DNA from: Gaiellales bacterium
GTDB lineage: Bacteria > Actinomycetota > Thermoleophilia > Gaiellales > Gaiellaceae
Direction of reading: 5' to 3'
DNA length: 64,000 bases
Assembly (NCBI GenBank): GCA_038209555.1
Contig: JBBQXP010000001.1
Coordinates: 68,728 to 132,727 of the forward strand
Part shown: positions 1 to 64,000 of the stretch, piece after piece
How positions within the stretch are numbered: the first letter of the stretch is position 1
Layout of the letters: each line of letters begins with the position of its first letter
Notes under the pieces: model-generated
What the model was told of the DNA's origin: nothing
What the model saw: only the letters and a program-made list of their open reading frames with translations
Databases searched by the model: none
Made by a program: the position numbers and the translations under genes

Positions 1-995
1 TCCCTCTGGAGGGAACGGCGCTCGCGGAGGTGTGCAGGACGGGCCAGACGGTCGTCCGCGAGGACATGGCAGAGCCACCACGCTTCAACGAGGACTCTGA
101 GCTCGTGGACTTCGGCTTGCGGTCGCGCGTCGCGGCCCCGCTCCCAGCCGGGAACCGAGTCCTCGGGATGCTGTCCGTGTCCCGCCGGACGCCGAGCTCG
201 TTCTCGGCGGACGACGTGAGTCTGATCACCTTGCTTGGCCGGCAGGTCGCGACGGCTGTGGAGAACATCCTGTCGTTCGAGGCCGAGCGAAATGCCGCCG
301 AGGAGCTCAGGCGCCTCTCCGCGCTTCGGGCCGACTTTGTCTCGCTCGTTTCGCACGAGCTTCGCGGGCCCATGGCGTCGGTAATCGGCTGCGCCGCGAC
401 GCTGCGAAGCCGGTGGCGCGTTCTCCGTCCTCAGCAACGCGAGTCGTTTCTCGCCCTGATCGAGGACGAGACGTCGCGCCTCGCCGCGCTGATCGGCGAT
501 GTCCTCGACACCTCACGCATGGACGCCGGGACCTTCAGCTACTCGTTCGCCCCGGTGGACGTCGAGCAGCTCGTCCGCGAGGCTGTGGCGATGATGCAGC
601 TCGGGCAGGAGGACGTCCAGGTGCGCGCAAAGGTCGTCTCTCCGCTGCCTGCCGTTCGGGGCGACCGCGAGCGGCTCCACCAGGTGCTGCTGAACCTGCT
701 CGGGAACGCCCTCAAGTACACGGTCGGGGGAGACGAGGTCGAAGTGCGTGCCGCCGCCTCGAAAGGCCGGATCGAGATCGCGGTCACCGACCACGGACCT
801 GGAATCGCACCGGCCGACCAGCGGATGATCTTCGAGAAGTTCGGTCGTGCGAAGCCCTCCGGCTCGACCCCCGGCGCGGGACTGGGGCTCTTCATCGCCC
901 GGTCCATCGTCGAGGCCCACGACGGCTCGCTCGAGGTCGAATCGACCCCAGGAGCCGGAGCGACGTTCACTGTGGCGCTGCCTCTCGGGACCTAG
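1..995 (+). CDS. sensor histidine kinase, 5'-truncated by window edge (GAF C-terminus + HisKA + HATPase_c)
   Basis: ORF 30..995 stays open in frame back to nt 3. H-box SHELRGP, N-box LLGNALKYT, G-boxes DHGPGI and GAGLGL. Confidence 0.9.
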   Translation, partial: PLEGTALAEVCRTGQTVVREDMAEPPRFNEDSELVDFGLRSRVAAPLPAGNRVLGMLSVSRRTPSSFSADDVSLITLLGRQVATAVENILSFEAERNAAEELRRLSALRADFVSLVSHELRGPMASVIGCAATLRSRWRVLRPQQRESFLALIEDETSRLAALIGDVLDTSRMDAGTFSYSFAPVDVEQLVREAVAMMQLGQEDVQVRAKVVSPLPAVRGDRERLHQVLLNLLGNALKYTVGGDEVEVRAAASKGRIEIAVTDHGPGIAPADQRMIFEKFGRAKPSGSTPGAGLGLFIARSIVEAHDGSLEVESTPGAGATFTVALPLGT

Positions 996-2998
996 CGGTG
1001 CTGCGGCGACTTCCCGAGTGCGACAGCGAGTGCTTTCGCCCTGCCGGCGACTTCTTGGCGCAGATCGGGTGGCTCGAGCACCACGGCCTCGCCGCCGTGC
1101 GACAGGATCTCGCCGACGAGCCAGTCGGCGCTCCCGACCTGGAGCGCCTCCAGCGCGCTGCCATCCGCAAGGGGGCTAGCACCCCGCTCGAGGCGCCACC
1201 GGGCGACCGTCGGTGAAAAGAGAACTCGAGCCGTCCTGGCCTCCTCGAGACCGCGAGGTGCGACGCCGGGGCGGGGTTTGAACCCCGCCCGCTGCTTCTT
1301 CGCGCTGCGCATGCGATCGAGCCGGAAGCTCCGGACTGCGTCTCGTGTCGTATCCCACGTATCCACGTACCAGTGGGGAAGCTCGCGGCGAAAGCGGTAA
1401 GGCTCTACGGTTCTCGGGCTCGCGGTCGTCTCGCCGACCTTCAGGTACTCGATCTCGACGAGCCGGTGCTCGGAGATCGCGTCTGAGAGCGTTCGGATCA
1501 GCTTCTCCTCGTCGGTCGCGGCAGCCGCCGGCTCGGCGGCCTCGTCCAGTTCGAACTGCCCGAAGGTCTCCTCGAGCTTCCGGCGGACGCGGTCGAGCCC
1601 GGTGTGAGCCTCCGCCGCGATCATGGGGCCAACGAACTCGAGAGCCAGCCGAATGGCGCGAGCCTCGAGCGGGGTCAGCCTGGGGGGCCGCCTGAAGGTG
1701 TCACCGAACAGCTCCTTCTCGACGTGAACCGAGTCACCCTCGATCGACGCATAGAGGGCGTAGCAGCCGCCTCCGAAGTTGACGAGGTTCAGGAGCTGGA
1801 GGTGCTCGTCGAGATGCTCGACCGGAATCCGGAACCGCTCCGCAAGCTCGGCGGCGGGGATGTCGGCGGACGCATCCTCGCCGCAGCTGGCAAGGAGATG
1901 CGCCAGGAGCGCCTGCAGGAGCCCGAAGCGCTCGGGCGCCACCGGGCCGGCAGTGCGCTCGATGACCTCCCCGGCTTCCCGGGTTGCCTCCACCCTGGCA
2001 GGCTCGGGAGGCGGACCCTCATGAGCGGCGACTACGCGCTCGACGGATCGCTCGACGAGCTCGACGAGCTCGGGTGGCTCCAGCGGACGCGCTCGCCCCT
2101 CCTGGTTCAGGACCCAGGAGGCGAGCCTGCCGAGGCCCGAGTACTGCGTCACGAACACGCCCTCGTCGACGTGTCCTCGGTCCGCGAAGGCGCGCTCGAC
2201 GAGCCAGGCCAGATCCTCGGCCAGCTCGATCCGCGCCTCGCCCGTGATCTCACCGACCTGCCAGGCCGGGCGGCCTCGGTAGATGGAGGCGTCGAACTCC
2301 TCCGGGACACGAAAATCACGCTCGCGGCGCGTTGCGAACCGGATGTCGCCGCGGACGCGGGAGACACGGAAGGTTCGCTCCTCCTCGCGGTCGTGATCCC
2401 ATCCGACCATGTACCAGGAGCCGGCGTCCGTGAAGAGTGCGTACGGGTTGATCGTCCGCTCCGACTCCTCGTCGCGCTGCATCGAGAGATAGCGGAACTT
2501 CACGGTCCGGCCCTTCGAGATCGCGCCCTCGAGCTTGGTGAGCCGTCCCGACATCTCCTCCGAGTAGTCCGGATCGTGGACCTGCACGGCCGACTCCCGG
2601 CTCGACTCGAGTGGCGCCGGCCGGCCGAGCGCTAGATTCTGGAGCGCGAGCCTAAGTGGCTCGGCGTAAGCGAAGCGGCCGTCGAGGAGATGGAACGCCG
2701 TCTGGAGCGCCGCAAGCTCGTCGTCCTCGAGATCGAGAGCGGGGAGGAAGTACTGCTCGGAGCGCAGCGTGTAGAGCTCCTCGCCGGTGAACTCGTCGCG
2801 CTGGGAATGAAGTGGGACGCCGAGTGCGATCAGCTCGCTTCGGTCGGAGTAGAAGCGCCGTGCAAAAGCCTCGTCGGACATCTCCGAGTATCCCTCGACA
2901 TTTGTCTTGACGTCCCGCGCGGTGATAGGCCGACGCTCCGCCATGAGGTAGGCGACGAGCGAAAGCTGCCGGATGAGCTTGTCGGTGTCGTGCGACAC
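992..2998 (-). CDS. pafBC: fused PafB/PafC-like HTH-WYL transcriptional regulator (two tandem HTH-WYL modules)
   Basis: ORF 992..3025 (677 aa). N-terminal HTH LIRQLSLVAYLMAERRPITARDV. WYL-type cores GSWYMVGWDHDREEERTFRVSRV and PHWYVDTWDTTRDAVRSFRLDRM. Start ambiguous: ATG 3025 would overlap dinB head-on, so in-frame GTG 2998 is preferred. Confidence 0.8.
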   Translation of the reverse strand: MSHDTDKLIRQLSLVAYLMAERRPITARDVKTNVEGYSEMSDEAFARRFYSDRSELIALGVPLHSQRDEFTGEELYTLRSEQYFLPALDLEDDELAALQTAFHLLDGRFAYAEPLRLALQNLALGRPAPLESSRESAVQVHDPDYSEEMSGRLTKLEGAISKGRTVKFRYLSMQRDEESERTINPYALFTDAGSWYMVGWDHDREEERTFRVSRVRGDIRFATRRERDFRVPEEFDASIYRGRPAWQVGEITGEARIELAEDLAWLVERAFADRGHVDEGVFVTQYSGLGRLASWVLNQEGRARPLEPPELVELVERSVERVVAAHEGPPPEPARVEATREAGEVIERTAGPVAPERFGLLQALLAHLLASCGEDASADIPAAELAERFRIPVEHLDEHLQLLNLVNFGGGCYALYASIEGDSVHVEKELFGDTFRRPPRLTPLEARAIRLALEFVGPMIAAEAHTGLDRVRRKLEETFGQFELDEAAEPAAAATDEEKLIRTLSDAISEHRLVEIEYLKVGETTASPRTVEPYRFRRELPHWYVDTWDTTRDAVRSFRLDRMRSAKKQRAGFKPRPGVAPRGLEEARTARVLFSPTVARWRLERGASPLADGSALEALQVGSADWLVGEILSHGGEAVVLEPPDLRQEVAGRAKALAVALGKSPQHR

Positions 2999-3017
2999 GG
3001 GTCCTAGTATTGAGGAC

Positions 3018-4091
3018 GTGCGCACCTCCCCGCAGCCGATCCTCGCCCATCTTGACCTGGACGCCTTCTTCGCCGCCGTGGAAGAGCTCGAGCACCCGGA
3101 GTTGGTCGGTAGACCTCTGATCGTGGGCGGCGACCCGCGCGGGCGTGGGGTCGTCGCGACCGCGAACTACGAGGCACGGCGGTACGGAATCGGATCCGCG
3201 ATGTCGAGCGCGGAAGCGCTTCGCCGTTGTCCGGAAGCCGTTTTCGTGCCTCCGAGCAAGGACCTCTACTCCCGCTACTCCCGCAGAGTCTGGGCGGCGG
3301 TACGGGAGGTCGTCCCGACCGTGGAGCGAACCGGCCTCGACGAGGGCTATCTCGATGTCGGAGAGGTGGCTCGCGGCTTCGGCGAGGCCCGCGCGGTGGC
3401 CGAGGCCGTGCAGGCAGCGGTCCGTGCCGCCGTTGGTCTCTCCTGCTCACTTGGCGTCGCGCCCTGCAAGGTGGTCGCGAAGGTCGCGAGCGACCGCCGG
3501 AAGCCTGGCGGAATCACGATCGTGCGGCCCGGCCGGGAAGCGGCGTTCCTGGCCCCCTTCGACCTGAGGCGCCTCCCCGGCGTCGGCCCGCGGGCCGACG
3601 AGCGCCTCCGTGCCGCGGGGCTCAGGATGATCGGCGACTTCGCGGCTCTCGACGACGAGCACCTCCGCCGGCTCCTACCCGGCAAGGTCGGTCAGGTCTT
3701 ACGGGATCGAGCGCGGGGCATCGACCTTCGCGGACTCGAGTTCGCGACCGAGAGCGTCTCGATCGGCCACGAGGAGACCTTCGCCCGGGACGTGTCCGAT
3801 CGGGAGCAGCTGCACGACGAGCTCCGGCGGATGTCCGCTCGCGTCGCCGAGCGGCTGCTCGAGACCGGGCACGCAGCCCGCACCGTCACGACGAAGGTCC
3901 GCTACCCGGACTTCTCGATCCGCAGCAGGTCGACGACGCTGGAAGCCGGGACGGACGACGGCACGAGGATCGGTGAGATTGCCTGCAACCTCCTGGACCG
4001 GGCGCTCAGTGACCGTCCCGGAGCCTTACGCCTCGTCGGCGTGAGCGTCGCGAACCTCGACGCGTACCGGCAGCTGGCTCTCGACCACTAA
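3018..4091 (+). CDS. dinB: DNA polymerase IV (Y-family)
   Basis: ILAHLDLDAFFAAVEELE, LDEGYLDV and SLGVAPCKVVAKVASDRRKPGG match DinB family motifs. ORF opens at ATG 2973, but GTG 3018 fits the family N-terminus and avoids 5' overlap with pafBC. Confidence 0.9.
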   Translation: MRTSPQPILAHLDLDAFFAAVEELEHPELVGRPLIVGGDPRGRGVVATANYEARRYGIGSAMSSAEALRRCPEAVFVPPSKDLYSRYSRRVWAAVREVVPTVERTGLDEGYLDVGEVARGFGEARAVAEAVQAAVRAAVGLSCSLGVAPCKVVAKVASDRRKPGGITIVRPGREAAFLAPFDLRRLPGVGPRADERLRAAGLRMIGDFAALDDEHLRRLLPGKVGQVLRDRARGIDLRGLEFATESVSIGHEETFARDVSDREQLHDELRRMSARVAERLLETGHAARTVTTKVRYPDFSIRSRSTTLEAGTDDGTRIGEIACNLLDRALSDRPGALRLVGVSVANLDAYRQLALDH

Positions 4092-4140
4092 CGTGAGAGG
4101 AGGGTCCCACGATGCACGTCAGGATTTCGAAGAGTGTGCC

Positions 4141-4200
4141 GAGACGGGCAAAGGCCGTCTCGTAACGGCTTGAGGAGCGTCTCAGCCGCGAAGGCGGCTG
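4141..4200. terminator. two GC-rich hairpins between convergent genes (possible bidirectional terminators)
   Basis: GAGACGG(4141-4147)/CCGTCTC(4155-4161). CAGCCGC(4183-4189)-GAAG-GCGGCTG(4194-4200). No clear U-tract. Confidence 0.35.
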
Positions 4201-4206
4201 GCGTGT

Positions 4207-4659
4207 TTACGCCGCCTTGCGCGTCTCTAAGTGCTGGTGCGAGGGGCAGTATTCGCGCTCGGGGAGCGGCGCCCGCTGGCACGGCTTCCCCTTTCGGGTG
4301 GTAGCGCGGCAGCGCGAGACGCCGCCGTCATAAGCGCCGGACTCGATCTGATCCTCGATGAAGTCGACTGCAGCGCCGATGCCTTCGCTGACCGCCCAGG
4401 CGACCTGCGCCTGCTGCGTGATCGGGAAATAGCGCCGGATGTCCTGGAAAAGAGTTCGCTCCGGCCGGGCGAAGTACCGGGGATCCTTGGCGAGACGCTC
4501 GACGGTCTCCTCGCACGCGGCCAGAACATCGCGACGGTATTCGGCCTGCACCTCGGCCGCCACATACGGGTCGATAAGGTCCTTGATCGAGCGATAAATA
4601 GCCCTCGAGTACTGATACATACGGAAGAGCATCCTCTCGTCAGCGGGTTCCGGTGCCAT
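4207..4659 (-). CDS. hypothetical protein with C-terminal Cys/His motif (C-x10-C-x13-C-x2-H)
   Basis: 150-aa ORF with high third-position GC and an AT-rich upstream region. C-terminal CRATTRKGKPCQRAPLPEREYCPSH. No family recognised. Confidence 0.6.
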   Translation of the reverse strand: MAPEPADERMLFRMYQYSRAIYRSIKDLIDPYVAAEVQAEYRRDVLAACEETVERLAKDPRYFARPERTLFQDIRRYFPITQQAQVAWAVSEGIGAAVDFIEDQIESGAYDGGVSRCRATTRKGKPCQRAPLPEREYCPSHQHLETRKAA

Positions 4660-4800
4660 TATCGTGCCCTCCAGTTAATTCCCTGCAAAAGAACGTTAAC
4701 TTGGCGTTAAGCGGGAGCCCGCACTCCGCGCCAACGCGAGTCTACATGCCGCAAAGCTGTGTTACAAAGTCCCCCGCCGGAGCGGTTCCAAACGTGCGCC

Positions 4801-5553
4801 CTACGGACTGACCTCGCGGACGTACGCAAGCGGGAATCCCCGGGAGCGCGCAGTGGCAAGACCGCTCTGGGCCGCGGCGACGGTGTCGTACACACCCGTG
4901 AACACGACGTAGTACCCGGGGTTCAATGTCAGGAAGTCGGATGAGTTCAGGATCCCGACGTTTGTAAGCCCGTTGGCGATCGCCTGGTTCGCCTTCCGCT
5001 CGGCGGCGGCGCGGCCCTTAGATGTCTCGACCGAGGCCAGTACGATTGTGTAGCCCTCCCTGCCCTGCGGCCAGGAGCGGATGTTCCCCGACTGGGTCGT
5101 CGTGACCGTCGTAGCCGTCGTCAGCGTGGAGGTGTCGAGCGTTGCGATCGTCTGCGTGGTCGGGCTCGTGATGGTCTCGATCGACGCGGTCGGGCCGTTG
5201 GTCTGGATTCCCGGGAGGGCTCCCACGGTGGCAGTCGTTCCGGGCCCGCGAGACACGAGTCGTCCCTTCTCATCGTCCTTGGTAGCGGCCACCGCCGCGA
5301 TCGCGCCGGCGACCAGCGCGACGAGAAAAAGCGCGAGGAGAGCCGCCCAGAGCCAGGCAGGGGAATCCCGCGACCACATCTCGGTCCGCATGAACGCGAC
5401 AGGGATCTGGGCGCCCGGCAGGCGCGCGCCGCACTCGAGACAATACTCTTGGTAGAGGTCGTGCGGCGCTCCGCAGCGCGGGCACGCAGGCGTTTCGGGC
5501 GGAGGCTCACTTGGAGCGCCGGGATCTGGTGGAAGGGGCGGCCGTGAGACCAC
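4801..5553 (-). CDS. zinc-ribbon / TM / SPOR-domain protein
   Basis: CPRCGAPHDLYQEYCLECG zinc ribbon, TM segment WLWAALLALFLVALVAGAIAAV, Thr-rich linker, SPOR-like C-terminus (YTIVLASV...GYYVVFTGVY). Start set at GTG 5553 (TAGTG overlap with upstream stop), not the ORF-track ATG 5784. Confidence 0.8.
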   Translation of the reverse strand: MVSRPPLPPDPGAPSEPPPETPACPRCGAPHDLYQEYCLECGARLPGAQIPVAFMRTEMWSRDSPAWLWAALLALFLVALVAGAIAAVAATKDDEKGRLVSRGPGTTATVGALPGIQTNGPTASIETITSPTTQTIATLDTSTLTTATTVTTTQSGNIRSWPQGREGYTIVLASVETSKGRAAAERKANQAIANGLTNVGILNSSDFLTLNPGYYVVFTGVYDTVAAAQSGLATARSRGFPLAYVREVSP

Positions 5554-6128
5554 TAGTCCTCGTTCGGCTCCTTGGCCCGCGGAGCTACGAGCGTCTGGTC
5601 CGCGCGCTCCTCCGTGTCGCCGAATTCGTCCGCCGCGACCGAGTTCCCGCAGGTGGAGCAGAAGTTCGCCTCGGCGGGGAGCGGATTTCCGCAGTGACCG
5701 CAGGCGACAACCGGCGCCGTCTCGGCTGCCGGTCGGCCGCAGTGGGCACAGAAGTGCGCTCCGCGGACGAGCGGGGCCCCGCACTTGCAGGGCGTCGCTA
5801 CTCGCATGCCCCGAGGAACGGCTTCGCTTGCCGCCAGGAACGCATCGAGCTCGTGGATGCGCCGCTCGAGCGCGAGCACCTCGGAGGCGCGGCTGACCAG
5901 CAATTCGGGCTTGAAGCGGTCGCGGCGCACCATCTCGACTGCCAACCCGCCGACGTCCCGCATCTCGATCTCGCGGCGGCGCGCCAGCGACCGGCGCTCG
6001 CGGAGCGCTGCCGCAGCCGTCAGCGGCGGCGCAGGATCGGGCGGTGGCATCTTCTCGCTCCCGTCGACCGCGAGTTCGGGCGGAGCAGGCGGCCTGCGAG
6101 CGAAGAGCGAGAAGCGACGGGCCGTCAT
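5553..6128 (-). CDS. double zinc-ribbon domain protein
   Basis: CKCGAPLVRGAHFCAHCG and CGHCGNPLPAEANFCSTCG repeats after a coiled-coil-like N-terminus. Translationally coupled to the SPOR gene. Confidence 0.75.
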   Translation of the reverse strand: MTARRFSLFARRPPAPPELAVDGSEKMPPPDPAPPLTAAAALRERRSLARRREIEMRDVGGLAVEMVRRDRFKPELLVSRASEVLALERRIHELDAFLAASEAVPRGMRVATPCKCGAPLVRGAHFCAHCGRPAAETAPVVACGHCGNPLPAEANFCSTCGNSVAADEFGDTEERADQTLVAPRAKEPNED

Positions 6129-6160
6129 CTCCGGCCCGAGTCTATCCCAGCCCCCGCGCC

Positions 6161-7588
6161 CTATTCGGCAATGACGACGAGGCGTTCCTCGGTCATCTCC
6201 CGCACCGTGTAGTGTGGGCCTTCCTTCGTGTTTCCAGACGCCTTGATGCCGCCGTACGGCATCTGGTCGGCCCGGAATGTCGGCGCCTCGTTGATCGTGA
6301 CCCCACCGAACTCGAGCTTCGCTGCGGCGCCGAGGGCCGAGCTGACATTGCTCGTGAAGATGCCGGCCTGGAGCCCATATTCCGTCCCGTTGGCGAGCGC
6401 GAAAGCATCCTCCAGCGAGTCGTACGGGGAGAGCGTGCAGACGGGGCCGAAGACCTCCTGGCAGGAGACCTTCATGTCGGGGCGGACATCGGCTAGAACG
6501 GTCGGCCTGATAACGGGGCCGTCGGCCTCACCGCCGGTCAAGACGGTCGCCCCCTCGGCCCGGGCTTCCTCGATCCACGCGAGGATGCGCTCGCGAGCGT
6601 CGTCGTCGATCACGGGCCCGACATCGGTGTCCTCTTCGGACGGATCGGCCGCTTTCAAGGCCTCGACCTTGGGCAGAAGCTTGGCGACGAAGTCGTCGTA
6701 GACCTGCCGACTCACATAGACACGCTGCACGGAGATGCAGCTCTGGCCCGCGAACGAGAAGGCGTGGGCGGCAACCTTCGAGGCGGCATCGTCGACGTCA
6801 GCATCCCCCTCGACGATGACCGGGGTCGAGTTTCCGAGCTCGAGCGACACCTTCTTACGTGCAGCTCGCTCGCGGATCTTCCAGCCGACCTCGGAGGAGC
6901 CGGTAAAGGTGATCATTCGCACCCGCTCGTCCTCGACCAGGACGTCGCCGATCTCGGCTGACGGCCCTACCAGGACGTTCAGCCAGCCCGGCGGCAGTCC
7001 CGCCTCCAGCTCGAGCTCTGCCAGGAGGAGCGCAGAGACCGGCGTCTGCCCCGCGGGCTTCAGGACGACGGCGCAGCCTGCGGCCAGCGCCGGCGCGATC
7101 TTGTGGGCCACGAGGTTCAGCGGGAAGTTGAACGGCGAGATGGCGCCGACGATCCCGACCGGCAGGCGCATCGTGTACGCAACCTTGCCGAGGCCTGCCT
7201 GCGACGCGCTCATCGGAACGACCTCGCCGCTCAGTGTTCGGGCCTCGACCGCAGACATCGTGAACGTCGAAACCGCGCGCTGCGCCTCGACGCGCGCGGC
7301 CTTCATCGGCTTTCCAGCCTCCATGCAGATCGTCCGTGCGAGCTCGTCTTCACGCTCGTGCAGAAGCTCGGCAACGCGGTCGAGGATCTCGGCCCTCCGA
7401 AAGGCCGGCAGTAGCTCGCGCATCGCGCGCTCGGCAGCATCGACGGAGCGGCGTGTCTCTTCCGCGCCGGCACGCGGCATTCTCGCGACCACCTCTCCGG
7501 AGAAGGGAGATCGGACCTCGTGCCACTCCCCGGTCTCGATCCACTCGCCCCCGATCAGGAGCTTCTTCTCGGTCAACGTCACTGCCAC
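6161..7588 (-). CDS. NAD(P)-dependent aldehyde dehydrogenase
   Basis: FTGSSEVGWKI, ELGNSTPVIV, catalytic-Cys region FAGQSCISVQR. Family N-terminus LLIGGEW follows GTG 7588 (or 7582). The ORF-track extension to 7750 is rejected. Confidence 0.9.
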   Translation of the reverse strand: MAVTLTEKKLLIGGEWIETGEWHEVRSPFSGEVVARMPRAGAEETRRSVDAAERAMRELLPAFRRAEILDRVAELLHEREDELARTICMEAGKPMKAARVEAQRAVSTFTMSAVEARTLSGEVVPMSASQAGLGKVAYTMRLPVGIVGAISPFNFPLNLVAHKIAPALAAGCAVVLKPAGQTPVSALLLAELELEAGLPPGWLNVLVGPSAEIGDVLVEDERVRMITFTGSSEVGWKIRERAARKKVSLELGNSTPVIVEGDADVDDAASKVAAHAFSFAGQSCISVQRVYVSRQVYDDFVAKLLPKVEALKAADPSEEDTDVGPVIDDDARERILAWIEEARAEGATVLTGGEADGPVIRPTVLADVRPDMKVSCQEVFGPVCTLSPYDSLEDAFALANGTEYGLQAGIFTSNVSSALGAAAKLEFGGVTINEAPTFRADQMPYGGIKASGNTKEGPHYTVREMTEERLVVIAE

Positions 7589-7610
7589 GGCCCTAGGATA
7601 CTGCGCTCGA

Positions 7611-8468
7611 GTGGGCCGCGAAATCAGCAGGGTTGGGGTGGTCGGGCTCGGCACGATGGGCGCCGGGATCGCCCAGGTCTGCGTGCAGGCCGGCTTCGAC
7701 ACGATCGGGGTCGAGGTGAGTGAAGACCTGTGCGAGCGGGCGCGCAGCACGATCGACCACTACCTCTCGCGGGGCGTCGAGAAGGGCCGGCTGAGTAACG
7801 AGGAGCGGGAGGCCGCGCTGGCTCGGCTGACGACGTCGACGCGCAGAGAGGATCTCGGCGACCGCGACCTGGTCATCGAGGCAATCGTCGAGGAGCTCGA
7901 GGCCAAGCAGGAGCTTTTCCGCGAGCTCGGCGGGATCGTGGGGACCGGTGTCGTCCTAGCCACGAACACGTCGGCGCTGTCGGTGACCGAGATCGCGTCG
8001 GCGGTCGAACGGCCCGAGCGGGTGGTGGGCCTGCACTTCTTCAATCCAGCACCGGTCCTCCAGCTGGTCGAGGTGGTGCGAACGGAGCTCACGTCGGACG
8101 AGGCGTACGTGCGCGTCTACCGGTTCGCCGAGGCTCTCGGGAAGGAGCCCGTCCGCTGCAACGACACGCCCGGCTTCGTCGTCAACCGGATCCTGATACC
8201 GCTTCTGAACGACTGCGTGCGCGTCCTTGACGAGGCGAGGGTGACGCCGGAGGACCTCGACCGGGCGATGCGGTTCGGAACGAACTGGCCGATCGGGCCT
8301 TGCGCGCTCCTCGACCTGATCGGACTCGACGTGCACGTGCACGCGAGCGAAGCGCTCCAGGAGAAGCTGGGCGAACCCAGGATGGCGCCCCCACCACGTC
8401 TCGTCAACATGGTGAAGACGGGCCATCTCGGCCGGAAGAGCGGGCGCGGTTTCTTCAACTACGAGTAG
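7611..8468 (+). CDS. 3-hydroxybutyryl/3-hydroxyacyl-CoA dehydrogenase
   Basis: Rossmann N-terminus VGVVGLGTMGAGIAQV, LHFFNPAPVLQLVEV, PGFVVNRIL. GTG 7611 gives a 285-aa protein of typical length. The upstream part of ORF 6735..8468 is antisense to the ALDH gene. Confidence 0.9.
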   Translation: MGREISRVGVVGLGTMGAGIAQVCVQAGFDTIGVEVSEDLCERARSTIDHYLSRGVEKGRLSNEEREAALARLTTSTRREDLGDRDLVIEAIVEELEAKQELFRELGGIVGTGVVLATNTSALSVTEIASAVERPERVVGLHFFNPAPVLQLVEVVRTELTSDEAYVRVYRFAEALGKEPVRCNDTPGFVVNRILIPLLNDCVRVLDEARVTPEDLDRAMRFGTNWPIGPCALLDLIGLDVHVHASEALQEKLGEPRMAPPPRLVNMVKTGHLGRKSGRGFFNYE

Positions 8469-8505
8469 CTCGCTCCGTCCGGTCGTCGCAGTACCGTCAC
8501 GAGGC

Positions 8506-8712
8506 GTGACGATGTGCACGCTCTGTCGGCGCAACCTCATGGCCGGAGAACGCTTCCGCCTCTGGCAGGCAGAAGCTTCCGCGGAGCGGCGCCGGGCCGT
8601 CTGCGGGCTCTGCGAGCGGAAGGCGGCTCGGGAGGGCTGGGTTCGAGTCGTTCAGCCGATGGCGCGTGAGAACGCAGTCGGCCTGCGAGGCACCGTGCGT
8701 CTGGTCGCCTAG
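8506..8712 (+). CDS. small CxxC...CxxC zinc-ribbon-like hypothetical protein
   Basis: 68-aa ORF with CTLCRR...CGLCERK, sitting in an otherwise empty gap. No family recognised. Confidence 0.4.
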   Translation: MTMCTLCRRNLMAGERFRLWQAEASAERRRAVCGLCERKAAREGWVRVVQPMARENAVGLRGTVRLVA

Positions 8713-8783
8713 AAGGACGCAGCCGGCCTGCGTCCGCGGTTTGGCCGAGCGGGTAGATTCTGGCACCCAAGCCCCCGAGGGCA

Positions 8784-10406
8784 GTGAGCCGGTCGCCCTC
8801 GTTCCCGAGTCACTGGATAGGAGGCGCCGTGGAACACCATGGTTCGGAGAGCTACTTCGTCGTCGGCGAGGGGTTGCTCACAGAGAGCGTCGGAGGGCGG
8901 GAACGCACGCTCTCGTCGGCTCTCGAGGCGCTGGCGCCGCCGTTTCGCTTCTCGCGGATGGGGCCGAACGGCATCAACCACCAGCTCGGCGAGCCCAGCC
9001 GGAAGAGGATCGCCAAAGCCATGACCGTAGGGGGTGGCGGTGCGTCCCAGATCCCTTCCGGCTTCACCTATCTCGGCCAGTTCGCGGACCACGATCTAAC
9101 GTTCGACAAGACGAGCGTCATGCTCGGTGAGAACGTCTCCCCGGCGCAGCTCCTGCAGGCGCGCTCGCCGAGCCTCGACCTCGATTCGCTCTACGGAGCC
9201 GGGCCTGCGGATCCAGGGTCGGCCAAGTTCTACGCCCCGGACGGTCTCCATCTGAAGGTCGGGAAGACACTCGCTGCCGAGGGGATCACGGCGAAGCAGG
9301 GCTTTGACCTTCCGCGCGGCGCCGGAACAACGGTGGCGAAGAAGCGCAAGGCGATCATTCCGGATCCGAGAAACGACGAGAACCTCGCGGTCGCTCAGAC
9401 CCATCTGGCGATGATGCGCTTTCACAACCGGGTTGTCGACACCCAGCTGGCCGCGGTGCCCCCCGCGCAGCGCTTCGACAAAGCTCGCGAGATCGTCACG
9501 AAGCATTACCAGTGGATGCTTCGAACCGATTATCTCCCCCGAATCTGCGCACCAGGCGTCGTGAACAACGTCTTCACGAACGGCAGGAAGGCGTTCGAGG
9601 TAGGAGTGTCACCGACCGACGTCCCGACGATGCCGATCGAGTTCTCGGTGGCCGCGTTCCGCCTAGGTCACTCGATGATCCGGAGCGCCTACAACTGGAA
9701 CAAGATCTTCGACGACGGCTTTGGCTCCCTCGACCTGCTGTTCGTGTTCTCCTCGACGGGCGGCGACCTCGGCGGCGGGCCCAGGCTCCCAAGCACCTGG
9801 ATCGCAGATTTCCGCCGGCTCTACGACTTCAAGGAGGCCGGCAAGGCCAACCTCGCCGTGCCGGAGAACAAGTTCAACCGGGCCAGGCGCATCGACACGA
9901 GGCTCGTCAATCCGCTGAAGAACCTTCCGGCCGGGTCATTCGGCGGCCCCGCGGTGCCGTTCAACGACCCGAGGGCCAACCTTGCCTTCCGCAACCTGGC
10001 TCGAGCGAAGATGGTACGGCTGGCGACCGGCCAGCAGATGGCGACGTTCCTGAAGAGCAAGGGAGTGACGCTGACCAAGCTCACGCAGGCGCAGATCCGG
10101 GACGGCAACAACGGCGCCGACCTCGACGCATTGACGCAGACGCAGCGTGCCGCGCTCCTCAAGGACACGCCGCTCTGGTTCTACATCCTCCGCGAGGCCG
10201 AGCTGAACGGAGGCAAGCTGAAGGGGGTCGGAGCGCGCATCGTCGCGGAGGCGTTTCACCGTGCCATGGAAGGCAGCCAAGCGTCGATCGTTCGTGACCC
10301 GACCTGGCATCCGACGCTCGGTCCGAACAGCTCGACCTTCCGGATGGTAGACCTGCTGCTGTTCGCATTCGAGGGAAAGAAGGCCCTGCTCGCTCCACTC
10401 GGGTAA
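8784..10406 (+). CDS. heme peroxidase, peroxidase-cyclooxygenase (animal heme peroxidase-like) superfamily
   Basis: FTYLGQFADHDLTFD (distal His region), AMMRFHNRVV (proximal His region), AAFRLGHSMIR. Alternative start GTG 8829 lies 4 nt after AGGAGG (8819-8824). Confidence 0.85.
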   Translation: MSRSPSFPSHWIGGAVEHHGSESYFVVGEGLLTESVGGRERTLSSALEALAPPFRFSRMGPNGINHQLGEPSRKRIAKAMTVGGGGASQIPSGFTYLGQFADHDLTFDKTSVMLGENVSPAQLLQARSPSLDLDSLYGAGPADPGSAKFYAPDGLHLKVGKTLAAEGITAKQGFDLPRGAGTTVAKKRKAIIPDPRNDENLAVAQTHLAMMRFHNRVVDTQLAAVPPAQRFDKAREIVTKHYQWMLRTDYLPRICAPGVVNNVFTNGRKAFEVGVSPTDVPTMPIEFSVAAFRLGHSMIRSAYNWNKIFDDGFGSLDLLFVFSSTGGDLGGGPRLPSTWIADFRRLYDFKEAGKANLAVPENKFNRARRIDTRLVNPLKNLPAGSFGGPAVPFNDPRANLAFRNLARAKMVRLATGQQMATFLKSKGVTLTKLTQAQIRDGNNGADLDALTQTQRAALLKDTPLWFYILREAELNGGKLKGVGARIVAEAFHRAMEGSQASIVRDPTWHPTLGPNSSTFRMVDLLLFAFEGKKALLAPLG

Positions 10407-10455
10407 CGAACCTGGGCGCCCAGGGCGCTACTGCAGCGATGTGCTCGAGCCGAAC

Positions 10456-10752
10456 CTAGGCCGCGAGGTCTGCGTCCAGCCGGGACCAGCCGGCCGACGG
10501 GTGTCGCGTCCTGACCTCGGCCCAGATCTCGCCCGCTTCCTCCGCTGAGAGGAGCTCGAGTGCGACGGCGTTGCGCGTCGCCGCGATGACGCAGAAGACG
10601 TGCTCGTCGAAACGCGCCTGCGGGTTCGTGGAGCGCTCGCAGGCTTGAGCGAGCGCCTCGAGCCGCGTCTCGAGGAGATGGGCCGTTCTACTGTGATGTG
10701 AGTGGTCTGCCATCGCTCCTAGTTCGTGGCCGACGTGCGGCCTCCCTGCCAC
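10456..10752 (-). CDS. hypothetical protein
   Basis: 98-aa ORF with coding-like third-position GC. Internal ATG 10713 is preceded by AGGAG. No family recognised. Confidence 0.5.
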   Translation of the reverse strand: MAGRPHVGHELGAMADHSHHSRTAHLLETRLEALAQACERSTNPQARFDEHVFCVIAATRNAVALELLSAEEAGEIWAEVRTRHPSAGWSRLDADLAA

Positions 10753-10781
10753 GTAGCTAACACCCAGGTTCGGACGGAACG

Positions 10782-11393
10782 TCAGGGTGAGAGGCGCGAG
10801 TGCGTCCAGCTGTCGCCGGAGCGCTCGTAGGCGAAGCGGTCATGGAGGCGATCCTCGCCGTGCTGCCAGAGCTCAATCCGGTCCGGAAGGAGACGATACC
10901 CGCCCCAGAATGGCGGCAGCGGAACCTCCCGGCCCTCGTACTCCCGCTCGAGCCCGCGCACTCGTTCCTCGAGGACGTCCCGACTCTCGATCTGCTCGCT
11001 CTGGCGCGAAGCCCAGGCGCCAAGCTGGCCGCCGCGAGGCCGTGTCCGGAAGTACTGCGCCGACTCCTCCGTGCTCACGCGCTCCACGCTGCCTTCGACG
11101 CGAACCTGCCGTCCCAGGGGGTGCCAGTAGAGCACGAGCGCAGCCTGCGGGTTCGCCTCGAGCTCGCGACTTTTTCGGCTCTCGTAGTTCGTGTGGAAGA
11201 CGAAGCCGCTCTCATCGATCCCGTGCAGGAGGACGATCCGGGCGGAGGGCCGTCCATCCGCATTCGAGGTCGCCAGAGTCATCGCCTCGGGCATCGGCAG
11301 GCCAAGAGCCCGAGCCTCGTCGAACCATGTTCGGAACTGCGCCATCGGATTGTCCGCGAGGTCTTCTTCGCAAAGGCGAACGACGTCGGCCAC
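10782..11393 (-). CDS. pdxH: pyridoxamine 5'-phosphate oxidase
   Basis: Full-length match to the PdxH pattern: RIVLLHGIDESGFVFHTNYESRK, YFRTRPRGGQLGAWAS, WGGYRLLPDRIELWQ. Confidence 0.9.
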   Translation of the reverse strand: MADVVRLCEEDLADNPMAQFRTWFDEARALGLPMPEAMTLATSNADGRPSARIVLLHGIDESGFVFHTNYESRKSRELEANPQAALVLYWHPLGRQVRVEGSVERVSTEESAQYFRTRPRGGQLGAWASRQSEQIESRDVLEERVRGLEREYEGREVPLPPFWGGYRLLPDRIELWQHGEDRLHDRFAYERSGDSWTHSRLSP

Positions 11394-11496
11394 GTGCGCT
11401 AGCCTAAATATGCAAACCGTATTGCCCGCGCATTACAGATTCTTTACCGTCGGATCACCGGCGCCAGACCCCGCACGGACACACTTCGGAGAGCGA

Positions 11497-11967
11497 ATGG
11501 GAACGCGGCCTCTCTTCATGATCTTCACGATCGGGCTTACGCTCGCTGCCGCGCCTGCCGCCGATGCCGGTCTGCGAACACTGTCCGCGGACAAGGACCT
11601 GGTCAACCTGAACGGGGGCAGAGGCGTGGCGAGATTCTCGGGCTATGGGGTTCTCTGGGGCGGCTTTACACGCGGGAGGATCCGTGTTACCGACCTTCCG
11701 GGCGGAGCGCAGACGGTGGTGAGGGTCTACGGAGCCGAGCGAGTGACCTATGTGAACGCGATTACGCGGGTCTACAGCGGGCGTTACATCAGATTCAGCA
11801 TCCACACAGGGCGCTGGAAGGCCGGCATCACCGCGCGTGGCGTCAACGCGAGCGCGGTGGTGAAAGGAGTCATGTGGCTCGGCGGCACCGCCGGGACCTA
11901 CACGATCGAGGATTCGGCCGATCGGCCGTGGCCGCTCGAGCTCAAGCAATTCACGCTCGGCGGATAG
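11497..11967 (+). CDS. secreted hypothetical protein
   Basis: ATG 11497 preceded by GGAGAG. Signal-peptide-like MGTRPLFMIFTIGLTLAAAPAADA. The upstream part of ORF 11191..11967 is antisense to pdxH. Confidence 0.65.
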   Translation: MGTRPLFMIFTIGLTLAAAPAADAGLRTLSADKDLVNLNGGRGVARFSGYGVLWGGFTRGRIRVTDLPGGAQTVVRVYGAERVTYVNAITRVYSGRYIRFSIHTGRWKAGITARGVNASAVVKGVMWLGGTAGTYTIEDSADRPWPLELKQFTLGG

Positions 11968-12004
11968 TTCGAGCGCGTTCTCTGACACCATAGGAGCGGA
12001 ACAC

Positions 12005-12721
12005 GTGTCTCAGCAGTCCCAAGCACATCCGCTCATCCTGATCGTCGAGGACGAGACCAGCATCGCCTCGTTCGTCGCGATGTACTTGAAGAAGGCCGGG
12101 TACGAGGTCAAGGTGGCAGGCTCGGGGACAGACGCGCTCGCACGGGCAAGCGCCGACAATCCGTCGCTCATCATCCTCGACCTCATGCTGCCCGACCTGG
12201 ACGGCATCGAGGTGTGCCGCCGGATCCGCCAGCGATCCGACATCCCGATCCTCATGCTGACCGCCCGCGATGACGACGTGGACAAGATCATCGGGCTGGA
12301 GGTGGGCGCCGACGACTACCTGACGAAGCCCTTCAATCCGCGGGAGCTGGTAGCGCGGGTGAAGTCGGTCCTCAGACGGTCGGCGCCGAAGGAGCGGGAG
12401 CTCGAGAACTTGTCTCTCGAGCACGGACTGCTTCGGATCGACTCGGGCAGGCGTGAGGTCATGGTGGGAGACGAGGAGGTCCAGCTCGCGCCGAAGGAGT
12501 TCGACCTGCTCTGGGAGCTGCTCGACCATCGGGGCCTGGTGCTCACCCGCGACCAGCTGCTCGAGCGCGTCTGGGGGTATACCTTCGCCGGCGACACCCG
12601 TACCGTCGATGTGCACGTTGGCCAGCTCCGCCGAAAGCTCGGCGACTCGTGCCCGATCGTCACGGTCTGGGGCGTCGGCTACAAGGTCTCGCCCGAGCCG
12701 AAGGCCGCTCGCGCGTCGTAG
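12005..12721 (+). CDS. OmpR-family response regulator (canonical receiver)
   Basis: ILIVEDE, ILDLMLPDLDG, GADDYLTKPF, winged-helix C-terminus VWGVGYK. Confidence 0.9.
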   Translation: MSQQSQAHPLILIVEDETSIASFVAMYLKKAGYEVKVAGSGTDALARASADNPSLIILDLMLPDLDGIEVCRRIRQRSDIPILMLTARDDDVDKIIGLEVGADDYLTKPFNPRELVARVKSVLRRSAPKERELENLSLEHGLLRIDSGRREVMVGDEEVQLAPKEFDLLWELLDHRGLVLTRDQLLERVWGYTFAGDTRTVDVHVGQLRRKLGDSCPIVTVWGVGYKVSPEPKAARAS

Positions 12722-12736
12722 CCGGTAGGAGGTCCG

Positions 12737-14119
12737 GTGTCCTCACTCCGGTTTCGCCTCCCAGCTCTCTTCCTCGCCGGCGTGGTCGTCGCGGCTGCGG
12801 TGACAGCGCTGCTGGCCGTCCGCCTGTTTCAGGACTATGCGCGCGATCGCACGCTCAGCGACTTGCACCGTCAGGCGGCCGGGCTGGCCCAGCTCTATGC
12901 GGAGCAGGCGCGCCAGGGAATCGAGGAGCGGCGGCGGGCCCCGAGGTTCGCCCGGCCCAAGCTCGAGCGTGCGACGGGCACGCGCCTCTACTACGCAGGC
13001 GTCTCGATCTTCCCGGGGCAGGACTCGGGGCTGCGCCCGCTTCCCCTCGGCGTGCTCGATCGCGACCTCCTGGCCGACGGCAAGGTGCAGGAGGTCGAGT
13101 TCAAGCCGCCCGGGACGGACAAGACGTATCTCGCTGTGGCGCAGCCGATTCGCCTCGGTGGTGAGACCTTCGGTGCTCTCGTCGTGGCGAAGCCCCAGGC
13201 TGAGCTCCGGGAGCGCTGGGTCGTCCTCCTCGGACGGCTCGGCCTGGCCTTCCTCGCGGGGCTCGCCATCGCGGCTCTCCTCGTGCTGTATCTCTCTCGC
13301 CGGCTCACGAAGCCGCTCCTAGCTCTCTCGGACGCGGCGGATCGGATCGCAGAGGGACGGTACGACGTGCGCCTCCCGGAGGGGAAGCGCAAGGACGAGA
13401 TCAGCCACCTGACCGACCGGTTTCAGGAGATGGCTGTCCGCCTCGCACAGGCCGAGGCACTGGAGCGCCATTTCCTGATGAGCGTCTCGCATGAGCTCCG
13501 CACACCGTTGACGGCGATCCGGGGGCACCTCGATGCGCTGCGAGAAGACGTTCTCGACGACCCCGAAGAGCGGGCTGCATCGCTCGAGGTGATCGGCACC
13601 GAGGCAGATCGCCTTTCGCGCCTTGTCAGCGACCTGCTCGACCTGGCGAAGCTCGATGCCCGCCGCTTCACGCTCACCGAGGACGAAGTCGAGGTGCGGC
13701 GCCTGCTCGATCAGGCCTACCGCGCCAAAACCGAGGAGGCCCGGCGGCGCGGAATCGGCTACGAGCAGCGATTCGTGGCGGAACCGGTCATCCACACGGA
13801 TGGCGACCGCGTGCTCCAGATCGTCACGAACCTTCTCGACAACGCGTTCGCGTGGACGCCGGACGGTGGGGCCATCTCCATCGGCCTCGATTCGAGGAAC
13901 GGCACGGTTGAGGTGACGGTGTCCGACTCGGGACCAGGGGTACCGTTGGAGGAGCGCGAGCGCATCTTCCGGCCGTTCTTTTCCCGCGACGAGTCGCGTG
14001 GGACCGGCCTGGGCCTCGCGATCGCACGCGAGCTCGCGCACGCACTCGGCGGCGAGCTCGGGCTCGACTCGTCCCCGGACGGTGGCGCCCGCTTCGAGCT
14101 GACGCTGCCCGCGCGTTAG
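12737..14119 (+). CDS. HAMP-domain sensor histidine kinase
   Basis: Two TM segments, HAMP, H-box SHELRTPLT, N-box NLLDNAFAW, DSGPGV, GTGLGLAI. Adjacent to the response regulator. Confidence 0.9.
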   Translation: MSSLRFRLPALFLAGVVVAAAVTALLAVRLFQDYARDRTLSDLHRQAAGLAQLYAEQARQGIEERRRAPRFARPKLERATGTRLYYAGVSIFPGQDSGLRPLPLGVLDRDLLADGKVQEVEFKPPGTDKTYLAVAQPIRLGGETFGALVVAKPQAELRERWVVLLGRLGLAFLAGLAIAALLVLYLSRRLTKPLLALSDAADRIAEGRYDVRLPEGKRKDEISHLTDRFQEMAVRLAQAEALERHFLMSVSHELRTPLTAIRGHLDALREDVLDDPEERAASLEVIGTEADRLSRLVSDLLDLAKLDARRFTLTEDEVEVRRLLDQAYRAKTEEARRRGIGYEQRFVAEPVIHTDGDRVLQIVTNLLDNAFAWTPDGGAISIGLDSRNGTVEVTVSDSGPGVPLEERERIFRPFFSRDESRGTGLGLAIARELAHALGGELGLDSSPDGGARFELTLPAR

Positions 14120-14136
14120 CTAGGAGGGCGAAGTAG

Positions 14137-14613
14137 TCAGCCGGAGCGGCGCTCGTGCGGCTCGTCGATCCGGTAGAGCGCCGCCCCAGGTCGCTCGTCG
14201 AGAGAGCGCTCCAGACGATCGATGATGCGCTCCATCCGGTCGAGCCGTCGCTCGACTCCGTGCCAGCCCGAGGCGATCAGGTCGACCAGAAGCGCCAGAT
14301 CCTCGACTCGGGCCCGCCGCTCGGCGTCTAGGTCGCGTTGAAGCCGCTCGAGGCGCCGGATCGTCTGGCCCGAGAGCCCGCGTACCTCGGCGATGTGGCG
14401 CCCGACGGGGAGCACCTCGGCACGGAGGCCTTGTTGGACGGCTTCGCCCACGCGGTCCGGCACGGTCGCCTCGAGCTCGGACGCGCGGGTTGCAAGGTCG
14501 TCGAGCGCTTCCCCAGCTCGTGCGAGCGCGGCCTCGAGAGCGGCCGGCTCGGGATGGCCCGCACTCGTTTCCGCGAGGCGGTTCCGGGCCCGGTCTAGCG
14601 ACTCCCGATCCAT
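14137..14613 (-). CDS. hypothetical coiled-coil protein
   Basis: 158-aa ORF rich in Leu/Arg/Glu heptad-like repeats with coding-like codon bias. No family recognised. Confidence 0.5.
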   Translation of the reverse strand: MDRESLDRARNRLAETSAGHPEPAALEAALARAGEALDDLATRASELEATVPDRVGEAVQQGLRAEVLPVGRHIAEVRGLSGQTIRRLERLQRDLDAERRARVEDLALLVDLIASGWHGVERRLDRMERIIDRLERSLDERPGAALYRIDEPHERRSG

Positions 14614-14658
14614 TCCGGTGACTGTAGCGTTGACGTCGGACTGAACGACGACGGAGGC

Positions 14659-15606
14659 TTGGCCGTGCGGACGGAGGAGCTCGACTACGACCTACCGCCC
14701 GAGCTGATCGCGCAACGGCCGCTCGAGCGGCGGGATGAGAGTCGCCTGCTCGTGTACGAGCGCTCGACCGGAACGGTACGCCACCGGGTCTTCCATGAGC
14801 TTCCCGCCGAGCTCGGGCGAGGCGAGCTCCTGGTCGTCAACGACACCCGCGTGGTTTCCGCCCGTATCCACACGCGCAGGCCGGGTGGGGGCAAGGCCGA
14901 GATCCTTCTGCTGGAGCCGCTCGGGGACGGTGTCTGGGAGGCGCTCGCACGCCCGTCCCGCAAATTGCGAGCAGGTATGCAGCTTCGACCCGTGGAGCTC
15001 TTGGAGGCTCTCGGCGAGGGTCGCTGGCTCGTGCGGCTCGAAGGCAAGGCAGGCGGGGAGACGCCGCTCCCGCCGTATATCACCGAGCCCCTTGCCGATC
15101 CCGAGCGGTACCAGACGGTTTACGGAGAAGAGCTCGGCTCGGCCGCCGCACCCACGGCTGGACTGCACTTCACAATCGACCTCCTGGCCCGCTTCGAGGT
15201 CGAGCGGGTCACGCTCCATGTGGGGCTGGACACGTTCCGCCCCATCGCAGCCGAGTCGCTCGCGGAGCATGCGATCCACAGCGAGCGCTATGAGGTGGAT
15301 GCGGTCGCCTGGGAACGCATCCAGGCTGCCGAGCGCGTCTGCGCCGTGGGAACGACGACCGTGCGCGTGCTGGAGTCTCTGGCCCGCGGCGCCGAACTCG
15401 TTGGTCGCACGAATCTGTTCGTGACTCCAGGCTTCGAGTTCAGTCGTGTGGATGCTCTCGTCACGAACTTCCACCTGCCGCGCTCGTCGCTACTCGCCCT
15501 CGTGATGGCGTTCGCCGGGGTGGAGCAGACCAGGCAGCTGTACGAGCTTGCGATCGCAGAGCGATATCGCTTTTACTCGTTCGGCGACGCGATGCTGATT
15601 CTCTAG
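14659..15606 (+). CDS. queA: S-adenosylmethionine:tRNA ribosyltransferase-isomerase
   Basis: LDYDLPPELIAQRPLERRDESRLLV and C-terminal YRFYSFGDAMLI. GTG 14665 (7 nt after GGAGG) is an alternative start. Confidence 0.9.
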   Translation: MAVRTEELDYDLPPELIAQRPLERRDESRLLVYERSTGTVRHRVFHELPAELGRGELLVVNDTRVVSARIHTRRPGGGKAEILLLEPLGDGVWEALARPSRKLRAGMQLRPVELLEALGEGRWLVRLEGKAGGETPLPPYITEPLADPERYQTVYGEELGSAAAPTAGLHFTIDLLARFEVERVTLHVGLDTFRPIAAESLAEHAIHSERYEVDAVAWERIQAAERVCAVGTTTVRVLESLARGAELVGRTNLFVTPGFEFSRVDALVTNFHLPRSSLLALVMAFAGVEQTRQLYELAIAERYRFYSFGDAMLIL

Positions 15607-15644
15607 CCGGTTGATCGGCAATCCGCGCATACCGGTCATGTCTA
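15604..15644 (+). repeat. possible degenerate mini-copy of the palindromic intercistronic repeat
   Basis: TAGCCGGTTGATCGGCAAT... begins with the queA TAG stop and shares an exact 10-mer GGTTGATCGG with the copy-B left end. The right side TACCGGTCATGTCTA weakly resembles the repeat right end. Confidence 0.3.
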
Positions 15645-15704
15645 GACGCGCGGGTCCACCCCCTCCGCCTCCCGGCATCGACCCTACTTCGTGAAGATGC
15701 GCGG

Positions 15705-16874
15705 ATGGCGAACGGGCCGGGTCGGAAGATTGACGAGACGGTTTCGACCTTCAGCGTTGCTGCCTCCGACGGAGCGGCGCGGGCGGGCGTCCTCCACACC
15801 GCGCACGGCGATGTCCTCACCCCTGCGTTCATGCCGGTTGGTACGAAAGGGACGGTCAAGGGCCTGCATCCAGATCGAGTGCGCGAGCTCGGCGCCTCGA
15901 TCGTGCTCGCGAACACCTACCACCTGTACTTCCGGCCCGGGGCGGATCTGATCGAGGCGCTCGGCGGCCTGCACCGGTTCACGGGCTGGAGCGGCCCGAT
16001 CCTGACCGACTCTGGCGGCTTCCAGGTTTTCTCCCTCCGCGACACGATCGTCGAAGCCGACGACGACGGCGTCACGTTCCGCTCCGTCTACGACGGGACA
16101 CTTGCCCGCTTCACGCCCGAGCTGGTGGCGGACGTGCAGCGAAAGCTCGGATCCGACGTCGCAATGTGCCTCGACGTGTGCCCACCGGCAGGCATCCCGC
16201 CCGAGGAGCTCGAGGTTGCGGTGGCACGAACGGCAACGTGGGCGCGCCGCCAGCTCGCGGCGCCGCGATCGCCGGGTCAGCTGCTCTTCGGCATCTCCCA
16301 GGGAGGCATCGACCCGGTGCTCAGGCGCCGGTCAACAGAGGAGATCGCCTCACTCGGCTTCGACGGCCACGCGCTCGGCGGGTTGAGCGTGGGGGAGGAG
16401 CGCGGGCGGATGCTCGACACCGTCGAGTGGGCAGCGCAGCTTCTTCCATCAGAGCGGCCGCGGTACTTCATGGGCATTGGCGACCCGGCGGGGATCCTGG
16501 ACGTCGTGCGACGCGGCATCGACATGTTCGACTGTGTTTTGCCCACCAGGCTCGGACGCACGGGTTCGGCGCTCACGTGGGACGGCCGCCTCAACCTGCG
16601 TAACGCCGCGTTTGCGCGTGACCCTCGCCCCCTCGATGAGGGATGCCCATGCGCCGCCTGTACACGCTTCTCGAGGGCCTATATCCGGCATCTCGTGACA
16701 CAGCACGAGCTTCTCGGCCTGATACTTTTGTCCGAGCACAACGTCAGGTTTCTGCTCGATTTGACCGCCGGAGCGCGGGCAGCGATCGAGGCGGGACGGC
16801 TCGGTGCCTTTACGGCCTCCGCGCTCGACCGGCTCGGGGCTGCGGCGCCTGGCCAGGAGGTTTCTCGTGAGTAG
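15705..16874 (+). CDS. tgt: queuine tRNA-ribosyltransferase
   Basis: TPAFMPVGTKGTVKG, LTDSGGFQVFSL, zinc motif CPCAAC...H. Confidence 0.92.
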   Translation: MANGPGRKIDETVSTFSVAASDGAARAGVLHTAHGDVLTPAFMPVGTKGTVKGLHPDRVRELGASIVLANTYHLYFRPGADLIEALGGLHRFTGWSGPILTDSGGFQVFSLRDTIVEADDDGVTFRSVYDGTLARFTPELVADVQRKLGSDVAMCLDVCPPAGIPPEELEVAVARTATWARRQLAAPRSPGQLLFGISQGGIDPVLRRRSTEEIASLGFDGHALGGLSVGEERGRMLDTVEWAAQLLPSERPRYFMGIGDPAGILDVVRRGIDMFDCVLPTRLGRTGSALTWDGRLNLRNAAFARDPRPLDEGCPCAACTRFSRAYIRHLVTQHELLGLILLSEHNVRFLLDLTAGARAAIEAGRLGAFTASALDRLGAAAPGQEVSRE

Positions 16875-17223
16875 TGGGTTCTTCATCGTCCTCATCGTGA
16901 TGTTCGGTTTCATGTACCTCATGCTGATCCGTCCGCAGCGCCAGCAGCAGCGCCGGCACGCCGAGATGCTCAAGGGGCTTGGGCCCGGCGACGAGGTCAT
17001 CACGGCCGGCGGCATCTACGGCGATGTGATCGAAGTCGAACCGGACCGGGTGGTCCTCGAGATTGCAGAGGACGTGCACATCGAGGTGGCGCGCCGCGCG
17101 ATCGCGAGCATCGTGCCTCAGGAGGACGCGGGATCGCTCGAGGACGAGCTCGAGGCCACGACGGTCGAAGAGCCCGAGCGGGTCGTCGAGGAGCGGACGG
17201 AGCAGGAGGAGGCCCGGCGCTAG
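16867..17223 (+). CDS. yajC: preprotein translocase subunit YajC
   Basis: FFIVLIVMFGFMYLMLIRPQRQQQRRH...GDEVITAGGIYG. GTG 16867 overlaps the tgt stop by 8 nt. The ORF-track start 16804 lies inside tgt. Confidence 0.85.
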   Translation: MSSGFFIVLIVMFGFMYLMLIRPQRQQQRRHAEMLKGLGPGDEVITAGGIYGDVIEVEPDRVVLEIAEDVHIEVARRAIASIVPQEDAGSLEDELEATTVEEPERVVEERTEQEEARR

Positions 17224-17255
17224 AGCCCTAGCCGGCTCGGCGCGCGGAACGACTG

Positions 17256-19979
17256 GTGCGCAGGTACTTCTGGACTCTCCTCGCCGTTCTCGTCGCCGTC
17301 ATCGGCGTGATCGTCCTCGCCTTCTTCCGGCAGCCCACGCTCGGCCTCGACCTGCAGGGAGGGCTGGAGCTCGTTCTTCAGGCCCAGGCGCCCCAGGGGC
17401 AGCAGGTAACGAAGGAGGACATGGAGCGCTCGGTCGAGATCATCCGGGCGCGCATCGACAAGCTCGGCGTCTCCGAGCCCGAGGTCCGCCAGCAGGGCGA
17501 CGACCAGATTGCCGTCGACCTCGCCGGAGTCACCAACCCGGCACGCGCGGCGGAGATCGTCGGAAAGACGGCCCAGCTCCAGTTCTACGACCTCGAAGCC
17601 GACCTGATTGCCCCCTCGAAGGACAGGAACGGCTTCCCGGTTGCGAGCCCGAGGCTGAAGCCGCTCCTGACGTCCGAGGACAAGCTGAAGCCGAAGGACG
17701 AGCCTCCGACGCAGTGGTACCTGTTCGAGGGGAACCGTCTCCTCGCCGGGCCGGCGGACAAGAAGGAGGATCTCGCGCAGCAACTCGAGGGCGCGCAGGT
17801 CCCGGAAGGAGCGGCGTACTACGCCGTGCCAAAGGGGAAGATCGTGATCACGTGCGGGCGGAATGCGACCGTCTGCCCAGGCGTCCAGACCGCACCGGTC
17901 TCACAAACCTTCTACTACGCCTTCAAGTACGAGCCTACGAATCCCGCCCACGCGATCCCGGAGATGACGGGCGAGGACCTGAAGCTCAAGGGAACGCGCG
18001 CGGACTTCCAGAACGGGCAGCCCATCGTCACGCTCGAGTTCACGAACGCGGGCGGCAAGAAGTTCCACGAGATCACGCGGACGCTCGCCCAGCGGGGGCG
18101 TTCACAGACACAGTTTGCGGGGGGCGGACAGGACCTCTTCCAGCACTTCGCGATCGTGCTCGACAACGAGATCCGCTCCTGGCCTCAGATCGACTTCAAC
18201 GACCTCCCTGACGGGATCTCCGGCAACAGCGCCCTTATCGAGGGGCTCGACTCGCCAGGCGAGGCGAAAGATCTCGCCCTGGTGCTTCAGACGGGCGCGC
18301 TGCCGCTGAAGTTCATCCAGGTCGAGCGCTCGGACATCTCGGCCACCCTAGGTGCCGACTCGCTGCATGAGGCGATCATCGCCGGCATCGGCGGACTCGC
18401 GGCCGTCGCCCTCTTCCTCCTCATCTTCTACCGCTTCCTGGGCCTTGTGGCGGTGATCGGGCTGGCCATCTACGGCGTGCTGCTCTACGGAGCCCTCCTC
18501 ATCTTCAACGTGACCCTCACCTTGCCGGGCTTCGCGGGCCTCATCCTCACGATCGGGGTCGCGGCCGACGCGAACATCGTCATCTTCGAGCGGATCAAGG
18601 AGGAAGTCCAGGCGGGCAAATCTGTGCGCGCCGCGATCGGAGCGGGATACAAGAAGGGCTTCAGTACGATCGTCGACGCGAACGTCGTCACGATGATCAC
18701 CGCGCTCGTGCTCTTCATCGCCTCAACGAGCGGGGTGAAGGGATTCGCGCTCATGCTCCTGATCGGCACGCTCGTCTCGATGGTGACGGCGGTCGGGGCG
18801 ACGCGTGCGCTCCTCGCCTCGCTGGCGGGCTTCAAATGGTTCGACAACCCGGCGTTCATGGGCGCGAGCGCCCAGCGGATCCCGAACTGGCAGAAGGTGG
18901 ATTTCCTCGGGAAGCGCCGGATCTGGTTCGCGCTCTCGGCGGTCATCGTCCTGGTCGGGCTCGGTTCGCTCGGCTTGAAGGGCCTGAACCTCGGGATCGA
19001 CTTCGAGGGCGGGAGCCAGGTCAGCTTCAAGACCCCGGAGCCCGTGTCGGTCGAGCGCGTGCGGGCTGAAGCGGCCAAGATCGGCAAGCAGAACGCGGTT
19101 ATCCAGGGCACCGGCAGCCAAGTCGCAGGTGGCTACCGCGAGTTCAAGATGAAGACGGAATCGCTGTCGGGGCCCGAGCAGACGGAGCTCCAGAACACCC
19201 TCCGGCGTGACCTCGGGGCGACCGGCCTCGGGGTCAAGAATGTCTCGGCCACCTTCAGCCGGCAGGTCCTCCAGAGCGCGATCATCGCGATCGTCGTGTC
19301 GCTGCTCCTGGTCGTCGGATACATCGCGATCCGGTTCCAGTTCACGTTTGCGGTGCCGGTTCTGATCGCGCTCGTCCACGACATCCTGATCACCCTGGGG
19401 GTCTACTCGCTGACCGGCCGGGAGGTTTCGGCGTCGACCGTCGCGGCGGTGCTCACCATCCTCGGGTACTCGATCTACGACACGATCATCATCTTCGACC
19501 GGGTGCGGGAGAACATCCCGCTCATGCGGAAGTCGAGCTTTGCGGCGATCGCGAACCAGTCGCTCTGGGAGACGGTGCGGCGCTCACTGGCCACGACGTT
19601 CATCACGCTCCTGCCCGTGTCGGCGCTCCTCATCTTCGGCGGGGCTACCCTCAAGGACTTCGCGTTCGCGCTCCTCGTCGGAATCGGCTCGGGCGCGTAT
19701 TCGACGATCTTCATCGCCACCCCGATTCTCAGCTATCTCATGGAGCGAGAGCCCGAGTACGCGAAGCGCAAGCGCGCGGGCCTGCAGGAGAAGCTGGGGC
19801 GGGACGAGCCCGCCCCAGGAAACGGCGTCCCGATCGACGAGGCCGAGCTGTCTCCCGCTCCGAGGCCGGTCGCGGCTCCTCCCGAGCCGGCCGCGCCCAT
19901 CGGTGACGGATCGGCCGCCGCTCGCCGCGAGGCACGCCGCAAGCGACGTCGGGCGAGGCCCCATGGCCGCTCCCGGTGA
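17256..19979 (+). CDS. secDF: fused protein translocase subunit SecDF
   Basis: SecD N-terminus LGLDLQGGLELVL and SecD TM bundle, followed by a SecF segment LGIDFEGGSQVSF and a second TM bundle. Pro/Arg-rich tail. Confidence 0.92.
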   Translation: MRRYFWTLLAVLVAVIGVIVLAFFRQPTLGLDLQGGLELVLQAQAPQGQQVTKEDMERSVEIIRARIDKLGVSEPEVRQQGDDQIAVDLAGVTNPARAAEIVGKTAQLQFYDLEADLIAPSKDRNGFPVASPRLKPLLTSEDKLKPKDEPPTQWYLFEGNRLLAGPADKKEDLAQQLEGAQVPEGAAYYAVPKGKIVITCGRNATVCPGVQTAPVSQTFYYAFKYEPTNPAHAIPEMTGEDLKLKGTRADFQNGQPIVTLEFTNAGGKKFHEITRTLAQRGRSQTQFAGGGQDLFQHFAIVLDNEIRSWPQIDFNDLPDGISGNSALIEGLDSPGEAKDLALVLQTGALPLKFIQVERSDISATLGADSLHEAIIAGIGGLAAVALFLLIFYRFLGLVAVIGLAIYGVLLYGALLIFNVTLTLPGFAGLILTIGVAADANIVIFERIKEEVQAGKSVRAAIGAGYKKGFSTIVDANVVTMITALVLFIASTSGVKGFALMLLIGTLVSMVTAVGATRALLASLAGFKWFDNPAFMGASAQRIPNWQKVDFLGKRRIWFALSAVIVLVGLGSLGLKGLNLGIDFEGGSQVSFKTPEPVSVERVRAEAAKIGKQNAVIQGTGSQVAGGYREFKMKTESLSGPEQTELQNTLRRDLGATGLGVKNVSATFSRQVLQSAIIAIVVSLLLVVGYIAIRFQFTFAVPVLIALVHDILITLGVYSLTGREVSASTVAAVLTILGYSIYDTIIIFDRVRENIPLMRKSSFAAIANQSLWETVRRSLATTFITLLPVSALLIFGGATLKDFAFALLVGIGSGAYSTIFIATPILSYLMEREPEYAKRKRAGLQEKLGRDEPAPGNGVPIDEAELSPAPRPVAAPPEPAAPIGDGSAAARREARRKRRRARPHGRSR

Positions 19980-20376
19980 GCCCGAGGAGGGGTCGGTAAA
20001 GGACCTCTTCGAAAAGACGCTCCTCGCAGCCCTCGGCGCCGTGGTGCTCACGAAGGAGCGAGCCGACGATCTCGCGGAGGAGCTGACGAAACGCGGCCGC
20101 ATGACCGGCGAGGAAGCGCGCGAGGTCGTCGACGAGCTCACGCATAGGTGGCGGGGAGACGCCATGCGCTTCAGCGAGCGCGCCGGCTCGACGATCTCCA
20201 GCCTTTCCCGTGAGCTCGGGCTTGTCACGCGGCGCGAGTGGGAGGAGCTCGAGCTGCGGCTGGCCCAGGTCGAGCACCGCCTCAGGCTCCTCGAGGGCCA
20301 GCCCGCGTCCGCTCGCGGGGCGAGGCCGGCGAAACCCGCACCCGGGCCGTCAAACCTCCCGCCAGAGCCCAGATGA
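19963..20376 (+). CDS. phasin-like protein (PHA synthesis regulator phasin family)
   Basis: ATG 19963 overlaps the secDF end. LFEKTLLAALGAVVLTKERADDLAEELTKRG and LGLVTRREWEELELRLAQVEHRL resemble COG3937-type phasins. Confidence 0.7.
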   Translation: MAAPGEPEEGSVKDLFEKTLLAALGAVVLTKERADDLAEELTKRGRMTGEEAREVVDELTHRWRGDAMRFSERAGSTISSLSRELGLVTRREWEELELRLAQVEHRLRLLEGQPASARGARPAKPAPGPSNLPPEPR

Positions 20377-20430
20377 TCTGCTTGGTCTGACCCGTCTCCG
20401 CGGGTACGCCAATTACCGAGCAATCATCTA
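20371..20430 (+). repeat. internally deleted 60-nt derivative of the palindromic intercistronic repeat (copy D)
   Basis: AGATGAT...CTTGGTCTGACCCGTC (exact 16-mer shared with copy B)...CGCCAATTACCGAGCAATCATCTA. The upstream TGA stop (20374-20376) lies inside its left terminus. Confidence 0.75.
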
Positions 20431-20449
20431 GGACCGTAAGATTCGAGCC

Positions 20450-22114
20450 ATGAGCTCGCGGCCTGCCGTTCGGCAGCTCGGCCGTCTCTCCGAGATCGCG
20501 CAGGTCGCGGCGAGGCACGGCTTCGGTTACTTCTTCGAGACCAATCGCCTGGTGGACGTCGTCACGCGGCGTCAGCGTGAGATCGAACCGAGCGGTGAGG
20601 GATCGCCGCGCGGCCAGCGACTGCGGGAGATGCTCGACGAGCTCGGGCCGACCTTCGTGAAGTTCGGCCAGCTCCTCTCGACTCGACCCGACGTGGTCCC
20701 GCCAGACATCGTCTTCGAGCTGAAGGCGCTCCAGGACGACGTTCATCCGTTTCCGTCGGAGCAGGCTGAGCAGGTGATCGAAGAGGACTTCGGCCTGTCC
20801 GTCGCTCAGCTCTTCCTCGAATTCGACCCGACGCCGATTGCCGCGGCCTCGATCGGACAGGTGCACCGGGCGACGTTGCCGAACGGGCGGCACGTGGTCG
20901 CGAAGGTCCAGCGACCGGACGCCCCGCGGCAGGTCGAGGCCGACCTCGAGCTCCTCTACCAGGTCGCGAGGCTCGGCCGCGACCGCGCACTCGACTTCAT
21001 CGACCCGATCGCACTCGTGGACGAGTTCGCGCGGTCGATCCGGCAGGAGCTCGACTACCGGAACGAGGCGCGGAACGCCGAGCAGTTCCACAGGAACTTC
21101 GCCGGACATCCACACGTGCGAGTCCCACGTGTCTACTGGACGTACTCGAGTGCCAGGGTGCTGACCCTGGACTTCCTCGAGGGCATTCAGCTCGCCGACC
21201 TCGACCACTCGACCTACTCGATGGACGAGCGCCGCCGCCTCGCGTATCTCATCACCGACGCCTGGATGGCCATGATCTTCAGGCACGGCTTCTTCCACGC
21301 CGACCCCCACCCGGCGAACATCCTCATCCTCGAGCAAACGGGCCACATCGGCCTCGTCGACTTCGGCGTGGCCGGAAAGCTGAGCGACGAGGACAACTCC
21401 CGTCTGACCCGCCTCTTCATCGATGCCGTGAACGAGAACATCGAGGCGCTCCCGCGGCGACTGGCAGAGCTCGGGGTCAGGTACCCGAAGGACCGCGAGG
21501 CGGAGTTCACCGCCGAGCTCAGGGACATCTATTACCGGTACTACGGCGCGCGGCTGAACGAGATCGACCCGCTGCAGCTGATCCGGGAGGCGTTCGCGCT
21601 GATCTATCGGATGCGCCTCCAGCTCCCGACCCGCTTCGTCCTCCTGGATCGTGCGATCGCGACCCTCGGGTCGGTGGGTCTCGAGCTCTATCCCGACTTC
21701 AACGTCTTCGAGGTCGCGAAGCCGTATGCACGCGAGCTCGTCCTCGAGCGCTTCACCCCTCGCCGCATCGCGCTGCGCACGCAGCAGGAGGCCCGGAACT
21801 ACACGCGGATGCTGCACGAGCTGCCGTATCAGATCCATGACACCTTCGAGCAGGTCCGGGACGGCCAGATCGAGGTTGGCTTCCGACACGAAGGGCTCGA
21901 CGACCTGATCCATCGACTCGACCTCGTCTTCAACCGAGTCGTGCTTGCGGTCATCGCGGGCGCGGGGATCATCGGCTCGAGCCTGATCGGTGCACTGGCG
22001 AGCGAGGGACCGAGCATTCTCGGGGTGAACGTGATCTCCGTGATCGGGTTCAGTCTCTCGACAGTGCTCGCGCTCTGGCTCGTGTGGGGAGTCGTCCGCT
22101 CGGGCCGTATTTAG
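20450..22114 (+). CDS. ABC1/UbiB-family atypical protein kinase
   Basis: FVKFGQLLSTRPD, AAASIGQVHRA, HADPHPANIL, VDFG, plus C-terminal TM segments. Confidence 0.9.
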   Translation: MSSRPAVRQLGRLSEIAQVAARHGFGYFFETNRLVDVVTRRQREIEPSGEGSPRGQRLREMLDELGPTFVKFGQLLSTRPDVVPPDIVFELKALQDDVHPFPSEQAEQVIEEDFGLSVAQLFLEFDPTPIAAASIGQVHRATLPNGRHVVAKVQRPDAPRQVEADLELLYQVARLGRDRALDFIDPIALVDEFARSIRQELDYRNEARNAEQFHRNFAGHPHVRVPRVYWTYSSARVLTLDFLEGIQLADLDHSTYSMDERRRLAYLITDAWMAMIFRHGFFHADPHPANILILEQTGHIGLVDFGVAGKLSDEDNSRLTRLFIDAVNENIEALPRRLAELGVRYPKDREAEFTAELRDIYYRYYGARLNEIDPLQLIREAFALIYRMRLQLPTRFVLLDRAIATLGSVGLELYPDFNVFEVAKPYARELVLERFTPRRIALRTQQEARNYTRMLHELPYQIHDTFEQVRDGQIEVGFRHEGLDDLIHRLDLVFNRVVLAVIAGAGIIGSSLIGALASEGPSILGVNVISVIGFSLSTVLALWLVWGVVRSGRI

Positions 22115-22118
22115 TGAT

Positions 22119-23018
22119 CTAAAGCGGCGTCAAGACCTGCTCGAGCTGGGAGCGAAGCGATTCGTAGTTGGGCGGGAGCGAAAGCCTCTCGCCCAAATGC
22201 TGCGGGTCCTCGTCGGCCGAGAAGCCGGGTCCCTTTGTGGCAATCTCGAAAAGGACCCCGCTCGGCTCCCGGAAGTAAATCGAGCGGAAGTAGAAGCGGT
22301 CGATGATCGGGGTCGGTCTCGCGCCGGCCTCGGCCACGCGCTTCTGCCACGCTTCGTGATCCTCGAGCTCCGAGGCCCAGGCGACGTGGTGAACGGTTCC
22401 GGCTCCGCCGATTCCGGGGTCGTCGGGCGGGCTGTCGTAGGCGTAGAACGAGCCTCTAGTCACTCCGCGCGCCTCCCAGGTTCCGCCACCCGTAGCGCGG
22501 AAGCCGAGGGTCTCGCCCAGAAGGGCTGCACTACGCGCGGGATCCCGGGAGTACGCCCGCACCCCGTCGAACCCCCGGAGCGCATGCTCGACTGGGATCT
22601 CGGCGTGCGTCGCGACGAGTGGCTCGTCCGCCGTGTCGACGACCGCCAGCTCGAGCCCCATTCCCTCCAGATCGGAGAAGCGGAGTCTCCCTGACTCGCG
22701 TTCCGAAGCGACTCCCCCGCCTTGCAACCGTTTCACCCAGAAGTCCAGGGCCTCCTCGGAGCCGACCCGCCAGACGATGCGGTGCACCATTCCCGCGCCC
22801 GGGCGGCCTCGGGTGGCTCCCGGGTACTCGAAGAACGTCAGGTCGCTTCCGGGGCTTCCACGGTCGTCGGCGTAGAACAGGTGATAGACGGTCGGGTCGT
22901 CTTGATTCACTGTTTTCTTGACGAGCCGGAGCCCGAGGACGCGGGAGTAGAAATCCAAGTTCTGGGGCGCGTCTCCCGTGATCGCGGTGATGTGGTGGAT
23001 GCCGTCGAGCTTCATCAA
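22119..23018 (-). CDS. VOC-family ring-cleaving dioxygenase (MhqO/glyoxalase-like, two-domain)
   Basis: GIHHITAITGDAPQNLDFYSRVLGLRLVKKTVNQDDPTVYHLFY and a second VOC repeat with HHVAW. Confidence 0.85.
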   Translation of the reverse strand: MMKLDGIHHITAITGDAPQNLDFYSRVLGLRLVKKTVNQDDPTVYHLFYADDRGSPGSDLTFFEYPGATRGRPGAGMVHRIVWRVGSEEALDFWVKRLQGGGVASERESGRLRFSDLEGMGLELAVVDTADEPLVATHAEIPVEHALRGFDGVRAYSRDPARSAALLGETLGFRATGGGTWEARGVTRGSFYAYDSPPDDPGIGGAGTVHHVAWASELEDHEAWQKRVAEAGARPTPIIDRFYFRSIYFREPSGVLFEIATKGPGFSADEDPQHLGERLSLPPNYESLRSQLEQVLTPL

Positions 23019-23193
23019 AGGTCGGAACTTGCCGGGGAGGGATGCATTCCCCGGTGGCGTATCTGGGCCAATGATCGCGAATTTTCTCCGGCGGTGGCGC
23101 TACCGAAGCATCCGTCGCGCATGGGCACGTGGCCGCATCGACTATTCCGAGGCCCGCGGCCGCGTCGAGCGCCTTGCCCGCGGACTCTGAGGC

Positions 23194-23568
23194 TTACCAG
23201 CGCCATACCCGCACCAGCGGCCGCTCCTCGGCGGGACGCAGCACGCCGTGAATCGCGAGATTCACCAACCAGACGATGAGCGCACCCCCCACAGCCGTCC
23301 AGAAGCCCCGGACCTCGAAGTCCGGGACGATCAGATCCGTGAGGTAGAGCATGAGCGCATTCACGAAGAGCAGCGCGATCCCGAGGGTGAGGATCACCGC
23401 TGGGAGCGCGAGCAGCACCACGATCGGCCGAACGACGAGGTTGACGATCCCGAAGACGAGCCCGGCGAGCAACAGGACCCAGAACCGGTCTCCGTATGTG
23501 ATTCCGTCGAAGGCGAGCGCCGCGACCCAGATTGCGACGACGTTCGAAAGCCAGCTGAACGCGAAGCG
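23194..23568 (-). CDS. DUF360 / phage-holin-superfamily-IV membrane protein
   Basis: Four TM segments and the pattern LLLAGLVFGIVNLVVRPIVVLLALPAVILTLG. GTG 23568 gives 124 aa, typical for the family. Confidence 0.75.
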   Translation of the reverse strand, partial: RFAFSWLSNVVAIWVAALAFDGITYGDRFWVLLLAGLVFGIVNLVVRPIVVLLALPAVILTLGIALLFVNALMLYLTDLIVPDFEVRGFWTAVGGALIVWLVNLAIHGVLRPAEERPLVRVWRW

Positions 23569-23698
23569 CACGGTAGAAGAATAGGTGCGGCGGCCGCGTC
23601 CGATCCGGGCGTATGTCGAAAAGGCTCTGGATCGCTTGTGACAGAGTCGCGTGAAAGGACATCTGGTCGAGGACTGCGGGCGGCTGTACGGTCGCTTC

Positions 23699-24403
23699 AT
23701 GGCAGGGGAGGCGGTGCTGGTGGTCGAGCGGGAGGCTCCGGTCAGGGCGTTCCTCGAGCAGCAGCTCACGGACGACGGGTACGAGGTGCTCTCCACCGAG
23801 CGGGCGCGCCAGGCGCTCGAGCTGGTCGAGGAGGCTCGGCCGGACCTTGTGCTTCTCGATGCGGTCCTCCCGGACGGTTCGGGCTTCGAGCTCTGCAGTC
23901 GGCTCCGTGAAGGTGAGCCCGGCCGCGTCTGGAACCGCGATGTTCCGGTCATCATGGTGAGCTCACGCAGCGAGCCCGTCGACCGGGTCCGCGGCTTCGC
24001 ACGTGGCTGCGACGACTACGTCCCGATGCCGTTCGTCTACGAGGAGCTCCTGGCCCGCATCCGTGCTGTGCTCAGGCGTGCGGCCGGACCCCGGCGGGCG
24101 CTGCTCGAGGTCAGGGGGTTGACCATCGATCTGGCGTCGCGCAGCGTGCGAGTCGAGGGCGAATCCGTGGCGCTCTCGGCGAAGGAGTACGACCTTCTCG
24201 TCGCGCTGGCCGAGGATCCGGAGCGTGTGTTCGGAAAGGAGGAGCTCCTCCGGGACGTCTGGGGCTTCCGGTCACTCGGGCGCACCAGGACCCTCGACTC
24301 GCACGCAAGCCGTCTCCGCCGCAAGTTGAACCGCGGTAACGAGGCCGCGTTCGTTCTGAACGTGTGGGGAGTCGGCTACCGACTCGTCGCTCCCGGTGCC
24401 TGA
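23699..24403 (+). CDS. OmpR-family response regulator, atypical receiver, no adjacent kinase
   Basis: Receiver plus winged helix (VWGVGYRL). VVEREAP replaces the acidic DD/DE pair and DDYVPMPF replaces DDYxTKPF. Confidence 0.85.
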   Translation: MAGEAVLVVEREAPVRAFLEQQLTDDGYEVLSTERARQALELVEEARPDLVLLDAVLPDGSGFELCSRLREGEPGRVWNRDVPVIMVSSRSEPVDRVRGFARGCDDYVPMPFVYEELLARIRAVLRRAAGPRRALLEVRGLTIDLASRSVRVEGESVALSAKEYDLLVALAEDPERVFGKEELLRDVWGFRSLGRTRTLDSHASRLRRKLNRGNEAAFVLNVWGVGYRLVAPGA

Positions 24404-24475
24404 AGCGCGCCCACGTTTATCGGATGTCCGGTTGGGAAGTGTCAGCGGGATACCGAGACGACAAAGGGGAGACAC

Positions 24476-24970
24476 ATGGCAGAGTTGACGATGCTGGAGA
24501 GCAAGCTCGGCGAGGTTCTAGGCCTCGCGATGGCGGCCCAGGGGGCGACCGAGAAGGTCATGAAGCTCCTGGATGACGACGACAAGCAGCTCGAGGTCGA
24601 GCTCGAGAAGGTCAATGAGGACGCAACCAGGATCGAGGAGCGGTGCACCGAGGTCGCCGACTCCTTCGACGGCAAAAAGACCGCGATCCTCGAGAAGGCC
24701 CGAGAGACCAAGCAGGAAGTGACTGAGATGATGCGGACGTACCTCGGCGAGGATGCGGACGCGCTCGACGGCTTCGAATTCCTGACGATGGCGAAGGCCG
24801 GAGAGATGGGCCATTGGTCCGTTGTCGGCAAGCTCAATGAGAAGGCGTGCCACAGGCAACTACAAGAGGTGATCGACTGGGCGCTTCCGCTTCAGCAGGA
24901 GCACCTCGAGAAGGCGCTGATGGGATCCCTGAAGCTAGCCGCGGAAGAAGATCCACAGGCACCGGCGTAA
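24476..24970 (+). CDS. hypothetical helical protein (possibly ferritin-like four-helix bundle)
   Basis: 164-aa ORF with a strong SD (AAAGGGGAG) 5 nt upstream. Glu/Lys-rich helical sequence. Family not recognised with confidence. Confidence 0.75.
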   Translation: MAELTMLESKLGEVLGLAMAAQGATEKVMKLLDDDDKQLEVELEKVNEDATRIEERCTEVADSFDGKKTAILEKARETKQEVTEMMRTYLGEDADALDGFEFLTMAKAGEMGHWSVVGKLNEKACHRQLQEVIDWALPLQQEHLEKALMGSLKLAAEEDPQAPA

Positions 24971-25200
24971 GCTGAACGTACCCTGAGCAGCGGCCTCGCC
25001 GAGGGGTGCGACCGGCGGCTCAGCGCGTGTCAGACGAATGTTGACCCGTCCGCCCTCTAAGCTGGGCGCGTGGCGACGGCACCTGCTGAGCGATGTCCGC
25101 GCTGTAGGAGTGCGGCAATGGAGTGGCGCCATCAGACGTGGCAGTGCCCGGCATGTCGCTTCAAGCTCGGATGTTGCGAGGGAGATTCCGGGGAAGAGGT

Positions 25201-26148
25201 CTACGCTGGGAGCGGCGGGGCGACCTCGTCCTCTTCCACCCAGTCGCGCGTCAGCATGAGCCAGAACGCCAAGCCCGCGTAGGAGCCGTATCGGCGGAAG
25301 CGCCGGACGATCGTCGCGTCTTTCTTCGCCCGCCCGCCGGTTACGGCCGCGTACTTCGGCCGAGTCCAGGAGTCGAGGATCAACCTCGAATAGCGCCCGA
25401 GCATCATCATGATGTGGGCAGCGGCGTAAGGGCCGACGCCGGGGAGCGCCAGGAGCCTGGCTTCGACCTCGTCGTCGGAAAGCTCTTCCTGGGTTGCATG
25501 TCCGAGCTCTTCTAGATCGACCGAGCCGTCTGCGACCGACGATGCGAGCGTTCGCAAGTAGGCGCCCCGGTACCCGGCTCGGACAATGTCTCGATAGAAG
25601 GACTCGTCAGCCTCGGCCATCGCCTCGGGTGTCGGAAACGCACGGCCGTACGGTCCGGTGGCCGGCGCGCCGGGCGCCGCGGCGCCGAGGTGCTCGACGA
25701 GGGCCCCGACCATGCGCTCAGTCGCAGACCATGTGCAGTTCGTCGTGCACACCGTTTTCACGACCTCCTCGAAGACCGTCTGGCTTCGAACCATGCGGCC
25801 CGCGCCGCGTGCGGCCCAGGCGAGATCCGGGTCAGAGCGCGCCTGCTCGTAGAAGGGCGCGAGATCTTCGTCGAGGCGCAGGATGTGGGCCACCGCCGAC
25901 AGGAGCCGGGAACTTGCGGCGGCGGAGAGCTTTCCGGCTCCAATCATCTCGACGCGTGCAACGTCCTTCCGCCCACGGGTCACACGCACCCTGCGCGGGC
26001 CGAGTCCCTCGATGCGAAGCGTGATATCGAGACGGCGTGTCTCCGGGTCGATCTGCATCGGCGGCAGCTCGACGAGGCCATGCGACTGGAGGGTCCTCCA
26101 GAGGTCGACCGGCTCTCCACCAGCCCCGACGAGTGGAAGCTCTGCCAT
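25201..26148 (-). CDS. DNA-3-methyladenine glycosylase II family (AlkA-like, HhH-GPD)
   Basis: HhH-GPD hallmark LLALPGVGPYAAAHIMMM followed by LILDSW. ATG 26148 lies 2 nt after the cupin stop. Confidence 0.85.
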   Translation of the reverse strand: MAELPLVGAGGEPVDLWRTLQSHGLVELPPMQIDPETRRLDITLRIEGLGPRRVRVTRGRKDVARVEMIGAGKLSAAASSRLLSAVAHILRLDEDLAPFYEQARSDPDLAWAARGAGRMVRSQTVFEEVVKTVCTTNCTWSATERMVGALVEHLGAAAPGAPATGPYGRAFPTPEAMAEADESFYRDIVRAGYRGAYLRTLASSVADGSVDLEELGHATQEELSDDEVEARLLALPGVGPYAAAHIMMMLGRYSRLILDSWTRPKYAAVTGGRAKKDATIVRRFRRYGSYAGLAFWLMLTRDWVEEDEVAPPLPA

Positions 26149-26150
26149 CG

Positions 26151-26561
26151 TCACTGAACGTGCTTGAGCTCCCACTCGGAGGGAGTGAACGCTTCGCCCC
26201 GAGCGGCGCCCAGAGCGAGCACTGTGGTTCCCTTCGAGCGACCGATGGCCTCTCTGACGACATCCGGGTCGCGCACGCACACGAACGTTCCCGCCGGGGC
26301 TTCGATCGTCTCGTCGCCGACCTGGAACGTGGCATGACCGCGGGTGACGAGGTAGAGCTCCTCATGCTGCGTGCCGCTCTCCTCCGTTTCACTATGGCGC
26401 TCGATGATCGGCTCTCCGTCAACTCGAGCCACCCACGCGTTCACCCCGAAGCTCTCGATGCCGAAGTGGATCCGGACCGGCTTCCACTCCGGGTCGTTGC
26501 CCGCTGCCTCCTCGAGCGGCGGAATGTCGTCGATATGGGCGCTCCTAGCGTTGTCGGACAT
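26151..26561 (-). CDS. cupin-domain protein
   Basis: ERHSETEESGTQHEELYLVTRGHATFQVGDETIEAPAGTFVCV fits the two cupin motifs. Confidence 0.8.
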   Translation of the reverse strand: MSDNARSAHIDDIPPLEEAAGNDPEWKPVRIHFGIESFGVNAWVARVDGEPIIERHSETEESGTQHEELYLVTRGHATFQVGDETIEAPAGTFVCVRDPDVVREAIGRSKGTTVLALGAARGEAFTPSEWELKHVQ

Positions 26562-26638
26562 CCGTCCCTCCCAGTCGAAAGATCGACCTAGACAATTGAT
26601 GAGTAGTCAAGGCTAGAACCTTTACCGTCCAGCGCGCT

Positions 26639-27085
26639 CTAGCCGTCGCCGGAGATCTCGATGTGGTCCCCCTCCTGGACGCCGAACCGGCGAAACGCGC
26701 CCTGCGGCACCTCGAGCGCTCCGGCGTAGGCACTTCGCGAGAAGTAGAGCCGGCAGGGCTCGGCCCGGCAAGGCTCCATGTCAAGGATCTGACTGATTGT
26801 CCCCCGACGGTCGTAGAAGGCGATCGAAAGTGAGATCGTCGTACCTCGCATGACGAACGCGGTCGCCGTCGGGCGATCGAAGAGAAAGATCATGCCGGCG
26901 TCCGGTGCGAGGCTCGCCCGGCCCATGAGTCCTCGCTCCCGTTCGGCGGAACTGTCCGCCACGTCAACGGCCAGCGTGACGATCTGGTTGCCGTGGAGAA
27001 CGACCGTTGCGGTCCTGTGCTCACTCTCCGCGAAGCAGCCCGCGACAGGGAGTGCCAGCACGCAGACGAGGAGCATCCTCCACAC
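26639..27085 (-). CDS. DUF192-domain protein, lipoprotein-type signal
   Basis: LALPVAGC lipobox. RERGLMGR...GMIFLF...MRGTTISLSIAFYD matches DUF192 (COG1430). Confidence 0.85.
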   Translation of the reverse strand: MWRMLLVCVLALPVAGCFAESEHRTATVVLHGNQIVTLAVDVADSSAERERGLMGRASLAPDAGMIFLFDRPTATAFVMRGTTISLSIAFYDRRGTISQILDMEPCRAEPCRLYFSRSAYAGALEVPQGAFRRFGVQEGDHIEISGDG

Positions 27086-27268
27086 GAAACCATCCTCGCA
27101 GCGGCCCAGGTTCTGGGCGGGCTTGTCGGCCGCCGAAACCGATCATTTCGCCGGAAGAACTACCACACCCTCGGCCGCTTTTCGTTGCATCCGTGACACT
27201 CCCGCGCGGTTTCCAGGGCTAGGATCGAAAACAGGGAGGAGGCTACGGGCACCTGAGCGCCCGCAGAG

Positions 27269-27838
27269 CTAGGAGACTCCCACGTCTTCCAGGTCAAGAA
27301 GGGCACGCTTCCGGTCGAGCCCGCCTGCGTATCCGACCAGGCTTCCTGATGCACCCACGATGCGGTGACAGGGGAGAACGATTGGCACCGGGTTGCGGTT
27401 CAATGCACCCCCGACAGCGCGGGCCGCCCTCGGCCGCCCGATCCGCTGCGCAAGCCCACCGTACGTGGCTGTCTCCGCATAGGGGACTAGAGCCAACTCG
27501 CGCAACACTTCCTGCTGAAACGCAGGTACGCCCGTGAGGTCTACCTCGAGCTCGAAGGCTCGCCTACGGCCCTCGAAGTAGTCGTCGAGTTGGCGCCGTA
27601 CCGCATCGAGTTGCGTCGGCACCCGAAGCACTCTCGCCCCGCACTGATCAGCGAGCCGCTCGAGCTCGGCATCCGGATCACGATCGGCGTCGAAGCTGAT
27701 CCGGCAGAGCCCTCGCGAAGTAGCGCCCACGAGCAGAAGGCCAATCGGGGAGTCAACCAGATCGTAGGCCGCGTCGACGAGTCCCTCGGCGGCGGCCGCA
27801 TCCCGGAATCGCCGGTCGACCTCGGCTGGAATCGTCAT
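27269..27838 (-). CDS. ogt: methylated-DNA--protein-cysteine methyltransferase
   Basis: Active-site PCHRIV, NRNPVPIVLPCHRIVGASGSLVGYAGGL. ATGA overlap with the upstream sigma-factor gene. Confidence 0.92.
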   Translation of the reverse strand: MTIPAEVDRRFRDAAAAEGLVDAAYDLVDSPIGLLLVGATSRGLCRISFDADRDPDAELERLADQCGARVLRVPTQLDAVRRQLDDYFEGRRRAFELEVDLTGVPAFQQEVLRELALVPYAETATYGGLAQRIGRPRAARAVGGALNRNPVPIVLPCHRIVGASGSLVGYAGGLDRKRALLDLEDVGVS

Positions 27839-28302
27839 CCTGTTTCCTCCTTCCGTCGCAGGCGCCGGACGCCGCTCGAGGCCGCCTGGCGGGCCGCCTG
27901 TTCGCTCGATCCAAGTGCGCCCGCGATGTCTGCATATGGCAGGTCATAGCCGTACCGGAGGACGACGGCGGCCCGCTCTGCGGGCGGCAAGCTTCCGGCA
28001 AGGTCCGCGAGTTCCGCGTAGGCCGGACGCCTGTCGTTCGTGGTGAGCTCGGGCAGCTCGCCGCGCGGCCGCTCCCGCCGACGCTCGTCGATCGCGATTC
28101 GTGTCGCGATCGTGAAGACCCATGCCCGAAGGTGTCGACCGTGCTCGAGCCCGGCATAGGCTCGAAGCGCCCGGAGAAACGTCTCCTGGAAGGCGTCTTC
28201 GGCCGGCTGCCGACCAAGCAGACGCACGAGGTAACCGAAGACTTCCTCGCGGTGGTCGTCGTAGAACCTCTCGAAGGGTGGTATTGACACGACCTGCATC
28301 AT
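27835..28302 (-). CDS. ECF-type sigma-70 family RNA polymerase sigma factor
   Basis: Region 2 (EDAFQETFLRALRAY, LRAWVFTIATRIAID) and region 4 (RAAVVLRYGYDLPYADIAGALG). ATG 28302 gives 155 aa. Confidence 0.85.
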   Translation of the reverse strand: MMQVVSIPPFERFYDDHREEVFGYLVRLLGRQPAEDAFQETFLRALRAYAGLEHGRHLRAWVFTIATRIAIDERRRERPRGELPELTTNDRRPAYAELADLAGSLPPAERAAVVLRYGYDLPYADIAGALGSSEQAARQAASSGVRRLRRKEETG

Positions 28303-28344
28303 CCGTTGAAACGGTCGGGACCGGTGAGCTGTGAGACTGGCGGG

Positions 28345-29157
28345 ATGCGTATCGGCGTCGTCGGTCACGTCGAGTGGGTGCAGTTCGTGCGCGTCGCGCA
28401 CGTGCCCGCACGTGGAGAGATCTTGCAGGCGTCGAGCGGATGGGAGGAAGCCGGGGGCGGAGGAAGTGTCGCGGCCGCGGAGATCGCCCGACTGGCCGGC
28501 GCCGCAACCCTCTTCACTGCACTCGGTGACGACGATTGGGGTCATCGTGCCAAGGCGGAGCTCGAGGGCCTCGGGGTCCGAGTCGAAGCGGCGTTTCGGC
28601 CCGAGCCGCAGCGCCGCGCAGTCACGTTCACCGACGACGACGGGGAGCGGACGATCACCCTGATCGGCAACAAGCTTCGGCTCCGCATCGAGGAGCCTCT
28701 GCCTTGGGAGGAGCTCGCCGCCTATGACGGCATCTACTTTACGGCCGGGGAGCCGGACGTTCTTCGCGCGGCGCGGCGAGCTCAGGTCCTCGTGGCGACC
28801 GCACGTGAGCTTCCGACCTTGCTGGCTGCCCCTGAGCTCGAGCTGGACGCCGTTGTCTCGAGTGCGAACGATCCTTCGGAGAAGTATTCCGGCGAGCTGC
28901 CACGGGCACCCCGACTGGTGGTCAGGACAGAGGGTGCCTCGGGCGGGAGCTACGAGCCCGGCGACGGCCGGTGGGCCGCGGCACCTCTGCCCGGAGTACT
29001 CGTTGACTCCTACGGCGCCGGCGACTGCCTTGCTGCCGGTCTCACGGTGGGGCTGGCCGAAGGCCGAGCGGTTCCCGAAGCTCTGACCCTCGCCGCCGGC
29101 TCAGCGGCGCGAGCTCTGACCCGCCAAGGGGCGCATGGCGGCCTGAACCAAGGCTGA
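28345..29157 (+). CDS. PfkB-family carbohydrate kinase
   Basis: MRIGVVGHVEW, GGGGSVAAA, C-terminal DSYGAGDCLAAGL (GAGD motif). Confidence 0.85.
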   Translation: MRIGVVGHVEWVQFVRVAHVPARGEILQASSGWEEAGGGGSVAAAEIARLAGAATLFTALGDDDWGHRAKAELEGLGVRVEAAFRPEPQRRAVTFTDDDGERTITLIGNKLRLRIEEPLPWEELAAYDGIYFTAGEPDVLRAARRAQVLVATARELPTLLAAPELELDAVVSSANDPSEKYSGELPRAPRLVVRTEGASGGSYEPGDGRWAAAPLPGVLVDSYGAGDCLAAGLTVGLAEGRAVPEALTLAAGSAARALTRQGAHGGLNQG

Positions 29158-29203
29158 ACGCGATCCGCGTAAGTGGAGGTGCGGGGGTTGGCGGGGTTGC
29201 GTA

Positions 29204-29240
29204 GTGGGGTTCTGTGGTTTAGAGTGGGGGAAAGTGGTGG
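29204..29240 (+). promoter_or_regulatory. four GTGG boxes at exact 10-bp phasing upstream of mraZ (candidate MraZ operator)
   Basis: GTGG at 29204, 29214, 29224 and 29234 (GTGGGGTTCT GTGGTTTAGA GTGGGGGAAA GTGGTGG), ending about 20 nt before the mraZ ATG at 29260. Confidence 0.6.
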
Positions 29241-29259
29241 ATAACAGAGAGGCCCCTGG

Positions 29260-29694
29260 ATGCTGCTTGGTGAACACGAGCACGCTCTCGATGACAAGAA
29301 CCGTCTTATTCTTCCCGCCAGGTTCCGTCAGTCCTTCGCTGCCGGGGTCGTCTTGGCGCGAGGGATGGACGGGTGTCTCGTCGTCTACACGCGCGACGAG
29401 TGGGAGCGGTTCGTCGAGCAGCGACTCGCGGGTCTCGACCCGTTCAGCCTGGAGGCGCGTCAGATGAGCCGCTTCGTCTTTGCGGGAGCATCCGAGGCAG
29501 AGCTCGACAAGCAGGGCCGCGTGATGGTGCCGCAGCCGCTCGTCGAGCACGCAAAACTCGACCGCGAGGTCGTGGTCGCCGGCGTTCGCGATCACCTGGA
29601 GATCTGGGACCGCGCCGCTTGGCGCAAACAACTCGAAGAGGTCGAAGGGAGTGCTGAGCTTGTTGCAGAACGCCTCGCAGCACAGCAAGACTGA
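29260..29694 (+). CDS. mraZ: transcriptional regulator MraZ
   Basis: MLLGEHEHALDDKNRLILPARFR and a second DxxxR-type repeat LDKQGRVMVPQPL. First gene of the dcw cluster. Confidence 0.93.
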   Translation: MLLGEHEHALDDKNRLILPARFRQSFAAGVVLARGMDGCLVVYTRDEWERFVEQRLAGLDPFSLEARQMSRFVFAGASEAELDKQGRVMVPQPLVEHAKLDREVVVAGVRDHLEIWDRAAWRKQLEEVEGSAELVAERLAAQQD

Positions 29695-30625
29695 TCACGT
29701 CCCCGTCCTCGCCGACGAGGTGCGCGAGCTCCTCGACGTGAGCCCTGAGGAAACCGTCGTCGACGCGACGTTCGGTGCGGGCGGGCATGCGGCCGTGCTC
29801 GCGGCCGACCTCGAAGGAAAGGGCCGGTTCATCGCGATAGATCGTGACCCGACGGTTCGGCAGTACTTCGAACGCTTCCAGCGACGTTCGCGGGGTGTCC
29901 AGACACGGTTTCTGCGTGGCGATTTCGATGTGGTGATGGCACAACTGGCCCAGAACGACGTCCAAGCCGACGCAGTGCTCCTCGATCTCGGAGTCTCGAG
30001 CATGCAGATCGACCGGCCGGAGCGCGGCTTCTCGTACGCCGTTGACGCGCCGCTCGACATGCGAATGGATCCGTCCGCAGAGCGCTCCGCGAAGGAAGTC
30101 GTGAACGAGACCGGCGAGCGCGAGCTCGCAAACGTGTTCCGTCGCTACGGCGAAGAGCGCTTCTCTCGTCAGATCGCCTCTGCGATCGGCCGTCGGCGCC
30201 GCGAGCAGCCCTACGAGCGGACGTCGGAGTTGGTCGAGACGATCCGTGAGGCGATCCCCGCTCCCAGACGCTTTGGCGACGGGCACCCAGCCAGGCGCGT
30301 CTTCCAGGCCCTTCGAATCGAGGTCAACGACGAGCTCGGCTCTCTGGAGCGGGCTCTACCTTCCATTCTGAGCATGCTCCGGCCGGGTGGCCGGGTCGCT
30401 GTCATCAGCTTCCACTCGCTCGAAGATCGCATCGTGAAGCGGTTCTTTGCAACAGAGGCGCGCGGTTGCACGTGCCCGCCCGACTTCCCGGTGTGTGTAT
30501 GCGGAAAGGAGCCGCGCGTACGTCTCGTGACGAAGAAGGCCGTCCGACCGTCACCCGCCGAGGTAGCGGTCAACGTTCGTTCCGCGTCCGCCCGGCTCCG
30601 CGTTGCGATGAGGACGGAGGCGTAG
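29651..30625 (+). CDS. rsmH: 16S rRNA (cytosine1402-N4)-methyltransferase
   Basis: HVPVLADEV, DATFGAGGH, DLGVSSMQIDRPERGFS, ISFHSLEDRIVK. Exact start within 29651-29700 is uncertain. Confidence 0.92.
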   Translation: MLSLLQNASQHSKTDHVPVLADEVRELLDVSPEETVVDATFGAGGHAAVLAADLEGKGRFIAIDRDPTVRQYFERFQRRSRGVQTRFLRGDFDVVMAQLAQNDVQADAVLLDLGVSSMQIDRPERGFSYAVDAPLDMRMDPSAERSAKEVVNETGERELANVFRRYGEERFSRQIASAIGRRRREQPYERTSELVETIREAIPAPRRFGDGHPARRVFQALRIEVNDELGSLERALPSILSMLRPGGRVAVISFHSLEDRIVKRFFATEARGCTCPPDFPVCVCGKEPRVRLVTKKAVRPSPAEVAVNVRSASARLRVAMRTEA

Positions 30626-30626
30626 C

Positions 30627-31004
30627 ATGTCCTCGGCAGCCGCACGAGCCGAACCGCGGATCAAACGCGCACCCAGGCGCACGGCGCAGCCGGCGGCACG
30701 GCCACGCTCCCGTCCGCGTCCGGCGGCACGGCCTCGAGTCGCCGGGGGAGTGCTCTGGATCGTGATCGTGGCGGTGCTGCTCGCCGGCATCGTCGCGCTG
30801 AACGTCGCGGTGCTCGGGCTCAACATGGAAGTTGAGCGTCTGGACACCCAGAAAGAACGGATCCAGTCACAGACGGCCGAGATCGCTACCGAGCTGTCGA
30901 GCGCAGCAGCGTCGGGGCGTGTCGAGGCCGCTGCGCGAGGGCGTCTCGGGCTCGTCGACGCGAGTCAGACTACGTATGTCCAGGTGAGCCGCCACGGCCG
31001 GTGA
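30627..31004 (+). CDS. ftsL: FtsL-like cell division protein
   Basis: Arg-rich N-terminus, single TM segment VLWIVIVAVLLAGIVALNVAVL, then a coiled coil. Located between rsmH and ftsI. Confidence 0.75.
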   Translation: MSSAAARAEPRIKRAPRRTAQPAARPRSRPRPAARPRVAGGVLWIVIVAVLLAGIVALNVAVLGLNMEVERLDTQKERIQSQTAEIATELSSAAASGRVEAAARGRLGLVDASQTTYVQVSRHGR

Positions 31005-32701
31005 CCGCGCGCCTCGTCAACCGGAGGATTCGCCTACTCGTCGGGGTGTTCGCCTGCATCTTCGCCGCCACCTTTGCGAGGGCAGCCTGGTTGCAGGCGG
31101 TGGAAGCTCGGGGTCTGAACGCGCTCGCGACCAGTCAGCACCGCGAGACGCTCGCGGTGCCGGCACGTCGCGGCACGATCTACGATCGCACGGGCAGCGA
31201 GCTTGCAATCGGCGCGCGGGCGATCACCGTCTATGCGAACCCGAAGCAGGTGCGAGACCCGCGAAGCCTGGCTGAGCAGGTGGGCGCTGCACTAGAAATC
31301 GATCCTGCGGAGCTCTATCGACTCGTGGCCGACCGGAGCCGAGGGTTCGTCTACCTTGCGCGCAAAGCTGATCCGAAGCTGGCCGAAGCGCTCGAAGCCA
31401 AGCACCTGGTCGGGCTCGGGTTCATCCCCGAAGAGCGCCGCACGTATCCCCAGAAGTCAGTCGCTTCGGAGGCGGTCGGGTTTGCGGGGACGGACAACAA
31501 AGGGCTCGCAGGGATCGAGTTTCGGCTCGACCGCATACTTGCCGGTTCATCCGGAAGCGAGTCGGTCGTGCGTGATCCTTTCGGGCGAGTCGTCAGGGTG
31601 CTCGAGACGAAGCCCGTCAAAGAGGGTCGGGACGTCTACCTGACGCTCGATCACACGCTCCAGGGCCAGGTGGAGCGCATTCTTGGGAACGCGCGAGCGC
31701 AATGGGCGGCCAAAGCGGCGACGGCGATCGTCATGGATCCCCGCACGGGGGCCATGCTCGCGATGGCGGTCGAGCCGGGGTTCGACGCGAACAAGTTCGG
31801 GGAGCTCAAGGAGGGTCGAGAGCGAAATCGCGCCGTTACGGACACGTACGAGCCGGGATCGACGTTCAAGGTCGTGACCCTTGCCGGGGCCCTTGAAAGC
31901 GGCATGGTAACGCCGTCGACCCAATACACCCTCCGGCCGGAGATCCGGGTCGCGGACCGCGTCATCCACGACGCGGAGCCTCGGGGAACCGAGACGATGA
32001 CGGTTTCCCAGATCCTGTTCCAATCGTCGAACGTCGGCGTGATCACGCTCGCCCTCGGTCTGGGGAAAGAACGGTTGGCGAGCTGGATCGACCGGTTCGG
32101 ATTCGGCCACCGCACGGGCATCGACTTCCCCGGTGAAAGCCGCGGGATCGTTCTTCCGCCCGAGCGCTGGTCCGGCTCGACGATCGGGAACGTGCCGATC
32201 GGGCAGGGGATCGCGGTCACCCCCATGCAGATGGCGGCCGCCTACGCCACGATCGCGAACGGCGGTCTCGAGGTGCAACCGCATCTCGTCGACCGAGTCG
32301 AGGGCGGGGGCGCGTGGAAGGCCAAGCGCCGCCGGGTCTTGTCCGCCGAGACCGCGGAGGCGCTGACGACCATGCTGCGCCAAGTGGTGGGGAATAACCA
32401 GGGCACCGGACAGGAGGCCCAGATACCGGGCTACTCGATTGCGGGCAAGACCGGAACCGCGGCAAAGCCCGACCCCGTGTTGGGTGGCTACTCGACTTCG
32501 AAGTATGTGGCTTCGTTCGTCGGGTTCCTGCCGGCATCGAACCCACGGCTTGTGATCCTCGTCGCGGTCGACGAACCAAAGGGCGCAATCTGGGGCGGCT
32601 CCGTTGCAGCTCCGGTGTTCTCCCAGATCGGGCGCTTCGCACTGCAGTACCTGGAAGTTCCGCCGGACGCTCCTCAGACCGCGGAGCAGGCGACTCCCTA
32701 A
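31001..32701 (+). CDS. ftsI: penicillin-binding protein (FtsI-type class B transpeptidase)
   Basis: SxxK GSTFKV, SxN QSSNVG, KTGT. GTGA overlap with ftsL. Confidence 0.92.
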   Translation: MTARLVNRRIRLLVGVFACIFAATFARAAWLQAVEARGLNALATSQHRETLAVPARRGTIYDRTGSELAIGARAITVYANPKQVRDPRSLAEQVGAALEIDPAELYRLVADRSRGFVYLARKADPKLAEALEAKHLVGLGFIPEERRTYPQKSVASEAVGFAGTDNKGLAGIEFRLDRILAGSSGSESVVRDPFGRVVRVLETKPVKEGRDVYLTLDHTLQGQVERILGNARAQWAAKAATAIVMDPRTGAMLAMAVEPGFDANKFGELKEGRERNRAVTDTYEPGSTFKVVTLAGALESGMVTPSTQYTLRPEIRVADRVIHDAEPRGTETMTVSQILFQSSNVGVITLALGLGKERLASWIDRFGFGHRTGIDFPGESRGIVLPPERWSGSTIGNVPIGQGIAVTPMQMAAAYATIANGGLEVQPHLVDRVEGGGAWKAKRRRVLSAETAEALTTMLRQVVGNNQGTGQEAQIPGYSIAGKTGTAAKPDPVLGGYSTSKYVASFVGFLPASNPRLVILVAVDEPKGAIWGGSVAAPVFSQIGRFALQYLEVPPDAPQTAEQATP

Positions 32702-32819
32702 ACGCCGCGGGGGGACCCTTCTGGACCCGGTGGCCTCCTCCCCGAGTCGATCGTATGAGCGAGGAGCGCGCGGGTGTGTTGCGAAATGAGAAAAAGCGCG
32801 AGGAAATGCGCGGCTTTCT

Positions 32820-34334
32820 GTGTCACAAAGTCCACGGAAGGGGCAGGCGACGTTGGTAGAATCCGCCGCCATCGAGCTGGAGAGCCTGAGCCAGGCCGTG
32901 GGCCCGACGCGCACGGTTAATCCCGGGCCCGCCGACATCACGGATCTCGCGTACGACGCGCGCCGCGTGACGGCTGGGGCTCTGTTTGCGTGCGTGCCGG
33001 GCCAACGAGCAGATGGCCACGACTTCGCAGGAGACGCTGTCGACCGGGGAGCGGTTGCACTGATCGTCGAACGCCAGCTCGAGTTGCCCGTTCCACAGCT
33101 AGTCGTCGCTGACGTCCGGGAGGCGATGGCGTTGGCTGCCGACGCGTTCTTCGGCACTCCGACACGCGAGCTTCTCGTCGCGGGTGTGACTGGAACCAAC
33201 GGCAAGACAACGACCGCGTTCCTGCTCTTCTCCATTCTTGCCGCAGCCGGCATGCGTCCGGGATTGCTCGGCACCGTGGAAGGGCGGGTGGGCGGGGAGC
33301 GCCGCGCCGTCATCCGGACGACCCCGGAGGCGATCGACCTCCAGCGGACATTTCGCGAGATGCTCGACGCGGGCGATCGCAGCGTCGCCATGGAGGCTTC
33401 TTCGCACGCTTCCGAGCTGCGGCGCCTGCTCGGCGTTCGCTTTGCCGTACTTGTCTTTACGAATCTGTCTCAGGATCACCTCGACTTTCACGGGACGATG
33501 GAGAAGTATTTCGAGGCCAAGCGCAGGCTCTTTGTCGAGCCTGACCCGGATGGACGGCACCCGCCAGCGGCGCTGAACGTCGGCGACGCGCACGGGCCTG
33601 GCCTGGCCGAGGAGCTTCGCGAACTCAGGGTGCCACTCCTCACGTTCGGCATCGCGGGCGACGCAGACGTCAGACCGGAGTCGCTCGAGATCGGCCCTGG
33701 TGGCTCCTCATTCACCGCTGCGGGCATCCCGATCTCGAGCCGGTTGCGCGGGCGCTTCAATGTCGAGAATGTCCTGGGTGCGGTCGCCGCGGCCCGGCTT
33801 CTCGGTGTCGAGGATGCCGCGATCCGCCGAGGCGTCGAGCATGTCGCTGGGGTTCCGGGCCGGTTCGAGGCGGTGGACGAAGGGCAGCCTTTTGCCGTGC
33901 TGGTCGACTACGCGCATACGCCCGAAGCGCTGGAAAACGTCCTCATGGAAGCGCGGGCGATTACCGCGGGACGTCTGCACTGTGTCTTCGGATGCGGCGG
34001 CGACCGCGACCGCGGTAAGCGTCCGCTCATGGGTGAGGTCGCCACGCGCCTTGCCGACAATGTGGTCATCACATCCGACAACCCACGAAGCGAGAAGCCG
34101 GAGGCGATCATCGAAGAGATTCTCGAGGGGGCCGGCCGGGGAGCGGAGGTCGAGCCAGACCGGGCGCTCGCTATCGCACGCGCGCTCGAGGCGGCGCAGG
34201 ACGGCGACGTGGTGGTGATCGCGGGCAAGGGGCATGAGCCCGGGCAGGAATTTCACGATCGGACGATCCCGTTCGACGATCGAGTAGTCGCACGGGACGC
34301 GCTACGCCGGCTTTGCGCCGGAGCGTCAGCATGA
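32820..34334 (+). CDS. murE: UDP-N-acetylmuramoyl-L-alanyl-D-glutamate--2,6-diaminopimelate ligase
   Basis: GVTGTNGKTTT and the DNPR motif (TSDNPRSE) typical of meso-DAP-adding MurE. Confidence 0.92.
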   Translation: MSQSPRKGQATLVESAAIELESLSQAVGPTRTVNPGPADITDLAYDARRVTAGALFACVPGQRADGHDFAGDAVDRGAVALIVERQLELPVPQLVVADVREAMALAADAFFGTPTRELLVAGVTGTNGKTTTAFLLFSILAAAGMRPGLLGTVEGRVGGERRAVIRTTPEAIDLQRTFREMLDAGDRSVAMEASSHASELRRLLGVRFAVLVFTNLSQDHLDFHGTMEKYFEAKRRLFVEPDPDGRHPPAALNVGDAHGPGLAEELRELRVPLLTFGIAGDADVRPESLEIGPGGSSFTAAGIPISSRLRGRFNVENVLGAVAAARLLGVEDAAIRRGVEHVAGVPGRFEAVDEGQPFAVLVDYAHTPEALENVLMEARAITAGRLHCVFGCGGDRDRGKRPLMGEVATRLADNVVITSDNPRSEKPEAIIEEILEGAGRGAEVEPDRALAIARALEAAQDGDVVVIAGKGHEPGQEFHDRTIPFDDRVVARDALRRLCAGASA

Positions 34335-35638
34335 TTCCACTAGCCATCGACGAGATCAGCTCGCTCGCGCGAGGCCGACTCGAAGTCGTTCCGGGAGCCG
34401 AGTTCGTGACCGGTATTCAGATCGATTCGAGACGTGTCGCAGCGGGCGACCTGTTCGTTGCGGTCGGGTCAGGTGTGGACTACGTGCCGGAGGCTCTCCA
34501 GCGAGGGGCGGCCGCAACGCTGATCCCCGAGGACGCCTTCGTTGCGCTAGCGGCGCTCGGTGGCGCAGTACGCGAGCGCTCTTCCGCCCGTGTTGTCGCG
34601 GTCACCGGCTCGGTCGGGAAGACGACGACGAAAGACATTCTCGGCGCGCTCTGCGGCCCGCACGCTTCGACCGTGGTGGCGGAAGGGAGTCAGAACAACG
34701 AGATCGGCCTGCCGCTGACGCTGTGCCGGATCGAAGCCGACACACAGGTGGTCGTCCTGGAGATGGGCATGCGCGGGCTCGGGCAGATCGCTGAGCTCTG
34801 CGCGGTCGCCCGGCCCGACGTCGGAGTGGTCACGAGCATCGGGCCTGTCCACCTCGAGCTCCTTGGAACGGTCGAGAACGTCGCCCGCGCCAAAGCGGAG
34901 CTGATCGAGGCGCTCCCCCGGGGCGGTGCAGCAGTCGTGCCGAGCGACGAGCCGCTGCTCGAGCCCTTCCTTGGACGAGCCGATCTTCGAGTGCTTCGGT
35001 TCGGAGCGGGCGGGGACGTGCGCCTGGAGGCCTTTCGCCCCGGGCCGATCGGTTCTGAGGTTGAGGTCGAGGTTCTCGGGGAGCGGCTCACCCTCGAGTT
35101 GCCCATCGGCGCCCGGCATAACGCTACGAACTTCCTCGCAGGCCTCGCTGCCTACGTGGCGCTCGGCTTCTCGATCGCCGAGGCTGGCAGGGGCGGAGCG
35201 GAGATCAAGCTCTCGCGTTGGCGCGGTGAGGAGTTTCCGCTTCCGGGCGGCGGAGTGCTCGTGAACGACGCCTACAACGCGAACCCGGTGTCAATGGCGG
35301 CCGCGCTCGACCACCTCGGCCAGCGTGCGGGGTCCAGTCGCAAGGTGGCGATCCTCGGCGAGATGGCGGAGCTCGGCCCGGCAGGCGCGGACTACCACAG
35401 GCAGGTGGGTGAGGCCGCTACGCAGGCAGGGGTGTCCGTTCTCGTGGCGGTCGGCTCACTTGCTACGGAGTATCTGGAGGGGGCGCACGTTCCGACGATG
35501 CGCTGGGCGGAGAACGCTCAGGCGGCGCTCGCAGAGGCCTCCGCGCTCCTGGAGCCGGGCGACTGGGTCCTCGTCAAGGGATCCCGGTCGGTCGGTCTCG
35601 AAGTCGTTGCCGAGGGACTCGCGGGCATTCCCGCCTGA
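34331..35638 (+). CDS. murF: UDP-N-acetylmuramoyl-tripeptide--D-alanyl-D-alanine ligase
   Basis: VTGSVGKTTTKD, EMGMRGLGQI. ATGA overlap with the murE stop at 34331-34334. Confidence 0.92.
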   Translation: MIPLAIDEISSLARGRLEVVPGAEFVTGIQIDSRRVAAGDLFVAVGSGVDYVPEALQRGAAATLIPEDAFVALAALGGAVRERSSARVVAVTGSVGKTTTKDILGALCGPHASTVVAEGSQNNEIGLPLTLCRIEADTQVVVLEMGMRGLGQIAELCAVARPDVGVVTSIGPVHLELLGTVENVARAKAELIEALPRGGAAVVPSDEPLLEPFLGRADLRVLRFGAGGDVRLEAFRPGPIGSEVEVEVLGERLTLELPIGARHNATNFLAGLAAYVALGFSIAEAGRGGAEIKLSRWRGEEFPLPGGGVLVNDAYNANPVSMAAALDHLGQRAGSSRKVAILGEMAELGPAGADYHRQVGEAATQAGVSVLVAVGSLATEYLEGAHVPTMRWAENAQAALAEASALLEPGDWVLVKGSRSVGLEVVAEGLAGIPA

Positions 35639-35641
35639 GCC

Positions 35642-36652
35642 GTGACGGAAGTCCTCCTCTCCGGGATCATCGCAATGGTCATCTCCATCGGGGCGGGCCC
35701 GAAGTTCATCGACTTTCTGCGGCGAAACGAACTCGGCCAGCACATTCGCGAAGAGGGTCCGAAGGGGCATGTGACGAAGCAGGGCACGCCGACCATGGGC
35801 GGCCTTCTGATCATGCTCGCCATGGCGATCCCGTTCCTCCTCTTCTCGGAGCACACGCTGCCTGCGCTCACGGCCTTCTTCGTGACTTTGGGCTGTGCGG
35901 CGATCGGCTTCGTCGACGACTGGACGAAGTTGACGCATCGGCGTTCGCTCGGCCTCGCAGGGCGCTGGAAGCTGCTCGGGCTCGGTGCGATCACACTCGT
36001 GGTCGCACTGGTCGTCTACAACCGCGACTTCAAGACGACCGTGTATCTGCCCCTTCTCGACGTCGACCTGCCTCTGTCGTGGGCGTGGTACGGGCTTCTC
36101 TTCATCATCATCGCCGGGGCGGCGAACGGGGTGAACCTCACCGACGGCCTCGACGGTCTTGCGGCGGGTACGGCGACGATCGCCCTCCTCACCTACACGT
36201 CGATGACCATCGTCGCGTACATCGTTTCGCTGCGGACCGGCACGGGCGACAAGGCGGACCTCGACCTGGCCATACTGGGCGCGAGTCTGATCGGAGCGTC
36301 GATCGGTTTCCTCTGGTACAACGCCTTCCCCGCCCAGGTATTCATGGGGGACACCGGGTCAATGGGACTCGGAGGCGCCCTGGCGGCGTTCGCGATCATG
36401 ACCAAGACCGAAGTGCTGCTGACGCTGATCGGCGGCATCTTTTTGATTGAGGCGCTGTCGGTCATGCTCCAGGTGTTCACGTTCAAGTGGCTGGGCCGTC
36501 GCGTTCTGCTCATGGCGCCGCTCCACCATCATTTCGAGATGAAGGCGTGGTCGGAGTCGCGAATCATGGTGCGCTTCTGGATCGCGGCCGCAATCTTCTG
36601 CGCGTGTGCATTCGTTCTCTACTACCAGTCGTTCTCGAAGTTCGCGTCCTGA
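35642..36652 (+). CDS. mraY: phospho-N-acetylmuramoyl-pentapeptide-transferase
   Basis: PTMGGLLI, NGVNLTDGLDGLAAG, FMGDTGSMGLGG, HHHFE. Confidence 0.93.
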   Translation: MTEVLLSGIIAMVISIGAGPKFIDFLRRNELGQHIREEGPKGHVTKQGTPTMGGLLIMLAMAIPFLLFSEHTLPALTAFFVTLGCAAIGFVDDWTKLTHRRSLGLAGRWKLLGLGAITLVVALVVYNRDFKTTVYLPLLDVDLPLSWAWYGLLFIIIAGAANGVNLTDGLDGLAAGTATIALLTYTSMTIVAYIVSLRTGTGDKADLDLAILGASLIGASIGFLWYNAFPAQVFMGDTGSMGLGGALAAFAIMTKTEVLLTLIGGIFLIEALSVMLQVFTFKWLGRRVLLMAPLHHHFEMKAWSESRIMVRFWIAAAIFCACAFVLYYQSFSKFAS

Positions 36653-37338
36653 GCCTGCGACTCGAAGAACGCGGCCGCCTCTTCGCCGCTCGGAACATTG
36701 ACGAGGTTCTCGAGATGGTTCTCGTCCGAATAGCCGGCCTCGCGCATCCGCCGGATGGCCATCTCGATGTCGTAGTCGGTTCGACGCAGATCGACGTTCG
36801 GGCCAAGGAGCGCCCAGTACGCGCCCGCGCGGTTCTCGTAGGGCATCCCGATACTTCCTGCATTCACCAGCCGAACGCCGGCGACCTCTCGGTCGAACTG
36901 GGTATGCGTGTGACCGCAGACGACGACTCGTTCCGAAACACCGGCAAGCGCGGCGGCGACCCGCTGCTCGGGGGAGACCGAGGTCAGGATCTCCTCGTCG
37001 CTTCGCGGCGATCCGTGGCAGAAAAGGATTTGCCCGAGCCCGTCAACGTCGAGGGTCACGCTCGTAGGGAGCTCGCGGAGGAACCGGTGCTCCTTCGCAT
37101 TCAACTGGTCGGCGACCCAGGGGCCGGGCTCGCGATCACCGTTACCCCGCACCCAGACGGTGTCGTCGCCGAGACTGCGAATCAGCGAGAGAACCTCGCG
37201 GGGCATCGGGCCTGCCACGACATCTCCGCCCACCACGATGCGATCGACGGAGCTCGCAGTGGCCTCCGCGAGCACTGCCTCGAGAGCAGGGAGGTTCCCG
37301 TGGACGTCGTACAGAGCGGCAATCCGCACTGACGCCAT
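36622..37338 (-). CDS. metallophosphoesterase family protein (YfcE/MJ0936-like), antisense within the dcw cluster
   Basis: Calcineurin-like motifs DVHGN, GGDVV, GNGD, CHGSP and GHTH are all present. The stop overlaps the mraY 3' end by 31 nt and the start codon overlaps the murD start codon. Confidence 0.85.
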   Translation of the reverse strand: MASVRIAALYDVHGNLPALEAVLAEATASSVDRIVVGGDVVAGPMPREVLSLIRSLGDDTVWVRGNGDREPGPWVADQLNAKEHRFLRELPTSVTLDVDGLGQILFCHGSPRSDEEILTSVSPEQRVAAALAGVSERVVVCGHTHTQFDREVAGVRLVNAGSIGMPYENRAGAYWALLGPNVDLRRTDYDIEMAIRRMREAGYSDENHLENLVNVPSGEEAAAFFESQAQDANFENDW

Positions 37339-38584
37339 GATGCCGCGCCGCGCGCTCGTCCTGGGGCTTGCCCGCTCAGGTGAGGCAGCCTCGCTTGCTC
37401 TTGCGCGGCACGGTGTGGATGTCGTCGCCGTCGATCGCGCCGAAACCGGCGCTCTCAGCAGGCTTCGCGAAGCCGGCGTAGAAGTCGTCGTGGGTGCGGA
37501 AGATCCCGCGCTCCTCGACGGCATGGACCTGATGGTGAAAAGCCCCGGAGTGCCCCGCGATGCCCCGCTCGTGGAGGCTGCGCGGCGCCGCAACATGACC
37601 GTCTGGAGTGAGATCGAGCTCGGGTCGAGACTCATCTCGAACCCGATCCTCGGCGTCACCGGCACGAACGGGAAGACGACCACGAGCGAGCTCCTCGGCG
37701 CGATTTTCCACTCGGCCGGGAAACCCGTTTCCGTGGCCGGGAATGTCGGGCATCCCCTGACCGCACTTGACGGCGTCGTGCCGGCGGACGCGTGGGTGGT
37801 CTGCGAGCTGTCGAGTTTCCAACTCGAGGACATCGAGAGCTTTCGGCCGCCGGTGGCAGTGCTACTGAACCTGACGCCGGACCACCTGGACCGGCACGGG
37901 ACCTTCGAGGACTACACGATGGCGAAGCTTCGGATCTTCGAGAACCAGACTGCCGACGATGTGGCGCTCGTGCCCAGAGGCTTTCCCACGATCCCGGGCG
38001 CGGCTCGCCGGGTCGAGTTCGCCGCCGTCGACGAGCTTCCCGCCGAGCCGCGTATCCCCGGGATACACAACCGCGAGAACGCAGCTGCGGCAACGGCCGC
38101 GGCGCGAGCGGCCGGGATCGACGATATGGCGATCGCTGACGGGCTCCGTAGCTTCCAGGGCGTGCCGCATCGCCTTGAGCTCGTCGGGGAGGTCGGCGGA
38201 GTTCGCTTCGTCAACGATTCGAAGGCAACCAATCCGGAAGCGGCCGAGCAGGCGCTCACCGCCTATCCGCCGGGCCTCCGTCTCATCCTCGGCGGGAGTC
38301 TCAAAGGGTCATCGTTCGATGGCCTCGCCCGTGCCGCGAGGGAGCGCGGGGTAGCTCGCGCCTATCTGATCGGCGAATCGGCCGACGACATCGCGGAGGC
38401 ATTGATCCGTGCGGGCGTGGCTTTCACGCACGCCGGCGACCTCGAGCGGGCCGTCGAGCAGGCTCTCTCGGATGCCGAGCCCGGTGACGTCGTCCTGCTC
38501 TCGCCTGCGTCCGCGAGCTACGACCAGTTCGAGAACTTCGAGGAGCGTGGAGCCCGATTCCGGGCGATCGTGGAGGCGCTTTGA
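37337..38584 (+). CDS. murD: UDP-N-acetylmuramoylalanine--D-glutamate ligase
   Basis: ALVLGLARSGEAA N-terminus, GVTGTNGKTTTSELL, DSKATNPEAA. ATG 37337 chosen because the upstream part of ORF 37160 is antisense to the phosphoesterase gene. Confidence 0.92.
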   Translation: MMPRRALVLGLARSGEAASLALARHGVDVVAVDRAETGALSRLREAGVEVVVGAEDPALLDGMDLMVKSPGVPRDAPLVEAARRRNMTVWSEIELGSRLISNPILGVTGTNGKTTTSELLGAIFHSAGKPVSVAGNVGHPLTALDGVVPADAWVVCELSSFQLEDIESFRPPVAVLLNLTPDHLDRHGTFEDYTMAKLRIFENQTADDVALVPRGFPTIPGAARRVEFAAVDELPAEPRIPGIHNRENAAAATAAARAAGIDDMAIADGLRSFQGVPHRLELVGEVGGVRFVNDSKATNPEAAEQALTAYPPGLRLILGGSLKGSSFDGLARAARERGVARAYLIGESADDIAEALIRAGVAFTHAGDLERAVEQALSDAEPGDVVLLSPASASYDQFENFEERGARFRAIVEAL

Positions 38585-38678
38585 TCTGCCGACGGGGAGA
38601 TCTCTTAGGCGCGCGTGTACGTCGGGTCCCGACCCGCCCCCCTGCACACGCGCGAGCGTACCGCGGTAATGCGCACAG

Positions 38679-39971
38679 GTGGCACATGGATCGCTCCGGA
38701 TTTCGTACCAGTCGCGCACCTCTTTGCCACCGGAGGGTCGAGCGACCGTGAGACGCCCCGCGCGGTCACAGCTCGAGTTCCACCTGCTCGTTCTCGTCAC
38801 GCTCGGGCTCGTTGCGTTCGGACTGGTGATGGTTTACAGCGCCAGCTCCGCCCGCGGGCTCATCGCGTCGGACGATCCGGCCTACTACCTGAAGCGCCAG
38901 GCGCTCTACGCACTCGTCGGCCTCGTCGCGCTCGTCCTCCTGTCGCGCACCGACTTCCGGAAGCTCCGTCACGTCGGTGGGCCGATGCTCGCCTTGGCGT
39001 TCGTCCTCCTCGTAGCGGTGCTGGTCGTCGGGGCGAGTGTAAACGGCGCCAAGCGTTGGATTCCGCTCGGCTCGTTTTCGTTCCAGCCCTCTGAGCTCGC
39101 CAAGTTAGGGCTCGCCCTTTGGCTCGGCGCACGCCTCGCCCGCAAGCCCGCCCCTCGCTCGCTCGGGGAACTGGCCAAGCCCGTTGGACTCGCCGTCTGC
39201 TTCGTGTGCGGACTCATCGTCGTCGAGCCGGACCTCGGTACCGCGATTGCGATCGTGATCATGGTCGCCGCCATGCTCGTCGTCTCCGGCACGCCTCTGC
39301 GCGTGCTTGCAGCATCCGGCGGCCTCGGGCTCTCCGTCCTCATGCTCGCGATCTGGTTCGAGCCCTACCGACGCGCCCGTCTCTTCAGCTTCATCGACCC
39401 GTGGAGCGACCCGCAGAATGCCGGATTCCAGACCGTGCAAGCGATGATTGCGCTTGGCTCCGGCGGCCTCTTCGGCGTCGGCCTCGGAGAGAGCGTGCAG
39501 AAGATCTACTACTTGCCAGAGGCGTCGACGGACATGATCTTCGCGATCATCGGGGAGGAGCTGGGGCTCGTGGGGGCCATGGGAGTCATGGGCGCGTTCG
39601 TCCTCCTCGGATACGCCGGATTCAACGTCGCGCTCAGGTGCCGCGACCCATTCGGAAAGAGGCTCGCTACGGGACTGACCGCCCTCCTCTGCGGACAAGC
39701 GGCAGTCAACCTGTGTGCCGTCATGGGCATCGCGCCGTTGACCGGGATACCCCTGCCGTTCGTGAGCTACGGGGGCTCAAGCCTCATCGTCGCGCTCGCG
39801 GCCGTCGGGATCCTCCTTAACATCGCGCAGAACCATGCAGTCGAAGCAGTCGCTCAAGTGCCTGATCGCCGCCGGAGGAACAGCCGGGCACGTCCTGCCG
39901 GCGATCGCCGTCGCGGAAGCGCTGGTCGCGCGCGGCGTCAGCGTGACGTTCGCAGGCGCACAGCGAATTGA
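38679..39971 (+). CDS. ftsW: peptidoglycan glycosyltransferase FtsW (SEDS family)
   Basis: VMVYSASS, FQPSELAKL, PEASTDMIFAIIGEELG, PLPFVSYGGSS. Alternative start GTG 38748. The Arg-rich 3' tail overlaps murG by 137 nt. Confidence 0.9.
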   Translation: MAHGSLRISYQSRTSLPPEGRATVRRPARSQLEFHLLVLVTLGLVAFGLVMVYSASSARGLIASDDPAYYLKRQALYALVGLVALVLLSRTDFRKLRHVGGPMLALAFVLLVAVLVVGASVNGAKRWIPLGSFSFQPSELAKLGLALWLGARLARKPAPRSLGELAKPVGLAVCFVCGLIVVEPDLGTAIAIVIMVAAMLVVSGTPLRVLAASGGLGLSVLMLAIWFEPYRRARLFSFIDPWSDPQNAGFQTVQAMIALGSGGLFGVGLGESVQKIYYLPEASTDMIFAIIGEELGLVGAMGVMGAFVLLGYAGFNVALRCRDPFGKRLATGLTALLCGQAAVNLCAVMGIAPLTGIPLPFVSYGGSSLIVALAAVGILLNIAQNHAVEAVAQVPDRRRRNSRARPAGDRRRGSAGRARRQRDVRRRTAN

Positions 39972-40896
39972 GCGCCGACTGGTCCCCGAGGCGGGCTTCG
40001 AGCTCGACGAGTTCCATGTCGAAGGCTTCCCGCGGAGACCCAGTCTTCGCCTGATTCGAGCCCTCGGGCTCGCGGTACAGGCTCCGGTTGCCTGCGCGCG
40101 GATACTGCGACGGCGAAAACCGGATGTCGTTCTCGGAGGCGGCGGGTATGTCGCAGGCCCAATGGTGCTCGCGGCCGGCTTCCTCCGCATCCCCGCGGCG
40201 CTCACCGAGGCCGATGCGCACCTGGGCCTAGCGAATCGACTCGCTGCCCCTGTTGCGCAGAAGGTCTTCCTGGCCTTTCCGATCGAGGGGGTCGAGGGAC
40301 CGAAGTACCGAGTTGTGGGTCGGCCTATCCCTAGCCGCTCGCAGCCAGCGGATCGGGATGAAGCTCGCAAGGCCTTTGGGCTCCCCGAGGACGGACGGGC
40401 GGTGCTGGTCTTCGGAGGAAGCCTCGGCGCGCGCCGTCTGAACCAGGCGGCGCTCGAGGCCTGGGCAGACGCGGGTCCACCCGTTCTGCACATCGCGGGC
40501 GAGCGGGATTTTGCGGCACTCGACAGACCAACGCGCTCGGACTACGTCCTCCTCCCGTTCACGGACGAGTTCGGCGCCGCGCTCTCGGCTGTCGATCTCG
40601 TCGTCGCGCGCGCGGGAGGCTCGGTGTGGGAAGTCGCTGCGGCCGGAAAGCCCGCCCTGCTCGTGCCGTATCCGGAAGCGTCGGCGGATCACCAGACTGC
40701 GAATGCCCGCTACTTCGAGCGAGGAGGAGGTGCAGTCGTCCTGACCGAAGCTGAGCTCGACCTGAAGCGGCAAGCAGAGGAGCTGCTCGGGGACGATGAC
40801 CGTCTCGAGCGGATGGCGACGGCAATGCGCTCGCTTGCGCAACCGGACGCAGCGGCGGCCGTCGCCGAGGAGTTGATCGCCCTTGCTACCGCTTGA
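39835..40896 (+). CDS. murG: UDP-N-acetylglucosamine--N-acetylmuramyl-(pentapeptide) pyrophosphoryl-undecaprenol N-acetylglucosamine transferase
   Basis: LIAAGGTAGHVLPAIAVAEAL, VFGGSLGA, ARAGGSVWEVAAAGKPALLVP. Confidence 0.92.
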   Translation: MQSKQSLKCLIAAGGTAGHVLPAIAVAEALVARGVSVTFAGAQRIERRLVPEAGFELDEFHVEGFPRRPSLRLIRALGLAVQAPVACARILRRRKPDVVLGGGGYVAGPMVLAAGFLRIPAALTEADAHLGLANRLAAPVAQKVFLAFPIEGVEGPKYRVVGRPIPSRSQPADRDEARKAFGLPEDGRAVLVFGGSLGARRLNQAALEAWADAGPPVLHIAGERDFAALDRPTRSDYVLLPFTDEFGAALSAVDLVVARAGGSVWEVAAAGKPALLVPYPEASADHQTANARYFERGGGAVVLTEAELDLKRQAEELLGDDDRLERMATAMRSLAQPDAAAAVAEELIALATA

Positions 40897-42085
40897 CGGG
40901 CGGCGCCTCTGGCTCGTCGGCATCGGCGGCGCCGGGCTCAGCGCCTACGGGATCCTGGCGCGAGCATGGGGTGCCGAGGTGGCGGGTTGGGACCGGGTCG
41001 AGACGACCTACCTGACCCGTGTCCGTGCCGAGGGGATCCCCGTCACGATCGGACCGGAGCCGGTCGCCGGTCCATCCGGATTCGAGACGATCGTCTCGAC
41101 CGCCTTCGCGGGGCGGGTTGACGGAAAGAGCCGTTCCGACTTTCTGGCCGAGCTCGTCTCGCTCCGGCGCTCGATCGTCGTCACAGGTGCACACGGGAAG
41201 ACGACGACCGCGGCCATGATCGCCTTCTGCCTCCAAGAGCTCGGCCATGAGCCTGCCTATCTGATCGGAGCCGAGGTACCTCAGCTCGGAGGGAACGCAG
41301 GCACGGGAGAGGGATGGCTCGTCGTCGAGGGGGACGAGTCCGATCGGACGGCCTTCGCGCTCGAGCCCGAGATCGCCGTCGTTACGAACGTCGAGCTCGA
41401 CCACCACACGACGTTCTCCTCTCTGGCCGAGCTCGAGGAGTGCTTTCGCCGCTGGATCGCAGACCGTGTCGAATCTTCGGTCGTGTGGGGCCCCGACCTC
41501 GAGCCGGCTGACGTTCGGCTAGCTGTCCCCGGCGAGCACAATCGCTGGAATGCGGCGTGCGCGCTTGCAGCCCTGCAACTTGCGGGGATCCCGGAGGTGG
41601 ACGCTGTCCGCGCCCTCCGGGACTTCACTGGGGCGGGCCGTCGGTTCGATCTTCGTGGGGAGTCGCGTGGCGTGCGGCTCTACGACGACTACGCCCATCA
41701 TCCCACGGAGGTCGCTGCCACGCTCGCAACGGCGCGGGCACTGGCAGGGACGGGCAGGGTGATCGCGGTCTTCCAACCACATCTCTACTCGCGGACGGCG
41801 TATCTGGCGAACGAGTTCGCGACCGCGCTCTCCCACGCCGATACCGCAGTCGTGACCGAGATCTACCCGGCGCGCGAGGAGCCCTGGCCCGGGGTAACCG
41901 GCAAAGCCATCGCCGACCGCCTCACCGAAGTCCGGCCTGGGATGCCGGTCGGGTGGGCACCGACGCTTGACGGCGCCGCGGTTCTCGCAGCCGAAAGGGC
42001 ACGGGCCGGCGATCTCGTGCTCACTCTCGGAGCCGGAGACATCGAGACGATCGGGCCCCTGATTCTGGAACGGCTGGGTCAATGA
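40883..42085 (+). CDS. murC: UDP-N-acetylmuramate--L-alanine ligase (compact, 400 aa)
   Basis: VGIGGAGLSA, VTGAHGKTTTAAMI, DDYAHHPTEV. Confidence 0.9.
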   Translation: MLPLDGRRLWLVGIGGAGLSAYGILARAWGAEVAGWDRVETTYLTRVRAEGIPVTIGPEPVAGPSGFETIVSTAFAGRVDGKSRSDFLAELVSLRRSIVVTGAHGKTTTAAMIAFCLQELGHEPAYLIGAEVPQLGGNAGTGEGWLVVEGDESDRTAFALEPEIAVVTNVELDHHTTFSSLAELEECFRRWIADRVESSVVWGPDLEPADVRLAVPGEHNRWNAACALAALQLAGIPEVDAVRALRDFTGAGRRFDLRGESRGVRLYDDYAHHPTEVAATLATARALAGTGRVIAVFQPHLYSRTAYLANEFATALSHADTAVVTEIYPAREEPWPGVTGKAIADRLTEVRPGMPVGWAPTLDGAAVLAAERARAGDLVLTLGAGDIETIGPLILERLGQ

Positions 42086-42975
42086 AGGAGAACGTGCGCC
42101 TCTCCCGGTACACGACGATCGGGACTGGCGGCCCGGCACGGTGGCTCGCCGAGCCAGAGACCACTGAGGAACTCGTCGAGGTTCTCGCCTGGGCGCACGA
42201 CCGGGAGCTTCCGATCGCAGCTGTCGGCCTCGGTTCGAACCTCCTCGTCGCGGATGAAGGGTTCGCCGGCGTCGCACTCAAGCTCGCGGGCGCGCTGACG
42301 GTCGCGAAGACCGGAGACGGGGTTCTCATGGCGGGAGGGGGAGCCGCGAACGCGGTCTGCCTCCACCGTGCGCGGGCGGCAAACCTGGGAGGGCTCGAGT
42401 TTCTCTGCGCGATCCCGGGGAGCGTGGGTGGCGGTGTCTGGATGAACGCCGGCGCGTACGGGAGCGACATTGCGGCCGTGCTAAGCCGCGCGCTCGTCGC
42501 GGACGCGCTCGGGTCCCGGTGGCAGACCCCCCAGGAGCTCGGCCTCACATACCGGCGTTCCAACCTCCGTCACGGCCAGGTCGTCGCGGGCGCGGAGTTC
42601 CGTCTCGACTCGAGACCGGAGCAGGAGATCAAGGACATCGTTGCGGGCATGCAGGAGAAGCGGAAAGCCGCACAGCCCACGAACAAGCGGACATTCGGGA
42701 GCGTGTTCAAGAATCCGGATCACGAGCTCTCTGCCGGGCGGATGCTCGAGGCCTGCGGCCTGCGCGGTTACTCGATCCGCGGGGCTCGAGTCTCGCCGAA
42801 GCACGCGAACTTCATCGAGAACGACGGGCGAGCGCGATCCGTCGACGCGATCGCCTTGATCGTAGAGGCGCGGCGCCGGGCGTTCGCGGAGTACGGAGTC
42901 ACTCTCGAGCCGGAGGTGCAGCTCGTCGGATCCCTGGAGATCCCCGCCATCGAGGGGGTCGGCACGCCCGGGTAG
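42082..42975 (+). CDS. murB: UDP-N-acetylenolpyruvoylglucosamine reductase
   Basis: YTTIGTGGPA, GLGSNLLV, PGSVGGGVWMNAGAYG, GSVFKNP. Confidence 0.92.
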   Translation: MKENVRLSRYTTIGTGGPARWLAEPETTEELVEVLAWAHDRELPIAAVGLGSNLLVADEGFAGVALKLAGALTVAKTGDGVLMAGGGAANAVCLHRARAANLGGLEFLCAIPGSVGGGVWMNAGAYGSDIAAVLSRALVADALGSRWQTPQELGLTYRRSNLRHGQVVAGAEFRLDSRPEQEIKDIVAGMQEKRKAAQPTNKRTFGSVFKNPDHELSAGRMLEACGLRGYSIRGARVSPKHANFIENDGRARSVDAIALIVEARRRAFAEYGVTLEPEVQLVGSLEIPAIEGVGTPG

Positions 42976-42997
42976 GAGCGCGGGAGCGCGCGGCGAA

Positions 42998-43810
42998 GTG
43001 GCGATGGTGGCTCGCTGGCTCGCACTCGCCGCCGCTCGGGCGCAGCCGATTCGGCCTGCGCTTGCACTGCCACGACTTCGCTTCCCACTCGGGCGCAGCC
43101 TCGTGGGGGTCGCGGTCGTCATCGGAGTTCTTTCGCTCGGGTACCTGGCGGCACGCTCAACGTCGCTTTTCGCCCTGCAATCGGTTGCTGTGAGCGGTGC
43201 GCGAGGCGCTGCGGAGGCGGATGTCCGCGCCGCCCTTCGGCCCCTCGACGGAGAGAGTCTCGTCACTGTCGATACAGGCAGCATCGAGCGTCAGCTCTCG
43301 GCTCTCCCTTCAGTACGGGTCGCCCGTGTCGACAGGGCGTTCCCACACGGACTCCGAGTTGTAGTGGTCCCGGAACGTCCCGTGGCCGTTCTCCGCTCTG
43401 GACGAGCAGCTTGGCTTCTCTCGAGGAGCGGCCGGATCATCAGGGACGTCGAGTCGAACTCGAACAGGCGGCTGCCGCGGATCTGGCTCGCGGCCGGGGC
43501 GGTCTTCGAGCCCGGGGTCAGGCCCGCGATTCCAACGGCCTCGAAGGCCCTCAGGGCCATTGACTCGATGCCTGCGCGGTTCCCCGTGCAGGTGCGGACA
43601 GCGCGAGCAACAGGAGACGGTGTCGTCCTCGTGCTGTCGATCGGGATGGAGGTTCGCCTGGGCTTAGCGGACGATCTCGACGCCAAGCTCGCCGCCGCTG
43701 CCGCCGTCCTGCGAGGTCTCTCTGTCTCCGAACGGGCGGAGTTCGACTACCTGGATGTCAGCCTGCCCGAGCGGCCTGTCGCTGGTGTCAACTCTCAAGT
43801 CGATGGTTGA
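42998..43810 (+). CDS. ftsQ: cell division protein FtsQ (POTRA domain)
   Basis: Single TM segment VAVVIGVLSLGYLAA followed by a POTRA-like region. Located between murB and ftsZ. Confidence 0.8.
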   Translation: MAMVARWLALAAARAQPIRPALALPRLRFPLGRSLVGVAVVIGVLSLGYLAARSTSLFALQSVAVSGARGAAEADVRAALRPLDGESLVTVDTGSIERQLSALPSVRVARVDRAFPHGLRVVVVPERPVAVLRSGRAAWLLSRSGRIIRDVESNSNRRLPRIWLAAGAVFEPGVRPAIPTASKALRAIDSMPARFPVQVRTARATGDGVVLVLSIGMEVRLGLADDLDAKLAAAAAVLRGLSVSERAEFDYLDVSLPERPVAGVNSQVDG

Positions 43811-43849
43811 GGGTTAGACTTTATCGACAAAATCCCTGCAAACGAGGGT

Positions 43850-43878
43850 TTGACACCAGAGGATAAGCTGCGTAAGGT
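43850..43878 (+). promoter_or_regulatory. candidate sigma-70-type promoter for ftsZ
   Basis: TTGACA (43850-43855), 17-nt spacer, TAAGGT (43873-43878) in a locally AT-richer gap 42 nt upstream of the ftsZ ATG. Confidence 0.35.
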
Positions 43879-43920
43879 CAGCCGTACGCTCAGGTCGAGC
43901 TTCAGCTATCTTCGTTTCGG

Positions 43921-44994
43921 ATGAGAGATACATCGGGCAGCTATATAGCGGTGATCAAGGTCGTCGGCGTGGGCGGCGGCGGCTCGAACGCCGTCACCCG
44001 GATGGTCGACGCGGGAGTCACCGGCGTCGACTTCATCGCGGTGAACACGGACGCGCAGGCCCTGCTCGGCTGCGATGCCGATGTGAAACTCCACATCGGG
44101 GCTCAGGCGACGCGCGGGCTGGGCGCCGGGGCGAACCCGGAGGTCGGACAGGCGGCTGCCCTCGAGAGCCGGGACGAGATCAAGGAGGCACTCAAGGGTG
44201 CCGACATGGTCTTCGTCACCGCCGGCGAAGGTGGGGGCACCGGCACCGGCGGCGCGCCGATCATCGCGGAGACTGCGCGCGAGCTAGGCGCCTTGACCGT
44301 GGGCGTGGTCACGCGCCCATTCGAATTCGAAGGGCGGAAGCGCGCCGAGCAAGCGCAGCAGGGAATCACCGAGCTCAGGGACAAGGTCGACACGTTGATC
44401 ATCATCCCGAACGATCGCCTCCTGCAGGTTGTCGGGAAGCAAACACCGGTCATGGAAGCCTTTCGGATCGCGGACGACGTGCTGCGGCAAGGCGTCCAGG
44501 GGATCACCGACCTGATCACAATCCCCGGCCTCGTCAACCTCGACTTTGCGGACGTTCGGACGGTCATGAGCGATGCGGGCTCCGCCCTCATGGGCATCGG
44601 AGAGGCCGAGGGCGAGAACCGGGCCGCCGAGGCAGCGCGTACAGCCGTCTCGTCCCCGCTCCTCGAGGCGTCGGTCGAGGGCGCGACCGGAATCCTGCTG
44701 AACATCACCGGAGGCTCCGACGTGGGGCTGTTCGAGGTGAACGAGGCGGCGGAGGTCGTGACCGGCGCCGCCGACCAGAACGCGAACGTGATCTTCGGCG
44801 CCGTGATCGATGAGAACCTGGCCGGCAAGATCCGCGTGACCGTGATTGCAACCGGCTTCGATGCGAAGCTCCGGCGGGAGCGCCGTGAGCGGGAGCCGAA
44901 GACTGCGGAGCCGAACGGTGGCCGGGAGCGGGAGCCGAGTGAGGGCTTCCAGGTTCCCGCCGACACGCTCGACGTCCCGCCCTTCCTGCGCTAG
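43921..44994 (+). CDS. ftsZ: cell division GTPase FtsZ
   Basis: [14 protein letters not shown], tubulin signature [17 protein letters not shown]. Confidence 0.95.
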
Positions 44995-45187
44995 TAGAAG
45001 AGTTCGGCGAAACGAGCGCCCGCCGTCGGGCCGCGCTGCCCGGGCGATTGCGCTGCTATCGGACTCCCTCCGTCCTGACTCCGGGACGACCATCGCACCC
45101 CGATGACGAGCGACGTTCCACCAATCCCTCCTACCGGTGTGGGATCGTCGCCCCGCACGGCAGACGCAGGACGGATAGAACGCCGGG

Positions 45188-46561
45188 GTGCGCCCGCCGC
45201 GCGAACCCTTCCGGATCAAGATGGTCGAGCCCGTCCGTGCAACGACGCGGCCCGAGCGCCAGGACGCGCTCGAGGCGGCCGGATGGAACCCGTTCCAGCT
45301 TGCGGCTTCTGACGTCGAACTCGATCTCCTGACCGACTCCGGCACGGGTGCCATGAGCCAGGATCAGTGGTCGGCGCTCATGCGAGGCGATGAGTCCTAC
45401 GCCGGCTCGCGCAGCTTCGCGCGTTTCCGCGACGCCGTCCGGGAGGTGCTCGGATTTCCCTACGTCGTGCCGACCCATCAGGGACGGGGAGCCGAGAGCG
45501 TCTTCTTTGGCGCCGTCATCGACCCAGGTGAGATCGTGCCGTCGAACGCGCACTTCGACACGACGCGCGCCCACATCGAGTTGCGTGAGGGTATCGCGCT
45601 GGATCTTCCCATTCCGGCCGCCCTGGATTCCGGTGGGGATTACCCGTTCAAGGGAAACCTCGACGTCGACGCCCTCGGCCACTTGCTCGAGAGTGAGGAC
45701 GGGGACCGAGTCTCGATCGTCATGTTGACGCTCACGAACAACGCGGGCGGCGGCCAGCCCGTCTCGATGGAGAACATCGCGGCCACCGCAGGGCTGGCCC
45801 GGAAGCATGGCAAGAAGCTCGTCCTGGACATCGCTCGCTTTGCGGAGAACGCGTGGTTCATCCGGGAGCGCGAGGCCGGGTTTGCAGATGTTCCGCTGCC
45901 TGAGATCGTCCTGCGGAGCTTGGCGGAGGCGGACGCCGTGCTCATGAGCGCAAAGAAGGACGCGATCGCGAACATCGGCGGCTTCGTGGCGATCCGTGAC
46001 GATGAGGAGTTCTTCCATCGCCTCCAGGCTCGGGGGATCGTGTTCGAGGGATTCCCGACGTACGGCGGCCTCGCCGGCCGCGACCTCGAGGTGATCGCTG
46101 TCGGCCTCCGGGAAGTGCTCGACGAGGAGTACCTCCGTCACCGGATCGGCCAGGTGGCATATCTCGGCCACGTGCTCCTCGAGGCCGGCGCGAGCGTCCT
46201 CCAGCCGTTCGGCGGACACGCGGTCTACCTCGACGCCACTCCGATGCTCCCGGCTATTCCAGTCGAACAGTTCCCGGCGCAGGCCCTCTCGTGCGCTCTC
46301 TATCTCGAGGGTGGAGTCCGCGGCGTCGAGATCGGCTCCGTCATGGCCGGGCGGGATCCCGTGACCGGTGAGAACCGTCGGCCGCCGCTCGAGCTTGTTC
46401 GCCTCGCTGTGCCTCGGCGCGTCTACACCTCGCGCCAGCTCGAGCAGGCTGCGGATGCCGCCGCGGCGGTGGTCGCGAACGCCGGGTCGATACGGGGGCT
46501 CGAGATCGTCGCGGAGGCACCCGTCCTCAGACACTTCACCGCCCGCTTCCAGCCGATCTGA
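45188..46561 (+). CDS. tryptophanase / tyrosine phenol-lyase family beta-eliminating lyase
   Basis: EPFRIKMVEPVRATT, LLTDSGTGAMS, THQGRGAE, PLP-lysine region SAKKDAIANIGG. Aligns from the N-terminus with TnaA-type enzymes. Confidence 0.88.
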   Translation: MRPPREPFRIKMVEPVRATTRPERQDALEAAGWNPFQLAASDVELDLLTDSGTGAMSQDQWSALMRGDESYAGSRSFARFRDAVREVLGFPYVVPTHQGRGAESVFFGAVIDPGEIVPSNAHFDTTRAHIELREGIALDLPIPAALDSGGDYPFKGNLDVDALGHLLESEDGDRVSIVMLTLTNNAGGGQPVSMENIAATAGLARKHGKKLVLDIARFAENAWFIREREAGFADVPLPEIVLRSLAEADAVLMSAKKDAIANIGGFVAIRDDEEFFHRLQARGIVFEGFPTYGGLAGRDLEVIAVGLREVLDEEYLRHRIGQVAYLGHVLLEAGASVLQPFGGHAVYLDATPMLPAIPVEQFPAQALSCALYLEGGVRGVEIGSVMAGRDPVTGENRRPPLELVRLAVPRRVYTSRQLEQAADAAAAVVANAGSIRGLEIVAEAPVLRHFTARFQPI

Positions 46562-46579
46562 CGCGCGCTTCACTCGCCG

Positions 46580-46605
46580 CGCACCAAGTACCAATCAACC
46601 ATCTA
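46580..46605 (+). repeat. solo right-end fragment of the palindromic intercistronic repeat (copy E)
   Basis: CGCACCAAGTACCAATCAACCATCTA versus copy B CACGCCAATTACCGATCAACCATCTA, with an exact 12-mer ATCAACCATCTA. Lies 12 nt upstream of the gcvT GTG. Confidence 0.55.
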
Positions 46606-46617
46606 GGATCCGCCGCG

Positions 46618-47649
46618 GTGCAGACGGCACGCCGAACGCCCCTCTACGAGCGCCACACGGCGCTCGGCGCGCGCATCGTGGACTTCGCAGGCTGGGAGAT
46701 GCCGGTGCAGTACACGGGCATCCAGGAGGAGCACCGCGCGGTTCGGACGTCCGCGGGCGTCTTCGACGTCTCGCACATGGGCCAGCTCGAGCTGTCCGGC
46801 GCCGGAGCCCACGACTACCTCCAAGCACGGCTCTCCAACGATCTCGACCGGATCGGCGACGGGCGGGCCCAGTACACGCTCCTGACCAATGACCGGGGCG
46901 GGATCACGGACGACCTCATCGCGTATAGGCGCGGCGACGACGACTACCTGCTCGTCGTGAACGCATCGAATGTCGAGCCGGATCACGCGGCACTCCCTGA
47001 CACGACCGACGTCTCCGATCGTTATGCCCTTCTGGCCGTCCAGGGGCCCGAGGCGCTCGAGCGGCTCGGGCTCCAGCTGGAGCCGTTCACCTTCCGGGAG
47101 GACGACGTGCTTGGCGTCCGGTGCCTGGTCGCAGGGACCGGCTACACGGGTGAACGCGGCTGCGAGCTGGGCTGTGATCCCGACGACGCCGTCCGGCTCT
47201 GGGACGCGATCCTTGCGTGCGGAGTCGTCCCTTGCGGTCTCGGCGCCCGCGACACGCTACGCCTCGAGGCCTGTTACCCGCTTCACGGAAACGACATCTC
47301 ACCGGAGCGAACGCCGATCGAGGCGGGACTCGGCTGGGCGTGCGCGCTCGAGAAGGAGTTCACCGGTGTCGACGTGCTCAGGCGTCAGAAAGAAGAGGGC
47401 ACGGCCGAGCGCCTGGCCGCCTTCGTGCTGGAGGACAAGGGCATCCCCCGGCAGGGGATGAAGGTCATCGAGCCACCCGGTGAGGTCACCTCCGGCTCCC
47501 TCTCCCCGATGCTCGGCATCGGGATCGGGCTTGCCTACGTGCCGACCGGGTTCGCCGAGCCCGGAACGACGATCAGCGTCGACCTCCGCGGACGACTGCG
47601 AAAGGGGCATATCGTGAAGAAGCCGATCTACAAGCGAGAGGGGACGTAA
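46618..47649 (+). CDS. gcvT: glycine cleavage system aminomethyltransferase T
   Basis: [42 protein letters not shown]. Confidence 0.93.
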
Positions 47650-47651
47650 GG

Positions 47652-48044
47652 GTGGCAGCCGCAGAGAGCTATCCCGAAGGGCTGAAGTACCACCCCGAGC
47701 ACGACTGGGCGAAGGTGGACGGCGACACGGCGACCATCGGGATCACCTGGTACGCCCAGGACGCGCTCGGCGAGATCGTGCACTTCGAGCCCCCGGAACA
47801 GGGAAGCTCCGTCGCCAAGGACGAGAGCTACGGAGAGGTCGAGTCGGTGAAGGCCGTATCCGACCTCGTCTCGCCGCTCTCCGGCGAGGTGACCGAGGTA
47901 AACCAGGCAGTCGTAGACGAGCCCGAGACGATCAACGAGGAGCCCTACGGGGATGGCTGGCTCATCAAGGTGCGGCTCTCGGATCCCTCGGAGGTCGATG
48001 GGCTTCTCGACGTCGCTGCCTACAAGGAACTGCTCACAGAGTAG
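47652..48044 (+). CDS. gcvH: glycine cleavage system protein H
   Basis: HDWAKVDGDTATIGIT and lipoyl-lysine motif ESVKAVSD. Confidence 0.93.
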   Translation: MAAAESYPEGLKYHPEHDWAKVDGDTATIGITWYAQDALGEIVHFEPPEQGSSVAKDESYGEVESVKAVSDLVSPLSGEVTEVNQAVVDEPETINEEPYGDGWLIKVRLSDPSEVDGLLDVAAYKELLTE

Positions 48045-48208
48045 ATGGCCGATCGACAATTACCGCACCCACGGATGGCGGCCCAGACACGGCGCCAGGC
48101 CGCACCCTCGCCCTTGGCAAGGCTTCTAGCCTTGCCCGCGGACGATGGCACCCCCTGGCTTGGTCTGGCCCGTCCCCGCGGGCACGCCAATAACCGATCG
48201 TCCATCTA
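48042..48208 (+). repeat. palindromic intercistronic repeat, full copy A (167 nt)
   Basis: Aligns end to end with 51040-51206 and with the reverse complement of 55825-55985. Begins with the gcvH stop TAG and ends 1 nt before the gcvPA GTG. Confidence 0.9.
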
Positions 48209-49543
48209 GTGAGCTACCTCTCCCTCACGGACGCCGACCGCGAGGCGATGCTCGAAGCGATCGGCGTCTCGTCCGTGGACGAGCTCTTCCGAGACATCCC
48301 GAAGAGCCTGCGCCTCGACCGTCCCCTCGCCCTGGAGCCGGCCCTTTCGGAGCAGGAGCTCGTCGAGCACCTCTCCGAGCTAGCGGCGAAGAACGTGTCC
48401 GTCTCGGAGGAGCTCTCGTTCCTCGGGGCTGGGATGTACGACCACTACGTTCCCGCGGTGGTCGACGCGATGCTCGCGCGCGGCGAGTTCCTGACAGCCT
48501 ACACGCCCTACCAGCCGGAGATGAGTCAGGGCGTCCTGCAGGCCATCTTCGAGTACCAGACAGTGATCTGCGAGCTGACCGGCATGGACGTCTCGAACGC
48601 ATCCGGCTACGACGGAACGACCGTTGCCGCCGACGCCTGCTACGTCGCCAAGTACGTCACCGGGCGGACCAAGGTCGTCCTCGCCGAGACGTTGAATCCG
48701 CAGACCCGGCAGGTCGTGAAGACGTATGCACCGGGGTTCGGGCTCGACGTCGTGGAGGTGCCGCATCGCGACGGCGTCGTTGACCCGGACGAGCTCCGGC
48801 GCGCCGCGGAGAATGCCGCGTGCGTCATCTTCCAGCAACCCAACTTCTTCGGCTGCCTCGAGCCGGCTCCCGATCTGGCTGCGGCGGCCAACGACGCCGA
48901 GGCGCTCGCGGTCGCCCATGTCGATCCGCTCTCCTTGGGTGTTCTGGAGGCACCGGGTGCCTATGGGTGCGCGATCGCGATCGGCGAGGGCCAGGGTGCC
49001 GGGAACTACCTCTCCTACGGCGGCCCGCATTACGGCTTCTTCGCAGCCCGGAAGGACTTCATCCGCCGGATGCCAGGCCGGATCATCGGTGAGACGACCG
49101 ACCTGGACGGCGAGCGTGGATTCGTCCTGACGCTACAAACGCGCGAGCAACACATCCGTCGCGAGAAGGCGACCCACAACATGACCACGAACCAGACGCT
49201 TCTCGCCCTGGCCGGCCTGATCTATCTGAGCTGGCTGGGTCCGCAGGGGCTCAGGGAGGTGGGCGAGACCTGCATGGGTCTCGGGGCCTACGCGAAGGAG
49301 CAACTCGGGCTCCAACCGGTGTTTCCAGATCAGACAACGTTCAAGGAGTTTGCCGTCCGCGTCGGACGGAGCGGCCAGGACGCGATCCGCGCCGCCCGCG
49401 AGCGCGGCGTCCATCCGGGATATGCGCTTGGCCGCGACTACCAGGGCTTGGACGATGCCCTGCTCGTCTGCGTGACAGAGAAGCGGACGCCGGCGGACAT
49501 CGACCGTTTGGCCGCCGTCTTGCAGGAGGTCGCGGCGGCGTGA
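48209..49543 (+). CDS. gcvPA: glycine dehydrogenase (decarboxylating) subunit 1
   Basis: N-terminus SYLSLTDADREAMLEAIGVSSVDELFRDIP matches the GcvPA start. Split P-protein arrangement. Confidence 0.92.
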   Translation: MSYLSLTDADREAMLEAIGVSSVDELFRDIPKSLRLDRPLALEPALSEQELVEHLSELAAKNVSVSEELSFLGAGMYDHYVPAVVDAMLARGEFLTAYTPYQPEMSQGVLQAIFEYQTVICELTGMDVSNASGYDGTTVAADACYVAKYVTGRTKVVLAETLNPQTRQVVKTYAPGFGLDVVEVPHRDGVVDPDELRRAAENAACVIFQQPNFFGCLEPAPDLAAAANDAEALAVAHVDPLSLGVLEAPGAYGCAIAIGEGQGAGNYLSYGGPHYGFFAARKDFIRRMPGRIIGETTDLDGERGFVLTLQTREQHIRREKATHNMTTNQTLLALAGLIYLSWLGPQGLREVGETCMGLGAYAKEQLGLQPVFPDQTTFKEFAVRVGRSGQDAIRAARERGVHPGYALGRDYQGLDDALLVCVTEKRTPADIDRLAAVLQEVAAA

Positions 49544-51039
49544 AGCTGATCTTCGAGAAGTCGCAATCTGGGCGCCGCGCCTCGCGCGTGCCGCGTTCCG
49601 ACCTGCCCAAGGTCGACATCCCGGAAGGGCTCCGGCGCGAGCGGCTTCCGCGGCTGCCCGAACTCGCCGAGCCCGAGGTCGTCAGGCACTTCACGGCGCT
49701 CGCCGATCGGACCTTCGGCGTTGACACGGGGTTCTACCCGCTCGGCTCGTGCACGATGAAGCACAACCCGCGGGTGAACGAGCGCCTCGTCATGCTGCCG
49801 GGCTTCCGCGATCTGCACCCACACCAGGAGGAGGAGGGATCGCAGGGCGCGCTCGAGCTGATGTGGCGGCTGCAGCAGATCCTCGCAGAGGTGGCGGGGC
49901 TCGACGCGGTCTCGCTCCAGCCTGCAGCCGGTTCACAGGGAGAGCTCACCGGGCTCATGCTCATGCGGGCCTACTTCGCCGACCGAGGCCAGGGCGAGCA
50001 GCGGACGACCGTGATCACCGCGGACACGGCCCACGGCACGAACCCTGCGAGCGTGACGATGTCGGGCTACCAGCTCAAGAAGGTCGAGACGGACGAGCGT
50101 GGGAACCTCGACCTCGATGACCTCCGCGCCAAGGTCGATGAAAGCACGGCCGGACTCATGCTCACGAATCCCTCGACGCTCGGCCTCTTCGACGAGCACA
50201 TCGAGGAGGTCGCGGAGATCTTCCACGATGCTGGAGCGCTCCTGTATTACGACGGCGCGAACCTGAACGCGGTCTGCGGCATCTCGCGCCCCGGTGATAT
50301 GGGCTTCGACATCATCCACTACAACCTCCACAAGACCTTCTCGCAACCGCATGGCGGGGGCGGGCCCGGCGGTGGGCCGGTGGCCGTGCGGGAGATTCTC
50401 GAGCCCTTCCTGCCCGCGCCGACGATCGTCCAGGAGGGCGATGCGTTCCGGCTCGACTACGACCGACCGAAGTCGATCGGCAAGGTCCGCGGCTTCTGCG
50501 GGCCGTTCGGCGTCTTCGTACGCTCCTACGCGTTTATCCGCGCGTACGGGCCGGGGCTCCGAGCCATGTCCGAGGCTGCCGTCCTGAACGCGAACTACAT
50601 GCTGGCAGGCCTCAGGGAGGTCTACGAGCTTCCGTTCGACCGGCTCTGCATGCACGAGTTCGTGCTCTCGGCACGCGGCCTGAAGCGGGAGCACGGCGTT
50701 AGCGCCCTCGATGTGGCCAAGCGGCTCATGGACTACGGATTCCACCCGCCGACGGTCTACTTTCCGCTGATCGTGCCCGAGGCACTCATGATCGAGCCGA
50801 CGGAGACGGAGGCGAAGGAGACGCTGGACGACTTCGTCGAGGCCATGCGGTCGATCGCCCGGGAGGCCGCCGAGGACCCCGGCTTGGTGAAGGACGCGCC
50901 CCATAGCCGGCCCGTTCGCCGGCTCGATGAGGTCAAGGCCGCGAAGCGCGCGATCGTCAAGTATGGGTTCGAGGAGCACCCAGACCTGTCCGGTCGGCCC
51001 GCCGCGGGTGAGGCGCTCGAGGCACAGAAGGGCGCTTAG
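49540..51039 (+). CDS. gcvPB: glycine dehydrogenase (decarboxylating) subunit 2
   Basis: LGSCTMKHNP and PLP-lysine region NLHKTFSQPHGGGGPG. GTGA overlap with gcvPA. Confidence 0.92.
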   Translation: MKLIFEKSQSGRRASRVPRSDLPKVDIPEGLRRERLPRLPELAEPEVVRHFTALADRTFGVDTGFYPLGSCTMKHNPRVNERLVMLPGFRDLHPHQEEEGSQGALELMWRLQQILAEVAGLDAVSLQPAAGSQGELTGLMLMRAYFADRGQGEQRTTVITADTAHGTNPASVTMSGYQLKKVETDERGNLDLDDLRAKVDESTAGLMLTNPSTLGLFDEHIEEVAEIFHDAGALLYYDGANLNAVCGISRPGDMGFDIIHYNLHKTFSQPHGGGGPGGGPVAVREILEPFLPAPTIVQEGDAFRLDYDRPKSIGKVRGFCGPFGVFVRSYAFIRAYGPGLRAMSEAAVLNANYMLAGLREVYELPFDRLCMHEFVLSARGLKREHGVSALDVAKRLMDYGFHPPTVYFPLIVPEALMIEPTETEAKETLDDFVEAMRSIAREAAEDPGLVKDAPHSRPVRRLDEVKAAKRAIVKYGFEEHPDLSGRPAAGEALEAQKGA

Positions 51040-51206
51040 TAGATGGTTGATCGGTAATTGCCGCACCCCCGGATGGCGGCCCAGACACGGCGCCAGGCCG
51101 CACCCTCGCCCTTGTCAAGGCTTCTAGCCTTGCCTGCGGACGATGGCGCACCCTGGCTTGGTCTGACCCGTCCCCGAGGTCACGCCAATTACCGATCAAC
51201 CATCTA
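51040..51206 (+). repeat. palindromic intercistronic repeat, full copy B (167 nt, perfect 21-nt termini)
   Basis: TAGATGGTTGATCGGTAATTG...CAATTACCGATCAACCATCTA. Central hairpin CAAGGCT-TCT-AGCCTTG. Starts right after the gcvPB TAG and ends 2 nt before the next GTG. Confidence 0.92.
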
Positions 51207-51208
51207 AC

Positions 51209-51811
51209 GTGCGCCGGCTCGGGATTATCCACCGTTGGGACGGCGCGCCGGGCGCGGACTGGTATCCGTGGCTCCGGGACGAGCTTCGCGCGCTCGATCC
51301 GGCTCCCTTCGACGCGATCGGGATTCCGGAGCTGCCCGACCCGGGTACCCCTCGGCCAGAGGCATGGGTGCCCGCGCTCCTGGAATGGCTCGGAGACGAC
51401 GCACGGGATCGAGCCGCAACGGTGCTCGCCGGTCACAGCGTCGGGTGCCAGACGATCGCCAGGGCGCTCGCCGAGGGCGGTCCTCCCGTCGAAGGCTGTC
51501 TCCTGGTTGCACCCTGGTTCTGGCTCGACGAGGAGGAGCGGGACGAGACGAGCGAGCTCTGGGCGACGCCTTTCGACGACGCAGCCGCGCGTGCCGCAGC
51601 CGGCAAGGTCGTTGCCCTGCTCTCGACGGACGACCCCTACACCTCGGACTGGGAAGCCAACGGCCGGGCATGGGAAGAGCGAATCGGGGCGGAGGTGGTC
51701 GTCGAGCCCGGCGGGGAGCACTTCACCGGGGAGCGCGAGCCGAAGGTGCTCGAGCTCCTGCTGGAGCGCTTCGGGCGCGCTGCTCGCAAGCCTCAAGTCC
51801 GGGCATCGTGA
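51209..51811 (+). CDS. YdeN/RBBP9-like serine hydrolase (alpha/beta fold)
   Basis: GIIHRWDGAPGADWYPWL and nucleophile elbow GHSVG. About 200 aa, as in the family. Confidence 0.8.
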   Translation: MRRLGIIHRWDGAPGADWYPWLRDELRALDPAPFDAIGIPELPDPGTPRPEAWVPALLEWLGDDARDRAATVLAGHSVGCQTIARALAEGGPPVEGCLLVAPWFWLDEEERDETSELWATPFDDAAARAAAGKVVALLSTDDPYTSDWEANGRAWEERIGAEVVVEPGGEHFTGEREPKVLELLLERFGRAARKPQVRAS

Positions 51812-52428
51812 TGCGCCTTTACCGGATCCCGTTCTCCACGAACGTCGAGCGCGTAACGCTGGCCCTCGCCCACAAGGGTCTCGAGGCCGAGCCGGTCGAC
51901 GTGGAGCCGACCGACCGGAGCCCGGTCGTCGCTGTGAGCGGCCAGAGCCTCGTGCCGGTGCTCGAGGACGAAGGCCGGGTGGTCTCGGACTCGACGCACA
52001 TCCTCGAGTACCTGGAGGAGCGGTATCCCGATCCGCACCTGTACCCGAGAGACCCGGCCCGCCGCGCCGAGTGCGTCGTCTTCGTGGACTGGTTCAACCG
52101 GGTCTGGAAAGCGCCGCCGAACACGATTGCAGACGCCCTCGCCGGGCTCAATCCCGACCGGACGCGGATTGCGGAGCTCGGAGCCGAGATGGCCGCATCG
52201 CTGGAGGTCTTCGAGGGCATGCTGACCGGCCGTGAGTACCTCCTCGGCGAGTTCTCGGCCGCCGATTGCGCCGCATTCCCGTTCCTGAAGTACGCACTTC
52301 TCCACGATCCCGAGGACGAAGAGCCCTTCCACCGCGTTCTGATCGAGAATCTGCACCTCGGCGTCACCCACCCGCAGATCGGCGCCTGGATCCGCAGGAT
52401 GGACGAGCGCCCTCGCGTGCCCGCCTAG
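51811..52428 (+). CDS. glutathione S-transferase family protein
   Basis: MRLYRIPFSTNVERVTLAL, LVPVLEDEG, C-terminal helical GST domain. TGATG overlap with the upstream gene. The upstream part of ORF 51235..52428 is an alternative frame of the hydrolase gene. Confidence 0.85.
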   Translation: MRLYRIPFSTNVERVTLALAHKGLEAEPVDVEPTDRSPVVAVSGQSLVPVLEDEGRVVSDSTHILEYLEERYPDPHLYPRDPARRAECVVFVDWFNRVWKAPPNTIADALAGLNPDRTRIAELGAEMAASLEVFEGMLTGREYLLGEFSAADCAAFPFLKYALLHDPEDEEPFHRVLIENLHLGVTHPQIGAWIRRMDERPRVPA

Positions 52429-53663
52429 GCGAGCGCCTTTCGCCACTCCCGCGGGACCGGGCCGGCAACGTCGATCGACCGGGCCCCGAGGAAGGTCGCG
52501 AGCTCCTCGAGCGCGGTGGACACCGCCCGGCCTGTCTCCGGCGCCTGGCCGGCCTCAGCATGGACTGCGTTCACGACCAGCCGTTGCTCTTTGCGGTCAT
52601 AGGCCGGGTCGACGCGACCGACCAGCGTGTCGCCGTCGAGGATCGGGAGCACGTAGTAGCCGTACTCCCGACGCTCCTTGGGGACGTAGATCTCGATGCG
52701 GAAGCGAAACGCGAAGAGCTGTTCGGTCCGAGCTCGGTCGGCGATCAGGTTGTCGAAGGGGGAGAGAAGAGTCGTGCGAGGCTCCCAGGCACCGGCTCTG
52801 AGAGCTTCGACGAGCTGGATGTCGTCTGCGTGCACGTACCACTTGCCGGGCCAGGGCTCTCCCTCGTCCCCGGCTATCTCCGCTTCGACCACGCGGCCGT
52901 CGCGTGCCAGTGCTCGAAGGGCCGTCTCGAGGCCGGGATACCGGCCCCGGACGAAGTGAGCGCCAATGTCGCGAGCGGTGCCCACGCCCAGGCCACGAAG
53001 CGAGCGCTCGACGGCCAGGGAAACGGCCTCGCGAACCGAGAGGCGGGGCCGTGCGGCCCGCTGCGCCGGGAGCCAGCGCTCGAAGAGATCCCAGACACGC
53101 GACTGGCCCTCCCGTCCGACGACGGCGATGGAGCCGCGCATCCAGAGGTAGTCGAGCATGCGCGTGACCTCCATTCCCTCCGTCCACCCGCTCGAGCTCC
53201 AGGGAACGGCTGCGCGGCCCGAGAAGTCGCGAGCCCGGAGTGGGCCGTGCTTCCTCAACTCCGCGAATATCTGACGGCGGAGAGTGTCGTTCGCCACCAC
53301 CCAGTCCCGCATCTTCTGATGCCATATTCCGTTCCCCTTCGGGTAGCCGCGCATCAGGGTCGCCTCGTGAATCGGGTAGTCCGAGGTGGGGACGATCGAG
53401 GCGGCGTGCGCCCAGAACTCGAAGAGCTCCCGCCGGCCCCAGAGCAGCGAGTCGAGGACGGCCGGATCGTAGTTCCCGAGACGGCTTCGGAGGACGAGTT
53501 GATGCGTTCGTGCAACGACGTTCACCGGGTCCAGCTGCAGGCACCCGATATCGCGGACGAGGTCGAGGACGCCAGCCCCGTCGGCCCTCGGCCGGGCGCC
53601 TGCAAGGTGCTGACAGGTGACGGCCAGGCGTCGCGCCTCGGTCTGCGTGAGGCGGAGGGTCAG
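52425..53663 (-). CDS. YcaQ/AlkZ-family winged-helix DNA glycosylase (interstrand-crosslink repair family)
   Basis: LTQTEARRLAVTCQHL N-terminus, Q-phi-D motif in GCLQLDPVNVVARTH, about 412 aa. Start unresolved: CTG 53663 (overlaps the upstream TGA) or GTG 53744. Confidence 0.8.
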   Translation of the reverse strand: MTLRLTQTEARRLAVTCQHLAGARPRADGAGVLDLVRDIGCLQLDPVNVVARTHQLVLRSRLGNYDPAVLDSLLWGRRELFEFWAHAASIVPTSDYPIHEATLMRGYPKGNGIWHQKMRDWVVANDTLRRQIFAELRKHGPLRARDFSGRAAVPWSSSGWTEGMEVTRMLDYLWMRGSIAVVGREGQSRVWDLFERWLPAQRAARPRLSVREAVSLAVERSLRGLGVGTARDIGAHFVRGRYPGLETALRALARDGRVVEAEIAGDEGEPWPGKWYVHADDIQLVEALRAGAWEPRTTLLSPFDNLIADRARTEQLFAFRFRIEIYVPKERREYGYYVLPILDGDTLVGRVDPAYDRKEQRLVVNAVHAEAGQAPETGRAVSTALEELATFLGARSIDVAGPVPREWRKALA

Positions 53664-54613
53664 GCGCCGACGATGAAGACGGGGGTGCCAGTATCCACGC
53701 TCGTGAAGAGCGACTCTGCGTCCGGGATCCTCATCCGGATGCACCCGTGCGAGGCCGAGTAGCCGATCGAGGCGGCGTCGGGGGTCCCGTGGATCCCGAC
53801 CCCGGGCGCGGTGAGGCCCATCCAGCGCGTGCCGAGCGGATTGCCGGGTCCGGGTGGGATCGGCTTCGCGTCCTTCGCCCACTCGCTGTCCGGAGGCAGC
53901 CACCACGGGTTCCGCTGCATGGTGACGATCTCGAAGGTGCCGAGTGGCGTCGGGTACTTCGACTGTCCGGTCGCGACGCCGAAGGTGCGCACGAGTGAGT
54001 GGCCGTCGTAGAGCGAGAGCCGGTTGGAGCCCCGGCGGATCACGATGATCGGCCCGTAGTTCGTGCTGGTCAGCTTGGGCTGGATCGGCTCGAGCGGCAG
54101 GGCGATCTGCGCGCCTCTCCACGTCGATCGCAGGGCCTGCACGATGTGGCGAACGAGCGTCTTCTTGGCCACCTCCTGGCCTGGCTTCGCCTCGGTGAAG
54201 GACGGAGCCAGCTTGGAGAGACCGACGAGTTTCGCGTCGACCGCCGGCCGGTGGTACTTCCGGTCGAGCCGGGCGGCGAAGCGGCGGACGGCAGCGCGGT
54301 CGACCTCGACTCGAAGCTGGATCTTCTGTCCGCGCTTCGCGTGGACGGCGCGCACGATCGCGTCCTGGATCGTCGTGCTCGCGCCGAGCGTGGCCGGTGA
54401 CGCGTGCCAGATCTTGTCGTTGTGGAAGACGCGGATCGGCTCGTCGAAGCGAGCTTCCACCTTGGCGCGGGCGGGCTCGAAGGTCAGCCCTCCGACCGTT
54501 ACGCCTCCGACTGTGACGCCGTGCGGGATCTGCGGCAGCGGGACGCCTGCGGCGGGCACGGCGGCGCCGAACGCACTGGCAACGAGGATCGTGGCGAGAA
54601 TCCGGTGGACCAC
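53660..54613 (-). CDS. L,D-transpeptidase (YkuD domain), secreted
   Basis: Signal-like N-terminus. Catalytic motif HGTPDAASIGYSASHGCIRM. Confidence 0.9.
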   Translation of the reverse strand: MVHRILATILVASAFGAAVPAAGVPLPQIPHGVTVGGVTVGGLTFEPARAKVEARFDEPIRVFHNDKIWHASPATLGASTTIQDAIVRAVHAKRGQKIQLRVEVDRAAVRRFAARLDRKYHRPAVDAKLVGLSKLAPSFTEAKPGQEVAKKTLVRHIVQALRSTWRGAQIALPLEPIQPKLTSTNYGPIIVIRRGSNRLSLYDGHSLVRTFGVATGQSKYPTPLGTFEIVTMQRNPWWLPPDSEWAKDAKPIPPGPGNPLGTRWMGLTAPGVGIHGTPDAASIGYSASHGCIRMRIPDAESLFTSVDTGTPVFIVGA

Positions 54614-54681
54614 ACTGGCATGGTAGGCAGAAACTTTGCCGCCCCGAAGTGGCGCAATCCGTAGAGCTCCAAAGCCGGTCG

Positions 54682-55523
54682 TCAGACCTCGCGGTAGCGA
54701 GCGCGCGCGAGGCAGAAGACGCCATAGGCGAGGAGCCCCGCTGCGACGAGCCCGAGCAGGGCATCGCCGTACGAGTGCGATGCAAGCTTCTGCAGGGCGC
54801 CGTCGATCCCGATCGCCTCGTCCGGGTCGTAGTCGAGCGCCGCCTTGACGAGGAAGACACCGACGAGGCCGAAGACGATTCCCCGCGCCACGTGTCCGAC
54901 CAGACCCGTCCGCCGAATCCAGCGGCGGCCGGCCTCGTTCATCTCCTCCGTCTTCATGTCCTTGAGGAAGCGGTACGACAGGCCCTTGTAGACGTTCCAG
55001 AGCCCGTAGCCCAGGACTCCGAGGCCGACGGCAGTCACGAGCGCGACGCCGCCGGGCCAGTCGAGCACCACTGCAGCTGCCTTGCCCTGCTTGTTGCCGC
55101 CGCCCGAGCTGCCCGCATCGAGGACGATCGAGACGGCAGTCCAGCAGAGGCTTGCGTAGACCAGTCCGCGCGCTGCGTAGACAAGGCGCTTGCCGGCCCT
55201 ACGTCCTCGCCGTGCTCGACCTTCTCGCCGAGCGCCGCAATGACGAAACGCCAGAGAGCGTAGCCGCCGAGGCCGATCGCGAGCAGCACGAGCAACCACT
55301 TCCCCCAACTTTCGCTCGCGAGCGTCCGGAGGGCGCCGTGCTGGTCGGTTGTCTTGCCGCCCTGATCGAGGGCGACGCCGATCGCGAGCACGGCGACGAT
55401 GCCGTAGAGGAGGCCCTGGGCGACCATCCCGAAGCGGGCGAGCCACTCCACCCACGGACTGCGGGCGGCTTGCCTGGCCTTTCGTCCGGGGGCCGAGGCG
55501 TCGAGAGTCGTGTCCCAGGCCAT
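54682..55523 (-). pseudogene. DUF1206-domain membrane protein interrupted by a frameshift near 55190-55215
   Basis: The N-terminal part (MAWDTT...GEKVEHGEDV) is in the frame of ORF 55035..55523. The remaining DUF1206-like repeats (KRLVYAARGLVYASLCW...ARARYREV) are in the frame of ORF 54682..55743. Span is 842 nt, not a multiple of 3. Confidence 0.6.
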
Positions 55524-55568
55524 GCCCCGGTCTAGCCAGGAGCAGCCGCGCCCAACCCAGGCGCGCGG

Positions 55569-55823
55569 CTACTCGCGGATCTCGAGCGTCCGAACCCCTC
55601 CAAGGTCGATCCATGTGCGACCGGGTGCGCGCACGATGCGAAAAAGGACGCTCGAGCACGTCCGGCAGCGGACAACTGTTCCAGGCGCACGCAGGTAGAC
55701 CACTACTTCGGCGATGGGACCGATCGCCCCGCACGCTCTGCATACCACCGTCGAGACGGTCATCTCGATGCCAAAGATCTCGAGAAGCTCGCCTCCGATC
55801 GCGTTTCCGTCCAGGTCAATCAT
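55569..55823 (-). CDS. small CxxC...CxxC protein resembling the DUF6510 family
   Basis: MIDLDGNAIGGELLEIFG...CRACGA...YLRAPGTVVRCRTC. Last gene of the Moco/FAD oxidoreductase operon. Confidence 0.75.
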   Translation of the reverse strand: MIDLDGNAIGGELLEIFGIEMTVSTVVCRACGAIGPIAEVVVYLRAPGTVVRCRTCSSVLFRIVRAPGRTWIDLGGVRTLEIRE

Positions 55824-55824
55824 C

Positions 55825-55985
55825 TAGATGGTTGGTCGGTAATTGGCGTGCCCGCGGGGGCGGGCCAGACCAAGCCAGGGTGTGCCATCGCCCGTAGGCA
55901 AGGCTAGAAGCCTTGACAAGGGTGAGGGTGGGCGCCGTGTCTGGGCCGCCATCCGAGGGTGTGGTAATTGTCGATCAAACATCTA
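55825..55985 (-). repeat. palindromic intercistronic repeat, full copy C (161 nt, minus-strand orientation)
   Basis: The reverse complement aligns with copies A and B with one 6-nt deletion. Its first 3 nt are the stop TAG (55985-55983) of the upstream minus-strand gene. It ends 1 nt before the ATG at 55823. Confidence 0.9.
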
Positions 55986-56729
55986 ACCACCGGTCGCTCC
56001 GAAGCGCTCTGTCCTGATGCTCGCCGGCGCGTACCCGACCTCGACGAGCGCATCGGCCGCCGTCTCGACGAACGACGTCGGCCCGCACACGAACGCCCGG
56101 GCCGCCCTCTCGGGCGGCCAGGCAACCTCGCCTAGCATTTCGACGTCCAGGCGACGGGCGTACCCGGCCCAGCCGGGCGGCTGCGAGCGAGTCAGCGTGT
56201 GGACGACCTCGACCCTCGTATCCTCGGCCAAGCGCTCGAGCTCATCCTGGTAGATCACGTCCTCCCAGGCACGCGACGAGTAGAGAAGCCGTGCCGGCAC
56301 ATCGCTCCCGGACGCCGCGCGGTGGCGGAGCATCGCCATGAGCGGGACGACGCCCGAGCCGCCGGCGACCAGCAGCAGGGGGCAGTCCGTCGAGGCCTCC
56401 CAGACGAAGTACCCGCCGATCGGACCGCGGATCTCCAGTCCGTCGCCGGCCCGAAGCTCGTCGGCAAGGTAAGGCGACACCTCGCCGTCGTCGAGGCGCT
56501 CGACCGTGATTGCGAGAGGCTCCCCCGGCGCCGAGGCGATCGAGTAGCTTCGCTGCGCCTGATAGCCGTCCTCGGCGGTCAGGCGCACGTCGAGGTGCTG
56601 GCCGGCCCGGTGTCCCGGCCAGGCCGGCGCGTCGAGGACGATCGTGACCACGCGTGCGGTCTCCCGAACGGAGTCCGTGACCTCGGCGACCTGCCACGTC
56701 AGTCGCCCCAGTACCGCTGTTCCTGCCAC
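55983..56729 (-). CDS. ferredoxin-reductase-type FAD/NAD(P)-binding oxidoreductase
   Basis: GQHLDVRLTAEDGYQAQRSYSIAS (RxYS FAD motif), LLVAGGSGVVP, FVCGP. Start uncertain (GTG 56729, CTG 56702 or ATG 56810). Confidence 0.85.
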   Translation of the reverse strand: MAGTAVLGRLTWQVAEVTDSVRETARVVTIVLDAPAWPGHRAGQHLDVRLTAEDGYQAQRSYSIASAPGEPLAITVERLDDGEVSPYLADELRAGDGLEIRGPIGGYFVWEASTDCPLLLVAGGSGVVPLMAMLRHRAASGSDVPARLLYSSRAWEDVIYQDELERLAEDTRVEVVHTLTRSQPPGWAGYARRLDVEMLGEVAWPPERAARAFVCGPTSFVETAADALVEVGYAPASIRTERFGATGG

Positions 56730-57301
56730 GGATCGCCACGAAGATGGTAGCCGTTCGACTCCCAGAAGCCAGGTTCGTCCTCGTCCCGAAGCGCGAGGCC
56801 GCGCACCCATTTAGCGCTCTTCCAGAAGTAGAGATGCGGGACGAGGAGTCGTGCCGGTCCTCCGTGCTCAGGCTCGAGAGGCTCCCCGTTGAACGTGTAG
56901 GCGACCCACGCCTTGCCGTCGGTCACGTCCTCAAGCGGCAGGTTCGTCGTGTAGTCGCCGTCGCAGAACGCCACCACGTACGAGGCGTCGTGGTCCCCTC
57001 GGGCGAGCAGCGTGTCGACCGAGACTCCCTCCCAGGTCGTGTCGAGTTTCGACCACTTCGTGACGCAGTGGATGTCCTTCGTGATCGGCTCGCTCGGAAG
57101 ATCCTGAAACTCTTCCCAGGTCCAGGTGACAGGCTCGGCGCCGCCCTGGATCGAGAACGTCCAGTCGTCGAGCGGCGTCCGGGGCGTCGGGCCGGCCGAG
57201 AGGACTGGGAAGTCGTCGACGAGGTACTGACCGGGGGGAATCCGGTCGCCCTGACCGTCGTCCCGTCGCCGGCCGCGGAAGCCGCGTGAGACGAAGCTCA
57301 T
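56699..57301 (-). CDS. sulfite-oxidase-like molybdopterin-dependent oxidoreductase
   Basis: DIHCVTKWSKLDTTWEGV, EHGGPARLLVPHLYFWKSAKWV. Confidence 0.88.
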   Translation of the reverse strand: MSFVSRGFRGRRRDDGQGDRIPPGQYLVDDFPVLSAGPTPRTPLDDWTFSIQGGAEPVTWTWEEFQDLPSEPITKDIHCVTKWSKLDTTWEGVSVDTLLARGDHDASYVVAFCDGDYTTNLPLEDVTDGKAWVAYTFNGEPLEPEHGGPARLLVPHLYFWKSAKWVRGLALRDEDEPGFWESNGYHLRGDPWQEQRYWGD

Positions 57302-58302
57302 GGTGCTGTCCCTCCTTCCAGCGAAGAAGTAGCGGCCAGCTGTCCGCAGGCTGCAGCGATGTCGCGCCCGCGCGTGAGCCGGACCGTTGCAGGGAGGCGC
57401 GCGCGGTCGAGAACGTGCTTGAACGCCGCGATTGTGTCACGGCTCGATCCCTCGTACATCCCGGTCGGGTTGTAGGGAATCAGATTCACCTTGTAGACCT
57501 TCGGATCGAGGAGGTCGACGAGTGCGGCCGCCTGCCCGACGCTGTCGTTGACGCCCGCGAGCATGACGTATTCGACGAACACCTTTCGGTTCGCCCGCCG
57601 GTGGTGCTCGTGGCAGAGCGCGAGGATCTCGGAGAGCGGGTAGCGGTCGTTGACCGGCATGATGCGGCTTCGGAGCTCGTCGTCGGGCGCGTGCAGCGAG
57701 AGCGCCAGGCGAATCGGCTCCTCCACCTCCTCGACGAAGCGCCGGAGCCCCGGGATCCAGCCGACCGTCGAGATCGTCGTCCGGCGGGGGGTGATCCCGA
57801 GGTCCGGGAGCCGTCGCGCGGCGGCGAGCACGTGATCGACGTTCAGCATCGGCTCGCCCATGCCCATGAAAACCGCATGGTCGACGCGCTCGAACCGGCG
57901 GAAGTGAAGGGCCTGATCGAGTATCTCCGAAGCCGTGAGGTTCCGGCCGAAGCGCATCTGGCCGGTGGCGCAGAACGTGCATGTGAGAGGGCAGCCGGAC
58001 TGGCTCGAGAGACAGAGCGAGCGGCGTCCGTCGCGGTAGCGCATGAGCACGGCCTCGACCGCGTGTCCCTCGCGAGTCCGGAAGAGCGCCTTCACCGTGC
58101 CGTCGCTGCTCCTCGCCTCGGACTCGAGCGCGAGCGTAGAGAAGGGCACGGCCTCGGCGAGCTCCGCCCGGAGACCCGTCGGAAGATTCGTCATCTCTTC
58201 GTAGCCGGCGGCCCCCCGCGCGGCCCACGCCCATACCTGACCGGTGCGGTACGCCGGTTGCTCGCGCTCGGCGAGCGTCTCCTCGAGGAGTGGGAGATCC
58301 AC
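57298..58302 (-). CDS. rlmN: 23S rRNA/tRNA (adenine-C2)-methyltransferase, radical SAM
   Basis: CLSSQSGCPLTCTFCATG radical-SAM cluster, GMGEPMLN, IPYNP, C-terminal AACGQL. GTG 58302. ATGA overlap with the downstream Moco gene. Confidence 0.9.
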   Translation of the reverse strand: MDLPLLEETLAEREQPAYRTGQVWAWAARGAAGYEEMTNLPTGLRAELAEAVPFSTLALESEARSSDGTVKALFRTREGHAVEAVLMRYRDGRRSLCLSSQSGCPLTCTFCATGQMRFGRNLTASEILDQALHFRRFERVDHAVFMGMGEPMLNVDHVLAAARRLPDLGITPRRTTISTVGWIPGLRRFVEEVEEPIRLALSLHAPDDELRSRIMPVNDRYPLSEILALCHEHHRRANRKVFVEYVMLAGVNDSVGQAAALVDLLDPKVYKVNLIPYNPTGMYEGSSRDTIAAFKHVLDRARLPATVRLTRGRDIAAACGQLAATSSLEGGTAP

Positions 58303-58323
58303 GGTTTTGACAAGGTAGCGGCC

Positions 58324-58813
58324 GTGGGGCCGGATATCGTCATCCGACACCTCTCGGAAGCGGATTGGCCCGCTGTCGCGAGCATTTACCGGCAAGGCAT
58401 CGACTCGCGGCTGGCCACGTTCGAGACCGCGGTGCCGGAGTGGGAAGCCTGGAACGGCTCGCAGCTGCCGGACCACCGTCTCGTGGCCGTCGAGGGCGGC
58501 AAGGTCGTCGGTTGGGCGGTCCTCAGGCGCGTCTCGCCACGGCCGGCGTACGCCGGCGTCGTCGCGAACGCGGTCTACGTCGCGGAAGCGGCTCGTGGGA
58601 GAGGCGTGGGTTCTGCTCGCACTTCTGGCGGGTGCGGATGCCGCGGGCTTCTGGACCGTGGAGGCCGGGATCTTCCCCGAGAACCACGCGAGCCTCAGGC
58701 TCCACGAGGGCTGCGGCTTTCGGCGTGTGGGAGTCCGCGAGCGGATCGGACGACTGGACGGCCGGTGGCGAGATGTCATTCTCCTCGAGCGCCGAAGCCC
58801 GATCGTCGAATGA
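58324..58813 (+). pseudogene. GNAT N-acetyltransferase (phosphinothricin-acetyltransferase-like) with a frameshift near 58600-58612
   Basis: IVIRHLSEADWPAVASIYRQGI...VYVAEAARGRGVG is in one frame. LLALLAGADAAGFWTVEAGIFPENHASLRLHEGCGFRRVG is in the frame of ORF 58595..58813. Span is 490 nt, not a multiple of 3. Confidence 0.65.
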
Positions 58814-58877
58814 TCCAAGGGGTAGCCGCACCGCCGTAGGCGGGCGTACCGCTCGCCGCACTTCTTGCTTGCTCCTA

Positions 58878-59480
58878 CTAGGGAGTTCCAATCCGGCGCG
58901 GCGGCCAGTAGGTGACGACGACCGGGCCGATGAGCGCGTCGTCTGACACGGGCCCCCACGTGCGCGAGTCGCAGGAGAGATCGCGGTTGTCGCCCATCAT
59001 GAAGTAGCTCCCGTTCGGAACCCGCCATTGGCGCGTCGTTCGATCTTCGTGTGAGCTTCGAACATACGGCTCGGCAAGTCTCGTTCCGTTCACGGAGACG
59101 ACGCCATTGCGCGTCGAGACGAGGTCGCCGGGCAGCCCGATCAGGCGCTTCACGAAGACGCCGCCTTGGCCACAGAGCTCTTCGGCCCGGGCCGGCGTCT
59201 CGAAGACGACGATCTCCCCGCGCCGCGGATCCCGGAAGTGGTAGATGAAACGGTTCGCGACCACGCGGTCCGAGTGTGCGCCCATGCAGCCGAGCGCCGG
59301 GCGCGCGCAGTGGAGCGTCGGCTCCATCGAAGGCGAGGGGATTCGGTACGGGTTCGCGACCTCCACTTTGACCGCGAGGACGGCGCCGACCGCGAGGACG
59401 ATCGTCGCGAGCCATTCGACCGTGGAGCGCCAGCCCTCTGGCAGGCGCCGCAGGAGGGGCTCGAGGGGAGGAAAGGCCAC
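58878..59480 (-). CDS. lepB: signal peptidase I
   Basis: SPSMEPTL (Ser box), VKRLIGLPGD (Lys box), GDNRDLSCDSR. GTG 59480 gives 200 aa. Confidence 0.9.
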   Translation of the reverse strand: MAFPPLEPLLRRLPEGWRSTVEWLATIVLAVGAVLAVKVEVANPYRIPSPSMEPTLHCARPALGCMGAHSDRVVANRFIYHFRDPRRGEIVVFETPARAEELCGQGGVFVKRLIGLPGDLVSTRNGVVSVNGTRLAEPYVRSSHEDRTTRQWRVPNGSYFMMGDNRDLSCDSRTWGPVSDDALIGPVVVTYWPPRRIGTP

Positions 59481-59527
59481 GTGCGCCAGGGTAGATGCTG
59501 GCGGAGCGCCGGAGGTAGGCTGACCCG

Positions 59528-60604
59528 ATGGTCGACCTCCGGTCCGACACCCTGACCCAGCCGACTCCCGGCATGCGAAAGGCCATGGCCGAGGCCGTCG
59601 TCGGTGACGAGCAAAAGCGCGAGGACCCGACCGTGATCGCGCTCGAGGAGCGGGGCGCCGCACTTCTGGGCCAGCAGGCGGCGATCTATCTCCCGACCGC
59701 GACGATGGCCAACCAGATCGCCCTTCGGCTCCACTCCGAGCCGGGGGACGAGGTGATCGCCGAGGCGAGCGCGCACGTCTTCCGATACGAGCTCGGAGGG
59801 CCCGCCGTCCACTCCGGGCTTTCGATGCGTGCGATCACGACGACCGACGGGCGCTTCGCGGCCGCCGACGTGCGGGAGCTGATCAGCCACCCGGACGACC
59901 TGCACTCGCCGGCGAGCCGGATCCTCTGCGTCGAGAACACCCATAACGGGGGTGGGGGACGTGTGTGGCCGCTCGCGCAGCTTCGGGAGGTGTGCGCCGA
60001 GGCCAGAGCTTACGGGCTCCGGGCACATCTGGACGGCGCCCGGCTCCTGAACGCGGTCGTGGCGAGCGGGGTGCAGGCGGCCGAGATCGGCAAGGAGTTC
60101 GACTCTGTGACTCTGTGCCTGTCGAAGGGTCTTGGCTGTCCGCTCGGGGCGCTCCTCGCGACCTCGGACGACCTCGCGCCGAAGGCACGACGCCTGAAGC
60201 ACCTGTTCGGCGGGGCCATGCGCCAAGCCGGCGTGGTCGCCGCGACGGGCCTCTACGCATTCGATCACCATGTGGAGCGCCTCGCCGAGGATCACGCGAA
60301 CGCCCGCAAGCTCGCCGTCGGGCTCGCGGAGGCCGGGCTTCCGGTCGACCTCGCCCAGGTCGAGACGAACTTCGTGCTCCTGGACGCAAAGCCGCTGGGA
60401 CTTACGGGGGAGGAGGTGCTGGGGCGCCTCAGAGGGGAGGGGGTTCTCCTTTCCTTCGCCGCCGGAAAGGACGTGCTCCGCGCCGTCACCCACCTGGACG
60501 TCTCCGCCGAGGACGTCGAGCGCGCGATCGAGGGTGCCGGCCGAGCTCTTTCCGGGGAGCGCCGCCCGGTTGAGCTCGCGGCGGACGCGCCAACTCCCTT
60601 CTGA
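59528..60604 (+). CDS. ltaE: low-specificity L-threonine aldolase
   Basis: VDLRSDTLTQPTPGMRKAM, GDEQKREDPTV, PLP-lysine region LCLSKGLGCPLG. Confidence 0.88.
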   Translation: MVDLRSDTLTQPTPGMRKAMAEAVVGDEQKREDPTVIALEERGAALLGQQAAIYLPTATMANQIALRLHSEPGDEVIAEASAHVFRYELGGPAVHSGLSMRAITTTDGRFAAADVRELISHPDDLHSPASRILCVENTHNGGGGRVWPLAQLREVCAEARAYGLRAHLDGARLLNAVVASGVQAAEIGKEFDSVTLCLSKGLGCPLGALLATSDDLAPKARRLKHLFGGAMRQAGVVAATGLYAFDHHVERLAEDHANARKLAVGLAEAGLPVDLAQVETNFVLLDAKPLGLTGEEVLGRLRGEGVLLSFAAGKDVLRAVTHLDVSAEDVERAIEGAGRALSGERRPVELAADAPTPF

Positions 60605-61935
60605 TGCCCGCGTCAGCTGCGCCGGAGTCTCTCGTCAGCGACCTACGGCAGCGCGTTCGCCAAGTCCAGAAAAAGCAGCGGCTCCCGAGCGTCAGCGCCG
60701 CCGTCGCCCGGAACGGTGAGCTCTTCTGGAGCGAGGCCGTCGGCCTCGCGGACAACGACGCCGGCGCCGCGGCGACTCCGGACACGCAGTACCGCGTCGG
60801 GTCGATCACGAAGACCTTCACGGCCGTCGCGATCATGCAGCTCAGAGACGCAGGTGACCTCGGGCTGGACGACCGGCTCGGAGACCACCTCCCCGACGCC
60901 GCGCACCCGGGGCCGACGATCAGGCGGATGCTTTCCCACCACTCGGGACTCCAGCGGGAGCCGGCGGGCGATCTCTGGGAGACCATGGAGGCTCCGACCG
61001 TCAACGACCTGCTCGGCCGGCTCGCCGAGGCCGAGCAGGTGCTGGAGCCGGGGCGGCACTTCCACTACTCGAACCTCGCCTTCGCGCTGCTCGGCGAGGT
61101 TGTCGCCCGCCGGAGCGGGCAGCCGTACGTCGATCACGTCCAGGAGTGGATCCTCGACCCACTCGGCCTCTCGCGGACGACGTGGGCGCCGAGCGGCGCC
61201 AGGGCCAAGGGGTACTTCGTGGAGCCGTACTCGGACACACTCAAGCCCGAGCGCGACGACATCGACCTGCTGGGGGCCGCGGCGGCCGGCCAGCTCTGGA
61301 GCACTACAGCCGACCTGTGCCGCTGGGGCGCCTTCCTGGCGGATCCTGTTCCCGACGTGTTGGCGCCCGCGACCGCCGAGGAGATGCACTCGGTCCAGGT
61401 GATGCTGGACGACCGCTGGCAAGAGGCCTGGGGGCTCGGCCTCGGGCTGATGCGGGACGGCGAGCGGATCCTGGCGGGGCACTCGGGCGGGATGCCGGGC
61501 CATCTCTCCGGGTTCACGTACTCGAAGAAAGACGGCATCTCCGCCGCCGCTCTGACGAACGCCGGTGCCGACATGCAAGCGCTCGCCGTCCGCCTCGCCG
61601 TCGCGGCGATCGAGGCGCTGCCGGCGGAGCCGGAGCCCTGGCGTCCTGCCGGGCCGCCGCCACCCGCGGTAGCCGGGATCCTCGGCCGCTGGTGGTCGGA
61701 GGGAGAGGAATCCATCTTCAGCTTCCGGGACGGGCGCCTGCAGGCGTGCCCGGCCTACGGCCGCCCGGACGAGGAGCCTTCTGTCTTCGAGCCGGACGGG
61801 CCGGACCGCTACCGCGTCGTCTCGGGCCGCGAGCGGGGCGAGCTCCTGCGCGCCGTCCGTGACGGCGCCGGCGAGGTCGTCAAGCTCTACTGGGCGACCT
61901 ACCCGTTCCACCGCGAGCCCTTCACCTTCGGGTGA
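60604..61935 (+). CDS. serine hydrolase, beta-lactamase/DD-peptidase (class C-like) family
   Basis: SxxK motif GSITKTFTA, YSNLAF (YxN), HSGGMPG. TGATG overlap with ltaE. Confidence 0.85.
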   Translation: MPASAAPESLVSDLRQRVRQVQKKQRLPSVSAAVARNGELFWSEAVGLADNDAGAAATPDTQYRVGSITKTFTAVAIMQLRDAGDLGLDDRLGDHLPDAAHPGPTIRRMLSHHSGLQREPAGDLWETMEAPTVNDLLGRLAEAEQVLEPGRHFHYSNLAFALLGEVVARRSGQPYVDHVQEWILDPLGLSRTTWAPSGARAKGYFVEPYSDTLKPERDDIDLLGAAAAGQLWSTTADLCRWGAFLADPVPDVLAPATAEEMHSVQVMLDDRWQEAWGLGLGLMRDGERILAGHSGGMPGHLSGFTYSKKDGISAAALTNAGADMQALAVRLAVAAIEALPAEPEPWRPAGPPPPAVAGILGRWWSEGEESIFSFRDGRLQACPAYGRPDEEPSVFEPDGPDRYRVVSGRERGELLRAVRDGAGEVVKLYWATYPFHREPFTFG

Positions 61936-62741
61936 TGCCCCTCTTCCTCTGCACGACCTGTGGGACGCTGTTCCCCCAGAGCGAGACCCCGCCCGCGGCG
62001 TGCCCGATCTGCGAGGACGAGCGCCAGTACGTCCCGCCGGAAGGGCAGCGCTGGACGACCCTCGAGGAGCTCCGTGCCTCCCACCGGGCCGAGATTCGCG
62101 AAGAGGAGCCCGGGCTCACCGGCATCGGCGCGGAGCCCTCCTTCGCGATCGGCCAGCGCGCCCTCCTCGTCCAGGCGTCCGGGGGCAACATTCTTTGGGA
62201 CTGCATCTCGCTCCTCGACGACGAGATCGCGGCTGCGGTCGAGGAGCTCGGAGGGATCGCCGCGATCTCGATCTCGCACCCGCACTACTACTCCTCGATG
62301 GTCGAGTGGGCGGAGGCCTTCGACGCACCCATCTACCTGCACGCCGCCGACCGGGAGTGGGTCATGCGCCGGAGCGATCGAATTGTCTTCTGGGAGGAGG
62401 AGAGACGGGAGCTCGGGCCGGGGCTCACGCTCGTCCGCTGCGGCGGTCACTACGAGGGCGGCACCGTTCTTCATTGGGCGGCCGGGGCAGAGGGAAGAGG
62501 AGCCTTGCTTTCAGGCGACATCGTGCAGGTGATCCCGGACCGCGGCTACGTCAGCTTCATGTACAGCTATCCGAACCTGATCCCGCTGGACGAGCAGGCG
62601 ATTCGGGGGATCGTGGCAGCGCTCGAGCCGCTCGAGTTCGACCGGATCCATGGTGCGTGGTGGGGTCGGGTCGTGCCCACTGATGGGAAGGGTGCGGTCG
62701 TTCGCTCGGCGGAGCGCTACCTGAAGGCAATCGGCGGGTAG
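61932..62741 (+). CDS. MBL-fold metallo-hydrolase with N-terminal CxxC...CxxC
   Basis: CTTCG...CPICEDE followed by an MBL-like core (LLVQASGGNILWDC, ISISHPHYYSS). Confidence 0.8.
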   Translation: MMPLFLCTTCGTLFPQSETPPAACPICEDERQYVPPEGQRWTTLEELRASHRAEIREEEPGLTGIGAEPSFAIGQRALLVQASGGNILWDCISLLDDEIAAAVEELGGIAAISISHPHYYSSMVEWAEAFDAPIYLHAADREWVMRRSDRIVFWEEERRELGPGLTLVRCGGHYEGGTVLHWAAGAEGRGALLSGDIVQVIPDRGYVSFMYSYPNLIPLDEQAIRGIVAALEPLEFDRIHGAWWGRVVPTDGKGAVVRSAERYLKAIGG

Positions 62742-62749
62742 GCAAGGGG

Positions 62750-64000
62750 GTGGAGCCCGAGGGCCGGCTCGCCGGTATCCGTCTCATCCTGGCCGAAAGG
62801 GCGGTGCGCGCGATCATCGCGCTCGCCTTCCTGGTCATGGTCGGCTTCGGGGTCGTCCTGCCGATTCTGGCGCTCTACGCCCGGTCGTTCGGCGTCGGGT
62901 ATGGCTCCGCGGGGCTTTTCGTCTCCGCCTTCGCGCTGGTTCGCCTCGGAGCCGATCTCGTCGCCGGCCCGCTGGTCGACCGCTTCGGAGAACGGCGTGC
63001 GGCTGCGTCCGGGATGGTGATCACGGCGATCGCCTCCTTCGCGGCAGGCCTTGCGCCCACCTTCGGGCTCGCGCTCGTCTTCTGGAGCGCAGGCGGCGCG
63101 GGCTCGGCGCTCTTGTTCGCGGCCTTCTACAGCTACCTTCTGAAGGTCGTCCCATCCGACCGGATGGCGCGGACGCTCGGAATCTTCTACGGCTCCTTCA
63201 ACGGCGGCATGGTCGCCGGCGGGCTCGCGGGCGGCATCGTCGCCCACTACCTGGGCCTGGCCGCTCCGCTCCTCCTCTACGCGGGCATCCTCGCGGTCGC
63301 TGCCCTCGCGTACCTGCGCTTCGTTCCTGATCCCACTGGGCGCGCGCAGGAGCTGCCGATGTCCACACAGCAGGCCGAGCTCGAGCGCGACATGCCGATC
63401 CTGCGCCGGAGCCGGACGACGCTGGCCCGACTCTTCCGGACCCGCGGCTTTGCCACGGTGTTGGTCGTCAACCTCGCGTACCTCTGGATGATTGCCGCGG
63501 TGTTCGACACGCTCGTCCCGCTTCTTGGGCGCGAGGAGCTCGGGATGTCGACCGTGGCGATCGGGGTCGTCTTCGCCGCCGCGCTCGCGACCGAGTTCGT
63601 CATCCTCTATCCCGCAGGCACAGCTGCAGATAGGCACGGGCGAAAGCCGGTGCTCCTGCCGGCGCTGGCCGGGCTGGCGCTCATGACCGTGCTCATCGGC
63701 TGGTCGCCGACCCCGTTCCTGCTCGGGCTCGGGATGGCGTTCCTGGGAATCGCGACCGGCTTCGCCGGAGTTCCGCCCGCGGCCATGCTCTCCGACCTGA
63801 CGCCCAGCCATGGCTCCGGGACGGCGGTAGGCGCTTTCCGCTTCTGCGGCGACCTCGGGCTCCTGCTGGGTCCGGTGGTCGCCGGCCTCTCGATCGACGC
63901 GTTCGGCTTCCGCGAGGCATTCGCGATCGCTGCCCTCCCAACGATCATTGCTCTTGTGCTCGTCGCCCGAACACCGGAGACGATGCCGGCCCAGGCTCAC
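62750..64000 (+). CDS. MFS transporter, 3' end beyond window
   Basis: My translation from GTG 62750 is open to the window edge: AIIALAFLVMVGFGVVLPILALYARSFGV...GPLVDRFGERR (MFS motif A-like). The long minus-strand ORF 62717..64000 is its antisense shadow. Confidence 0.8.
   Translation, partial: MEPEGRLAGIRLILAERAVRAIIALAFLVMVGFGVVLPILALYARSFGVGYGSAGLFVSAFALVRLGADLVAGPLVDRFGERRAAASGMVITAIASFAAGLAPTFGLALVFWSAGGAGSALLFAAFYSYLLKVVPSDRMARTLGIFYGSFNGGMVAGGLAGGIVAHYLGLAAPLLLYAGILAVAALAYLRFVPDPTGRAQELPMSTQQAELERDMPILRRSRTTLARLFRTRGFATVLVVNLAYLWMIAAVFDTLVPLLGREELGMSTVAIGVVFAAALATEFVILYPAGTAADRHGRKPVLLPALAGLALMTVLIGWSPTPFLLGLGMAFLGIATGFAGVPPAAMLSDLTPSHGSGTAVGAFRFCGDLGLLLGPVVAGLSIDAFGFREAFAIAALPTIIALVLVARTPETMPAQAH

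Follow-up and report, generated by a model that had tools for sequence, protein, structure and literature searches.

The junction between gcvH and gcvPA in the window (the whole stretch of Gaiellales DNA that was analysed, 64,000 nucleotides) is filled by a 167-bp MITE, one copy of a family of the Gaiellaceae (Thermoleophilia, Actinomycetota) that had not been described before. The element is of a well-known kind and its insertion mechanism is itself ordinary; that it is a MITE and that it inserted into a TA dinucleotide are conclusions we hold with high confidence. The explanation as a whole, in which a TA-inserted MITE had its junction rebuilt and a relay of ribosomes keeps gcvPA expressed, appears probable from the sequence comparisons.

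A 167-nt repeat family of the Gaiellaceae

The copy at this junction (copy A) lies at 48042–48208 on the forward strand, both flanking TA dinucleotides (48042–43 and 48207–08) being counted in its 167 nt. A terminal inverted repeat (TIR) of about 21 nt, TAGATGGTTGATCGGTAATTG, stands at both ends of the element: in copy A, GATGGCCGATCGACAATTACC on the left (48044–48064, forward strand) and GCCAATAACCGATCGTCCATC on the right (48186–48206, forward strand). The TIR motif of the family is GATGGTTGATCG(G/A)CAATTACC. The 21-nt terminus pattern has six matches in the window, for 0.00 expected, and the window contains three full copies and two remnants. Copy B (51040–51206, forward strand) adjoins the stop codon of gcvPB and ends 2 nt short of a Ser_hydrolase gene, which starts with GTG (51209); its TIRs are perfect and its frame 1 is closed by a TAA at element position 16. 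Copy C (55825–55985, reverse strand) is 161 nt long, with an in-frame 6-nt deletion. Copies B and C are 85–92% identical to copy A. The two remnants are both on the forward strand: copy D (20370–20430) is internally deleted, a left-end stub AGATGATCT being joined to the last 51 nt, and copy E (46581–46605) is a right-TIR remnant, CCAAGTACCAATCAACCATCTA, located 12 nt upstream of the gcvT start. The element is nearly palindromic from end to end, and each of the three full copies forms a single hairpin that spans all of it (-64 to -94 kcal/mol, z -4.7 to -9.5), the value for the RNA of copy A being -86.6 kcal/mol (z -5.96).

Outside the window, a pattern scan with one genome per GTDB species gave 77 loci, all from Gaiellaceae, "uncultured Actinomycetes" or Thermoleophilia MAGs. 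Searching with an nhmmer profile, we found 84 full-length copies, which occupy 78 distinct loci of eight Gaiellaceae/Thermoleophilia MAGs. The mean identity to the 167-nt consensus is 93.8%, and the orientation of the element is unambiguous with this profile (about 180 bits forward vs. about 45 bits reverse). A G at position 3 and a C at position -3 are invariant in all 78 loci. The size is that of a MITE (about 100–400 bp, no transposase gene), since the element has 167 nt and a single ORF of 54 codons. No similarity to annotated elements was found: Rfam gave no match at gathering threshold across the whole window, and copy B had no blastn match among the PLSDB plasmids. No Pfam domain or transposase was detected in the element ORF, and the consensus peptide of this ORF matched only three proteins among 5.8 billion, with no family and no informative fusions. 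As a dispersed, multi-copy repeat with filled/empty polymorphism among related genomes (see below), the element is thus a bacterial MITE.

TA duplication and the gcvH–gcvPA junction

To find empty sites, both flanks of every copy were joined and searched in all the gathered sequence, which yielded about nine filled/empty orthologous pairs. Two of them are clean and have their empty allele in the window. Locus L035 reads ...gagcgTA[167 nt]TAgtggtctc, where the window reads ...gacTAGTGGTCTC, a TAGTG stop/start overlap at 5551–5555 on the reverse strand; the same site is occupied by a 54-nt remnant in L071. Locus L071 also reads ...ggcgttTA[167 nt]TAgcggcgctg, where the window reads ...gggaccTAGCGGTGCTG, a CTAG at 992–995 in which two convergent ORFs both have their stop. 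The window has a single TA at both sites (5554–5555 and 993–994), whereas a TA stands on each side of the full element in L035 and L071. A third pair (L056 vs. L051) has CTCTAGG as the empty site. In the pairs L068 vs. L030, L078 vs. L004 and L004 vs. L078, the junctions are too diverged for a duplication to be read. The 54-nt remnant of L071 consists of TIR joined to TIR and shows the element decaying in place.

Over the 78 loci, TA/TA flanks are present in 33, and most of the others have at least one TA. A C precedes the left TA in 32 of 54 cases and a G follows the right TA in 35 of 47, for a background of about 34% each. Among the 45 loci without TA/TA flanks, 14 are TA/TG, nearly always followed by ATG. 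These loci can largely be read as 1–2 nt indels (cTAGATGG to cTGATGG; TAGAGATGG) or as an A>G change at the right end, a reading that we infer from the flanks, and the small changes involved leave a stop codon in place. The TA is therefore duplicated on insertion at the two clean filled/empty loci, and C-TA-G is the preferred target; a strict TA duplication with a CTAG/NTAN preference describes the family, the non-TA flanks being read as small indels or substitutions. CTAG is also the target preferred by IS630, and a TA duplication combined with this preference is the signature of IS630/Tc1-mariner transposition. The element probably belongs to this group, judging from its TA duplication and target preference. 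A fuzzy TIR search over about 0.5 Mb of 8-kb MITE neighbourhoods gave no autonomous IS with matching TIRs and no TIR-bounded unit of 1–1.5 kb; it returned remnants of 80 nt in L032 and 54 nt in L071, as well as an isolated TIR in L045. Duplications of 3–4 bp (TAG, CTAG, TNA, IS5-type) were considered and rejected, because G3 and C-3 are invariant bases of the element and the left and right triplets are inverted, not direct.

This target is scarce in the host. In the window, TA reaches 46% and CTAG 28% of expectation, and 538 of the 783 TA dinucleotides are located inside ORFs, where an insertion would be lethal. Nine of the 30 CTAG sites outside crude ORFs are gene stops. The terminal TA of the element is the stop of a flanking gene in 33 of the 78 copies, compared with 16–30% of non-ORF TA/CTAG sites. 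Since the first G and the last C are invariant, a TAG is restored whenever the element enters the TA of a TAG or TAA stop, whichever strand carries the gene. The exact fill of the junctions is hence due in large part to target choice and purifying selection. Upstream genes in the other two frames end at a TGA at position 2 (in a deletion variant) or at a TGA at positions 9–11.

The gcv cluster of the window starts with gcvT (aminomethyltransferase; 46618–47649), supported by the ORF listing and by Pfam GCV_T/GCV_T_C (PF01571) on an identical protein, followed by gcvH (47652–48044; ORF listing and PF01597 GCV_H), gcvPA (glycine dehydrogenase subunit 1; 48209–49543) with a GTG start, and gcvPB (glycine dehydrogenase subunit 2; 49540–51039), which overlaps gcvPA by GTGA and stops at a TAG (51037–39). 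All four genes are on the forward strand; the ORF listing and Pfam support both gcvPA and gcvPB, and relatives also support gcvPA. The gcvH stop TAG (48042–48044) is made of the duplicated target TA and the first base of copy A, a G. The junction reads gagTAGATGGCCGATCGACAATTACC...CCGATCGTCCATCTA|GTGagc, with the last A of the element at 48208 and the GTG at 48209–48211. The original prediction, in which the gcvH TAG forms the first 3 nt of a repeat that fills the junction and the gcvPA GTG directly follows the terminal CCATCTA, is thus exact to the base. Its view of the gcvPA start as solid is also borne out: in the Pfam GDC-P alignment, residue 2 of the protein corresponds to profile position 2, and the homologous start codon is used in about 60 metagenomic gcvPA relatives, whose N-terminus follows V/M-S-Y/F-L-S-L-T-D-x-D-R-x-x-M-L. 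As had been stated, no SD lies between the element and the GTG; there is no base between them, and no GGAGG-like run occurs in the final 20 nt of the element (AATAACCGATCGTCCATCTA). No promoter-like or terminator-like site was detected in a scan of 47600–48400, in or near copy A, which sets aside readings of the element as an internal promoter or terminator.

When copy A and one TA are removed from the window sequence, the junction reads gagTAGTGagc, as anticipated, so that the expected single-TA allele is ...GAGTAGTGAGC.... The native TAGTG put forward as a model for this site does exist at 5551–5555 on the reverse strand, where the stop TAG (5555–5553) overlaps a GTG (5553–5551). The idea of a TA-duplicating insertion into such an overlap at gcvH–gcvPA is supported, TA duplication being demonstrated at two other loci, with the caveat that the exact TAGTG was seen in no relative here. 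From 80 metagenomic loci with a GcvH at 65–79% amino acid identity, 69 junctions were readable. In 43 of these 69, the junction is caGTGAgc, the gcvPA start (GTG, TTG or ATG) overlapping the gcvH TGA by 4 nt. The two closest relatives (L082 and L123) have cagTAGcGTG, and L143 has TAGtcGTG. The comparison of relatives therefore returned an overlapping or abutting stop/start, one base off the predicted site in 43 of the 69 cases, but none of the readable junctions carries TAGTG itself. With nhmmer, the element is absent from all 80 gcvH relatives; an orthologous filled site is thus restricted to near-identical contigs. Among the three contigs with an identical GcvH, L003 carries the element, while L001 and L002 end inside it, and no same-species empty allele was found in this exact-protein look-up of gcvH.

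The common junction gagCAGTGAGC and the reconstructed gagTAGTGAGC differ by a single C>T. In addition, GcvH ends in ...LLTE* here vs. ...EQ* in the relatives, the terminal Gln being lost as this C>T predicts. The data support an ancestral gcvH–gcvPA junction with an overlapping or abutting stop/start, and the flanks of the element rejoin with precision. In the proposed course of events, the ancestral caGTGAgc overlap would have become TAGTG in this lineage, and the element would then have inserted into its TA. The left TA and the G of the element would rebuild the gcvH stop, and the right TA with the G of GTG would form a TAG sharing its last base with the gcvPA start, itself left intact. Both proteins would be left unchanged, except for a GcvH one residue shorter.

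Open frame and orientation of the element in operons

The left end of the element reads TAG-ATG and, at a length of 167 nt, this ATG (position 4) shares its frame with the TA that ends the element (166–167), a feature that the original prediction does not include. In copy A, this frame is a 54-codon ORF (48045–48209, forward strand; ORF listing, and open-frame count over the loci) that we propose as a relay ORF: it starts with an ATG directly after the gcvH stop (TAGATG), and its own stop TAG (48207–09) overlaps the gcvPA GTG by 1 nt (TAGTG). The ATG is found in 74 of the 78 loci, frame 1 (ATG4 to TA166) is open in 73, and the length modulo 3 equals 2 in 72. Only 10 loci have an open mirror frame on the reverse strand; in the other 68, a TAA at position 16 closes it. 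In copy C, on the reverse strand, the stop TAG (55985–83) of a FAD/NAD-binding reductase gene is followed by the element ORF (55982–55824) and then by the ATG (55823) of a DUF6510 gene; the pattern is TAG|ATG ... TAG|ATG, and the 6-nt deletion keeps the frame. Copies A and C thus share the arrangement of MIRUs (mycobacterial interspersed repetitive units), with a co-oriented internal ORF that abuts or overlaps both neighbours. At one locus (L055), the upstream gene reads through the whole element.

At junctions between co-directional genes, the element is co-oriented with the genes in 33 cases and reversed in 4 (binomial P = 1.1e-6), the flanking coding frames being called by a GC3-based heuristic that makes some errors (L035, for instance, is mis-classed). 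As the scan of elements is strand-neutral and the target palindromic, this bias points to selection after insertion. Eighteen of the 33 co-oriented loci are complete relays, with both junction gaps within -4 to +6 nt, and in 13 of the 33 the relay stop overlaps the downstream start by 1 nt (-1). Frame 1 is closed by a stop in 3 of the 78 loci, for 9.9±2.8 (site-weighted) or 19.3±3.8 (uniform) expected in simulated drift from the consensus, a simulation that overstates independence because the copies share descent, so that the apparent significance is inflated. For the open frame of the reverse strand, the same simulation gives no depletion (12 vs. 12.8). Forward frame 3 is open in 71 of the 78 loci and also somewhat depleted in stops, and an open frame 1 is partly expected in DNA of 67% GC. 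In copy B, frame 1 is closed, yet the downstream Ser_hydrolase gene of the same operon is only 2 nt away. The two strands also differ in structure: over the 78 loci, the mean MFE is -83.7 kcal/mol for the forward RNA vs. -113.4 kcal/mol for the reverse one, i.e. a difference of about 30 kcal/mol, and hairpin strength alone could drive the orientation bias. Reversed elements, which meet a TAA at codon 5 and fold much more strongly as RNA, hardly occur at operon junctions.

Coupling by termination-reinitiation requires overlaps or very short distances (PMC10666635). We infer that gcvPA, which has no SD, was ancestrally translated in this way. After the insertion, a ribosome ending gcvH would restart at the abutting ATG of the 54-codon frame, melt the hairpin of the element while translating it, terminate on the gcvPA GTG and restart there. 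The 167-nt gap would thereby be converted into two couplings at zero distance. The peptide itself is probably irrelevant; translation as such would matter. Whether the element acts as a functional ribosome relay that preserves translational coupling is, from these comparisons, a question on which we are about evenly divided, with a slight lean to doubt. Somewhat tentatively, the family may also be regarded as an adapted, "operon-safe" transposon, with its TA|G-ATG ... C|TA termini and 54-codon frame selected to land in gene stops, among them stop/start overlaps whose downstream gene relies on termination-reinitiation. Under the same reservation, such an element could be described as a mobile, self-installing translational coupler that passes ribosomes across its hairpin to the gene that follows.

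Two other readings accept the MITE and dispute the role of the frame. A passive element could fit the junctions exactly as a by-product of TA/CTAG targeting in a TA-poor genome, followed by the loss of gene-breaking insertions; the internal ORF would then be incidental and gcvPA translated independently, e.g. by SD-independent initiation, which is common in Actinomycetota. The depletion of TA and CTAG and the proportion of gene stops among non-ORF CTAG sites agree with this reading, as many of the tolerated targets are stop codons anyway, and TAG plus ATG and a terminal TA(G) arise automatically whenever the TA of a stop is the insertion site. The persistence of copy B with a closed frame, the lack of a protein family for the relay peptide and the general openness of frames at 67% GC, frame 3 included, agree with it too. 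It does not, however, predict the 33:4 co-orientation, the CTAG/TA target being palindromic, nor a stop depletion specific to the forward strand. It also leaves unexplained the recurrent single-base changes that preserve stop/start overlaps (cTGATGG, CCATCTGATG) and the share of copies whose terminal TA is a flanking stop, above that of non-ORF TA/CTAG sites. We consider this reading unlikely. Alternatively, the strength of the RNA hairpin and not the ORF could underlie the bias in orientation as well as the tolerance of the element by operons: the forward hairpin would be read through or would be a benign mRNA-stabilising or processing structure, while the reverse one would block ribosomes or attract RNase III and be purged. 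The difference in mean MFE between strands speaks for such a selection, as does the precedent of Correia/NEMIS and ERIC, which act via RNase III/E and orientation-dependent mRNA stability (PMC2229807). Alone, it would not account for the initiation of an SD-less gcvPA right after a hairpin of -87 kcal/mol, nor for the stop depletion of the forward strand and the conservation of ATG4. It is compatible with the relay and does not exclude it; as the driver instead of the ORF, we regard it as rather improbable.

The remaining readings question the nature of the element itself. A cis-regulatory RNA dedicated to gcv, such as an attenuator, a riboswitch or a terminator, or else a true gene for a small protein would be in keeping with a strongly structured sequence and an intact 54-codon ORF inside a metabolic operon. 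But the same sequence occurs at 78 unrelated loci in every gene context, and this dispersed, context-independent distribution contradicts both readings. Against a regulatory RNA stands also the absence of Rfam matches in the window and of promoter-like or terminator-like sites, and against a small protein the finding of only three database matches, without family, informative fusion or Pfam match. The two readings together are very improbable. A REP/REPIN sequence mobilised by a RAYT (IS200/IS605-like Y1 transposase), or another palindromic element derived from IS200/IS605, would share the long hairpin, the extragenic location and the high copy number. Such families make no target duplication, whereas the filled/empty pairs demonstrate that of TA; moreover, the element has a single long hairpin and true TIRs to its very ends, no conserved GTAG head, and halves that are not REP palindromes. 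This origin is barely conceivable.

Known mobile repeats and consequences for the Gaiellaceae

Bacterial MITEs that duplicate TA have been reviewed, namely Correia/NEMIS of Neisseria, ERIC/IRU of enterobacteria and RUP of Streptococcus pneumoniae (PMC2229807). The Gaiellaceae element resembles them by its size (100–200 bp), TIRs, 5'-TA-3' at both ends and TA duplication, as well as by its predicted long stem-loop transcript, its mostly intergenic location and its presumable co-transcription with the neighbours; some of the reviewed elements also carry contiguous ORFs. It differs from known MITEs by its host, a high-GC uncultured actinobacterial family, by TA+G and C+TA ends that regenerate TAG on either strand, and by an ATG at position 4 that opens a frame running exactly to the terminal TA. 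It is, in addition, strongly co-oriented with operons, and no autonomous partner was found in the fetched neighbourhoods. A Halobacterium paper on CTAG proved to concern methylation, not MITEs. Rickettsia palindromic elements (RPE) and YPAL/RU-2 of Yersinia contain a contiguous open frame translatable with host genes (PMC2229807). The present element is likewise a palindromic, MITE-like repeat with a contiguous frame, which the upstream gene of L055 reads through. However, RPE and YPAL are fused in frame into proteins, whereas the Gaiellaceae element is mostly a separate mini-cistron with its own stop and start.

The closest parallel for the proposed relay is that of the MIRUs (Supply et al. 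1997); a review (PMC12548453) reports a coupling overlap of -4 for them and interprets their arrangement as allowing an insertion with minimal effect on expression. Both hosts belong to the Actinomycetota, and the Gaiellaceae element, too, is co-oriented with its flanking genes. MIRUs are units of 40–100 bp, often in tandem arrays (VNTRs), and are not known to have long TIRs, a whole-length hairpin or TA duplication. By contrast, the Gaiellaceae element is a classical MITE of the cut-and-paste type, 167 nt long and occurring singly, with TIRs and a duplicated TA, and its junctions are TAG|ATG (0 nt) and TAGTG/TGATG (-1) instead of -4. By analogy, the parallel would be limited to the proposed relay action, the element not being a member of the MIRUs. 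In bicistronic designs, a short upstream ORF that ends on the start of the target brings in ribosomes and cancels the effect of local secondary structure (PMC12548453). Such leader ORFs are designed constructs or single natural cases, whereas the device proposed here would be borne by a transposon and present at dozens of junctions.

The family has practical consequences for genome data. It breaks short-read assemblies of Gaiellaceae MAGs, as two of the three contigs with an identical gcvH end inside the element. It also creates spurious or missed small ORFs, so that its recognition improves the annotation of a very abundant uncultured soil lineage. The filled and empty sites reveal how a transposon can occupy the junction of a tightly coupled operon and leave both genes unharmed: the TA that it targets belongs to the stop codon, which the end bases of the element rebuild. 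If the relay ORF is functional, it would be a natural, widely copied counterpart of the bicistronic design of synthetic biology and, after the MIRUs, a second and independent example of translational coupling being kept up by a mobile repeat. If the "operon-safe" reading is true, it would explain how a MITE has colonised gene-dense, high-GC genomes in which stop codons are the only tolerated TA sites.

Insertions in the gcv cluster and assembly breaks

Three insertions of a single MITE family were identified within the gcvT-H-PA-PB cluster of the window. A remnant of the terminal inverted repeat (TIR) lies at 46581-46605, 12 nt 5' of gcvT, and the two complete 167-nt elements, copy A (48042-48208) and copy B (51040-51206), are located between gcvH and gcvPA and directly 3' of gcvPB, respectively. 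Among the three public contigs encoding an identical GcvH, two (L001 and L002) stop inside the element, their ends lying 126 and 36 nt past the gcvH stop codon, respectively. Short-read assemblies of these Gaiellaceae MAGs are broken up by the 167-nt repeat.

The gcvH-gcvPA junction of three metagenomic relatives also carries an insert, of 133-151 nt and unrelated to the MITE (L093:1896-2029, L116:1890-2041 and L155:1899-2035). The ancestral stop/start overlap, (C)GTGAGC, is duplicated on both sides of this insert, which is closed by a stem-loop whose loop displays AGAGG/GGAGG about 8 nt 5' of the gcvPA start. This insert represents a second element family, in which the same junction problem is met by supplying an SD.

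Orthologous sites in different states

In the database locus L071, a 54-nt TIR-to-TIR remnant with an internal deletion (TAGAGATGGTTCATCGACAGTTACCGCAC|GCCAACCACCGACCAACCATCTA) was found at about 1590-1650. Its site is orthologous to window positions 5551-5555, which are empty, and to L035:2543, where a full element is present; a single site is therefore seen in three states. A similar remnant of 80 nt is located at L032:987-1067.

Two convergent ORFs (30..995 on the forward strand and 992..3025 on the reverse strand) share a CTAG at window positions 992-995, which provides the stop codon for both. The L071 ortholog of this site is filled (element at 6195-6361), and both genes retain their TAG. 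For another pair of orthologous filled sites, L055:2137-2303 and L065:1413-1579, the upstream TAG of L065 is replaced by GAG in L055. The upstream ORF of L055 therefore runs in frame 1, the open frame borne by the element, across its whole length and ends at a TGA that overlaps the following ATG. The element has here been recruited as a C-terminal extension of this ORF.

Right-end variants

Fourteen of the 78 loci with a full element present TA at the left end and TG at the right end, nearly always followed by ATG (CCATCTGATG). Over the 78 loci, change at the right-end base is about 10 times what the element-wide divergence (~6%) predicts. This suggests that an overlap of the form TGATG has been selected for, or that TAGATG has lost 1 nt. 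The "empty" counterpart of L004:1987-2153, found at L078:1106-1510, reads CTTTGATGCGATGAGG; the TA is absent and a TGATG resembling the element end is present, which could reflect an excision footprint or simple divergence.

Stop codon usage and target pool

From crude gene calls, the stop codons of the window comprise 33 TAG, 27 TGA and 9 TAA, an unusually high share of TAG for a genome with 67% GC. TA and CTAG occur at 46% and 28% of their compositional expectation, respectively. Such TAG-rich stops would widen the pool of targets available to the 167-nt MITE.

What the first reader, a model, noticed from the sequence alone, without database searches (positions are those of the whole stretch)
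48045..48209. Element-spanning mini-ORF links the upstream stop to the downstream start (TAG-ATG ... TAG-TG)
In copy A an ATG directly follows the gcvH stop (TAGATG). It opens a 54-codon frame, MADRQLPHPRMAAQTRRQAAPSPLARLLALPADDGTPWLGLARPRGHANNRSSI. That frame ends at TAG 48207-48209, whose G is the first base of the gcvPA GTG. Copy C has the same frame (55982..55824, 52 codons, MFDRQLPHPRMAAQTRRPPSPLSRLLALPTGDGTPWLGLARPRGHANYRPTI), ending TAG immediately before the next ATG. Copy B has an early TAA (51055) but an in-frame second ATG (51073) that runs to the terminal TAA (51205-51207). By my hand count, A versus B differ in 7 synonymous and 7 non-synonymous codons. That is more synonymous change than random drift would usually give, but n is tiny. 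The element may keep ribosomes coupled across the insertion by termination-reinitiation at both ends, limiting polarity. Caveats: the peptide is low-complexity Pro/Arg/Ala-rich, the opposite strand is also open (ORF 48020..48205), and open frames are common at this GC content.
Basis: partly seen in the sequence, partly recalled or inferred. Interest (0 to 1): 0.65.

Follow-up and report, generated by a model that had tools for sequence, protein, structure and literature searches.

The report
Mobile hairpin repeat carrying a translation-relay ORF
The mini-ORF is real and belongs to a roughly 165-bp mobile hairpin repeat of soil Gaiellaceae that lands in the stop/start junctions of operons; comparison of about 120 insertion sites suggests its 54-codon frame is kept open so ribosomes can pass from the upstream gene to the downstream one.

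Summary

The element is a non-autonomous hairpin repeat (MITE-like). Its core is 163 bp (GATGG…CCATC). It appears to duplicate a TA target. It has dozens of copies per Gaiellaceae MAG and many filled/empty site polymorphisms.

Part of the TAG-ATG…TAG geometry is automatic. Core plus TA is 165 nt, or 55 codons, so insertion into the TA of a stop codon rebuilds the stop on both sides.

Four results go beyond geometry, across 170 copies at 122 sites:
- Between co-directional genes the ORF-bearing orientation is sense 64:6.
- The frame is intact at 58/62 such sites, against 19/36 in other contexts (Fisher 4e-6). Copy age does not explain this.
- A second subfamily has different ends, a GTG start and a 162-bp core, yet keeps a boundary-to-boundary 54-codon frame.
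- The ORF stop overlaps or abuts the downstream start at 37/65 sites, and 36 of the 41 tightest junctions lack a Shine-Dalgarno-like motif.

There is no selection on the peptide itself.

Best reading: a translation-relay ORF that limits polarity. Mycobacterial MIRUs are the known precedent. There is no ribosome-level evidence.

The parts
48042..48208 (+). Copy A of the element. It consists of TA + the 163-bp core (48044-48206, GATGG…CCATC) + TA, and forms a near full-length imperfect palindrome.
   Evidence: Metatranscriptome contigs from related populations hold the gcvH-gcvPA junction without positions 48040-48207.
48045..48209 (+). Relay mini-ORF of copy A. It has 54 codons, with its ATG abutting the gcvH TAG. 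Its TAG stop overlaps the gcvPA GTG by 1 nt.
47652..48044 (+). gcvH, the upstream gene. Its stop TAG is formed by the target TA plus the first G of the element core.
   Evidence: Pfam GCV_H, E 5e-43.
48209..49543 (+). gcvPA, the downstream gene. Its GTG start sits at the element's right boundary, and the preceding 20 nt, which are element sequence, contain no Shine-Dalgarno-like motif.
   Evidence: Pfam GDC-P, E 3e-121, residues 2-438 on profile positions 2-429.
51040..51206 (+). Copy B of the element, lying between gcvPB (49540-51039) and a serine-hydrolase gene (51209-51811). Its frame is interrupted by CAA>TAA at codon 5 (51055-57), followed by an in-frame TTG at 51058 and ATG at 51073. The terminal TAA is at 51205-07.
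   Evidence: It is the only substitution-type break among the subfamily-1 copies lying between co-directional genes (one subfamily-2 copy, L116, also carries one).
55825..55985 (-). Copy C of the element. Its core is 157 bp because of an in-frame 6-nt deletion. It lies between an FAD/NAD oxidoreductase gene (55983-56810) and a DUF6510 gene (55569-55823). The relay ORF is 55982..55824.
   Evidence: An empty orthologous site exists in L087 at 4061-4463.
20372..20431 (+). Internally deleted fourth copy, with a left end of about 9 nt joined to the right 50 nt (…CCAATTACCGAGCAATCATCTAG).

Best explanation
The mini-ORF belongs to a non-autonomous mobile hairpin repeat (MITE-like) of Gaiellaceae, within Actinomycetota. 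The element inserts at TA, very often the TA of a TAG or TAA stop codon in a tight operon junction.

One strand of the element carries a 54-codon frame. It begins with a start codon at the left boundary (ATG at core positions 2-4, or GTG at 1-3 in subfamily 2). It runs to a stop codon exactly at the right boundary.

Proposed mechanism (inferred):
1. A ribosome terminating on the upstream gene melts the base of the hairpin and reinitiates on the abutting or overlapping start.
2. It translates through the roughly -85 kcal/mol hairpin.
3. It terminates at the right boundary.
4. It reinitiates on the downstream gene. That gene's start overlaps or abuts this stop and usually has no Shine-Dalgarno sequence of its own.

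The ORF therefore acts as a translation relay that limits polarity. That covers loss of coupling, occlusion of the start codon by the hairpin, and possibly Rho action on a C-rich untranslated stretch. The peptide itself is not the selected product.

Shown: the anatomy, mobility, orientation bias, context-dependent integrity of the frame and junction geometry.
Inferred: that ribosomes actually translate the frame, and that this rescues downstream expression.
For: Family and mobility:
- More than 108 genome loci, almost all from Gaiellaceae or Actinomycetes MAGs, with at least 36 loci in one MAG, plus 87 metagenome loci.
- 48 filled-versus-empty pairings. Clean single-TA empty sites are seen for L047/L168 versus window 5356-5752, L087 versus window 59317-59694, and copy C versus L087.
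- An empty gcvH-gcvPA allele occurs in four metatranscriptomes.

Orientation:
- 64 sense to 6 antisense at independent sites between co-directional genes (binomial 2e-13).
- Orientation follows local gene direction, not contig strand.

Frame integrity:
- 58/62 intact against 19/36 elsewhere, Fisher 4e-6 (subfamily 1 p=0.0035; subfamily 2 p=0.001).
- The result survives five threshold settings.
- It is not an age effect: mean substitutions are 9.4 against 8.4.
- Indels between co-directional genes are 4 in-frame to 3 frameshift; elsewhere they are 0 to 9 (Fisher 0.019).

Independent replicate:
- Subfamily 2 has different terminal repeats (GTGCCCC…GGGGCAC), a 162-bp core and a GTG start, yet keeps a 54-codon boundary-to-boundary frame.
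- Its premature-TGA variant sits mostly at convergent sites.

Junctions at co-directional sites:
- Spacing from the upstream stop to the ORF start is -1 at 13 sites, 0 at 14, and 1 to 7 at 23.
- Spacing from the ORF stop to the downstream start is -1 at 24, -4 at 5 and 0 at 8, out of 65.
- 36 of 41 tight junctions lack GGAG, GAGG or AGGA upstream of the start.

Remodelled junctions still keep stop/start overlaps. Examples are L134 (TGATG at both ends, against TAGagttATG in the empty site) and L048 (TGGTGA).

The rare antisense copy L038 has lost the TAA that normally closes the other strand's ATG frame.

In L074 the upstream TAG became GAG, so the gene now reads through the whole element to its terminal TGA.

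The concept has a published precedent in MIRUs (PMC12548453; PMC3184786).
Against: - There is no direct evidence of translation. No Ribo-seq exists, and gene callers almost never call this ORF: 3 proteins among 5.8 billion.
- Codon usage is not gene-like (log-odds -12 and -9; GC3 0.63-0.70 against about 0.85 in flanking genes). There is no codon-position periodicity.
- Depletion of new stops relative to a uniform-mutation null also occurs in two control frames: the mirror ATG frame (5 against 19.3 expected) and forward frame 0 (4 against 17.1). In subfamily 1 that test is therefore not frame-specific. The context contrast there rests on frameshifts and lost start codons.
- The orientation bias alone could come from RNA properties. 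The antisense RNA would fold about 30 kcal/mol more stably in every copy.
- Much of the TAG-ATG…TAR geometry follows from TA duplication inside a stop codon.
- TA flanks are intact on both sides in only 36/90 copies, so the insertion chemistry is not settled.
- Gene contexts were called with my own codon-usage model, not a curated annotation.
Confidence: 0.66

Rival explanations
1. The ORF is an incidental by-product. The element is a hairpin MITE that targets TA in stop codons. A 165-nt increment and 67% G+C leave a frame open by chance. The orientation bias reflects RNA-level effects rather than translation. For example, the far more stable antisense hairpin might act as a terminator or RNase III substrate, or the element might interact with Rho.
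For: - Core + TA is 165 nt, or 55 codons, so stops are rebuilt automatically.
- The antisense RNA is about 30 kcal/mol more stable in 79/79 and 27/27 sites.
- There is no peptide-level selection.
- Two control frames are also depleted of new stops.
Against: - It does not explain why frameshifts, lost start codons and premature stops concentrate in copies that are not between co-directional genes, despite equal age.
- It does not explain why two subfamilies with unrelated ends both keep a boundary-to-boundary 54-codon frame.
- It does not explain why remodelled junctions keep stop/start overlaps.
Confidence: 0.2
2. The element is primarily a structured nucleic-acid module selected for its hairpin, and the ORF is secondary. 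It could be a REPIN-like element mobilised as single-stranded DNA, or an mRNA processing or stability element inside operons.
For: - The whole length is palindromic, with z-scores of -6.2 and -8.8.
- The central 80 nt or so is conserved between subfamilies whose arms differ but remain self-complementary. There are 53 compensatory cells in subfamily 2.
- The core evolves at about 45% of the flanking third-position rate.
- G·U pairs favour one strand, 18 against 6.
Against: - Hairpin selection and relay-ORF selection are not mutually exclusive.
- The hairpin alone does not predict context-dependent frame integrity.
- Clean TA duplications at empty sites fit a cut-and-paste DDE element better than a REP/RAYT mechanism.
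- There is no Rfam match.
Confidence: 0.1
3. The mini-ORF encodes a functional small protein that is spread by the element.
For: - The central peptide segment TRRQ..PSPLSRLLALPA is read in the same frame in both subfamilies.
- There is a modest synonymous excess in subfamily 1.
Against: - No Pfam family.
- Non-genic codon usage.
- Flat codon-position variability.
- A synonymous deficit in subfamily 2.
- The conserved centre is equally explained by the conserved DNA hairpin.
Confidence: 0.03

Closest known systems
Mycobacterial interspersed repetitive units (MIRUs; Supply et al. 1997, as summarised in PMC3184786 and PMC12548453)
   Same: Both are intergenic repeats inside operons of an actinobacterium. 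Both are co-transcribed with the flanking genes. Each carries a small ORF whose ends overlap the stop and start codons of its neighbours. MIRUs are interpreted as allowing insertion with little effect on expression through translational coupling.
   Different: MIRUs are 40-100 bp units, often in tandem arrays, with tetranucleotide direct repeats and at most imperfect terminal repeats. This element differs in several ways:
- It is a single 163-bp near-perfect hairpin.
- It appears to duplicate a TA target.
- Its ORF has 54 codons.
- It occurs in Gaiellaceae.

I did not compare its sequence with MIRUs. This report also adds the context-dependent integrity test.
Correia elements (CREE) of Neisseria (from my own knowledge)
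   Same: Both are MITEs of about 100-160 bp with TA target duplication. Both have terminal inverted repeats that form long hairpins in co-transcribed mRNA. Both are high in copy number and show filled/empty polymorphism.
   Different: Correia elements are known for promoters, IHF sites and RNase III processing, not for a boundary-to-boundary relay ORF or a strong sense-orientation bias inside operons.
Rickettsia palindromic elements and other repeats fused to ORFs (PMC3184786)
   Same: They are palindromic mobile repeats whose open frame tolerates translation. Here, L074 shows an upstream gene reading through the whole element.
   Different: Rickettsia palindromic elements sit in frame inside coding sequences and become part of the protein. 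This element normally forms a separate cistron between two genes.
REP/REPIN elements mobilised by RAYT transposases (from my own knowledge)
   Same: Both are high-copy extragenic hairpins formed from two inverted arms.
   Different: REPINs leave no target duplication, carry a conserved GTAG head and are usually outside coding frames. Here, clean TA duplications are seen and a coding frame spans the element.
Engineered leader-cistron or bicistronic designs for translational coupling (mentioned in PMC12548453)
   Same: A short upstream ORF ending at the start of the target gene delivers ribosomes and removes the effect of mRNA structure.
   Different: Those designs are synthetic. This element is natural, mobile and coupled at both of its ends.

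Membership tests
MITE (non-autonomous DDE-transposon derivative, IS630/Tc1-mariner-like) | Small size with no transposase gene | tested here: met
   The core is 163 bp in 112/133 subfamily-1 copies and 162 bp in 32/37 subfamily-2 copies. The only ORF is the 54-codon frame, which has no Pfam match.
MITE (non-autonomous DDE-transposon derivative, IS630/Tc1-mariner-like) | Terminal inverted repeats | tested here: met
   The left end GATGGTTGATCGGCAATTACC matches the reverse complement of the right end, GATGGTTGGTCGGTAATTGGC. Complementarity extends over the whole length.
MITE (non-autonomous DDE-transposon derivative, IS630/Tc1-mariner-like) | TA target-site duplication | tested here: inconclusive
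   Three filled/empty pairs show a single TA in the empty site. However, TA is present on both sides in only 36/90 copies, even among the youngest ones. The empty gcvH-gcvPA allele also differs by 168 nt rather than 165.
MITE (non-autonomous DDE-transposon derivative, IS630/Tc1-mariner-like) | Multicopy, with presence/absence polymorphism between related genomes | tested here: met
   170 copies at 122 sites, and 48 filled-versus-empty pairings.
MITE (non-autonomous DDE-transposon derivative, IS630/Tc1-mariner-like) | An autonomous partner element with the same ends | tested here: not met
   No pair of matching ends 0.6-3.5 kb apart enclosing a transposase was found in the roughly 1.3 Mb held. 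Whole genomes could not be searched.
MIRU-type coupled intergenic repeat | A small ORF whose ends overlap or abut the stop and start codons of the flanking genes | tested here: met
   Spacing distributions at 65 co-directional sites.
MIRU-type coupled intergenic repeat | One orientation relative to transcription of the operon | tested here: met
   64 sense to 6 antisense.
MIRU-type coupled intergenic repeat | Tandem 40-100 bp units; occurrence in Mycobacterium; sequence relatedness to MIRUs | tested here: not met
   The element occurs as single 163-bp units in Gaiellaceae MAGs. Only L120 carries an internal 48-nt duplication. No sequence comparison with MIRUs was run.
REP/REPIN | No target duplication; conserved GTAG head; associated RAYT gene | tested here: inconclusive
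   The base before TAG is variable (C 33, T 13, G 10), and clean TA duplications are seen. A RAYT gene was not searched for.
Known structured RNA family (Rfam) | A match to a curated covariance model | tested here: not met
   No hit at gathering thresholds in the 64-kb window. The only hit was a chance-level miRNA match at E 2.5.

The most novel reading that the evidence does not exclude
A transposable-element family has evolved a built-in 'translation relay': a boundary-to-boundary ORF with its own start and stop. This lets it colonise the otherwise forbidden stop/start junctions of translationally coupled operons.

Host and element then co-adapt at those junctions. Junctions are remodelled to TGATG or GTGA overlaps, and the other strand's frame is opened in rare antisense copies.

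Because ribosomes must unwind a hairpin of roughly -85 kcal/mol, the element could also set the translation ratio of neighbouring subunits such as gcvH:gcvPA. That would make it a mobile tuner of operon stoichiometry.
Probability: 0.45. Interest if true: 0.75.

Novelty: new variant of a known kind. Interest (0 to 1): 0.62.

Why it matters
Tight stop/start junctions in operons are thought to be fragile, because any insertion should break translational coupling and cause polarity. This family appears to get round that by bringing its own relay cistron.

If confirmed, it would be a second natural example after MIRUs, and one with much better statistical support, of a mobile repeat that is neutralised by being translated.

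It also has practical consequences:
- Annotation pipelines miss these ORFs. Only 3 of billions of predicted proteins match.
- They may mis-call the starts of downstream genes.
- The element is a compact natural part for coupling cistrons across strong RNA structure.
- It gives a clean comparative assay for selection on 'openness' without selection on the peptide: frame integrity as a function of insertion context.

Tried and rejected
1. Rfam at gathering and permissive thresholds found no family.

2. Peptide homology gave no Pfam hit and only 3 database proteins. The small-protein reading was rejected.

3. Codon-position periodicity and synonymous/non-synonymous tests showed no consistent signal.

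4. A uniform-placement null for new stop codons gave a strong depletion in the ORF frame (3 against 16.3). Two control frames were depleted as well, so I do not use this test as frame-specific evidence.

5. A strict TA target duplication held in only 36/90 copies. Alternative models (a 3-bp duplication, CTAG, or insertion of a 165-nt unit without duplication) were checked by eye against the flanks. None fitted all copies.

6. Replication-strand (single-stranded DNA) insertion bias was rejected as the cause of the orientation bias. Nearby copies on one contig point in opposite directions and follow the local genes.

7. Stop avoidance was rejected as the cause of the strand asymmetry in folding. 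Only 1 of 18 A·C mismatches removes a stop.

8. The search for the autonomous transposase in the held loci found nothing. The one candidate pair of ends, in L156, encloses a 145-aa ORF that by eye looks like a Fur-type metal regulator (not profile-tested) and no transposase-sized ORF.

9. The weak match at window 26606 looks like chance.
Full report
**1. Observation**

Copy A:
- The gcvH stop TAG (48042-44) is followed directly by ATG (48045).
- The 54-codon frame gives the quoted peptide.
- It ends at TAG 48207-09, whose G begins the GTG of the 444-aa ORF 48209..49543.

Pfam identifies the neighbours:

| Coordinates | Strand | Gene |
|---|---|---|
| 46618-47649 | + | gcvT |
| 47652-48044 | + | gcvH |
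| 48209-49543 | + | gcvPA (profile aligned from residue 2) |
| 49540-51039 | + | gcvPB |
| 51209-51811 | + | serine hydrolase |
| 55983-56810 | - | FAD/NAD oxidoreductase |
| 55569-55823 | - | DUF6510 |

Copy C (55982..55824, minus strand, 52 codons) and copy B (TAA at 51055, in-frame ATG at 51073, terminal TAA at 51205-07) are as described. The count of 7 synonymous and 7 non-synonymous codons is exact. In copy B the TAA is immediately followed by an in-frame TTG at 51058.

**2. What the element is**

The three copies align at 87-90% identity. Each is a near full-length imperfect palindrome with the core GATGG…CCATC.
- The sense RNA of copy A folds at -87.4 kcal/mol (z -6.2).
- The antisense RNA folds at -113.9 kcal/mol (z -8.8).
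- No Rfam family matches.

Almost all came from Gaiellaceae or uncultured Actinomycetes MAGs, with at least 36 loci from a single MAG. A metagenome scan added 87 soil or sediment loci.

Pooled results:
- 133 copies of subfamily 1 at 94 sites. The core is 163 bp in 112 of them.
- 37 copies of subfamily 2 at 30 sites. This subfamily shares the central 80 nt or so but has different arms (GTGCCCCTCC…GGGGCAC) and a 162-bp core.
- A single third type, in L144.

All three types share a subterminal GGCAAY motif at positions 12-17.

Evidence for mobility:
- Deletion derivatives exist, including a 60-bp one in the window at 20372-20431.
- There are 48 filled-versus-empty pairings within the held loci.
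- Three clean cases have a single TA in the empty site. These are L047/L168 versus window 5356-5752, L087 versus window 59317-59694, and window copy C versus L087.
- Four soil metatranscriptomes contain a gcvH-gcvPA junction lacking 48040-48207. There gcvH ends GAG TGA and overlaps the gcvPA GTG as GTGA.

So the element is a recently active, non-autonomous mobile repeat. It sits in what is, in relatives, a classical 4-nt overlap between coupled genes.

The TA duplication is not fully settled:
- Both flanks are TA in only 36/90 copies, even among the youngest.
- No autonomous partner was found in the DNA held.

**3. How much of the pattern is automatic**

The core (163 nt) plus one TA is 165 nt, or 55 codons. 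Insertion into the TA of a TAG or TAA stop codon therefore has three automatic results:
- The upstream stop is rebuilt, because TA plus the core's first G gives TAG.
- The core ATG lands in frame directly behind that stop.
- The original stop codon, together with any overlapping start, is reproduced at the right boundary.

This explains why 51 of 55 right flanks beginning with TA read TAG or TAA. Geometry alone therefore predicts TAG-ATG…TAR for any insertion into a stop codon.

It does so only if the internal frame is open, and only in one orientation. The family consensus is open in the forward ATG frame. The mirror ATG frame on the other strand is closed by TAA at codon 5.

**4. Tests that go beyond geometry**

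I called the coding strand of each flank with a codon-usage log-odds model. The model was trained on 282 long ORFs from the same loci. Copies were clustered into independent sites by flank similarity.

(a) Orientation
- Between co-directional genes the ORF-bearing strand is sense at 64 sites and antisense at 6 (binomial 2e-13).
- Neighbouring copies on one contig point in opposite directions and follow the local genes. A replication-strand insertion bias is therefore unlikely.

(b) Frame integrity by context. 'Intact' means a start codon is present, there is no premature stop, and there is no frameshifting length change.

| Set | Co-directional sense sites | Convergent, divergent or antisense sites | Fisher p |
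|---|---|---|---|
| All | 58/62 | 19/36 | 4e-6 |
| Subfamily 1 | 48/51 | 16/24 | 0.0035 |
| Subfamily 2 | 12/13 | 3/12 | 0.001 |

(All.)
- Five different threshold and flank settings give p between 7e-4 and 2.5e-6.
- Age does not explain the contrast. Mean substitutions from the consensus are 9.4 against 8.4 in subfamily 1, and 15.9 against 13.0 in subfamily 2.
- Indels are 4 in-frame to 3 frameshifting in the first class, and 0 to 9 in the second (Fisher 0.019).

(c) Replication in subfamily 2
- The ends, the start codon (GTG, overlapping the upstream stop as TAGTG) and the core length all differ.
- The frame still runs 54 codons from boundary to boundary.
- A variant with a TGA at codon 11 is found at four convergent sites but only one co-directional site.

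(d) Junctions at 65 co-directional sites

| Spacing | Counts |
|---|---|
| End of upstream stop to ORF start | -1 at 13 sites; 0 at 14; 1 to 7 at 23; -8 at 7 (the gene uses the element's own TGA at core positions 7-9) |
| ORF stop to first downstream start | -1 at 24 sites; -4 at 5; 0 at 8; 1 to 13 at 17 |

(All.)
- Of the 41 tightest junctions, 36 have no GGAG, GAGG or AGGA in the 15 nt before the start.

(e) Junction evolution
- Orthologous or empty-site comparisons show junctions that differ from the simple TA expectation yet still keep overlaps. Examples are L134 (TGATG at both ends, against TAGagttATG in the empty site), L061 (TGATG on the left) and L048, the orthologue of copy A (TAGA…TGGTGA).
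- In L074 the upstream TAG has become GAG. The gene then reads through the entire element to its terminal TGA.
- One of the six antisense sites, L038, has lost the TAA that normally closes the other strand's ATG frame.

**5. What is not selected**

The peptide is not under selection:
- It has no Pfam match.
- Only three predicted proteins among 5.8 billion match it.
- Codon usage is non-genic (log-odds -12 and -9).
- Variability by codon position is 0.053/0.052/0.066.
- In six orthologous pairs the core diverges by about 0.08, against 0.18 at flanking third positions and 0.03-0.05 at first and second positions. There is no coding periodicity (0.096/0.059/0.093).
- Synonymous changes are in slight excess in subfamily 1 (+2.9 sd) but in deficit in subfamily 2 (-2.2 sd).

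The moderate constraint on the core fits selection on the hairpin. Subfamily 2 alone shows 53 compensatory cells at 11 pairs.

My uniform-placement null for new stop codons gave 3 observed against 16.3 expected in the ORF frame. Two control frames were also depleted, so I do not rely on that test.

**6. Mechanism**

Shown:
- a mobile hairpin;
- a boundary start and a boundary stop;
- sense orientation;
- frame integrity conditional on having a downstream co-directional gene;
- downstream starts without a Shine-Dalgarno motif that abut the ORF stop.

Inferred:
- The terminating ribosome of the upstream gene covers and melts the basal stem, which pairs the left ATG region with the right boundary.
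- It reinitiates at the abutting start, unwinds the hairpin by translating it, and terminates at the right boundary.
- It then reinitiates on the downstream gene.

Insertions that cannot do this would be removed by selection. These include the wrong orientation and a broken frame. That would generate the observed filter.

The sense strand is C-rich (C/G 1.37 and 1.30). Translation may therefore also protect against Rho. This is speculation.

Metatranscriptome contigs contain a full copy with coding flanks on both sides (X28 record 10). That is weak evidence of co-transcription. Contigs carry no strand information, and DNA carry-over is possible.

**7. Rivals**

- An incidental ORF, with orientation set by RNA properties. 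In every copy the antisense RNA would fold about 30 kcal/mol more stably. This explains result (a) in section 4 but not (b) to (e).
- A hairpin-centred function or a REPIN-like mechanism. This is compatible with the conserved centre and the strand-biased G·U pairs (18 against 6, p 0.02). It does not predict context-dependent frame integrity, and it sits poorly with the clean TA duplications.
- A functional small protein. This is rejected by the results in section 5.

**8. Comparison with what is known**

The logic matches what was proposed for mycobacterial MIRUs:
- They are small ORFs in intergenic repeats of operons.
- Their ends overlap the neighbouring stop and start codons.
- They are thought to allow insertion with minimal effect on expression (PMC3184786; PMC12548453).

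Structurally the element resembles TA-duplicating hairpin MITEs such as Correia elements (my own knowledge). It is not a MIRU: it is not tandem, is not 40-100 bp long and is not from Mycobacterium.

I found no paper on such elements in Gaiellales. The library does not cover all journals.

**9. Verdict**

The finding is real.

It is a new variant of a known kind: a hairpin MITE family with a built-in relay cistron. Copy B in the window is the one substitution-broken example among operon-internal subfamily-1 copies. It may still relay through its TAA-TTG junction (speculative).

Noticed in passing
window 20372-20431: A fourth, internally deleted copy of the element: about 9 nt of the left end joined to the right 50 nt, ending …CAATCATCTAG. 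It lies 26 nt upstream of an ATG (20451).
   Followed up: partly
window 5356-5752, 59317-59694 and 795-1192: The window holds empty versions of sites that carry the element in other genomes (L047/L168, L087 and L097). Insertion polymorphism therefore runs in both directions between these relatives.
   Followed up: partly
All copies, e.g. window 48042-48208; The antisense strand would fold about 30 kcal/mol more stably than the sense strand in every copy of both subfamilies. The consensus has 9 G·U pairs on the antisense strand against 3 on the sense strand, and the sense strand is C-rich (C/G 1.3-1.4). Only one of these mismatches avoids a stop codon. The cause is unexplained.
   Followed up: partly
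L028, L068, L084 and others (subfamily 2); L144 (third type): The subfamilies share the central 80 nt or so and a subterminal GGCAAY motif, but their terminal 11 nt are unrelated. This is the reverse of the usual MITE pattern, in which the ends are conserved and the interior varies.
   Followed up: partly
L074 2137-2303 compared with L091 1413-1579: In one orthologue the upstream gene's TAG has mutated to GAG. The gene then reads through the whole element and gains a 55-residue C-terminal extension ending at the element's terminal TGA.
   Followed up: partly
L044 987-1067, L059 4501-4547, L097 1604-1649, L183 (site of L042): Very short derivatives consisting of the two ends back to back (46-81 bp), plus a possible excision footprint (cccTAGATGCcaatgg) at an otherwise empty site.
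   Followed up: no
L120 1300-1520: One copy carries an internal 48-nt tandem duplication of the central hairpin region.
   Followed up: no
window 49540-49543: gcvPA and gcvPB overlap by 4 nt (ORF 48209..49543 and ORF 49540..51039). This is the same tight-coupling architecture that the element has invaded at the two neighbouring junctions.
   Followed up: no

Follow-up and report, generated by a model that had tools for sequence, protein, structure and literature searches.

What is the repeat of about 167 nt that lies between genes in a genome of the Gaiellaceae, and why does it sit so exactly on stop and start codons while facing one way? The Gaiellaceae are abundant, almost uncultured soil actinobacteria, and to our knowledge no mobile repeat has been described for them. 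The window analysed here, a 64-kb stretch of DNA (64,000 nucleotides) from a Gaiellales bacterium, contains three full copies of the repeat. Copy A (48042-48208, plus strand) lies between gcvH (47652-48044) and gcvPA (48209-49543), and copy B (51040-51206, plus strand) between gcvPB (49540-51039) and a Ser_hydrolase-family gene (51209-51811). Copy C (55825-55985, minus strand) belongs to a minus-strand operon, where it separates a FAD/NAD-binding oxidoreductase gene from a DUF6510 gene. An earlier sequence-only reading of the window had claimed that these copies align end to end, and they do so with a mean column identity of 90% and nhmmer E-values of 1e-53 to 1e-58; copy C carries a 6-nt in-frame deletion. 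Copy B also has the features ascribed to it there, namely perfect 21-nt inverted repeats at its termini (TAGATGGTTGATCGGTAATTG / CAATTACCGATCAACCATCTA) and a hairpin, CAAGGCT-TCT-AGCCTTG, at its centre.

The truncated copies that had been proposed alongside differ in standing. At 20371-20430 (plus strand), an internally deleted derivative consists of a left-end remnant, AGATGATCT, fused to the 3' 51 nt of the element; it shares 46 of 51 positions with the element's 3' half (E = 5e-11), and the TGA of the upstream ORF sits inside its left-end part. Two shorter pieces are probable, if weak, derivatives, judging from their scores. One is a solo right-end fragment at 46573-46605 (plus strand), between a stop codon at 46559-46561 and the gcvT start at 46618, and the other is a left-end fragment at 15604-15621 (plus strand), where the TAG stop of the upstream ORF is followed by an exact GGTTGATCGGCAAT. 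These score 30 (46573-46605) and 28 (15608-15621), against a maximum of 26 among 1416 random 65-nt windows. A 16-nt inverted repeat at 24144/24291 lies within a response-regulator gene and looks like chance, and no tRNA is found nearby.

The repeat is not confined to this window. At least 46 further full copies are present in six Gaiellaceae MAGs, and the resulting set of 49 full copies (window and six MAGs) occupies 48 independent sites at ~93-95% identity to the consensus. Full copies measure 161-170 nt and occur as single units, never as tandem arrays. Altogether, 78 element matches were found in all DNA compared, with redundant contigs counted, and diverged subfamilies occur in three further Gaiellaceae MAGs. 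The termini follow the pattern TAGATGG / CCATCTA, and a terminal helix of 23 pairs is conserved over the 49 copies. The element also has a two-part core (GGATGGCGGCCCAGACACGG / GCTTGGTCTG) whose arm-specific differences are kept between subfamilies, the conservation of the left core motif being imposed by the search pattern used. Ten exact 20-mer matches in other phyla were set aside as unrelated sequence with no palindromic element around them. Three of these (L008, L033 and L036) resemble one another over more than the 20-mer and have the look of a single conserved protein-coding gene. A metagenome scan with GcvH returned only 65-79% identical relatives, all lacking the element and too distant for their junctions to be compared.

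Pairs of empty and filled sites reveal that the repeat is mobile. For example, a full copy bordered by TA at each end occupies a site in L031 whose window orthologue (5553-5554, gacTAgtgg, a stop/start overlap) is empty and has a single TA. The same is seen between L048, with a full copy likewise bordered by TA, and the empty, single-TA window site at 59515-59516 (ggaggTAggctg). In these two clean pairs, each insertion adds a net 165 nt (55 codons) and duplicates the TA. Sites B and C are polymorphic among relatives, and the comparison at site C, which is empty in L169, agrees with TA duplication. Site A is empty in all relatives with a 92-97% identical GcvH and is an exception: the net insertion is 168 nt rather than 165, which does not fit a fixed-length insertion model, and TA is missing from the empty allele. 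In about half of the copies, the dinucleotides on the two sides differ from each other. In summary, the element inserts at a TA dinucleotide, often cTAg (the base before the element is mostly C), after which TA stands on both sides. This supports the TA-duplicating MITE that was one candidate of the sequence-only reading; the two clean pairs and site C speak for the duplication, against site A and the discordant flanks, and the pattern also fits an element that carries its own terminal TA.

Because it combines mobile, TA-duplicating insertion with terminal inverted repeats and has no transposase, the repeat is a non-autonomous mobile element (MITE) of the Gaiellaceae, with a single hairpin along its whole length. 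It is probably of the IS630/Tc1-mariner type. No transposase gene lies inside it, the only internal frame being an ORF of 54 codons. A search for an autonomous element through additional terminal-repeat matches yielded only deletion derivatives in the window and all DNA compared (~1.2 Mb), and no transposase with matching termini was found there, an indirect check on the claim of the sequence-only reading that the window has no transposase. The repeat had been called apparently undescribed, and it has no match in Rfam, PLSDB plasmids or the literature searched: the window has no Rfam match at the gathering score, the best Rfam match to copy A at E<=10 is a chance miRNA match (E = 8.5), and the consensus had no BLAST match among PLSDB plasmids. 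It is thus a seemingly undescribed miniature transposable element of uncultured soil actinobacteria. The RUP elements of Streptococcus pneumoniae, like other MITEs derived from IS630/Tc1-mariner, resemble it in being 100-200 bp long, multi-copy and without a transposase of their own, with terminal inverted repeats and insertion at TA that leaves TA on both sides (PMC2229807). However, RUP termini match a known insertion sequence, IS630-Spn1, whereas no parent IS was found for the Gaiellaceae element. RUP also lacks a reading frame, is not reported to keep one orientation relative to adjacent genes, shares no sequence similarity with the element and belongs to a host of another phylum.

The placement of the copies relative to genes is highly regular. 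The first three nucleotides of copy A are the gcvH stop TAG, and the gcvPA start GTG follows at 48209. Copy B is directly preceded by the upstream stop and followed, 2 nt after its end, by the downstream GTG, while copy C, on the minus strand, begins with TAG and has the downstream ATG 1 nt beyond its end. From such copies it had been concluded that every copy lies between co-directional genes with one fixed arm facing the upstream gene, starting at the stop codon and ending 0-2 nt before the next start. This holds for the window, copy C included, but across the family the rules become strong tendencies. Among the 42 copies with both neighbours called, using a purpose-made codon-usage gene caller rather than standard annotation, 29 are co-oriented in co-directional pairs and 2 are reversed (binomial p = 5e-7). 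The other 11 lie between convergent or divergent genes, so that the suggestion that the element is tolerated only at stop/start junctions was too strong. The upstream stop falls between 11 nt inside and 2 nt before the element start in 30 of 39 co-oriented copies (about three-quarters); in the window, only 4% of TA sites touch a stop codon. Surviving copies therefore lie mainly on or beside the stop codon of the upstream gene and, in co-directional pairs, almost always in one orientation. Replication direction was rejected as the cause of this orientation, because copies A and B are opposite to copy C within 8 kb. As also noted before, the downstream genes lack a Shine-Dalgarno sequence, in that a direct reading of the last 20 nt of the element finds no purine-rich run resembling one.

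The second regularity concerns the hairpin. That the unit could fold into one long hairpin had been proposed, and folding predictions agree: the RNA of copy B is predicted to form a single long hairpin of -93.6 kcal/mol (z = -9.5 versus shuffles). The two strands differ markedly in stability. The mean MFE is -83.7 kcal/mol for the sense and -114.7 kcal/mol for the antisense strand, with the same sign in 49/49 copies, and over the same 62 pairs 84.1% of cells are paired on the sense strand compared with 98.8% on the antisense strand. About 10 base pairs form an A·C mismatch in the mRNA strand and a G·U pair in the other, and the mRNA hairpin is therefore ~25-30 kcal/mol weaker, with G·U pairs maintaining the hairpin on the strand that runs antisense to the genes. 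Two diverged subfamilies with differing stem sequences share this asymmetry (8-11 G·U pairs vs 3). On the antisense strand, ~208 one-sided changes all preserve G·U, and doubly compensated pairs number 11, against 2.5 in shuffles. The much stronger antisense hairpin was absent from the sequence-only reading. Two mutational sources of the asymmetry were considered and rejected. Deamination of the exposed coding strand should produce an asymmetry of the opposite sign. The host's C>G bias at four-fold sites (0.467 vs 0.381) does point the right way but falls far short of the 5:1 asymmetry. The strand-asymmetric hairpin is also a caution, as comparative RNA-structure methods would name the antisense strand 'the RNA'.

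A third regularity is the reading frame. In copy A, a mini-ORF (48045-48209, plus strand) opens with an ATG right after the gcvH TAG and runs for 54 codons to a TAG that shares its G with the gcvPA start codon GTG. The mini-ORF of copy C (55824-55982, minus strand) likewise starts with an ATG after the upstream TAG and has 52 codons and a TAG stop, the downstream ATG coming immediately next. In copy B, a TAA at codon 5 breaks the frame, which opens again with an in-frame ATG at 51073 and continues to a TAA at 51205-51207. The junctions overlap as TAG-ATG on the left and as TAGTG, TAG-ATG, TGATG or TAATG on the right. In nearly all copies this frame is open from the ATG to the element end, and the reverse orientation is closed by a TAA at codon 5. 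Of the operonic copies, 26/29 have the frame open over the whole element, versus 5/14 clearly non-operonic ones (Fisher p = 5e-4), and losses of the ATG and of the frame are concentrated in the latter. Where the right end reads TG, an A follows in 12/13 copies, keeping the stop as TGA; where it reads TA, the next base is g in 15, a in 6 and c in 2 copies (TG vs TA ends, Fisher p = 3e-4). Orthologues of site B switch between TAA and TGA.

The subfamilies qualify this picture. Subfamily 3 (L011) keeps an ATG-to-TAG frame with the core read in another register. In subfamily 2, the frame is closed by a TGA at nt 58-60, and the left end still lies on the stop codon of a co-oriented gene; since its orientation is kept without an open frame, the frame is not the sole cause of the orientation bias. 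Furthermore, insertion into a TAG or TAA stop automatically yields the terminal stop and part of the correlation between ORF and operon. Internal stop codons in the frame number 2 against 4.1 expected, a depletion that is not significant, and variation by codon position (38/43/41) gives no sign of protein-level constraint. The translational-coupling cassette that had been put forward as a candidate, a putative translational relay, draws indirect support from the ATG/stop geometry, 165-nt gain, kept terminal stop and operon-correlated frame, while the frameless subfamily 2 with the same orientation counts against it.

We consider it fairly probable that the element is a MITE that is harmless by design, persisting on stop codons, in one orientation within operons, and acting as such a relay. 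Copies would persist at stop codons since the element does little harm in that orientation. Its first base, G, would rebuild the upstream stop (TA+G), the TGA at nt 9-11 would shut a second frame, and the ATG at nt 4-6 would start the 54-codon frame spanning the entire hairpin. This frame would end on the second TA copy (as TAG, TAA or TGA), overlapping or abutting the downstream start. A ribosome leaving the upstream gene could then restart, melt the hairpin and bring termination-reinitiation to the downstream gene, which would have lost its Shine-Dalgarno sequence. The A·C mismatches would keep the sense hairpin weak in the operon orientation, and a frame closed at codon 5 together with a near-perfect hairpin would explain the loss of reversed copies from operons. 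Mobilisation presumably depends on a transposase of the IS630/Tc1-mariner type that is encoded elsewhere. A similar translational logic has been noted for MIRUs, actinobacterial intercistronic repeats with ORF ends that overlap adjacent genes of a polycistron (PMC3184786). MIRUs, however, are 40-100 bp long, often form tandem arrays (VNTR) and belong to Mycobacterium, unlike the single 167-nt units of the Gaiellaceae, and they have no long hairpin, clear terminal inverted repeats or TA duplication. More tentatively, two opposing selections may act, one for a near-perfect hairpin on one strand, serving propagation or recognition through the two-part core, and one for a weak, translatable mRNA copy that the host tolerates in operons. 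They would be reconciled by the ~10 positions where a G·U of the antisense strand is an A·C in the mRNA, and by the 55-codon ATG-to-stop relay frame carrying translational coupling over the insert. If true, the orientation lock, the stop-codon location and the strand asymmetry would form one adaptive design over three diverged subfamilies.

Several rival explanations draw on the same observations. The element might, with some though limited plausibility, be a purely selfish MITE with a frame that is accidental in GC-rich sequence and untranslated; bias and location would then come from the cTAg preference, the purging of intragenic insertions and the polar harm of a near-perfect hairpin on the reverse strand. 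By our own estimate, a 54-codon frame is open by chance in ~0.3 of frames at 67% GC. The undepleted internal stops, the variation without codon-position bias, the orientation of frameless subfamily 2 and the antisense hairpin's 25-30 kcal/mol advantage all agree with this. It leaves to coincidence that an ATG comes right after a rebuilt stop, that the net gain amounts to exactly 55 codons and that the frame's terminal stop falls at the start of the downstream gene. Nor does it account for a right-end TA>TG change tolerated almost only where TGA arises, the loss of ATG and frame mostly in non-operonic copies, or the end-to-end frame that subfamily 3 retains in its other register. At the opposite extreme, the 54-residue peptide could itself be the product of a dispersed small-protein gene family, a view that the openness of the frame in most copies might invite but that is already effectively refuted. 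Variation is even over codon positions, and the core frame differs between subfamilies and is closed in subfamily 2. A search with the peptide found only 3 related proteins among 5.8 billion, none a transposase, and the peptide is of low complexity and rich in Arg, Pro and Ala, as GC-rich non-coding sequence would give.

Two further readings place the function in the folded nucleic acid itself. A selected structure on the antisense strand is unlikely; it would serve either mobility or recognition as folded ssDNA (HUH/RAYT- or attC-like), with the conserved two-part core as recognition site, or an antisense structured RNA. The near-complete pairing of that strand, its G·U-keeping changes and excess of doubly compensated pairs, the recurrence of the asymmetry in subfamilies with different stems and the arm-specific core differences all speak for it, and an element with its own terminal TA inserting 3' of a TA would mimic TA duplication. 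However, orientation tracks transcription and not replichore, no promoter or antisense transcript is known, no integron or Y1 transposase context was seen, and the left core owes its conservation to the search pattern. Among private variants, those breaking both strands (23, a transversion type) are not depleted relative to G·U-preserving ones (35), and rarity is limited to variants with a mild effect on the mRNA hairpin (7), which fits selection to weaken the sense hairpin better than a selected antisense structure. Integron attC sites form cassette arrays beside intI and have R''/R' core sites (RYYYAAC / GTTRRRY); the present copies are dispersed in housekeeping operons (gcvT-H-PA-PB) and end in TAGATGG / CCATCTA, so an attC reading was rejected. 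REPIN/REP (RAYT) sequences share the intergenic position at gene ends, compensatory stem changes and strand-specific folding. They are, however, 20-40-bp palindromes tagged GTAG or CGTC without target duplication, and a REPIN reading was ruled out on anatomy (one long 167-nt hairpin, mostly cTAG contexts, TA on both sides). It is more unlikely still that the element is an RNA-processing module, its mRNA hairpin being cut by RNase III, as in Correia elements, or exposing an RNase E site, as in ERIC, to uncouple the stability of the cistrons. The predicted transcript hairpin of >60 bp, with the upstream stop and downstream start at its base, would suit this, as would the precedents (PMC10969869, PMC2229807). 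Yet the operon orientation has the weaker, mismatch-rich hairpin, which looks more like avoidance of dsRNA than RNase III design, and copies at convergent or divergent junctions have no cistrons to separate. Correia/NEMIS elements of Neisseria resemble the element in their terminal TA, co-transcription with neighbours and long hairpin from inverted repeats, but their pairing runs mainly through the terminal repeats of 24-26 bp, they contain IHF and promoter motifs, and their cleavage by RNase III is documented. The Gaiellaceae element, by contrast, forms one hairpin over all 167 nt and stands in operons in the orientation that pairs weakly. The ERIC/YPAL elements of enterobacteria and Yersinia are whole-length imperfect palindromes of 127-168 bp with a contiguous frame (YPAL, 168 bp, 56 residues); they are described, however, as destabilising the upstream transcript in an RNase E-dependent manner and not as forming a start/stop bridge between two cistrons, and they have no sequence relation to the Gaiellaceae element.

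If the relay is true, nature would here provide a clear case of a transposable element that maintains translational coupling over its own insertion. The old MIRU observation would then also apply to a bona fide MITE, and a compact intercistronic cassette would be at hand for testing. Independently of this, the family marks strain-level polymorphism in core operons. It also disrupts short-read assemblies, whose contigs terminate inside element copies.

The repeat is a hairpin-forming mobile element with inverted repeats and TA flanks; its presence varies among close relatives, and its copies are concentrated on stop codons and locked in orientation within operons. Three full copies of about 167 nt are present in the window: copy A at the gcvH/gcvPA junction (48042-48208, + strand), copy B between gcvPB and a Ser_hydrolase-family gene (51040-51206, + strand), and copy C between an oxidoreductase gene and a DUF6510 gene (55825-55985, - strand). 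As the sequence-only reading had proposed, these copies align end to end (90% mean column identity), and a profile built from them recovers each at E = 1e-53 to 1e-58, with no further comparable match in the window, whose G+C content is 67%. Copy B was also correctly described as having perfect 21-nt inverted termini and a central CAAGGCT-TCT-AGCCTTG hairpin, and as foldable into one long hairpin (for the mRNA strand, z = -9.5 relative to dinucleotide shuffles). The truncated derivative suggested at 20371-20430 is real, sharing 46/51 identities with the element's 3' half (E = 5e-11). Two shorter fragments, at 46573-46605 and 15604-15621, are probable end remnants, since they score 30 and 28 and none of 1416 random 65-nt windows scored above 26. 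An inverted repeat with perfect 16-nt arms at 24144-24159 and 24291-24306, 131 nt apart in the C-terminal part of a response-regulator-like ORF, is not a family copy and looks like chance.

An exact 20-mer from the left arm (GGATGGCGGCCCAGACACGG) was scanned against one genome per species and matched 58 loci (L001-L058), 48 of which belong to Gaiellaceae MAGs or to MAGs labelled uncultured Actinomycetes. Profile searches yielded a further 46 full copies in six MAGs, at ~93-95% identity to the 167-nt consensus and with >30 in one fragmented MAG alone. Including those of the window, this gives 49 full copies at 48 independent sites, as L006 and L049 are orthologous; all family counts are lower bounds because the scan demanded an exact 20-mer. 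Diverged relatives occur in three other MAGs. The element had been called apparently undescribed, and this holds for Rfam, the PLSDB plasmids and the literature searched, none of which contains a counterpart. The 20-mer also occurs exactly in unrelated phyla (L008, L017, L023, L032, L033, L036, L040, L042 and L051), slightly more often than the 1-3 matches estimated by chance, with no palindromic element around these matches; the flanks of L008, L033 and L036 are similar and, judged by appearance, resemble one conserved protein-coding gene. A MAG from a soil metagenome encodes a protein identical to the window's GcvH; its contigs (L166, L167) break inside copy A, L166 ending 126 nt past gcvH. 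Short-read contigs L166, L167, L010 and L050 all terminate within element copies, and the family therefore fragments assemblies of these genomes.

Junctions were compared with those of relatives on contigs encoding a GcvH 92-97% identical to that of the window. Site A is empty in every fetched relative contig, where the two genes overlap as GTGA, and is filled only in the window lineage (L166-L168). Site B is filled in most lineages and empty in L160, L161 and L169. Site C holds a copy in the window and in L171 and none in L169 (junction gcatcTAGATGgag). Two pairs are clean: L031 is filled (...TA[GATGG...CCATC]TAgtggtctc) where window 5553-5554 is empty (gacTAgtggtctc), and L048 is filled where window 59515-59516 is empty and reads ggaggTAggctg. 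Both pairs have one TA when empty and a TA on either side when filled, for a net gain of 165 nt, so that a single TA ends up flanking the insert on both sides. Deletion derivatives were found at L003, L016 and window 20371-20430. That of L003 (3659-3706) is a 47-nt mini-derivative consisting of the two termini alone, and that of L016 (4192-4260) is a composite of nested terminal fragments; these two show that internal deletion and end-to-end rearrangement occur.

With its TA flanks, inverted termini, small size, deletion derivatives and lack of an internal gene, the element is very probably a MITE. The narrower proposal of a TA-duplicating MITE agrees with the two clean pairs and the inverted termini, but accounts for only part of the data. 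At site A the gain is 168 nt rather than 165, the empty allele (ccgaGTGAgctacc) lacks a TA, and the filled allele is compatible with a 3-nt AGT direct repeat in its place. Furthermore, the two flanking dinucleotides differ in about half of the copies, and eight copies start with GAGATGG, five of them with a TA just upstream. Across copies, C mostly precedes the left TA, and G or A follows the right TA. This cTAg context is that of IS630 itself and may offer a lead to that group; no transposase with the element's termini was found in the ~1.2 Mb of DNA examined.

At site A, the extra triplet gives gcvPA back the GTG start that it would have lost had 165 nt been inserted into TGA (window 48042-48209 compared with the gcvH/gcvPA junctions of L139-L171). 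Site B orthologues (L139-L163, L171) have common derived changes (CCCAGACGCTGCGCC) that are absent from copy B; the latter may have arisen by a separate insertion at this site, or through conversion by another copy. In L159, site B (~9222-9232) holds an 11-nt extra stretch (acATACATCTACatg) with CATCTA, where close relatives are empty (L160, L161) or filled (L162, L163). This stretch is possibly an excision footprint or a deletion remnant; L159 and its close relatives are long-read assemblies, in which small indels may be errors. In filled site C alleles, the downstream gene opens with codons similar to the left end of the element (L171, TAGATGGTTG; window, TAGATGaTTGA), and the insert is thus bordered by 10-11-nt direct repeats (window 55800-55825; L171 ~7620-7645, at the DUF6510 gene start, where the empty L169 allele reads TAGATGGAGCAC).

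Genes around the copies were called by codon usage, modelled on the long ORFs of the loci; this procedure recovers the gcv operon as well as those genes that were called on the relatives' contigs. Among the 42 copies with both neighbours called, 29 lie between co-directional genes and are co-oriented with them, 2 are reversed between such genes, 6 lie between convergent genes and 5 between divergent ones. The copies had been said always to lie co-oriented between co-directional genes; the 29:2 split (binomial p = 5e-7) makes this a strong bias, not a rule. Within the window the description stands, as all three copies adjoin the upstream stop codon, the downstream start lies 0-2 nt beyond the element, and copy C is inverted in keeping with its minus-strand operon. 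More widely, in 30/39 cases (about three-quarters) the co-oriented upstream stop codon falls in the interval from 2 nt ahead of the element start to 11 nt into the element. The commonest stop is the element's own first three bases, and in six cases the upstream gene extends to a TGA at element nt 9-11. The downstream start is <=4 nt from the element end in ~16/29 operonic copies (as TAGTG, TAG-ATG, TGATG or TAATG). Of the window's 783 TA dinucleotides, 78% are intragenic and only 34 (4%) touch a stop codon; this location therefore reflects loss of genic insertions together with target preference, and probably more besides.

The hairpin is strand-asymmetric, a property absent from the sequence-only reading. 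Folded as RNA, the strand antisense to the adjoining genes averages -114.7 kcal/mol and the sense (mRNA) strand -83.7 kcal/mol, with the same sign in 49/49 copies (copy B, -117.6 versus -93.6 kcal/mol), and RNAalifold returns a 62-pair hairpin on the antisense strand versus 40 pairs on the sense strand. When the same 62 pairs are counted on either strand, 98.8% of cells form a standard pair on the antisense strand versus 84.1% on the sense strand; pairs changed on both sides number 11 (shuffles 2.5; 0/500 as high) and 14 (shuffles 7.9), respectively. Every one of the ~208 one-sided changes on the antisense strand keeps G·U. Cells with an antisense G·U, equivalent to A·C in the mRNA, number 453, versus 7 of the converse class.

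Private variants, present in <=3 copies, comprise 35 of the A·C-in-mRNA class, 7 of the G·U-in-mRNA class and 23 of transversion type, alike in operonic and other contexts; variants of the two classes that disrupt mRNA pairing are frequent, those of the mild class few. Selection weakening the sense hairpin is a better fit to this than selection keeping the antisense one, because the latter should remove transversions too. Over longer time, master sequences retain a near-perfect antisense hairpin. Standard mutational asymmetry, through deamination of the exposed coding or lagging-template strand, predicts the opposite sign. A host bias towards C over G on coding strands has the same sign but is much weaker; at four-fold degenerate sites, C is 0.467 and G 0.381 (window genes and loci with full copies).

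These features suggest a mechanism that, taken as a whole with the mobile element itself, is somewhat favoured. An insertion that strikes the TA of a stop codon or stop/start overlap would part the downstream start from its Shine-Dalgarno, left in the end of the upstream gene. In the surviving orientation, the element would rebuild the upstream stop and supply an ATG immediately behind it, downstream of the old Shine-Dalgarno. A ribosome could then read through the hairpin, weakened by its mismatches, as far as a stop at the start of the downstream gene, thereby passing on termination-reinitiation coupling. In the other orientation, the frame would close after four codons and a near-perfect >60-bp stem in the mRNA would cover both stop and start, and such insertions would be lost.

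Whether this relay frame is functional is finely balanced, leaning slightly towards doubt. In the consensus, an open frame of 54 codons runs from the ATG at nt 4-6 to a stop formed by the second TA and the next base; in reverse, the same start runs into TAA at codon 5. Because the net insertion equals 55 codons, the frame, which begins next to the rebuilt upstream stop, finishes precisely where the original junction lay. It stays open across the element in 26/29 operonic copies versus 5/14 clearly non-operonic ones (p = 5e-4), and the three copies that have lost the ATG are all outside operons. Of 13 copies with the right-hand TA changed to TG, 12 have A as the next base, which keeps the stop; after TA, g follows in 15 copies, a in 6 and c in 2 (p = 3e-4). 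TAA and TGA alternate among site B orthologues, the deletion in copy C is 6 nt, and the single copy of subfamily 3, a diverged relative, keeps an ATG-to-TAG frame despite another register through the conserved core. Against a relay, internal stops are not significantly depleted (2 observed versus 4.1 expected), the terminal-stop signal is largely automatic from insertion into a TAG or TAA codon, and copy B has a premature TAA. Subfamily 2, also diverged, lacks an open frame (TGA at nt 58-60), yet places its left end on a co-oriented gene's stop codon. The encoded peptide is under no selection, as variation is even over codon positions (38/43/41 variant states) and a set of 5.8 billion proteins contains no more than three called ORFs related to it.

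The closest mechanistic relatives of the element are RUP and other IS630-type MITEs, with a TA target and inverted termini; Correia/NEMIS, with TA termini and a co-transcribed hairpin subject to RNase III; ERIC and YPAL, whole-length palindromes adjoining stop codons with a contiguous frame and orientation-dependent effects; and MIRU, repeats between actinobacterial cistrons with ORFs that overlap the stop and start on either side (PMC2229807, PMC3184786, PMC10969869 for all four comparisons). It is distinct from each by sequence, host or anatomy, and unites features so far described separately. The relay frame and strand-asymmetric hairpin, if shown experimentally, are the part that could set it apart within MITEs.

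The diverged subfamilies 2 (L005 3589-3758; L041 1342-1509; L045 1-71; L055 356-523) and 3 (L011 2337-2506) share the length (168-170 nt), TA/TAG ends and single-hairpin plan of the main family, while their terminal and central sequences are mostly different. Common to all are the extreme termini TAGAnGG..TGAT and a left core, GGATGGCGGCCCAGACACGGCGC, whose conservation is imposed by the search pattern. A right core, GCTTGGTCTG(G/T)G(C/A)CG(T/C)CCCC, is conserved without being in that pattern, with 2-3 of its 20 positions in the subfamilies changed relative to the main family. Pairing between the two cores is imperfect, with conserved arm-specific differences, which hints at a two-part recognition site for a mobilising enzyme or another factor. 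The strand asymmetry recurs in all subfamilies, at -121 to -125 kcal/mol antisense versus -98 to -100 kcal/mol sense, with 8-11 versus 3 G·U pairs.
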